From Elsinoe ampelina (taxonomy: Eukaryota), in the NCBI GenBank assembly GCA_010093995.1, contig ML992504.1:1454885-1491294 (forward strand): a stretch of 36,410 nt of DNA, read 5' to 3'. This document shows positions 1 through 36,410 of the stretch, piece by piece. The notes under the pieces were generated by a model, which was given only the letters and a program-made list of their open reading frames with translations, was not told the origin of the DNA and made no database searches. The translations under genes were made by a program, and so were the position numbers. The stretch's first letter is position 1, and every line of letters begins with the position of its first letter.

Positions 1-720
1 ACATCGTAGAACTCACCATCCCCGCCCCCATTCTCAGCCAACAATCCCTCCCTCTCGACCTCGACCGCCACCTCTTCGTCCACTCCCATCTTCCCTTTCG
101 CACCAAACCCCAAGTCAACACCACTATCACTCCCCTCCTTCCCCTTCAAGCTCCCCTCCAAATCCCCGCCTCCCTCCTCTCCCTTCTCCTCGTCCCGTGT
201 CTCTCCTTCATCCTCATCCCCCATACCCCCTGCTCCATCCTCCTCCTCCCTTTCAACAACCTCCGCACCATACCTCCCCAACCCCTCCCCCCCACCAACC
301 ATCTCCCACCCCTCCTCGCCCCCAGGAAAATCCTTCGGTCCCCACCCCTCCCCTGGGCGGTAGAGCATCAACACCTCCAGCACGACGAGGTCGATGCGCG
401 TCTGCACTGCCGGGAAAGCTTCGCTGTAGAGGCTTGCTTTTGCGGAGATGGAGGCGGCGAGGGAGAGGAGGGTTGTGCCTGGGAGGGGACGGGCGGCAGA
501 GCCGGGGAGGGCGGAGGGGGAGGGGGAGGTGGCGAGGGAGGTGAGGAAGGAGCGAAGGCGGGAGGGGAGGTGGGTGGGGGTGTAGATCTTGGATAATCTG
601 GGGGGGGATGTGAGTGGCTGGATTCTTGGGGGGGCAGAGGGGGACGTACTGTGTCTCGCCTGTCTCGGAGGCGACGTGGGATTCGAATTCTGCGGTGGTG
701 GGCATGGTGCTGGGTGCCAT
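1..720 (-). CDS. Hypothetical protein, acidic/Gly-rich C-terminal part, running off the left edge of the window; 2 exons (720-650, 597-<1)
   Basis: ATG at 720 (MAPSTMPTTAEFESHVASETGET). Intron 649-598 has a GTACGT donor, CTCAC branch and CAG acceptor. The spliced frame (QLSKIYTPTHLPSRLRSFL...RIDLVVLEVLMLYRPGEGWGP...EEEDG...) is open to position 1. The ORF track misses this frame. Confidence 0.6.
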
Positions 721-1184
721 GGTGGTGTGTGGTTGTTGGGGTTGGTGATGTGAAGTGTGAGATGGGGGGGAAGGTGGGAAGGAGGACGTGGCAGAAGAAA
801 TATGGAAGAAGGAAAAAGAGAGACTCCCGCTACTGGTGGAGATGTGAGTCGGCAACATGCAGTCAAAAGCGGGAGACAGGCGTGGGCAGCTCGTGGCGTG
901 CACGAGGTCGTGGTGATGCATGTGAAAGTGCTTGTTTCGAAAAGAACTTTGGGTTTCGAAGCGGGCTTTTGACACGGCCTTTCTTCCGTATAAGTTCGCG
1001 AGAGTCTGATTCATATGATCCGGTTTGGAAAATAATATCAATATTAATGGGTATTTGGATGTCGCTGAGGGATAAGTTGATGCAGCCAACTTGACCGGAT
1101 CGAAGGAAGCATAAGGCCTGGAGCTTGTCAACACATCCTGTCGTTCTGAGCGTGATCTTCTCCCATATCCAGGAAGCTTAAAGA

Positions 1185-1818
1185 TCAAGAGTCACTTCGA
1201 GCACTCTGCCGGCCGGAAGCAGTCATGATCCTTTCGTCCCCAATCCTGGCCATGAATTTGACCTCTCGTCGACAGATTCTCCACTGACCGCCACCTTCAC
1301 CTTCGTACTCGTCTTCGTCAGCCACCTTGATCAGCTCGTCGATGTATTTCCCGTAAGTAGTCAGTGTCCGTCCTACCCACTCTCCTTTGCCGAAGTGGGT
1401 AGCGGTGAAGTAGGTCATGACGGACGCACTGGTAGGTCCTTTCCCACCTGACTTCTTCTTCGTCGTGGGCTGAGAGGGGGGAAAGTTGATATGTTGAGTA
1501 GTCAAGGCATGTTGACTGGTGGCAGGGGCGAGTCTATGGTCATGTCAGTTGCATCTTTGTATCATCGTTTGCCACTTGCCTTCGACCAATCCGATTGGAA
1601 AGCTCAGGAATGCCGCGCATCGAGGCGAAAGGATAGAATGCCTCGACATCTTCGGTGAAGACCTCATGAAGCAGATCAAAGTCCTTCGTGTCAAGAGCAA
1701 CACAATACAGACTCAGAGTATTCTTGATGGCCAGATAGTCCAGAAAGTCCGGAGCCAGGCCGTTCGACGATCCGGACGAGGATTTGGAGAACAAGCTAGA
1801 AGGCTTGAGGCTATTCAT
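1185..1818 (-). CDS. SnoaL-like (NTF2-fold, SnoaL_4-type) domain protein; 2 exons (1818-1580, 1533-1185)
   Basis: Motifs IKNTLSLYCVALDTKDFDLLHEVFTEDV, TSQHALTTQHI, TYFTATHFG, YGKYIDEL and WRICRREV are typical of fungal SnoaL-like proteins. The exons are joined in frame by a 46-nt GC-AG intron (1579-1534). Confidence 0.8.
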
Positions 1819-2107
1819 GGGGACTTGCTTGTTCCATGCAGCATCTCCTGACGCTGAGTCTGTGCTGAGAAGAAGAAAAGACTTTTCCCGTCCATGTCGC
1901 AGGATGATGCTGGTCTTGGGACGTCGTTTGCCGGGACTTGTTTGTGGCTTGTTCAACCGGCGGGGAAGGCCGCAGCAAAATGGGATCACCGCTGCATCAC
2001 TCCATCATTTCATCATCGACAATGTCATGGAATGTCTCAGAGTGAGCTCTATATTTTCTATCGTCCTTCTTCAACCTTGATAATGATCGATTGACTTGCC
2101 GGACAAA

Positions 2108-2993
2108 ATGCCGCTGCTCGATCTCAACCTCATTGCCCTTGACCCCAACACCACACCCGAAGCCTTTGTGGAGAAGCTACGTCAGCAGCGTCCAGATATA
2201 AAAATCGTAGTAGCCTCAATCCCTCATCATTGGGTGGCCAGACCGGCTGTATATGACGTGAAGCATCTCGGACATTCAAGATGGGATCTAATGCTAGTCA
2301 CAGAGGGCGAGCTCATACAGGCCAGAGAAGTGCATGACTTGGTCAAGGATGTATATAACATGAAGATTGGTGTTCCAAGGAAGCTGTACGCCGACTATCC
2401 CACTACAAACGAGAAACTTTTGAGACAGGCCAAGAGCATTCCTCTTACTGGCTCTCTTGATGACAACAACAAGTCGCCACCGAAGACTTCACAGAAGCTT
2501 GAATTAAGCGATGATTTGCGGCGCTTCATGGACTCATTCACGAAGGAACGTGGCGAAGATCAGCCGGTGACTATGCTCAATCTCCTGTGCTTCAAACCAA
2601 ACAGTCAGAAGCAGTACGCAACCTATGGACAGGTGAGTGACGAGGCTTTGATTTCCTGCCGGGTGGCTCATTTTCTGCAGCACTTTCAAACCGCTGGTGG
2701 CCGCCGTGGGGGCAACGCTAAGATGGTGGGCTCAGTCGTGAAAAGTGTGGATAAGCAAGGCGAACAGAAGTGGTGGGACGAGGTCGCCATCGTTCATTAT
2801 CCAAGCATCCGACACTTTTGCGACATGGCGGCTGGCGATGATTACCAAGAGATCAACCAGAAATACAGACTGCCGGTGAGTATTGTCATTGGTTATAGCT
2901 CAAACGAAGCTGATCATGGCAACCAAGTCTCTGGAAGATACGATACTGTTGTGTACCACTGAGCTTCCGCGGAAGACAGCATCGAAATTGTGA
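2108..2993 (+). CDS. DUF1330-like fungal protein with C-terminal PTS1 (-SKL); 3 exons (2108-2632, 2681-2875, 2928-2993)
   Basis: Motifs PVTMLNLL, GGRRGGNAKMVGSV and WWDEVAIVHYPSIRHFCDMAAGDDYQEIN. Introns 2633-2680 (GTGAGT..CAG) and 2876-2927 (GTGAGT..CTGAT..AAG). The last exon reads SLEDTILLCTTELPRKTASKL*. Confidence 0.75.
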
Positions 2994-5900
2994 GCTATGC
3001 AATGGCGTGTCAAAACATCTGTTGGTTTTTCAGAGAGAGAGAGCTGTCACTGGCGGAAGCAGTCGAATAGGCGTCAGAAGTTCGCAGAAGCCACTGCTAT
3101 ATGAGCGGAGTGCAATATCCGATTGCATGGTTCACAGCGAATCAAGCACATTTTGCGAGGTCGGAGAATGAAGATCGCAACCTCGAATCCCACCCTTCAC
3201 CGGTGACAAGAGCCTCGAGCAGAGTGGATCTGGCTACCTTGACTCCACTCTCGAGCCACTGCCTTTTGAAGACCATGTGGCGGACCCTTCCTACCGGTGG
3301 CCTTGCAGGTCCACCATGCTTGAGACGCAGGGTGAATGCAGGGATGTCAAATTCATACTTGACAATGGACCGCGTGCAAAAGGAGTAAGAAGTCTTGATG
3401 GAAAGCCATCGGACAAGTAGCTCGCTAGACTTGGTATCCTCGTCGGCTGTGTCGATGAGATTGTGGTCGTCATTGCACATGTTAGTGGTGTGGTATACGG
3501 GACACAACCGCAGGCAGCACAGTCAATTCCAATGCACAGCTCAGAATTTCTCCGGACGGGTCCCTCGTAATGTGCAGCTATTTTCGCGATACAGCGCAGC
3601 CGACTACGGATCAATCAATGATTATAGAGCCATGGTCCGAACTATCTCTAAACAGTGGTAGGTCATGTCTAAATATAGTTCTATTTTTAGCTCCAACACA
3701 TCGGACGAATCTATCACCGCCCTATTTTGCTTGGAGCATCAAACACGGGCTATAGCTCTATCATCGAGATCATCTCGCTGACTTGACTAGATCATGAACA
3801 GCTTACCAGAGCATCGGGTCGTGGCTAATATTAGCCCGGCCGAGGCATCAGAAGGCAGTCACTGATCACGAGCACATGTGCGTCGCACTGCATCAAGCTT
3901 ACGAGCACATGCAGTCCCACAGCTGAGTAAAGAACAAAGAGACATCATGTGGAAGTCGTCTCTTCCTGCCCTCCGAGCGGCATGTCGCCATGCCGAGCTG
4001 GCACGGCTGATAAGGTGGACAAAGGACAAACCAAGTCTGTGCAGTAGCTCTGCAGCACGGGGCACTGCGGAGAAGGCGTCGAGGTCGACCATGGGCATGA
4101 TCCAGGCATCGACTGACCCGTGCGCCTCTATCAAGATGCGACACATCTGCAGCGCGATATGGTGATCGTCGTTGATCAGTTGGCATTGTCACTGGTGCTC
4201 GCTTCGATACGCCCGTATGAGTAGGTGATGATCATACCTGCATCTGCAAACCAATACATGCAGTCCTCCCACGCAGCCGGGCACGTGGCCATGACTTGTG
4301 TACATCTGCCATCACCTTCGGCTTCTCGGCGTACCATGCCTCAGGCAAAGACAGACAGGGGTCGAGATTGCCAGAGGACGAATCAATCTCCATCGCATCC
4401 TACAGAATCTGCCAATAGGCTATAGTGCGGGCCTTTTCACCTGGCTTGAAGGATCAACAAGGACTGGTAAGGTCTTCTGCCAACCATAGTCTAAATGACT
4501 GTCAAACTCGCGGCACAAAGCTACCATTCTTGCGAGATGACCTATCAAACGCCAGAATGACCGCGGACCGTTTTGGGAGAGGATGAGCCTCTTCAGTCTC
4601 GTCTTGCAAATATCGCGAACACTTGATGCAACCTCGCCTATACGGGCAAAGGTCTTCAGCATCTGAGATTGGTGTAATAATCCCTACCACGGCACAGTAT
4701 GTCAAGCCTTGGTCCATTCCGGTAAGGCTGTTCATGAAACAGCATCGCCTGGTCGTTACCTGGATGCGGCTCGTGCGGGAGCTGACTGAGGATTTGCCCT
4801 ACCCGTCCTATTCCATATTGATCTTGACCATTTCAGCACTGGAAGGATGAGTCGAGGAGATTGAACGGATCTGCGGCCACTGCGAGTCCCTGACTGTGCC
4901 GTACTGTACGACTTGAAGCCGGCCCCCCACTTGAACCACACCAGTGCGCGTCCAGGCCACGTTTCTAAACAGAGAGCACATATCTCATCTGCAAGCCACA
5001 CAGCTTTGTGACCCCACCGGCCATACAAACGTCAACGATGTGCGTCGCGTGTCCAATGGCCAAGCCGAGGCGAGACGGAAAATTTCGAAGCTCGAGAACA
5101 AGGCAACGTCTTGTGGAGATGAGACGCACAGCGAACGGGTCATGGCCATGTCTTGACTGTCTCCGAGAGAACGGTGTGGGACATGAGCTACTGCATGTCC
5201 TTGACCTCTTCGGGCACGACAGCCGAGCAAACGCCATATCAATCACAACCTTTGTCCATTTTCGGTAAGGTGTGCCTGGAAAGACACCGCTCATGCTGCG
5301 GTGGAGAACAGCAGCTCATCATGCCGCATCTTTTGGTGCCCGCGAACCGGTGAGCAGGGAGCGCTAGCGTCCCCTCTATCGTGCTCGACGTCAGGGCACG
5401 ACCTTCGCGACATGGATCGTGGCTTCGAGCGGCCCGCCGGGACACCGAGGGTTTCGTGCACTTTCGAGCAAGAAGCTCTCGCTCACGCCCGAAACTCGCG
5501 GCACCGCCGGCACCGACGAATCATGCTGATGCGATGCTCGACACTGACCACACTGGAATGCCAGATGGGATTTAGGCGAGACTCCCAAATTGGCAGCACG
5601 CGATTCAACACACGCCTACTTTTGAGCGACGGAACAGGAGCAAGAGCCTCACGCTAGCCATCATCTAACCCTCATGTCCAAATCGTCTACACCTTACCCA
5701 GATGCGGTGGAAGCTCCGAGCAAGAACGTTGCAAAGTATCCTTGTCACCATCAAAAGTCTGTATCTACCGTCTCGCGTGCGGATTGTGTACGTTGATGAT
5801 GGAGTCGGCGAGATGCTACATCTCCCAGTGTGATGATTACGCAGATCATGGAGTTTCCGTCGACGATCCCCCAATCAAAGATCCCGGTCGGTGCAACAAG

Positions 5901-6674
5901 GCAAAAGCCCGATAGATTGACCCCTTCATCGTCACCTCTTTGCTTACCGTCTTGTGAATACTATACGCGAGTCGGTTGCACCATTGCCTGTTTCAAACAG
6001 GCGGACGACGATGCAATGGCGCTCTGCACCGGAGCGGTGTCTGCTCCCTCTGGCTGGCTCTGATCTTCATTTGGCGGGCAAGCCACTCGAGATAGACAAG
6101 CACCATGTGGGGACTGAGAAACTCTCCAACCATAGCACACTACCGATGGTAGGGCAGAGTCCGAGCCAATCTTAGCTCCTCGAGGCTTTTCGTGCAGGCG
6201 CACACTACTTGCAGCACGGAACGTCTTGAAAAAGATTCAAAATCTGGGAATTCAGGGATCCATGATGTGATGCACGGCGGGTTCTGCTGTGCCCAGCAAA
6301 GCGTTTGTGTGGGTGCTTCGAGCAGACTATGCTTAGTCTGTCTGCTGGTCCTGCTGCGCAATCCCGTCCTACATTTCCCTGGGTATACTTATACTTAGTG
6401 CCAGCTTCGCCCCCTTCGACTCTAAATTCGGACTGCATTGCATATCGGTCAAACAATTCCGTCTACCATCACTGACATAATTCACGAGGCTATTTGCCCA
6501 AAAGCACAGTCTTTTACTTCATCATCGTCCAAAACATTCCCCCTGGTCGTCTCATCTCCCGACTTCAAACCATCAACCCTCAGTACCGCAGTTCAACCTA
6601 CGAGGCTTGTCGACATCACTGCCTGCGCATTGAACCGTACCTCATATTCAGCTCAAACTTCGTACGCGAACTGC

Positions 6675-6767
6675 ATGCGAACCATTGTCGTGTCTTCCAC
6701 CACATTCGCTGACCGTCGTCTTGGCCACGTCCAGCTGGGGGACTACCGGCAGGTTTCGAAACACTGA
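6675..6767 (+). promoter_or_regulatory. Candidate uORF (30 aa) in the leader of the C2H2 transcription factor gene
   Basis: This is the only ATG between 6332 and the main ATG at 6964. It encodes MRTIVVSSTTFADRRLGHVQLGDYRQVSKH*. It counts as a uORF only if transcription starts upstream of 6675. Confidence 0.35.
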
Positions 6768-6875
6768 CTTGTGTACCCGCCCCAGGATATTTTTGATATC
6801 CATCCAGCAAGGCTTGTCACTGCCCGAGGGCATTGCTAGCACTTGCACTACTGTACCACATCGGTCTACTTTGTG

Positions 6876-6952
6876 GTAAGTATATCAGCTGTCCCCACCC
6901 TACTCATCCCTATCCGCACCAACAAGGGGTTCAGGCCACTCACGCTGAACAG
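6876..6952 (+). other. Probable 5'-UTR intron of the C2H2 gene
   Basis: GTAAGT donor at 6876, CTCAC branch-like motif, and a CAG acceptor ending at 6952, 11 nt before ATG 6964. Confidence 0.6.
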
Positions 6953-6963
6953 GACCATCTTCA

Positions 6964-9235
6964 ATGACTTCTTACTACTCACAACATCCAATGTCTTCAG
7001 GCGAGGACTTTCCTCTCTACTCCTACTCGGACAATTACAACGCCTCCTACATGCCGACCACCTCATACGACTCTTACGCCCCTCACACTGCCGTCGACAA
7101 GTCTGGCCTCACATCACAAAGCCCGTCATACTCACCTGCCATGTCGGCGTCAAACTCGTTTGATGTGCCACCGCACTTCAATGGCACCTCAGACTCTGGC
7201 GCCTCAGGTCCAAGCACAATCTCCTCTGCGATTCCATCCCCTTCATTAAGCGGACAGAATCCTCAGGAGTGGATGCCACACCAAGGTGGTCTCAACATTG
7301 TCCATGATGACTTCCATGGAGAGTCACAATGGGCTGACACCGACGGGTACTCAGACAAGATCTCTGGCTGTGTCGGTGAGTCGACGAGTCTTTCCTCAAC
7401 CTCTTTTCCTATTACTACTTCATTTTCTTCCTTTTCTATCCCTACTGGCACATCATACCCACCGCCGCAACATCGACATGACTCTATTCAACATGAGGCG
7501 GCCTATTCGCAGCATTTCAAGTCTCCAACGACCCCAGCTTCGGCAGTCAGGTCTCCTCATCCTCCCGTCTCTCCTGCAATCGCCAGGGTGACTGGACAAA
7601 GGAGAGCTTCTGTACCCAGCTCGAGGGTCGCTGCTCATCGCATGTCATCGCCACTTGCGCATGAGCAGATGAGTCCTGAAGAGCCTAGGACGCCTCAAAT
7701 TCAAAGAGTAGCGGCCCACCAACAGGCTACGCACCAATCTCCTTTTTCTTATCATTCGAGCGGCGCTTTTGTCCCTCCTCTTGAATCTTCTTGTGTGTTT
7801 CCTTTGTACCTGCATCTCCTATCTCCTTTCTCTCTTTTCGTCATGACGATACCTGATGGACCGTGACTGACTTGTTCCAGACCCCTCTCTCATCGAGCCG
7901 TACTCGACCGCCCCTTACGCTCAAGCACCATACGCCGGCTCTGTCGGTCAGTCTCCCGCACAGATGTTTGTCAACCCGCCGTCACCTGCCATGTCGCAAC
8001 AATCCTACCACATGGCCGGCCCAATCCGGACCGACTCAAGAGCAAGTCAATGGCAGCCATACACTCGTGGCCACTCGGTCATGTCTGCACATTCGCATGT
8101 CTCTCGCCGCAGCTCTGGCTCCTGTGACAGTGACGAAAACAAAGTCATCTGCCCAATCGCATCTTGCGGCCGACCCATCCGCGACCTCAAGGCGCATATG
8201 CTCACACACCAGTCTGAGCGACCCGAGAAGTGTCCGATCCCCTCGTGCCCATACCACCTCAAGGGTTTCGCGCGCAAGTACGACAAGAACAGACACACCT
8301 TGACCCACTACAAGGGTACCATGGTGTGTGACTTCTGCCCTGGCTCTGGATCCTCCGCCGAAAAGTCCTTCAACCGCACCGATGTGTTCAAGCGTCACCT
8401 CCAGTCCGTCCACAACGTCGAGCAGACCACCCCCAACTCCCGCCGCCGCAAGCCTGCCGCCAAGAAGGGTCGCGAGATCCCTGGTACATGCCGTACCTGC
8501 GGCGTCACCTTCCCCTCCGCGCAAGACCTCCACGACCACATCGACGACTGCGTCCTGCGCGTCGTCCAACAGACCGAGCCCTCGGAAGCCATCAACGAGA
8601 AGCTCCTCACCTCCGTCGCCGACGACGAAGACGTCAAAGCCTCACTCTCCCGCCACAACCTCCCCACCTCCCTCGAAGGCCCGACCTCCTTCTCCGGCGA
8701 CGACGACGACGCCGACGACGACTCGACCCTCCGCGGCTCTGCTTCATGTTGACAATCAGCCCGCCCCTCGGACGGTGAGACGGCAACAAGGGGCGGATAC
8801 GGCAACGGCAACGGAAGCGACACGGAAGTCGCCATCAAGACGGAACCCGACGCGAAGAAGAAAGGCATGACCTGGTCCAAAGGCGGCGTCGGTCTGAGCA
8901 GCACAACGGGCAAAGGACGGAGGAAGCGCAACTACCCCCTCTCATGGGGCGCGGGTGTCGACAAGATGAAGATGAAGAAGCGCGTGCTCTGCGTGTACGA
9001 TGGCCAGAGACGCCTGTGCAAGGACGACCTCATGATGTCTGCGGACAATGAGGTAAGGATGACGCTGCCTGGCACTGAGGCGCAGGGGTGGCATCACAGG
9101 AGGTGGATCACGGACTTGGACATCTTGACACTGCGGAGAGCGGAGGCATTCCACGGCGCGACGGCGGAGGAGAGGGGACCGTGGATGGACGAGGATGGGG
9201 TGGATCTGGAGAGGTTGATGGGGGTTGCGCATTAG
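6964..9235 (+). CDS. C2H2 zinc-finger transcription factor. The main frame stops at TGA 8750-8752, with an in-frame extension to TAG 9233-9235 (candidate readthrough). Intron from donor 7376 or 7793 to acceptor 7880.
   Basis: Tandem fingers CPIASCGRPIRDLKAHMLTH, CPIPSCPYHLKGFARKYDKNRHTLTH and CDFCPGSGSSAEKSFNRTDVFKRHLQSVH, plus CRTC..HDHIDDC. Ser/Pro-rich N-terminus. CTGAC branch and CAG acceptor at 7880. ORFs 7964-8752 and 8867-9235 are in the same frame (offset 903 nt) and are separated only by one TGA. Confidence 0.85.
8750..8796 (+). promoter_or_regulatory. Candidate stop-codon readthrough element: TGA-CAATCA, 8-nt spacer, 8-bp stem-loop
   Basis: TGA CAA TCA matches stop-CAR-YYA. CCGCCCCT (8761-8768) is the exact reverse complement of AGGGGCGG (8789-8796). 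Confidence 0.6.
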
Positions 9236-9713
9236 CGGGATGGCTTGGATATGGACATTCTCTTGCACGCATGTCATGCTGCACTTTTTTTTTTTTTGAC
9301 GATCTCTTGTTACTTTGGATGCGTTCGGGCGGCATTGCGTGGTTTGGAAATGGACATTGCGAGGGAGGGGAAAAAAGCTGGGATATGATGTGGTGCTTCA
9401 CTGTCTCTACGGGAGCGTGGAATGATTGTACATGGCATTGCGACATATGAGCATGATTTGGATTGGATCAAAGGGACTATACCATTTGCTTATGGGTAGA
9501 GAATCGATTGACACTTCTCTCTTCACTGGTTCTTCTCTACTTCTGTACTTGACATGGGACCGTCCTGCGCTCGCTTCTCCTCCTTCTCCTGGGCCCTATC
9601 TCCTCGCACAATCTCTCAGCATACAAAGTGTCCCTCCTCCTACCTCTCAGCCATACCCAACCCCACGTCCTAACCTTCTTGACCACTCATCAGCCCTCCC
9701 CTTCCAGACTTCC

Positions 9714-10229
9714 ATGACCACGTCAACCAACCACCCACCCACCCTAACCGCCCGGCTCCTTCAAGCCCTGGAGTCCCTCCGTCCATCAGCAAGCCCTCAG
9801 CCCTGCCCACACCCGCCCACACCCGCCTCCATGCACACATCCTCCCCCCCCGACCCAAGATTAGACCTCATCCACACAGGCGCCCGACCACGCCGCACCC
9901 ACGCCACCGGCTTTGCATGGAAGACATACCGAACAAGTCCCACGATCCTTCGAAGTCAGACACGTTATGCGGCGCCAGGAGGGGGGCCTGATGTAGACAT
10001 GGCAAGTCGCAGGGTACCCCCTCACAGCAGCCGCTTCACACCCTACCAAGCACGACAATCAGCGTCTCCGTCGCGCACGACTGTCCTGCCTGACAACCCG
10101 TACATGGGCTCGTCACTCGTGGTGGCACCGTTCGCGAGCGAGCAGGACCGGCCCCACCCGTGGACCGAGTGTTTATCACCTTACCCATCTGCTGTGGAGC
10201 ACACTTGGCGATCCGGGAGCTGGAAATAG
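9714..10229 (+). CDS. Hypothetical Pro/Ser-rich protein, possibly the 5' part of a disrupted gene
   Basis: ATG at 9714 follows a pyrimidine-rich leader and the frame is open to 10229. No recognisable domain. Confidence 0.3.
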   Translation: MTTSTNHPPTLTARLLQALESLRPSASPQPCPHPPTPASMHTSSPPDPRLDLIHTGARPRRTHATGFAWKTYRTSPTILRSQTRYAAPGGGPDVDMASRRVPPHSSRFTPYQARQSASPSRTTVLPDNPYMGSSLVVAPFASEQDRPHPWTECLSPYPSAVEHTWRSGSWK

Positions 10230-10717
10230 ATTTCCCCCCCGCGAGTCGCCCGGTCTTTAGCTCGCCTTACTCTTTACCAACAGCAGGAGCGGACAAGGTC
10301 CATGACATGCTTCACCTCCATTTTGGCAAATTATGCACGAGTGCGGCACGGCCAGAGTGACACATGGGACGGATCGTGGCAGAGGGGAACGAGATCGTGC
10401 CGTGGCACGAGGGAGGGCTATTTTTGGTACCCGAGCTGGATAAGGGACCTGAAGTGTGGTAAGCTAGGGGGGTGACGTACCGAGCGGATCGGGTGTGGGG
10501 TGGGGGGACTGTGCGCCTGAGGAGCGCGAGTCGTGGAGTTGAGGTCGAGGGGGAAGCGAGGGTGTGGGGCGAGTCAGGTGTGTGTTTTTGAGATGGAGGA
10601 GAGGTATGTTTGGATCTCATGGACTTGATGTAGATGTCTTGAGCGGTTGGAACTCGGGCCATGAGTTGGAGATACAATTGAGTGTGCAAACGCCTGGCTG
10701 AGGGAGGTGTTACCAGC

Positions 10718-13700
10718 TCAGTCATCTGTCAAGTCAACCAGCTCTGCCATCTCTGCTGGCCTCTTCGCCGGTATGGAGGAGATCGGCGCCCGTCCTTGAG
10801 ATCTTGGTGTCATCTCCTGCAGTGGCGTCCTGGTTGACGCCGATGTAGCTGTATAGCCCGACTCCTTCTCTCGCCGACCCAAAGGCTTCTTCGAGTCCCG
10901 AGCCAAACTCTGCTGGATAGCATCTCCTACCAGCAGATAATGGTATTCAGGCAGCACCAAACGCCTCAGCTCTTTGACACCTACCGACTCAAGCTTCTGC
11001 AGAACTTGGGTGATTCTTGCGTACCAATCAGCCTGGTCCCTCTCTTCCCTCTTGCGGATCTTCTTCATCACCAGGACGAAAGGTCTTTGCGTCCTTTCTG
11101 TCGTGCATTTGAGGTCCTCCCAGCGTGAGTATTCTAGATGCTTGCGGTTCTTCTCATTTGTCGATATGCGATGCACAGTCTGCGTAGGACTCTGCAGGAA
11201 TGGGTTGACGGATCGGCAGACGTCGCATGTGCATCTCATCGGTTCTTTGCTCCAATTGGTCGGCTTACTTGGCTGACGACCAATGTATTGGTTCAGGTAT
11301 GAGACCAGCATGTGGGAGACGGCGGCCTGCATCGGTTGCGACGGCTCCAAAGGAGTACCTTCTCGCCTGACGAGCTCGCCGAGGCCGCAGAACAAAGGTA
11401 TTGTCTGCTCGTGGTATATTCCAGGCTCAGACTCGCCCTTCTCGAGGGTTTGTGCTGCCCACCTGGTCAGGAGCTTCTCAGCCACATCCTGATTACCGTC
11501 TTCTATCAGGTTCTGAAAGACTTGGATGAACGTAGCGGCGGCTTTCTCACCAGCCGGTATGTACCTTGGCCCCCCAATCGGTCCATGGATCCTGTAATCC
11601 CAACGAGTCTGCCATTCTGATTGTACGCCTCGAATTGCGATATCTAGTGTCGTGCACAACATTTCCGCCAGCTCTCGGTATGCTTGTCTGGACTCGATCT
11701 CTCGTGAGAAGGTCGATTTCTTCTGCGCCCATTCAGCAAGAAAGGTAAGCACAAAGGGCTGAGAGGTGGATCCACTGTTTTGTCCATGGAATGATTCTGA
11801 CATACGTTAGGTTGCCAGCACTGGTGATATGGCAATCGAGACTCACAGGTCAAAGAACTCGTCCCGAGGACGCTGCAAGCTGAAGAGCAGCATCGTTGAG
11901 CCGTCAGAACTATCCTTCGGTTCTGTGGCAGCTAAGTATTGCTTGATGAGCTGACCACTCCATTCGTTAAGAACATCACGTGCATGTTTGGCACCATTGT
12001 TGGCGTAAAGGAAACCCTCCCTAAATCTGTCCTGGGCTTTGATCTTGTCAGTGATGGTCTGATGGCGACTCATCAAGCCATTCAAGCTTGTCACACGAGA
12101 TTAGCCCATTGGCACGAGTACAGCAAAGCGGCCTTACCTTGGCGCGAACTTGAGCAGCATCTCTGGTGTGAAAAGCTTGCCATAGTTTGTGTACATCTCC
12201 ACACGCACACAGTCCTGGATGTGATTGATGATTCCATCGAAGAGGGTGACGCTGCGAAGAAACAGTGCGCCCTGTACTACCAGTCCAAGGGTCTGGTCAC
12301 TGAATCTTGGAAGAGACTTCACCTCAGCGTTCTTCCTCTTTGGCAACGCTTGTCTTGGGACGTCGGCCATGTTGTCAACTGCCGACAGCAGTGCATACAG
12401 TTCGTTGGAGAGATTCATATTTCCGGGATCGTTGCGACACTCCGTTATCATGATTTGAACGATGTGGCCCATATCGTGGGTGCCGTCGAAACCAGGTGCT
12501 GTCCTAAAGGCAGTCAATCTCTCATCCGGTACGACAACCATCACCTGTCGGTAGTATCAGCTTTGACCAATTACACAATCGGCCCGTACTGACACTGCTG
12601 TCGTAATGATGATTGTAGACGTTTACGCCGTAGCTCTCTTCTCTACCTTCCTCGCCACCGAACCACTCCTCCTGTACCAGATGGTCTCGTGTGATTGTCA
12701 CTTTTCTCGTTAGTTCCACTCCGTCGAGCCTGGTGACAAGAGGTAAGCTCCATGTCTCTTCGTGGACATCCAGCATGGGATGGAAATCTGCAATCTCCCA
12801 CTCCTCATACTCGTCATACTCTTCACATTCGCCCCTTGCTGTGAGGTGGATATTCGATACGAGTACAGTGAAGCCTTGCTCGCTTCCAATCCGGCGCATT
12901 TGCGATACTACTTTTTCATCCTCTAGGATCAGATTTGGGGTCGTTGGATGGGGACCGATTGTGGTATGCTCCAGCCTCCAGCACAAGCAATTCATGTCGA
13001 CGTAGTCAGGATGACCAAGACTTCTTCTCCAGTGATCGAGTGCTTCCCTCAGCTTCGCATCCGATCGCAGCAACCCGCTCGCTGTCTGCACAGCGGAGCT
13101 GCCAGGATCTACAACGTCGTAAACAAGCGACAGTCTCCTGCCAGACGTCACAGGGGCGACCTGATGCTGCACGTCCGCATACCTCTTCTCGTCAGCTGTA
13201 TTCTACACCGCTGCGTGGATACCCCCCAGATAGCAGACGACACTCCATACGCGGACCCAAGCTCGGACCGCCAGGTCACCTCATATTGACCATGCTTAAG
13301 CAAGGTGGAGCCACCCTCATGCTTAGTCGGCAAACAAACCTCCAGCGTCCCAAGCTTACCCATCACAGCACCATATCTACTTCATCTCAGATACATCTCA
13401 ACAACCAACAGCACCACTCACTTTGGGACCCCCTCCGACCCCTCCTCTCTCAGAACCAAACTCCTCAACACCGCCCTCACCCTCCCCCCAGCCCCCACCT
13501 CCACCCCAAGCTCCCGCAACCCACCCCTCAACAACCCTCCCACCGTCCCCCCTTCCCACGCCGGATTCTCCATCCTCACCCTCCCCCCCTCAACCTCCCA
13601 CGTCCCCCTCCCCACCCCCCTCCCCGCCCCCTTCAACCCCTCCGCATCCCCCACAGGCAACGCCACACTCCCCACCCCCTCCACCACCAACGCCGGGAAC

Positions 13701-13870
13701 TCGGACCCGCTCTGCGCGCTGCTGTACGCGAAACCCCCCTTTTGTTCGCCGCCGAAGCACGCCTCGATGTCAGCCTTCAGTTGCGCGAGGTCGTACGCGT
13801 CCTCGTCCGAGACGGGACCCGGGCGGAGGTGTTCCCCTCCTTTGAAGAGCCAGAGGTCTGGGCCAGGCAT
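10718..13870 (-). CDS. Large fungal 2OG-Fe(II) oxygenase-like protein, degenerate and possibly a pseudogene; about 6 exons
   Basis: Family-like segments PALVVEGVGSVALP, TWEVEGGRVRMENPAW, LGTLEVCLPTKHEGG, YADVQHQVAPVTSGRRLSLVYDV and C-terminal CTCDVCRSVNPFL..RKHLE..TTER..PFVLVMKK. Introns 13421-13377, about 13222-13185 (ambiguous), 12593-12545, 12137-12087, and 11846-11797 or 11846-11775. Confidence 0.7.
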
Positions 13871-14275
13871 GCTGGTCGACACTGACAGCGCTGGACCAGG
13901 TCTCGGATAGCGAGGAGGGTTGGGGTACCGAGGTAGGGTGAACGCATGGTCAGGTGCGACGCGTTTTCAGGACCACGCGATGGGTCTTGGACCATGACGT
14001 CGAGGTGCATGGGGCCCGGAGGGACGTGGGGGTTTCGCGTTTTGCGATCCCGGTCCTGAAGCCCCGTGGAGAATTTCCCGATCCGGCAGTTTTCAACAAG
14101 CGGACTTGGGGTTTGGCGTTCGGCCTGGGGGGGTCAATAAAGTCTTTTGATTTCATTCTCATGTCTAGTCCCTGGGTATCAATGAAGCCAGACCCGACGC
14201 CTTGGTACTATGCATGCAGGCTTCTTGCTCTGCTCCTGTGACATAGGAGATGCTCTACCTGCTTCTGGGGGCCGA

Positions 14276-15433
14276 TCATGCTCCGGCGGCTTCCATGCCT
14301 CGTCGCACTTCGCCTGCTACGCCTTCGAATCCTTCCATGACGCTTCTGCATTCGCCTGCTGCCCAGCGACTTGCTAGTTTTGCGTCCCATCCGCCGCTGT
14401 CTATCCAGTATCTGCCTTGGTCGGCGAGGTCATACTCTCGCCGGAGATCCTCGACCATTGATGTGCTGACTTTGAGAGCTCGTGCTGCGTTGGTAGATAC
14501 TTGTTTGCTCATCTGTAGACTGTCCAACAGTCCGGACAAAGCGGATTGGAGATCTGACGTGTCCCGGGATAGCTTTGTGGATTGCTGCAGGACTGACGTG
14601 TCTGGTAGAGGAAGGACTTTGGAGAGCGATACTAGCAACTGACACAATTCGTCAATGTCCTCGACAGACAGTGGTATCGCAAAGGTCAATGGAGACAGTA
14701 TGCTCGCTGTTGCCGATTGGAGAGCCTTTGTATGAGTCGCTAAGGAGGATGCAGTACTATTCGTCGACGTCGTCAATCGGTGCGCAAGTGTCTCAAGTGT
14801 AGACTGGTTTGACAAATCTCGCAGAGCAGAGAGCGTCCTGGCTGTGGTATCCGCTTGCGGTCCTGACAGAGATGCCGCCAATCTCGAAATGCTACCCATA
14901 GCTTCTTCCAATTCTGGCGAGAAATCAGGTTCTGTCACCACGGATCGTGACGAAGTCGGGCGGGAGAAGTTAATCGAGCCGGCTTTGCGTCGTGGTGATT
15001 TGAGCTTGTTTGGTGTGCCTTTGAATCCAACGTCGACGCCGCTATCTCGAGAGCCGTCAGGTTGTGGTGGATCCGCGAGTTCAAACGGCGTCGATTCTCG
15101 TGGTGTGAAGACTCCATCCTCTTCCATGATTGATCCTCCTTCGCCCCAGTCGTCCTCATCGGCAGAGTCCAGCTCGTCTGCAAGCGTGCCCATCCCACTC
15201 ACACTGCGATTTCGCTGCTCTGTAGGCGAAGGGAGTTCGTCATAGCCATTGGAGAACCGGGATGAAGTGGAGAGCCGACGATTCGAATAGCTTGAGCATC
15301 GTCGCTCCACAGAGAATGAATGTGTACTCGAGAAGGACGATGACCGTTGACTATTCGGGCGCCTTGATTGCGAGGGTGAGCCAGGTTTGCTAGGCGCAAA
15401 TGGGTGAAGAGGTGTGAGTGGAGGTGATTCCAT
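14276..15433 (-). CDS. Conserved-looking fungal hypothetical protein (385 aa), Ser-rich N-terminus and helical C-terminus
   Basis: Single uninterrupted ORF with MGTLADELDSADEDDW and C-terminal GGWDAKLASRWAAGECRSVMEGFE segments. Confidence 0.75.
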   Translation of the reverse strand: MESPPLTPLHPFAPSKPGSPSQSRRPNSQRSSSFSSTHSFSVERRCSSYSNRRLSTSSRFSNGYDELPSPTEQRNRSVSGMGTLADELDSADEDDWGEGGSIMEEDGVFTPRESTPFELADPPQPDGSRDSGVDVGFKGTPNKLKSPRRKAGSINFSRPTSSRSVVTEPDFSPELEEAMGSISRLAASLSGPQADTTARTLSALRDLSNQSTLETLAHRLTTSTNSTASSLATHTKALQSATASILSPLTFAIPLSVEDIDELCQLLVSLSKVLPLPDTSVLQQSTKLSRDTSDLQSALSGLLDSLQMSKQVSTNAARALKVSTSMVEDLRREYDLADQGRYWIDSGGWDAKLASRWAAGECRSVMEGFEGVAGEVRRGMEAAGA

Positions 15434-16285
15434 GGTGGTAGAAGCCTTGGGTGGGAGAGACGTGGTTGAATTATCGTGTGCTTGCCGATGGTCCCGGTAT
15501 TACCTGTTCTGTCATGACTTCCTACTCTTTCGATTGTCGTGTGTATTGCCGGGATGGATATGGAATCAATGTATTAGCTATACAAGTTGTTTGTGAGAAA
15601 GCAAAGAATGATGTCGATGGATCAACAACGGCATGCAAGACGCTCGGACGCAAGTCCAGCCATTCCGTGGGTCAAGACAAGACCGTATGCGGAGCAACAT
15701 CAGGAACGTGACCTGATTCTCATGACTTTTTTTATTGTACCACGCGTTCCCGTCGCTGATTCGGTCAGGAAGCACGCTGGAAAGGCTCCCGAGCAGGAGT
15801 GTGAACAGGATGGAGAGGACGTAGTGGTGGTCTGGGCTTCCTCGGGCTGGGTATACCGTATAGTGGTGATCTGCAACACGAGGGCTGGAATTCTCACTCG
15901 GGTCAATGAAACATACACTTAAGACGGCACAAAACACTCCATAGTCCAGCGACAGAACGCTTCCATTACATGCAGATCTACCTATGACGCAAACCCCATT
16001 TCAAGTCGGTCTAGTCCGGTCCTTGACGGCGACAGCGACTTCATGATCCTCCAAACGCCAGCCGGTCGTGACCACGCTTAGCCGATTCCCGACCTGTTCG
16101 TCCAAATCCAGTCTGCTACTGCGCAGACATTGTGTGCTCCATCTTCGGCGCCGAGATATCGCCCGATGAGGTGCCAACCTGCGCCCGCCAACTCCATCGC
16201 ATGAAAAGCAAACCGCAAGTAGTGCCAATACACATCCTCCCACATCCAAGCGTCATCACTTCCTGGCTCGCTACCTCAAACCCCT

Positions 16286-19200
16286 CTAAGGCGTGTCCAC
16301 TCCCAGTCCCTCTCCCTTCTCTCCCTTGTGCTTCTTCCAAAACTTCAGACCCTTGAGCATGCTCGCTGACCGACTCGACCTAAGATCCGGTCGGCTCATG
16401 TGGTGACCATCACCTGAGCTCGCTCGCCCATCATCGCTACCTCCACTGATGTTGCCGCCCATGGCAGGTTTAGGACTGAGCCCTGCCGTCACTTGCGAAG
16501 CAGTGCTATTCTTTCCAGGTGAGCTCGCCGCCTTGGCCAGCATATCAGGGCCGTAAACTGACATTGTTTGATGCACTTTCGTGCCACCACCCAAATTACT
16601 CTTCGGGTCTTGTTTGAGGAACTTGAAGTCCTCGGAGCGGTTCTTGTGTGTATATGGTTCCGGCTCGGGAGGTTCGGCTACATCATCGCCCAAGGATGAA
16701 GCTTTTGTGGAAGGTGAAGTCTGACCACCGGCTTCAGCAGTCGATGTAGCTTGACTGCGGGACGACGGGACCGAGGGATCAACCTGAGAGTGTGATACTA
16801 CAGACTTGATTGGTGATGGCGGAGCGGAGATGTCGAGGATTTCGCGAGCAGCTGGAGAAGGGTGTGTTTGCACAAATATAGTGGTAGACAGAGGATCGAC
16901 ACCGCCATTCTGAGCATTGTGCTTCGCATTCTGATCATCATGGAGACCGCTGTAGACACTTGAATGGCGACGTCCAGTTTCGATTACTTCAATGTGGTCA
17001 GTCAGTATGTCCAAAATAGACCTTTCCGACTACTTGGGAGCTGTGTTACCTGGTGTTCGTGTCGTCTCGTGAGGCGTGATTGCACCGGCGTGCTCATCGA
17101 TATTCGGTAGGTTCGTCTCGCTTGCTTGATGAGTCAAGCTGATGCCGCTGCGGCTGCGGTCTTTTGCGGTGGCGCCCAGCGTGGAATTGCTGTCACTCTC
17201 GCCCGGGTTCGGTGACAACCGCTCTCTCTGATCAATCGAATCAGTTTCACTGGGTGTTGCTGTGCTTCGGGAGAGTGGTGAGAGCGGACCACGAGCGAAT
17301 GACATCTTCCTGCTATTCTCCGCCTCTATTCTTTCCTGCCAAATAGCCTTGTTGGTGCTGAGTTCTGCAAGGGTGAAGCGCATTTCGGGGAGGACGGCTG
17401 AAACACCTTCAAAGAGGGGACGTGCAAAAATGTTCATGAAGCCAAGTTGGGACTCAGCTAGCTTGAGGAAGTCATTGGGGTCTGGTGGACCGCCAAAGAG
17501 GCAGGTCGGGAGGTTCAGTTCCTTCTCCATAGCTCCTTGGTTTGCGAATTCGTCGGTGAGGACACGTGCCCATTGAGCGGCGCAAGCGTATTTTCGTGCC
17601 TTTGTCTTGCTTAGCCGTTGTGCATCATCGGATGCACCAGGATACTTACCACGTTGCTAATGTCGGCACACTTAATGAGAAGTCCGCAGACTAGATCCCG
17701 ATTCTCGTCGGTCACCTTTGGCACGTAGCCGTCTGCTGTTGACTGAGCGGCGGCAAGCTTTTCTTGTAGCGAGCTCATCTCCTTCATGTATTTGAAGTGC
17801 AGACCCATGTCAGTTGCGAGAATGGTGGTGATCATCAGTTTGCGCATAGCCATGTCGTCAAAGGCAGCTGGCCAGTATCGGCGGAGGATCTGTGAATAAG
17901 CTGCGCAGTGAAACGCTTCAAGGACAGATCGATCATTGTAGAGCTGAGCCAAGGGAGCATTGAGTGCGACCAAGAACGCATTGTTCACACCAGGGTGTCC
18001 AACGTCATGGCCCAGAGCAGCGACCAGTAGCGTCAGCGCATCGAAAGGACGGAGGACGGCAGCAATAGCGTTGCTTGGCTTTGCCGAAAGTTTGCCTTCG
18101 ACCTGGTATGGTGGCAGGAGACCAATGCGAAGAAGAAAGTAGAAGATGGCCTGAAGCACATCGACCACGTGTCGAAAGTTGTGGTAAAGTACAAAGTCAT
18201 TATAAGCTTTTCGGCATGCCATAATGAAGATCGTCAAGTCGTCTAGAATGGTCAGATGTTGCGCAAGAGGTTTGTCGTCGACTTGTCATACCAGAAGAAA
18301 TCGTCCACCTCCTAAGCTCATCACCTTCGAGGGCGTGCTGGATCATAACTCGAGCGGCGTGGACCAGCTCATCGCTGGTGAAGTCATGTGCCGAGAAGGA
18401 CCACTGTCCTACTGCATTCTCGACGATAGTCTTACGCCCCTCTTCAAGTCTCAAATCGCTGTACAGGTCAGTATCATAATACGTCTGTGGTGTATACACA
18501 CTTACCTTGGGTCGAACGTGTCGTTTATCGTTTCAGGATTGCAGATGCCTTCCATCAAGTTGGACACCATGGCTTCCCGTAAGTACGCAAAAGGTCTCTC
18601 CTCATCAATACCGATCCACGAAAGCTTCCTGTTGCGCTTTGTGAGTATCGAGCTGGTGTCTTCTTTCGCGTACTCCTTGAAGACGCGATATGCGTGAATC
18701 GTCAATCCCTGCACACGATCAGGCGACAGAGGACTGGTAAGAACGTCGGTAGCTCCGATGTCAAGATACTTGATCCCTCTCACAGAGTCCGGCGAGCATT
18801 TCGACAGGGCCCATAATGAAGGCTCTTCTTCGAGTGCTGCGCGTGCAGCTTCGGCATTCACTGTGACCGCGACTGGTATGATCAGGCGGGACATTGATCG
18901 TTGTTGAATGCTGCTGCAGATGTGCGAAAGCATGTGTATACCGTAGAGGTCGAAAGGCTCATTCTTTTCCACCGTGCTTGGCGGGTTTGAAGACAGGGGA
19001 GAAACGATATGTGACTCGTCGTTATCGGGTATGTCGATGAGGAGGAGTGTAGGAGGTTGAGAGATTGGGTCTTCCATCTGGGAGAGGCGCTTGAGGCATG
19101 ATTGACCGTCCGCGCAGACGTATACTACTTTTTTCAGTATTCCCTCCGTCCACCGAGGTGGTATATCTTACCATCATTGAATGTTGTGAGTATCGACTGG

Positions 19201-19352
19201 AGATTCTGTTTGACAATCTCTTCGTCTAAATCTTTTCCGACCGCTGCGCTGTCAATTCTTCCGACAAACTCTTTCAGATCATCTCTTTTGACCAATCCCG
19301 TGTTTTGCGACCGTCTGTCTAGGTAGATGACATTACACCGACCGATATCCAT
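16286..19352 (-). CDS. pdeH: High-affinity (class I) cAMP phosphodiesterase, PdeH/Pde2-type; 6 exons (19352-19172, 19124-18506, 18458-18292, 18242-17650, 17599-17050, 16986-16286)
   Basis: Class I PDE motifs YHNFRHVVDVLQA, HDVGHPGVNNAFL, YNDRSVLEAFH, ILATDMGLHF and LIKCADISNVAR. Five GT-AG introns with branch sites join the exons in frame. The C-terminus contains LKFWKK. Confidence 0.92.
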
Positions 19353-21099
19353 CTCGACTGAAACGGCCCCGACCTGGTTCGGCGCAGAATATTGTGAAAA
19401 AGGGTCGATGCGATTGTGTCGCAATCACTGCATGACGCAGTATCCGTGATGAATGTGGATCCAGTTCCTGGATTGAAGACCTCCCCAGGGCGTGCTTGAT
19501 CAGACGTACTCGGGTGGTATGCGGGGAGTTTGAGGTGTCAACTTTCAGCTCCCAAGTCGTTCGACTCGCGCGGAGATGTCGTCCCTGAATTCCAAAAGTA
19601 CCAAAGAGATCGCCAGTCGAGTTATGATATTACGCGAAGAGCTTGAATGTGCGATATGCTGACCGAAAGTCCTTGTCGTTGCCCGCACTGGACCGAGTAA
19701 GCTCAAAGGCAGAATCGCACGTAAACGGAAAGGGGGAATTGAAGGGTCGAGTATGTCGAGCGGCGGTGATGGCGATGCGCAGAAAAGGGAAAATCAATGG
19801 CGAATCACGATGGTGTGAGAGGATGTGCAAAGAGGTGAGGAGAAAGTTGAAGCGTGACAGTGATCCTCGAAAAAGAAGATCGACAGTCACTGCAGAAAGC
19901 GGGACCTCTGGTCTGTCACTGATTCGCGACACCACTCTAGCATCCCCGTCGACTACCGCCAGGCACACAGCAACTCTGGCTGCTACTCTGCCAGCAATCC
20001 ACGGACCGACAACGCTTCCCGCTGCAGCGTCAATCAGCAATCAACATCAAGCCGCCGTTGCTACTCACTGTACAGGCGATGCTGATCTGCTTTGTCGCCA
20101 TCCGGGGGGCCCAGCCAGTCATGGGCTCGACGGAAAGGCAGTAGTGGGAACGTCCTATCAACGGGCGAGAACGGCAGGTGAACGGCCTCTGTATCCAGCC
20201 AGGACCGCCAGTACGAGAGATTGATGATCACCGCTGACCAGCCTGACCCCCTGACAAGTCCGCCGGCCACGGCCAATCACATCCCCCGCCCGCCTTCTAC
20301 GTGCCTTCCACCATCCTTCTTCGGCCCTTCGATATGACGAGAAGATCCGTGGCATCCCCTCACCAGAAGCTTTGTGGAAACGGGTAAGGCGACGATCATT
20401 CACACGGACTGTGTTTGTTCAGGCACGAAGGATCACTCTTTGCCTTGTTCTACACAAACTACCGATGATTCTACGCGTGTCGAAAATGAACACACAAATG
20501 TACATGGTCACGTTCGCACTGGAAGACCCTGTTTAGCTCGGACTCGTCGACCGCGCCGCCAAACACAAACGCGCTACCGCTGTTGCTCGACTGTCACCTT
20601 CTGCGTACGTCGGCTGTCGCTCCACATCTTCCAGAGTTGCATCTCGACTGCCCAGTGATAACGGTTCCGTCGTTCAACCTGTCCGGCTGTACACGAGAAA
20701 AAAAAAAGGCCCGGTATTCCGTGCTACTGTACCAGCAACCAGATTGTCGTTGGTGATTATCGACACATCGCTTTTGTTGCGCCCGTCGCTCACAGAAAGC
20801 CCAAACGGCCAATAAAGATCTATCTTGATGCGTGTGCATCACTGGTCGTACAGAGCTTGATTCCCTCACAAGCAGCTTCTTCCTCGGCAATCTCACCTTG
20901 CGCAATGAACGGTGTCTGCTGCCGTCGTTCCACTTCCATTTCCCGGACGGCTTGATGCTTACTGATATGTATGTTGAGTCCTCGGCGCCGGCCTCTTTAC
21001 CGTGATGGGTTCTCGACAGCTGTCATCGGTGTCTCGCATGATCAGCGATATTGCTGGCAACGTATTCTCGCTGACCACAAGCTGCTACCAAGATTCCTG

Positions 21100-22245
21100 T
21101 CAGCCAGTTGCTTCGATTGGTTGTCGATGCAGTGCCATGCTAGATCCCTCCCTCAACGCTGTGACCAATCTTGGTAAGAGCTTCTCGGTCGGATGAGCAC
21201 AACGGACGGCGTCCCTGCCGGTGTTGCTCGGGAATATGTCCTTGAGAAACTGCTCCTCTCCTCTGACACCTCCAAGATTAGCTATTGCTATTGGCATATT
21301 TGCGTCCTTTGCTCTCTTGACCAGACGCCATGCAGAATAAGTAGCGAGTGAGGAGCCGAGGACGAGAACACTGCTTGCGTCATCGACCGCTGCTTCGGCT
21401 GCTTCCTTGGTGGAAGCCGGTATAGACTCTCCGAACATGATTACATTTGGCTTCAGTATACCGGCGGTCGAGGTCGGCAGCCACGATCCGTCTTTGTCAA
21501 CATCAACTTGACCCCGTTTACCATCTATGGTTGGTGGTCGTTCAGCGCAGCTCGGACAAGGTGGGTATTTGAATGTGTTGTACTCGACACCAGGCACGTC
21601 GACGTCTCCATCTGGGTTCGTCTTCAGTCCTTTCTTTCGCCGTTCCTCGGGATGTTCCGTTGTCAATGCTCCTGATTCCAGCATCTCATCGAGAAAGTCT
21701 GCCCAAGGAGGATTGAGTTTCCGAAGATCCAATTGGAATTGACTTCGATCATATTCTTGCCGACATGAAAGACAAACAGCCGTCCTCAAGTAGCCATGAA
21801 GTTCGATGGTATGTGTTTGCGGATGTGCCATTTTGTGGAACGAATCTACGTTCTGTGTAATCACACTTGACACCAATCCCATGTCCGCCAGATCTGCTAC
21901 CGCATGATGTGTTGGGTTCGGTCGTGACTTGTGCAGATTCGTCCACCCCAAGAATGATCTTGCCCAGTATCGCTTCCTGGCTTCATGACTAGCACAGAAT
22001 TCGTGAAAGTAGATGGGTCGATATGTTTTGTTCAATGTGTATGTCCCAGCTGTTCCTCTATAATCTGCCAATCCTGATGCTACAGAGATTCCAGCTCCAG
22101 TGAGTAGAAGAGTCCCCTTAGTCCTGTCTGGTGCCGTAAGGAAGTCGTACAGAGATGCAATGGCTCCAGAGATCGAAGTTGCTGTGGCTGGTATGATGGT
22201 CGGGCTAGGCAGAGGGGCCGTGTAAGGTATTCTCATAAGCCCCAT
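21100..22245 (-). CDS. Sir2-family NAD-dependent deacylase, class II (SIRT4-like)
   Basis: LLTGAGISVASGLADYRG, RKRYWARSFLGW, ITQNVDSFH, ELHG, Zn motifs CLSC/CPSC, LKPNVIMFGE and LGSSLATYSAWRLV. Start is probably ATG 22245 or 22236. Confidence 0.92.
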   Translation of the reverse strand: MGLMRIPYTAPLPSPTIIPATATSISGAIASLYDFLTAPDRTKGTLLLTGAGISVASGLADYRGTAGTYTLNKTYRPIYFHEFCASHEARKRYWARSFLGWTNLHKSRPNPTHHAVADLADMGLVSSVITQNVDSFHKMAHPQTHTIELHGYLRTAVCLSCRQEYDRSQFQLDLRKLNPPWADFLDEMLESGALTTEHPEERRKKGLKTNPDGDVDVPGVEYNTFKYPPCPSCAERPPTIDGKRGQVDVDKDGSWLPTSTAGILKPNVIMFGESIPASTKEAAEAAVDDASSVLVLGSSLATYSAWRLVKRAKDANMPIAIANLGGVRGEEQFLKDIFPSNTGRDAVRCAHPTEKLLPRLVTALREGSSMALHRQPIEATG

Positions 22246-22463
22246 GGGTCCGTCAAAGGTATTACCTTGGATGTCCTTCGTGCAACAAATGTGATGACCA
22301 GGAACAGAACTCCAGATCTGAGATCGCGAGATGGGAGATCTCGAAAATGACGTCACCAGCTTGCGAGTGTGGGGGCGTGTCCACGAGGAAATGTTTGTCG
22401 AGCAACTTTACGTTTCCATCTCTTGGTCACTGTCACGTGAAGGAAGATCCGTCATTAGCCAGC

Positions 22464-22969
22464 ATGGCAGAAACGACCGGCATCCATAAGCTGCCACGAG
22501 TTGCCATAACTTACTGCACGCAATGCCGTAGGCTTCTCCTCCCACATCACATGAGACCAGCCACTGATACCAATCAGGATGGATGCTAAGAGCAGCATAC
22601 TTCGGACAGGAACTGCTCTCGACCTTTTCTACAGCCATTGGAGAGGTTGCTTTGATACCAGCGACGGGGGGTATCTTTCAGGTACACCTGACATACCTCT
22701 CAGCCGACGGCGCCACTGAGAAGCAGGGGGCTCAAGCTCAGCATGTGCTTCTCTGGGATCGCAAGGCCGAAGGAGGCTTCCCCGAAACAAAGATCCTGAA
22801 GCAACGTCTCCGCAATTATATCGAGCCCGAGAGAAATCTCGGTCACTCGGACGGACCCAGCAACAAAGCCAACAAGGCCCAGCAGGAGGAGGCGGCCCCC
22901 AAAGCTGCTGCTACAGAATCACCGACCTCGAACGTTCAAGCATCTGCTGAGTGCGAGGATTGTAAGTGA
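22464..22969 (+). CDS. Rdx-family (SelT/SelW/SelH-like) thioredoxin-fold protein, Cys form; 2 exons (22464-22527, 22578-22969)
   Basis: The spliced product reads PRVAITYCTQCRWMLRAAYFGQELLSTF...GGIF...LWDRKAEGGFPETKILKQRLRNYIEPERNLGHSD...CEDCK. Intron 22528-22577 (GTAGGC..CTGAT..CAG). Confidence 0.9.
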
Positions 22970-23050
22970 GAGCGTCTGGACTGCTGGACCATCTATGACT
23001 CTATTTACACAAATTTTGGTGTTGGTACCATCCTGGAGCATAAACCGAGA

Positions 23051-24211
23051 CTATGGGAGCCAGACAGCAGTAGCAGCCCCTGCAACATTCCCTGAATCAA
23101 GCTTCAGCTGGACCCTAGCTGCTTCACTCAGCTTCTCTCCATCAAATGCAAGGATGAAGACAAGGCCTTCCTGGCTGTCTGTCAGCGCCATATATTCTAT
23201 GCCATCCGCACTGAGGTCTAAAGGAGCGGGCTCCACGGCATTCGCCAATCCGCCACTTGTTGAGGTCTCGTAAATATGAAGAGCTTCCCCAGCCACCAGT
23301 CCCTCCTCATCAAGCCTGAACACGGCGACATATCCCATGGTCTCTTTCTCCAGTCCTCTAGTACTTGCGTACAGATACTTTGGGTTTCCATGCTCAGTCC
23401 GACTGACTCTCACTTCGTCCGCCCAGTACTGCTTCGGATCTCTGCCTTCTGGGATGATTCGTACTCCCTGCTTCCACTTCAGCTCTCTCCCATCGCCACT
23501 ATTTTCAAACACATCAACCATACAACTGTGCTCCTGTAGACTATACAAGATTCTCCCATTCGGATGAGGCCACGCATGTCTCGGTCCATCACCTGTCCTC
23601 GGCGCCACAAACTTGCCCCGATAGTCAAGCGGACCACTCCCTTTCACAACCACGCCATCGCCTTCAGAAGCTTCGTCCTCGTCCTGGACACCAAAGCTCC
23701 AGACACAATTATGACCGATGTCGGCCACCCACGCCACTTTCCCATCAGGACTCAAATCGACACTGTGGCTGCCGTGTCTCAGCCCACCAAAACTACCATG
23801 CGCAACACCTTCCCGCTCGCCATCATTTAGCTCCTCTGCTTTCCGGAATGACAGCTCCTGTACCAATTTGCCCACACTTCCATCCTGTTCAATCTCGAAA
23901 ATTTCCCCTGTCGGCCCGCCACAAGATATGAGATGCAATCCAGAAGCGGTCGTGCAGACGTACCCCGAGAGCGACTTGACTGGTTTTGTGTTGAGGAGGG
24001 TCGTGGTGTGGTCCGCATTGATTTTGTAGGAAGCGACGGAAGGCGGGTCGGACCAGACTGTCGTGTATAAGAACTTGCGGCATGGTGAGAGGGTGAGCCA
24101 GGAGTGGCCCCCTGATGCTTCTGAGGTTGACTTGACGGAGAGCGTTGACGGTGGTGAGAAGTGGAGCGTGTATAACACTGGGTGACGGAATGTCCCGACT
24201 AGGAAATCCAT
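23051..24211 (-). CDS. Lactonase-family beta-propeller protein (muconate / 3-carboxymuconate cycloisomerase-like)
   Basis: 386-aa ORF with GGHSWL, GGLRHGSHSVDLSPDG, GDGPRHAWPHPNG, YWADEVR, YLYASTRG and TSGGLANAVEP, characteristic of fungal muconate lactonizing enzymes. Confidence 0.85.
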   Translation of the reverse strand: MDFLVGTFRHPVLYTLHFSPPSTLSVKSTSEASGGHSWLTLSPCRKFLYTTVWSDPPSVASYKINADHTTTLLNTKPVKSLSGYVCTTASGLHLISCGGPTGEIFEIEQDGSVGKLVQELSFRKAEELNDGEREGVAHGSFGGLRHGSHSVDLSPDGKVAWVADIGHNCVWSFGVQDEDEASEGDGVVVKGSGPLDYRGKFVAPRTGDGPRHAWPHPNGRILYSLQEHSCMVDVFENSGDGRELKWKQGVRIIPEGRDPKQYWADEVRVSRTEHGNPKYLYASTRGLEKETMGYVAVFRLDEEGLVAGEALHIYETSTSGGLANAVEPAPLDLSADGIEYMALTDSQEGLVFILAFDGEKLSEAARVQLKLDSGNVAGAATAVWLP

Positions 24212-24673
24212 ATCTGATCTAATAAATTGCCAGGTGTGAGTCTATGCCCTTGTGGTCTGGCGATTGTGGTCCTGCGGCTTAGAATACAGTATTCTGCGAG
24301 GTGAACGAGTGGCGGCAGAGATAGATCGGATGCTTCCGCTTTAGACCTTTGTTGACCACGGATTCCAGTGGTGGAAGGTGAGCATGCTTGTGTCAGGTGC
24401 GAGATCAATCATAACTTATGAAATAACAGCTCAACATTGAAAACGAATTGGAAGTACGCTTCCGCATCATGAAGGCCCTCATCCGACAGCGGCGCTCAAA
24501 GTGGGGTGGTTAATGGCCAATCAGGCCTGATCCTGGGTGGACTACCCTTCCTACCCGACATGCTCCTTTAGTGTTTCACAGCAATGCCGACAAGACATTT
24601 CTTTGTGTGCATTTATATGCATACATACCTGTTGTTTTGGAATCCCACGAGGTTTTGCATGAATTCATATTCT

Positions 24674-25960
24674 CTACGTCGGCATCCTCGACACCATCCC
24701 CTCCCGCTTTCTACTCTGCTCAAGACCTTCAACGAGGATGAAGAGCACCTCGTCAAACTTCTTCTCGACTTTACCGAGTCTCTTGGCCTTCTTCTCATCA
24801 TCTTGATCGCGCAGCTTCTCTAGGTCCTTCTCTGCTCTACCTCTCTTCTTCTCCTGCTCACGCATCTCCTCTTTCTTCTTCTTGGTCGCCTTCGATGTCT
24901 CCCCACCATCTTTCCCGGCGGACTCTAACGCTGTGATCTCGGCCTCGAGACTATCAACTCGTGTCTGGTAGCGGGTCCTTTGCTCTTCCAGCTCGGAAAC
25001 CTTCTGCTCGACCTTTTCTGCTTTCTTGTCCCTTTCTTTCTGCTTCTTGAGTGCTTCCTTGTCCTTCTCCTTCTGCTCCATAGGCATTACCTCTGCCGCA
25101 ACCTTGTCCAAGGTTGTCTTCTGCTTGCCGTTGCCGGGTAAGTCCTCATGAACTAAATCAGCTACATGAGGTGCTAGCTTCTTCGTTATCCCCTCCCTAT
25201 ACTCCATCCGGTCTTCTGCGGCTTTCCCGTCAGGACTGGTCAGCCCTGGTACCGCGTCTCCGATCTCCTTCCCCTTGATTACCCTCACATGCAATCCCCG
25301 CGAGTGGAAGAACTCTTCATTCACCCTTGCCACGTACCTAGACATCCTCATCTTCGTCACCCCATAAATGGCTACATTAGAAGTGGCCCCGGTGACAGCG
25401 CCAGCGATCTGGAAATGCGGCTCCAGGACGAAGCCGAGAGCCGAACCAGCGATGTCGAAGACCTGAAGTGGTGGAGAGGGCTGTAAGCAGATATTAAGGT
25501 GGTCGATGCAGGTGAGGAAGTCGATGGGCGTGATGTCATGTGCGGCTAGTGAGGAAGCGTAGGCGCGGATAAAGGGAGAGTCGCTGGTAGGAAGGGTTTG
25601 GGGGATGAGGATTGCTTTCTGGAGGGCCACCGGGCAAAGAGCCCTGGTAGTTGTGGATGTCGGAGGTTGAGGTGCTGCTACTTGATCTAGGTAGGGCGGA
25701 TCTAATATGGTGGATGGTCGGGGTGAAGCAGCATCGTTGACTGTGGACGGCGAGACTGTAGTGTGGCCCGTGGGTATAGCTGGGTTGCATGGATGGAAGT
25801 AGTGATGCTGATAACTGATAGCATCGGGTATGATACCGATTTGGCTTGTTGTTGTCCTGCTTACACTCAGTGCTTGAGAGCCGGAGAGGGCATGTTTCTG
25901 GTCGCAGTTGGATAGACTGCCGTCGTCACTGTTTAGTCTCTCGGGCATAGAACTAGGCAT
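24674..25960 (-). CDS. Fungal hypothetical protein with a Lys/Glu-rich coiled-coil C-terminus
   Basis: Long ORF, first ATG at 25960. Core PFIRAYASSLAAHDI..FLTCIDHLN...NEEFFHSRGL, a charged helical tail, and terminal VLFILVE. Confidence 0.7.
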   Translation of the reverse strand: MPSSMPERLNSDDGSLSNCDQKHALSGSQALSVSRTTTSQIGIIPDAISYQHHYFHPCNPAIPTGHTTVSPSTVNDAASPRPSTILDPPYLDQVAAPQPPTSTTTRALCPVALQKAILIPQTLPTSDSPFIRAYASSLAAHDITPIDFLTCIDHLNICLQPSPPLQVFDIAGSALGFVLEPHFQIAGAVTGATSNVAIYGVTKMRMSRYVARVNEEFFHSRGLHVRVIKGKEIGDAVPGLTSPDGKAAEDRMEYREGITKKLAPHVADLVHEDLPGNGKQKTTLDKVAAEVMPMEQKEKDKEALKKQKERDKKAEKVEQKVSELEEQRTRYQTRVDSLEAEITALESAGKDGGETSKATKKKKEEMREQEKKRGRAEKDLEKLRDQDDEKKAKRLGKVEKKFDEVLFILVEGLEQSRKREGMVSRMPT

Positions 25961-26831
25961 GTTATAAGATTTGAGACTTGTGTCTTCCGAGTGGAAGCAC
26001 AAAGAAACACTTGCCCATTTATCAATTCACTTGAGCATCAGATCGGCAACCCTTCACACTGCACAGCAATGGACGCCTGAACGGCCTGAAGCACTTGGCA
26101 GGCGGTGCATGTAAGATCGGAGTTCCGGGCCCCCGTCTCCATGGATGGACATTTGAGCATGCAGGGCATTCCCTAGGGTTTTCCAGTCCAAGGAACAACA
26201 GTCGTTTGCACTAGATGTACTTCGCCGTGATTCATGCAAGTCTGGAATTGGCGTGCTCAAGCTGACCATTCGAGTAATGCACCTCGCAGCGTGAAGGAGA
26301 TCTTCTTCGTCGGAACGTTGATATGTCGTGAGGAGACGGTGGCTCATTGATGTAGTGCAGTATCACTTTCCCGTTGGCGTGGTAGTTTTCAGCACTATCT
26401 GTCCTGTCATGTGTGATGGCGCGTTCCACGTCCATTTGGTCGGCGAAGAGACAAATACAGTGTAAGGCGCTCGCCACGTTGAATCCTTATGCGGCGGCTG
26501 CAACATAAAAAACTTTCATCCGTACATTTGTGTTTGCGTGATCGAGGGAATGAATATACAGAAAAATAGGCTCGCAGTGCAAAGAAAGTGGATGCGGGAC
26601 GAACCGGAAGAAGTGTGATGTCAAAGATTCGGACCAATCATGGAAACCCGAACAGAAATGATCTTGGCTTGAGCTTTGAATTCTCGAGACTTGAGACCAA
26701 CCACTCCTCAATCTTAGAGACAACCAATTGCATTTTCGATCCCAGCAACGCGTTTCAGGAGAATCTCCGACTACGCGAAAGCCAATTGACACTTCCTCGC
26801 GCACAGTCGACGGTCTTTCACTGGTCTCAAG

Positions 26832-27567
26832 ATGCTGCGCAGTCCCCTCGTCCGGACTGCCGGCGTGGCTCCCTCTCGCACCCTCTTCGCATCGACAAGA
26901 GCATCTGCTGGATCCCTCGGTCAGCAAAGCCGCTCAGCACATGCCATCTCTAACCCAACGCTGGCGAACATTGAGAAGAGATGGGAAGCTATGCCACCTC
27001 AGGAGCAGGCCGATCTCTGGATGGCATTGAGGGATCGCATGAAGGTCGACTGGCATGAGTTGACTGTGCAAGAGAAGAAAGCTGGTACGTTCGAATACAT
27101 ACTCCATGTTGAGCATGGCGTCGTAGAGAAGTGCTGCACGCGGTCACGTTATCATTTTCAGCTCAATGCTTTTTTTCGGCACTGTGATAGATGAAGTAGT
27201 GATAAATGGTTGGGCTAACACAATTGTCCACAGCTTACTGGATTGCATTCGGTCCTCACGGTCCCCGGGCTGGTCCTCCTCCTGGCGAAGGCACTAAAGT
27301 CCTTGGCTACACGATTGCCGGGTGTGTGGCTGCCGCTGTTCTATTCTTCGGCACAAGAGCATTCGCGAGACCTCCACCACCAACCATGACCAAGGAGTAC
27401 CAACAGGCTAGCGAGGCATATCTGAAGGTATGGATCGGGCTTTGCGAACATGCTTAGACATGGCTAACCAATTGATGCAGGAGAACAATGTCGAGCCCAT
27501 CACTGGTATCTCGGCAGAGGATTGGAAGGGCGACTTCCTGGTTCAGTCGAAGCCTGCCAAGAAGTAG
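26832..27567 (+). CDS. COX5: Cytochrome c oxidase subunit V (COX4/COX5 family), mitochondrial precursor; 3 exons (26832-27084, 27234-27427, 27481-27567)
   Basis: Arg/Ser-rich presequence, then AHAISNPTLANIEKRWE, LWMALRDRMKVDWHELT..EKKAAYWIAFGPHGPR, a TM helix, TMTKEYQ and EPITGIS. Both introns are canonical. Confidence 0.95.
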
Positions 27568-28414
27568 AGACCAGATGCACTGATGTCAAAGATACTGTGA
27601 AGCGGCGGCTAGTACATGTCGTGGCGAGGGAAGGTCAGAGCAAAAGGCTCAAGCGTATACATTTCAAGGTGTGGCTATCGGTGGCTCGCAAGAGAGATGT
27701 GCAAAGTACCAGCAATTTGATCGAGAGGCCTCAAGGTCGTCAATGTACAAAACAATGATTGGACTTCAAGGAGTCTTTGTGTGTGCTGTGTCTTCATCAT
27801 TGTTGAATGCCGAGCATGATAGCATACCCATCGTCACTTACGCAAACAAACAGCGATTGCATAATCAATTCTTCCATCATCTCGACCACAGATGAAAAGC
27901 ATTCATAATTGGCCCCCTTGACAATCTGATAGCTCTCATCATGAGGTATTCGAGCACATGACGCACGGGCCCTTTTGAGATGTCCGGCGAAGAGCTTCAA
28001 GAAATCCAAAGCCGACCTCATTCTAATTGACCCTGTTTGCACCACCACAACCAATTGCATCTGCATCACCCTCTCGCACCACGACTTGCTCGACTCGACT
28101 TTTTGCTACCTCTCGGAGTTCTCTTCACTCTTTCGTCAACACCACTAAGCACCTTGCGCCACGTACAATCCGTCGAATCTGTCTTGATCTTTCGACTGTC
28201 GAGTGCGGAGGCCTTTCTTTGCTCTTTTCCTTCAATCCGACCGACCTCAATTGCGAATTGCGAAAAAAGGTGCGATCAGAAGCCACCGTAATTGCCATTT
28301 TCTTGCTGATACAGGACCAGCAATCGTCTCTCATAGCACGCCTTGCTCGACTCCAGGCACCACAAGCTCCACAGTCCATCCGAAAAACCATCTTCGAGCT
28401 CTGCATTCGGCATA

Positions 28415-30163
28415 ATGGCTACGGATATCTCATCTCTCCCTGTCAATGGTAGCCATGGCCCTCACTCCGGCTACGAGGGAGGCTATAACTCGACCGCCGC
28501 ATCCCAATCGTCCTACACGGGGCCTACTTCCAACTCGACACAAGGCCAGACTGCATCTTCGGGTCCAGACATCCCAAAAGACGAGGTCGGCTGGTACTTC
28601 GTCGAGCAGTACTATACCACATTGAGCCGCAGTCCCGAAAAGCTTTACGTCAGTGATACCGTAGTCAGCAAAAGATTAGGTGCTAACGGACCTAGCTATT
28701 CTACAACAAGAGATCGCAATTCGTCCTCGGAGACGAGACCGACAAGGTCGCTGTCTGCGTTGGGCAAAAGGTAGCAAAAGACGGAAAGGAGCCTTGTACA
28801 TGTTCACTGACAAAGGCAGGCGATTAACGAGCGCATCAAAGACCTCGACTTCCAGGACTGCAAAGTCCGTGTCACCAACGTCGACTCTCAAGCTTCCGAT
28901 ACCAACATCGTCATCCAGGTCATTGGCGAGATCTCCAACAAGTCGCAACCGCACAAGAAATTCGTCCAGACTTTCATCCTTGCGGGCCAGACAAACGGTT
29001 ACTTCGTCCTCAACGACATTTTCCGCTACCTCGTCGAGGAGGAAGAGGAGGAAGTACAAACTGAAGAAGTTCCCGCCGTAGCTGAGACTGGATACCAGGA
29101 GCCTGCTCCAACTGCCACCAATCAGCCTTCTGAGACGTTGACCACCTCAGCCAACCCTGCCGAGGTCGAGCAGTCCGCCCAGCTTGTTGATCAGGAATTA
29201 GAGAGCAAGGCCACTCCGGAAGTCGCATCGAAAGATGTTGAGGTCAACGGCACCACTGAGCACGCCACCGAAGTTGAGGAACCTGCTGAACCATCTGCCG
29301 TGGAAGAGCCTGTAGTTGCTGCGCCAGTGCCAGCTGCTGAGCCTGAGAAGCCCAAGGAGACCGCGCCGGTACCACCAGCTTCTCCAGCTAAGAAGCCAGC
29401 TGCTCCAGCTGCTACACCGGCAATTCAAGCTCCAGCTAAGCCTGCCGCTCCAAAGACATGGGCTAATCTGGCTGCTGCCGCTGCTCGCGTTGCAACCCCG
29501 GCTGTTCCCGCTAGCCAACCATCCGCCGCCACTCCGCCCACTCAGCCAAAGGCCTCTGCTCCTACTGCACCATCGAATGCCCAGCCTGCCGCAGCAGCAG
29601 AGACGTCCACTCCACGTGAGCCTTCCCCCGCTGCTGATGAGCAGGATGAGTGGACTAGTGTAGGCGGACACGGTCGTCAGCAGTCCCGTGCCCAGACTGG
29701 CGCGGCGCCGCAGGAGGGCCCTCAGAGCAGGGCGTACATCAAGAACGTCACCGAGGGCGTTGATGTGAAGCAGCTGAAATCGCTCTTGGAGAAATTTGGC
29801 GAGATTGTATACTTTGATGTGTCCAGGCAAAAGGTAAAACTTGAATGCGGTTATCGTTTGTACCGAGCTAATTGTCATCAGAACTGCGCCTTTGTTGACT
29901 TTAAAACTCCAGAAGGCTACCAGGCTGCTGTCGCTGCCAACCCCCACCAGCTCGGTAGTGAACGGATCGTCGTCGAGGAACGTCGTCTGAAGCCTGGCTC
30001 TTACCCGTACGTCCAGCGTGGCGGCATGCGCGGCGGACGTGGATCTCCTAACCAGGGACCTGGCCGTGGTGCTTTCCAGGGCGGTCGTGGTGGCGGCTAT
30101 GGCGGTCGGGGTCGTGGCGGTGCTCCCGGTGCCCCCCGAGGCCGTGGTGGGCAGACATCGTAG
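28415..30163 (+). CDS. G3BP/Nxt3/Bre5-like NTF2 + RRM + RGG protein; 4 exons (28415-28648, 28696-28770, 28820-29833, 29882-30163)
   Basis: NTF2 domain (EVGWYFVEQYYTTLS, KVRVTNVDSQ, IVIQVIGEISN, KFVQTFILA, GYFVLNDIFRYL), acidic/Pro linker with KTWANL, RRM (AYIKNV, NCAFVDF) and RGG tail. Three GT-AG introns. Confidence 0.92.
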
Positions 30164-30825
30164 GCGATGATTGCGGTGTCCTGAACGATACGACTCCGGT
30201 CAACCGCGTGGCAGGGATTCACAAAACTAGCTACATGTCAACATCCGACCTCTGACACTCCTGCGAACGGTCCGGCTTTCTCCTAGGACCTTTTCACCTT
30301 CCTGCATAGCGACTGGTCTCGGAACAGGCTGAGCCCAAAAGCATGATCTTTACTTCTTTCTACAAAACGTACAGAACTTTGATGGAAAGGCCGTGCGGGT
30401 AGATTCAGAATCTTCGATCGAATATCTTGGTCGAGGAAATGTTTTAACAGTAGTCACGAGTTCTATAGCAAGACCAAGCATGTACTCACGTTGTGGCGGA
30501 CAATGCCTGTCCCTTGTGACATGCCCGGATCATGACACGCGCGTTGAGATCAGGTTTGCCTTTGTACCCCGTCTGTGCTTTCTTGAGATCGCGGAGTCAT
30601 GTCAATCACCCGCCCCACCTTCCCGATAACAAACGGTGAGATGCTATCGTCAGCATCATCACTTCTACATTCCTCACAGTCGCGAATCGCCTGGCAACCT
30701 AGGACCACGGACCCCGGATCATCACGTCCGCCAGCTTAAACTCATGCCGAAGCATCAATAACCGCTTCCACGCCTACGCTGCCTAGTTAGCTCAGTACAT
30801 TCCTCGAGCAGCCCAAGCAAGCATC

Positions 30826-33284
30826 ATGGGTAACGACGACCGCTCGCTCAAACAGCGCATACAATCTTATCGTGCCATCAAAGACTCTCCTGAGCCAGCA
30901 GCACATCTTCCCGCGCAGTCCAGACCTACCACGTTCACCTTATATCGGGAGAGTGAATTACTCGAGAAAGAGGCAGGCCAGGCGTCTGGATTTGAGGAGG
31001 AGGTCGATAGTGTCACGGGAGAGCTGGACTCCACTGTAATGACGGATAGTACATTCGGCGTTCAGAGTCTCAGTGAAGCTTTGGATCAGGCTTTCCCAGA
31101 TGCGAACGCTCTGGCTGCAGACAGCCCAAAAAGCAGCCCACACTTGAGCGCACTGTCAGACCTGTCCAGCATGTCTCCCTCGCCGAATCCCGCTACGAGC
31201 AGGAAGAGAAAGGCAGGGAATCCGGTACACCCAAAGATTCTGGCGACCGGGCAAAGGATAATATCGTCCGAGTCTCTCTCGGCTAGACCACAAACACCAT
31301 CAGCTCAATTGAAGATGCCCGCTGCGGCGCCTACTTTCCAGGACAGGCTTCGCACCATGTCAAGCACGTCTGCGCAGACTCCATATTCTGGGATGAGCTT
31401 GACACCTAATCTGGAGCCAGCCGCAGGCCTTACGCCCGGGTCTGGAAGTCCAAGAAGTGTCAGATTGTCGGACGACGATGCTATCTCATTCGACGATAAC
31501 GCGAGTCAGGCGATACTGTCGTCAAGTGGCGAAGAGGATAACGAAGTCACACAGATGGACGAGAGACCTATAGTGTCATCACCACCAGGACCGCAACTTG
31601 TTATGCCTAGTGTCACGATGCCGGCCAAGCGGCGCTTCACAGAACGTGGGAAACAGCTGGGTCGCCTGCGCATCCTGATCGCAGGGCAGACGGATACGGA
31701 CAGAGTCGACCTCGTGAACAATATTCTAGAGTCTTGTGAGCACATTGTGCATACAGATGACCCACGGACACTTTCCACGAAGCCATCACTCGTAGAATAC
31801 AAGAGCTCGACGAAACCCCAAATGCCGTGGATGACGGAAGGCGATGGGATAGCCAGCAAGCTTAGCGAAAGCTCAGATGCAGCTCTAGACTACAACGTTT
31901 CCATCTTGCTGATGGCCTCAGACAATTCCGGGGAGAACACAGATGACTTGACATTACCTTCCGTCGTCTCACGCTACATCGAAGATCGCTTCTCACAACT
32001 GCTATGCTTTCAGAACCTCGATGAGCTGGACACGACCTCGATTTTGACTGACGGGGGCGGACTTCATCCTGATCTGGTATATTACATGCTGCATAGTATG
32101 CTAATCTCTACTATTCTCTTTCAAGCGCTGACTCAATTGCAGATGCACCTACCCAGGACGAAGCCCGTGATCTTGCACATCTCTCAGATCTGGCAAATGT
32201 TTCGCTTGTGGTTTCTACCCCAAAGTCTGCGAAAGACCACGAAGCTGTGGAAAGACTACTTGATCAAGTCGAGGCACAGTGCATCGGCCCGCCTTCGTAC
32301 GCAGCTTCTGCGATTCAGCGATGCAATCGACCAGTTGCGGTTTCTAGCCAGAGCTCAGATTCCAGTCTTACAACGCTGATGACAAGTTTGTTCCACCCTG
32401 TTACAATTCATAAGCTTCGCTACTCTTCCGCCCAGAAATTCCTGTCCTGGCGCAAGACTCATTCTCATTCCAGCATGGCAAGTCCAATGCTTCCCAATCT
32501 GTCAAATCTACCATCAGATCTAAATCTCTCCGCTCTTGCACCTCCGACACATACTTGCAGCACAATCTCGTCGCCTTCTGGCGTATTGGTACCTTATCCT
32601 GACTCATCCTTCTATCAATCCACATCACCGGCTCTTTCAGGTCACACAATTGACTCCACGAGTCGACCGAACAGTGCTCTTGCTCTTGCCACACTCGGAG
32701 AGCCTATGCACCAGCCAGACAATGACATCAAGGAGGTCAGACTTGCACAATGGGCCCTTGATTTGCAGAAGGCACTTGAGGAGGATCGTCGACGACAGAC
32801 CACTGGATGGTTGGGACTGAACGAACCGATTGATTGCATCGGTGGCGCTGACGGCAAGCGCGACAGCTCGCAAGGTGCAATAGTCCGCTGCAACAGTCAA
32901 GAGAGCAGGCCGTATCGGAGTCGTGAGCGCAAGATTCGCCGGACGACAAAAGGTCATCTGACCTGTACCGATGCCTACGATCCGCTTGGAATTATCAGAA
33001 TGCGTCAGAGTTTGAAACGTAACGGTGTCCCTGTCTTGCTGAGGGCTGCTGGCATCATCGGCGCTCTCGGTACTATTGCTTTGTGGGTCTCACGAAATTG
33101 GGAACAAGTGACGGCTTGGCTCGGCTGGCCAAGTACGAGAGTAGAGGAGAAGCAGACAATGGAATACGCCATGGGTTGGCAAGATGCTCAGAGCTGGCGA
33201 CGAGGTTACGAAGCATGGGGTTTGAGGGATTTGGTTGACCGAGCTGTGGAGGAGGTTGGTAGGCTGAGACCTGTTGGCTGGTGA
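30826..33284 (+). CDS. Fungal protein with a septin/P-loop-like central region and a C-terminal transmembrane segment; 2 exons (30826-32095, 32143-33284)
   Basis: STFGVQSL, PQLVMPSVTMPAKRRFTERGKQLGRLRILIAG, CEHIVHTD, RLAQWALDLQKAL, DPLGI and hydrophobic AAGIIGALGTIALWV. A 47-nt intron (32096-32142) joins the two ORFs in frame. Confidence 0.75.
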
Positions 33285-33382
33285 TCGGACCACCTCACTC
33301 TGGATGGTCAGAAACGAGAAGCATGACGTCAAGAATAATGATGACCGCAATCTATTCTATCCTCGATTCTACAATTCGACCC

Positions 33383-34442
33383 CTACAACGAAGCCCTCAA
33401 CTTCACCTGATGATCCAGGAAACTCGACAACGTATCCGCCATGGTCCGGAACTTGACCCCGAGCTTTTCCCGCGCCCTGGTAGTATCCACAGTCGGCGTC
33501 ACGGGCCCAGCACCCTGGACCTTGAACCCAAAAGCAGGATACCTCCCCTTGGCAAACTCCCCGACCTTCTCCCACGTCCACCCCTCAGCCTCCCCAGCAT
33601 GCAACAGGAACTCCTCCACCTTACCCTTCTCCGCATCTACGCTCAATGCCTTGACGTGCGCGGCGGCGACGTCCCTCACGTCGACAGCCATGAGATTGAA
33701 GAATGGCGACTCAGAGTGCAGGGCACCCCAGAGCATGCCATTTGTGCCTTCGAGGCTGTTGGCCTTGGTCTGGAGCAGGTTCTGTCCGAAGACGAAGACG
33801 GGGTGCAGGGTCACGACGGTGAAAGATGGCTTGACTGAGGCGACCCATTCGAGAGTAGCGCGGTGAGCGAAGATTTTGGAGGCGGAGTACTTGGCCATGG
33901 CATTCTGTTCGGGATCCGAGGGGAAAGGCATGTCCGGGTCGATGGCGATGGAGGGGTTGTTGCCTTCTGGTAGGAGCTTAGTGGGGTCGAGCAGGTGGAA
34001 GGGAGAACGTACCTTTCGCATGGAAGTTTCCCGTCGCTAGTTCCTCCAGAGGAACGAGCGCCACTACGGATGACACGATGACCACGCGCTTGATCGAGGG
34101 GGTTTTGTTGGCTGCATCGAGCAGTGCGGTTGTGCTGTCCACCGCTGGGGCGAGGTACTCGGTCTTGAAATCATCGCCTGTGCCCGGCATGGGGGAGGCG
34201 ATGTGGAAGATGTAGGTGACGTCCTTGAGGGCGCCGTCGTGGGCTCCATCTGCGGACAGGTTGGGAATGACTACGAAGTCGACGTTGGCGATGTGGTCCG
34301 CGAAGACGGTGCGGAGGGAACTGATCTGGCTCTCTTTGCGGACGCTCAGGCGTACTCGGTAGCCTGCTTCGAGGGATTGCAGGACGGTGTGTGCGCCGAT
34401 GAAGCCAGTGGAGCCGGTGATGAAGATGAGTGGGGAGAACAT
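33383..34442 (-). CDS. Extended SDR / NAD-dependent epimerase-dehydratase family, GRE2/Ari1-like aldehyde reductase; 2 exons (34442-34013, 33966-33383)
   Basis: TGSTGFIG Rossmann motif, HIASP, KRVVIVSS, catalytic YSASK and VDVRDVAAAHV. Intron 34012-33967 (GTACGT..CTAAG..CAG). Confidence 0.9.
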
Positions 34443-34908
34443 GTTTGGGGGAAAGCTGGCAGTGGCTGATTCGGAGGACAGTTGTCGTGGTCGTGAGGAG
34501 GTGGTAATATATATACCTTGGCTGAGGTGCTCGACATGGTTCTGTGTTGTTCCGGGTCTGGCGTGCTTCGTAATCGTGATGGCGACGGATGGTTGTGCAG
34601 TTGCATCCGGCCGAGTATGGAAGCACCGTGATGGAATTACGAAGTGGCTCGATTACATATATCGCTGCAGATGAAGATGGGTGATGAACTTTATACATAA
34701 GTTGAGTAATCGGCGACAATCTGGTCTAGCGTGAGTAGCTTTGCGTGAGTAATCCACCCGATAGGTCACGTGATTGCTTCAGCAGTAACTGGTATATAGC
34801 ATGCCCTCGATGGACCAGTAATCCGGGCTGACCTCGCAGCTTTGCCTTACCAGATGTTACAAACTTGAAGAGGCAAATCGTCAAGTCACCTCACTCGCTT
34901 CCTCCACC

Positions 34909-35397
34909 ATGCCTCTCTGGCTCGTCTACCACCCACCCGGCACCTTCGAAGACGAAGCATCCAAGGAAGCATTCAGTGCCGACGTCGTACGCAAGATTTA
35001 CCACTGCGCAGTCGGCCTCCCGAAATTCTACGTGGTAGTCAATTTCATCAAAGTGCCCCGCGACTGCACATACGTCGGAGGCAAGAAGATCGCGGACGAT
35101 GCCCCACCTTTCATCCGCATAGTCATCGACCACATCGCGAACAAGATCGACAATGTCGAGGAGCAGTACAGAGATGTTTGCTACGCCATCTCGGCCATCG
35201 CGAAGCCTCATATCATCGACAAAGGGTGGAATTGGGAGTTTCATGTGGATGAGACGGAGAGGAGGATGTGGATGGTGAATGGGTATTTCCCGCCGCCGTT
35301 TGGGAGTGAGCAGGAGAAGCTGTGGGAGAGGGAGAATAAGACTGTGCCTTATGAGGGGATGACTCCGCGGTTTGTGGATCTGAAGTCGAATCTGTAG
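34909..35397 (+). CDS. Tautomerase superfamily protein (putative oxalocrotonate tautomerase, Tautomerase_3-type)
   Basis: N-terminal Pro after Met (MPLWLVYHPPGTF), GLPKFYVVVNF, PFIRIVIDHIA and WEFHVDETERRMWMVNG..PPPFGSEQEKLW. Confidence 0.88.
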   Translation: MPLWLVYHPPGTFEDEASKEAFSADVVRKIYHCAVGLPKFYVVVNFIKVPRDCTYVGGKKIADDAPPFIRIVIDHIANKIDNVEEQYRDVCYAISAIAKPHIIDKGWNWEFHVDETERRMWMVNGYFPPPFGSEQEKLWERENKTVPYEGMTPRFVDLKSNL

Positions 35398-35799
35398 ATC
35401 GTGGTAGTCACCATTCGATTGAGCAGGGCTGAAGAGTTGGCGAGTCATCGTAAGTGAGAATGGTATGCATCAATCTTTCTTCCAGGCGTCCCATCGTGAC
35501 TGTATGTGGGTTGAAGTAGTGCTTCAGGCCCTGAGCTGTCGATGCTCGACAAGGTGGATGTTGGTCAGTGAAGGGAGGTATCACCACTTGAGGTGGTGCT
35601 TCGCCTGCCAAGATTTGATCACGTGGTGTCTTCTGGCGCAGACGATCATTGGCTATCCATTTTTATTAAACGCACAGAGACTCCGGCTTACAGCTGTTTC
35701 GGATTCAAGCCGGCCACCCCAGCCTTGGCGCGGAACCAAAAAAAGGTCTCACGACTTTTTGCGGGGGGGGGGGGGCCCGGGGGAGAATTTGCCACCCGC

Positions 35800-36410
35800 T
35801 TTTATATTGACAATAACGTACTAATTATACGTAGTATATAGAAGATCTATATATCGTTCGATTCGTCTTAAAGAGCTCTATCTAGTAGTATAGAGTTCAG
35901 AGCAAGAAACGTTATATCTAGCTAAGTAGGTTTACTAGTAAAACTCTGTCATTTTCCCCTACCTAGCTCTTTACTTACTATATAGAGGTTTATAGTATAT
36001 ATAGCCTATATAGAAGGCTAGTTTAGAAGCTATACTTAGAGCGCGTACTAGCTATATAGCCTAATATAGCTTATAAATAGTCCTAAAGGTGTTAGAAGAG
36101 TAAATACTAGGATTTACCCCTCTTAGGCTAGTATAGGAGCTATAGAATAGTTAAAGATATATAGAATATATATATAGGTAGCTAATAAGTAGTACTAGAA
36201 GCGCGTATAGGCTATAGCTTAGTAAAAGCTTAGTTTAAATACTTATAATAATATAGAATTTACTAGTAAAATATACTATTTTAAAAGAGCTTCTACTAAG
36301 CTAAAGCCTATACGCGCTTCTAGTACTACTTATTAGCTACCTATATATATATTCTATATATCTCTAACTACTCTATAGCTTATATACTAGCCTAAGAGGG
36401 GTAAATTCTA
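35800..36410. mobile_element. AT-rich, RIP-like mutated repeat or transposon relic, continuing past the window end
   Basis: Abrupt drop in GC, strong TpA enrichment (tata, ctag, tagt), near absence of CpA/TpG, and no ORF in the track. Confidence 0.7.
36108..36410. repeat. Long inverted repeat: 123-bp arms (36108-36230 and 36288-36410) with a 57-nt spacer
   Basis: Manual alignment of the left arm with the reverse complement of the right arm gives 116/123 identity. The right arm is cut by the window edge. Confidence 0.9.

Follow-up and report, generated by a model that had tools for sequence, protein, structure and literature searches.

A gene for a C2H2 zinc-finger regulator of Elsinoe ampelina contains an in-frame TGA that, judged from homologous loci, is very probably a site of programmed stop-codon readthrough, an arrangement that would be old and widespread in Dothideomycetes. 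The gene lies in a stretch of 36,410 nucleotides (the window, to which all positions refer), and its one mRNA most likely yields a short and a long protein. The zinc-finger frame reads GCT TCA TGT TGA CAA TCA GCC CGC, with the TGA at 8750-8752, and the same frame stays open behind it for 160 codons (8753-9232) until it is closed by TAG at 9233-9235. A previous sequence-only reading had claimed this in-frame stop with its 160-codon continuation, a CARYYA match directly after the stop and a perfect 8-bp stem after an 8-nt spacer, and all three were recovered from the letters: CAATCA at 8753-8758 fits CARYYA, and the two arms, CCGCCCCT at 8761-8768 and AGGGGCGG at 8789-8796, pair without a mismatch. 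The features of the gene are as follows.

6877 to 6952, forward strand: 5' leader intron of 76 nt, GT..AG, with boundaries taken from sequence reading; in the contigs of RNA runs X3, X10 and X4 the letters before 6952 are those of window positions 6846-6875.
6964 to 7375, forward strand: first coding exon with the N-terminal region, starting at ATG 6964; the ORF matches the N-terminus of the annotated proteins P0005 and P0006, and the end comes from the RNA joint.
7376 to 7880, forward strand: main intron of 505 nt, GTGAGT..AG, with the joint 7374>7880 (cut +1) in four of four runs.
7881 to 8749, forward strand: second coding exon up to the putative leaky stop, with the C2H2 finger region at about 8141-8566 and then an acidic linker.
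8750 to 8752, forward strand: in-frame TGA, the proposed readthrough stop, read in the sequence and intact in the contigs of RNA runs X3, X10, X4 and X12.
8753 to 8758, forward strand: CAATCA, the CARYYA-type 3' context; all 55 TGA-bearing loci of relatives have CAATCA, CAATTA or CAACTA directly after the stop.
8761 to 8796, forward strand: 8-bp hairpin after an 8-nt spacer, backed by hairpins of relatives, covariation and an excess over controls.
8753 to 9232, forward strand: 160 codons that readthrough is predicted to add, of which 8753-8863 encode a variable linker and 8864-9232 the conserved C-terminal domain, labelled PF28332 in relatives.
9233 to 9235, forward strand: TAG, terminal stop of the predicted long isoform, read in the sequence; divergence from X12 climbs immediately 3' of it.

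The predicted short isoform, which stops at the TGA, comprises 427 aa, and the predicted long isoform 588 aa. The assignment to the C2H2 class draws on weak Pfam matches at residues 206-224 of the 7871 frame (8486-8542), where PF00096 and PF13894 score 20.9 and 20.0 bits against gathering cut-offs of 27 and 25.2, together with the naming of relatives as C2H2-type domain-containing proteins in their sources and the invariant Cys and His columns of the homologue alignment. Transcripts were followed in assembled contigs, which drop rare variants, from runs whose life stages are not stated; the runs X3, X10, X4 and X12 were taken as RNA because their contigs lack introns. The contigs of X3 (7880-9472), X10 (7880-9198) and X4 (7880-9500), which stem from three studies, follow the genome over the TGA without a break and with no other letter, and the same contigs splice out the upstream 505-nt GT..AG intron. 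X12 represents a second genotype, and the TGA is kept there too. Since the contigs cross the TGA while being spliced at the upstream intron, the TGA is neither an assembly error nor spliced out, in agreement with the initial view that no intron removes the stop; neither splicing nor an A-to-G change at 8752 was seen in the contigs of the four runs. In a minor form, 7376-7794 is retained as coding and only 7795-7880 is removed; a minor X10 contig over 7383-7792 has a depth of 25.6 versus 167.8, and the same block is retained in the gene models of P0005, E. fawcettii, E. australis and Myriangium.

The stop and its context were compared across 80 metagenome loci found via finger motifs alone, 79 of which were assessable for the stop. 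TGA-CAA-YYA occurs as the first stop at the same place in 55 of these 79 homologous loci, which represent 47 distinct 183-nt stretches, and the stop with its context is kept over several orders of Dothideomycetes. A chance origin of TGA-CAA-YYA is excluded by this shared position, and the metagenome loci also overturned our initial reading of the TGA as a young lineage-specific nonsense allele. When 48 sequences were aligned over 183 nucleotides, no column was invariant except T G A C A A and the final A of YYA (TGACAA..A), the context bases falling in alignment columns C64, A65, A66 and A69. The YYA codon itself is TCA (Ser) in some loci and TTA or CTA (Leu) in others, which shows that the bases and not the residue are kept here, and CAAYYA followed none of the terminal stops listed. 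The fingers and the C-terminal domain share one frame in 77 of the 78 loci holding both. Mature mRNA retains the TGA in contigs of three lineages, namely that of the window and two others: the spliced cDNA contig L061 equals L060/L064 minus two GT..AG introns, and the spliced cDNA contigs L072, L040 and L057 equal L042/L044 minus introns, with the TGA kept in each. A further 23 of the 79 loci have no stop at this place and join the fingers to the C-terminal domain directly, which makes the predicted two-isoform arrangement dispensable in some lineages; the remaining locus, L035, has a TAA inside a canonical intron instead.

The hairpin of the window is present in the minimum-energy fold, and by itself it is unexceptional for a G+C-rich stretch (z = -0.64; a fold as good or better arose in 48 of 200 shuffles), so its significance comes only from the comparison with relatives. 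These have a covarying hairpin at the same place, 8-9 nt past the stop. Stems of at least five stacked pairs starting from nt 10-14 were found in 38 of 48 sequences; the controls gave 11 of 42 for terminal stops and 169 of 960 for shuffles. The mean fold energy was -22.9 kcal/mol versus -10.2 for terminal stops and -14.7 for shuffles. In a MAFFT alignment used without fitting, pairing is seen in 74.3% of cells versus 36-51% when the partner is slid, changes on both sides occur in 50 cells versus 15-34, and none of 500 shuffles reaches the observed pairing and covariation values, under controls that correct for shared ancestry only partly. Compensatory change was seen in eight of the ten outer pairs. 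The 3' arm of the window lies six columns off the consensus register, and a covariance-model alignment left it there. RNAalifold on the MAFFT alignment gave only seven pairs at -0.19 kcal/mol, a weak consensus that arises because loop lengths differ, and Rfam returned no match over 8600-9000.

Homologue comparison identifies the extension as PF28332, the C-terminal domain conserved in this C2H2 family, an assignment resting on the precomputed labels of relatives such as P0002, P0009 and P0119; relatives that are 50-80% identical to the extension bear this label. PF28332 is carried by 118 of the 120 best homologues listed, and the two without it, P0005 and P0006, are the annotated models of the window's own lineage, which end at this TGA. 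When the extension alone served as the query, no separate ORF of Elsinoe reached 90% identity. The linker part of the extension is poorly conserved among homologues. Against X12, only one change, a synonymous one, is listed over 8753-8915, versus 15 substitutions listed and four indels in about 177 nt after TAG 9235, a comparison that leaves out most of the C-terminal domain owing to coverage holes at 8221-8593 and 8916-9196 in that genotype. Across 12 of 12 pairs, dN/dS downstream of the TGA ranged from 0.054 to 0.344, which indicates that this frame is under purifying selection. An AlphaFold2 model of the C-terminal domain was of modest confidence (mean pLDDT 63.9), and it had no PDB match at E <= 0.001.

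The sequence-only reading had named three signs that would speak for readthrough, conservation of the in-frame stop together with CARYYA, covariation in the stem and a downstream dN/dS below 1, and all three emerged from these comparisons, which strongly favor reading the TGA as a leaky stop; its statement that homologues carry the C-terminal domain likewise held. Most ribosomes would halt at UGA 8750-8752 and release the 427-aa protein, which has the fingers without the C-terminal domain, whereas a fraction would accept a near-cognate tRNA at the UGA and continue for 160 codons to give the 588-aa protein with PF28332, so that one spliced mRNA would specify two proteins. The leak would be set jointly by the UGA, the invariant CAA-YYA hexanucleotide and the hairpin 8-9 nt past the stop. 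Passage of ribosomes over the TGA, its frequency and a functional difference between the short and the long form are what we infer here.

Among other explanations, a minor and perhaps condition-specific in-frame splice could remove a block containing the TGA and thereby produce the long protein, with the hairpin and a CAAYTAAC-like motif serving splicing. L035 indeed has a canonical 51-nt GTAAGT..ACTAAC..CAG intron here, its length being a multiple of three, CAACTA is followed by AC in 15 of 53 loci and so resembles a branch site, as does CAACTAAC, and rare splicing may occur in some lineages; contigs lose rare forms. Such an exitron is nevertheless very unlikely. No GT is conserved before the TGA, where the preceding codons include CAA, CAT, AGT, AGG, GCG, AGA, AAT, GAT, AGC and TGT, and no AG is conserved after it, where CGG, CGA and CAG alternate; the invariant TGACAA..A does not correspond to splice signals, and the spliced mRNA contigs of three lineages run colinearly over the stop. 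Gene predictors do place introns at this position, but the blocks spanning the stop that the annotated proteins of relatives omit are inconsistent, varying from 4 to 51 residues. The initial suspicion that predictors conceal the stop with a spurious intron is borne out by the models of relatives. Most genome annotations hide the putative leaky stop, either by truncation at the TGA or by invented introns of differing size, and protein databases consequently misrepresent this family.

Separate translation of the C-terminal domain, after reinitiation or from an internal start such as ATG 8867, with the TGA as an ordinary stop between cistrons, is in our estimation very unlikely. ATG 8867 does lie in frame where the conserved domain begins, and databases contain domain-only gene models (75 short proteins consisting of the C-terminal domain alone carry PF28332). 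The frame shared by 77 of 78 loci would not be required for such initiation, however, and the interval from the TGA to the NYP motif offers a Met in frame in only 5 of 45 loci, most relatives having Leu at the position of the window's Met; the alternative of reinitiation at ATG 8867, which the sequence-only reading had listed, therefore fits poorly. The 23 loci in which fingers and C-terminal domain are fused without a stop also speak against it, and to our knowledge reinitiation is not expected in eukaryotes after an ORF of 427 codons.

A-to-I editing of the mRNA, converting UGA to UGG at some life stage, would resemble the restorative editing of Sordariomycetes, in which a conserved gene likewise has an in-frame stop and the full-length protein is needed. 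Premature stops in conserved fungal genes are described as being corrected in this way during sexual development (PMC11156358; PMC10776026), and sexual stages are perhaps absent from the RNA runs examined. We regard this explanation as highly improbable. Editing is reported to prefer strongly a U at -1 and hairpin loops, with stop correction described through UAG in the available text (PMC11156358), whereas the A of the present UGA has a G before it and is placed 8 nt upstream of the stem; no A>G change at 8752 appears in the contigs of the four runs, and editing would leave the invariant CAA-YYA unexplained. It is also known, according to the available text of the same source, only for Sordariomycetes and one Pezizomycete, with none in Aspergillus nidulans or Botrytis cinerea (PMC11156358). 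Recoding of the UGA as selenocysteine conflicts with the statement that fungi lack the required machinery (PMC4207609). A lineage-specific nonsense allele, pseudogene or assembly error with a decaying remnant downstream, to which the ending of both P0005 and P0006 at the stop and the poorly conserved linker might point, is almost certainly wrong given the same stop and context in 55 of 79 distant loci, the low downstream dN/dS (0.05-0.34) and the absence of excess lineage-specific change in the window's extension relative to P0002 (8 versus 3 downstream against 9 versus 3 upstream, small numbers); sequencing error and a strain-specific allele, both raised initially, are excluded by the three RNA studies, by X12 and by a second annotated species whose model ends at the same residue.

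The proposed readthrough in the window shares individual traits with several known systems. Gammaretrovirus gag-pol and alphavirus nsP4 readthrough likewise involve RNA structure from about 8 nt 3' of the stop; there, however, pseudoknots or long stems occur with other contexts, whereas the window combines a simple covarying hairpin with CARYYA. The tobamovirus type also has CAA-YYA directly after the stop, all six bases mattering in a reporter, and CARYYA is described as a readthrough stimulator (CARNBA being named for yeast) that acts equally with UGA or UAG (PMC4132726). The classic form is UAG_CARYYA, for which the available text of that source mentions no structure (PMC4132726), in contrast to the UGA, the cellular fungal gene and the conserved hairpin of the window. 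In Ustilago maydis, UGA and the two following bases set readthrough, and the UGA-CU(A) peroxisomal isoforms of this fungus and of animals are, similarly to the long form predicted here, C-terminal extensions behind a cellular UGA (PMC4207609); as far as that text describes them they add a short targeting signal (PMC4207609), whereas the window has CAA-YYA, a hairpin and a conserved domain within 160 residues. Readthrough-extended transcription factors for which conservation served as evidence include the Drosophila POU factor Drifter (PMC8417969) and the human vitamin D receptor (PMC5868278), which belong to another kingdom and to unrelated gene families. Our literature searches (supplements excluded) found no published readthrough report for this gene family; the closest-looking paper concerns, in its available part, stops of retrotransposon Gag-Pol and not this family (bioRxiv 10.1101/2022.12.06.519325). 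The fungal examples that these searches brought up consisted of retrotransposons and of short extensions for peroxisomal targeting.

Insects and mammals provide well-documented examples of conserved, signal-driven readthrough in cellular genes, and the class Dothideomycetes includes many crop pathogens and extremophiles. Here a whole conserved transcription-factor domain stands behind a UGA with a virus-like CARYYA and a covarying hairpin. The signal seems to evolve in several directions: some lineages have lost it outright, the annotated model P0070 reads Gly at the stop position, and in L035 a new in-frame intron seems to have recruited the CAA-CTAAC context as its branch site, which, if true, would be an uncommon case of recoding being tied to the gain of an intron. 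The family offers a natural system for how context and structure jointly set fungal readthrough, and the same comparative test is applicable genome-wide for further such genes. More tentatively, and with doubt outweighing our confidence, the leak might be a regulated switch instead of a fixed ratio, in which the hairpin or a hairpin-binding factor would tune the full-length protein against a finger-only competitor for the same DNA sites; if this were true, the regulated leak would be a translational control point over one regulon in Dothideomycetes.

In the window, the zinc-finger frame of the regulator gene (7871-8752) reads GCT TCA TGT TGA CAA TCA GCC CGC around the TGA at 8750-8752, as described in the sequence-only reading, and runs on through the claimed 160 open codons to the TAG at 9233-9235, with CAATCA after the TGA matching the CARYYA context. 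The arms of the proposed stem (8761-8768 and 8789-8796) are fully complementary and present in the minimum-energy fold; taken singly, this hairpin fold was unexceptional for its composition (z = -0.64, 48 of 200 shuffles equally good).

Metagenome contigs were scanned with the family alignment using two finger peptides only, so that the scan was blind to the stop, and the best 80 of 318 confirmed loci were retained. Fingers and the C-terminal domain of the extension (C-domain) were in one frame in 77 of the 78 loci holding both (local tblastn). L053 ends too early and was left out. In 55 of the 79 loci that could be assessed, the frame leaving the fingers first meets a stop at TGA-CAA-YYA (47 distinct 183-nt stretches), the conserved stop and context named beforehand as supporting evidence; one locus had TAA and 23 had no stop before the terminal one. 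By nearest named protein, the TGA loci lie near Alternaria, Pyrenophora, Neocucurbitaria, Plenodomus, Lophiotrema, Trematosphaeria, Cladosporium, Hortaea, Friedmanniomyces, Lepidopterella, and Trypethelium, and the loci without a stop to Aureobasidium, Septoria, and the Eurotiomycetes Exophiala and Cladophialophora. Fifty-three of the 55 TGA loci stay open in frame without a further stop. The hexanucleotide following the TGA was CAATCA, CAATTA, or CAACTA (21, 17, and 15 in a count over 53 TGA loci), so the third codon varies between Ser and Leu with YYA retained. At least 10 different triplets precede the TGA among the loci. Of the 183 columns aligned (48 sequences, window included), only those of TGACAA and the closing A of YYA never vary. 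Among the terminal stops listed for the loci, CAAYYA never came next. As for the other two TGA loci, L029 is cut off by the contig end and L054 carries a later frameshift; in the latter (1341-1750) the stop reads TGA-CAATTA and the C-domain lies in a different frame, suggesting a frameshift beyond the TGA that reflects either a contig error or decay of the copy.

Single-sequence folds placed a stem 8-9 nt 3' of the stop in most sequences, with arm sequences varying by lineage. Stems with at least five stacked pairs beginning at nt 10-14 occurred in 38 of the 48 sequences (at nt 13 in 31 and at nt 12 in 7). Scored identically, the terminal stops belonging to these loci gave 11 of 42 and shuffles 169 of 960, and mean energies for the three sets were -22.9, -10.2, and -14.7 kcal/mol, respectively. 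On an unfitted MAFFT alignment, a 14-pair structure had 74.3% of its cells paired versus 35.9-51.3% after sliding the partner, although the window, like several further rows, is misregistered there and was counted against the structure. Changes at both positions of a pair occurred in 50 cells versus 15-34 slid, no shuffle of 500 reached the pairing and double-change values, and eight of 10 outer pairs showed compensatory change, in agreement with the covarying stem that had been named as a test. A covariance model from this alignment matched stop sites only, training sites matching by construction; against 21 loci without TGA-CAA-YYA it gave no match except two weak minus-strand hits. An Rfam search of window positions 8600-9000 gave no match.

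Contigs from four sequencing runs of the window's species (X3, X10, X4, and X12), in which rare forms are invisible, were aligned to window positions 6900-9500. All four runs lacked a 505-nt GT..AG segment (7376-7880), and the contigs therefore derive from RNA. Those of X3, X10, and X4, from three studies, tracked the genome colinearly from position 7880 as far as 9472, 9198, and 9500, respectively, with no differing base. The TGA is thus genuine, and neither splicing nor a base change at 8752, both of which had been raised, affects the dominant form. X12 represents a second genotype (~1.6% differences, 12-nt in-frame insertion at 6967) and spans 8594-8915 with the TGA unaltered. Its differences listed there (8671, 8740, and 8842) are all third-position and synonymous in the zinc-finger frame, with codons read by eye, and 15 substitutions and 4 indels are listed in about 177 nt downstream of the TAG ending at 9235. 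Two splice forms exist over 7376-7880: the main form loses the whole 505 nt, and a minor X10 contig (7383-7792, depth 25.6 vs. 167.8) fits a form retaining 7376-7794 as an in-frame 140-residue block, with only 7795-7880 removed. The same pair occurs in a distant lineage (locus L057 vs. L072 and L040). One further intron lies in the leader:

6877-6952, + strand: 5' leader intron, 76 nt, GT..AG, 11 nt upstream of the ATG at 6964; absent from the X3, X10, and X4 contigs

X12 has a loose end matching its removal. Separately, a 210-nt X3 contig (record 8, depth 4) matches the window over 52 nt only (8959-9010, 6 differences); its loose ends resemble the family consensus of other Dothideomycetes, and it represents either another fungus in the sample or a second gene copy.

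Locus L061 matches the long genomic contigs of L060 and L064 at 99.8-100% identity, its sole difference being two missing GT..AG segments (108 and 294 nt), and is colinear over the TGA; L072, L040, and L057 stand in the same relation to L042 and L044. Spliced mRNAs of two further lineages, Pleosporales-like and Mytilinidiales/Hysteriales-like as labeled from nearest named proteins, therefore retain the stop. A low-level exitron across the stop may occur, but conserved splice signals for it are lacking. In L035, a canonical 51-nt in-frame intron (1279-1329, GTAAGT..ACTAAC..TTTCAG) replaces the stop region, and the likeness of its GATAACTAACA to the TGACAACTAACA context hints that a readthrough context may have turned into a branch site in that lineage. 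Editing of the stop in the mRNA is unlikely, given that excerpts of a review describe U at -1 and hairpin loops as preferred and place editing on record in Sordariomycetes and one Pezizomycete only (PMC11156358).

The models of the nearest annotated proteins, P0005 (Elsinoe ampelina, 100% identity) and P0006 (Elsinoe batatas, 99%), both terminate precisely at the TGA. Among the best 120 of 1859 homologues, 118 cover the extension and carry the precomputed PF28332 label, which is absent from just these two truncated models. An extension-only query matched 75 short proteins and, because all 75 carry PF28332, the extension corresponds to this domain. Its AlphaFold2 model (mean pLDDT 63.9) found no match in a PDB structure search. 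Zinc-finger matches score under Pfam cut-offs; the Cys/His columns are nonetheless invariant in the protein alignment. In a cross-species and hence only indicative comparison of 14 annotated proteins with their nearest loci (57-94% identity, two proteins not comparable), 11 had a gap across the stop, omitting blocks of 4 to 51 residues. P0070 (Plenodomus biglobosus) has Gly where its nearest locus, L023, has TGA, which may be a natural stop-to-sense change. At the protein level, the four Myriangiales models (P0002, P0003, P0004, and P0007) all lack a residue in the column aligned with the stop. NCBI gene models holding the C-domain only (P0128, P0154, P0137, and P0192) come from Cryoendolithus, Pseudovirgaria, Glonium, and Exserohilum, as expected if annotation splits the gene at a leaky stop.

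Downstream of the TGA, dN/dS was 0.054-0.344 in all 12 locus pairs, below 1 and so on the side named beforehand as support, and upstream it was 0.013-0.199 (10 pairs with estimable dS); lineage-specific changes were not in excess in the window's extension. Between the TGA and the NYP motif, only 5 of 45 loci have an in-frame Met, and separate initiation of the C-domain, which leaves the kept frame between fingers and C-domain unexplained, is very improbable.

Excerpts of one paper describe CARYYA as a readthrough stimulator, active in a reporter with UGA as well as UAG, and name CARNBA as the yeast version (PMC4132726); excerpts of another state that readthrough in the fungus Ustilago maydis is set by UGA and the following bases and that fungi lack selenocysteine machinery (PMC4207609). 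This literature on CARYYA and UGA context supports the elements of the readthrough reading, and searches of the main texts of openly available papers returned no report of readthrough in this gene family. The best reading is programmed readthrough, in which the UGA stop would be partly read through to yield a predicted 427-aa finger-only form together with a predicted 588-aa full form of the regulator.
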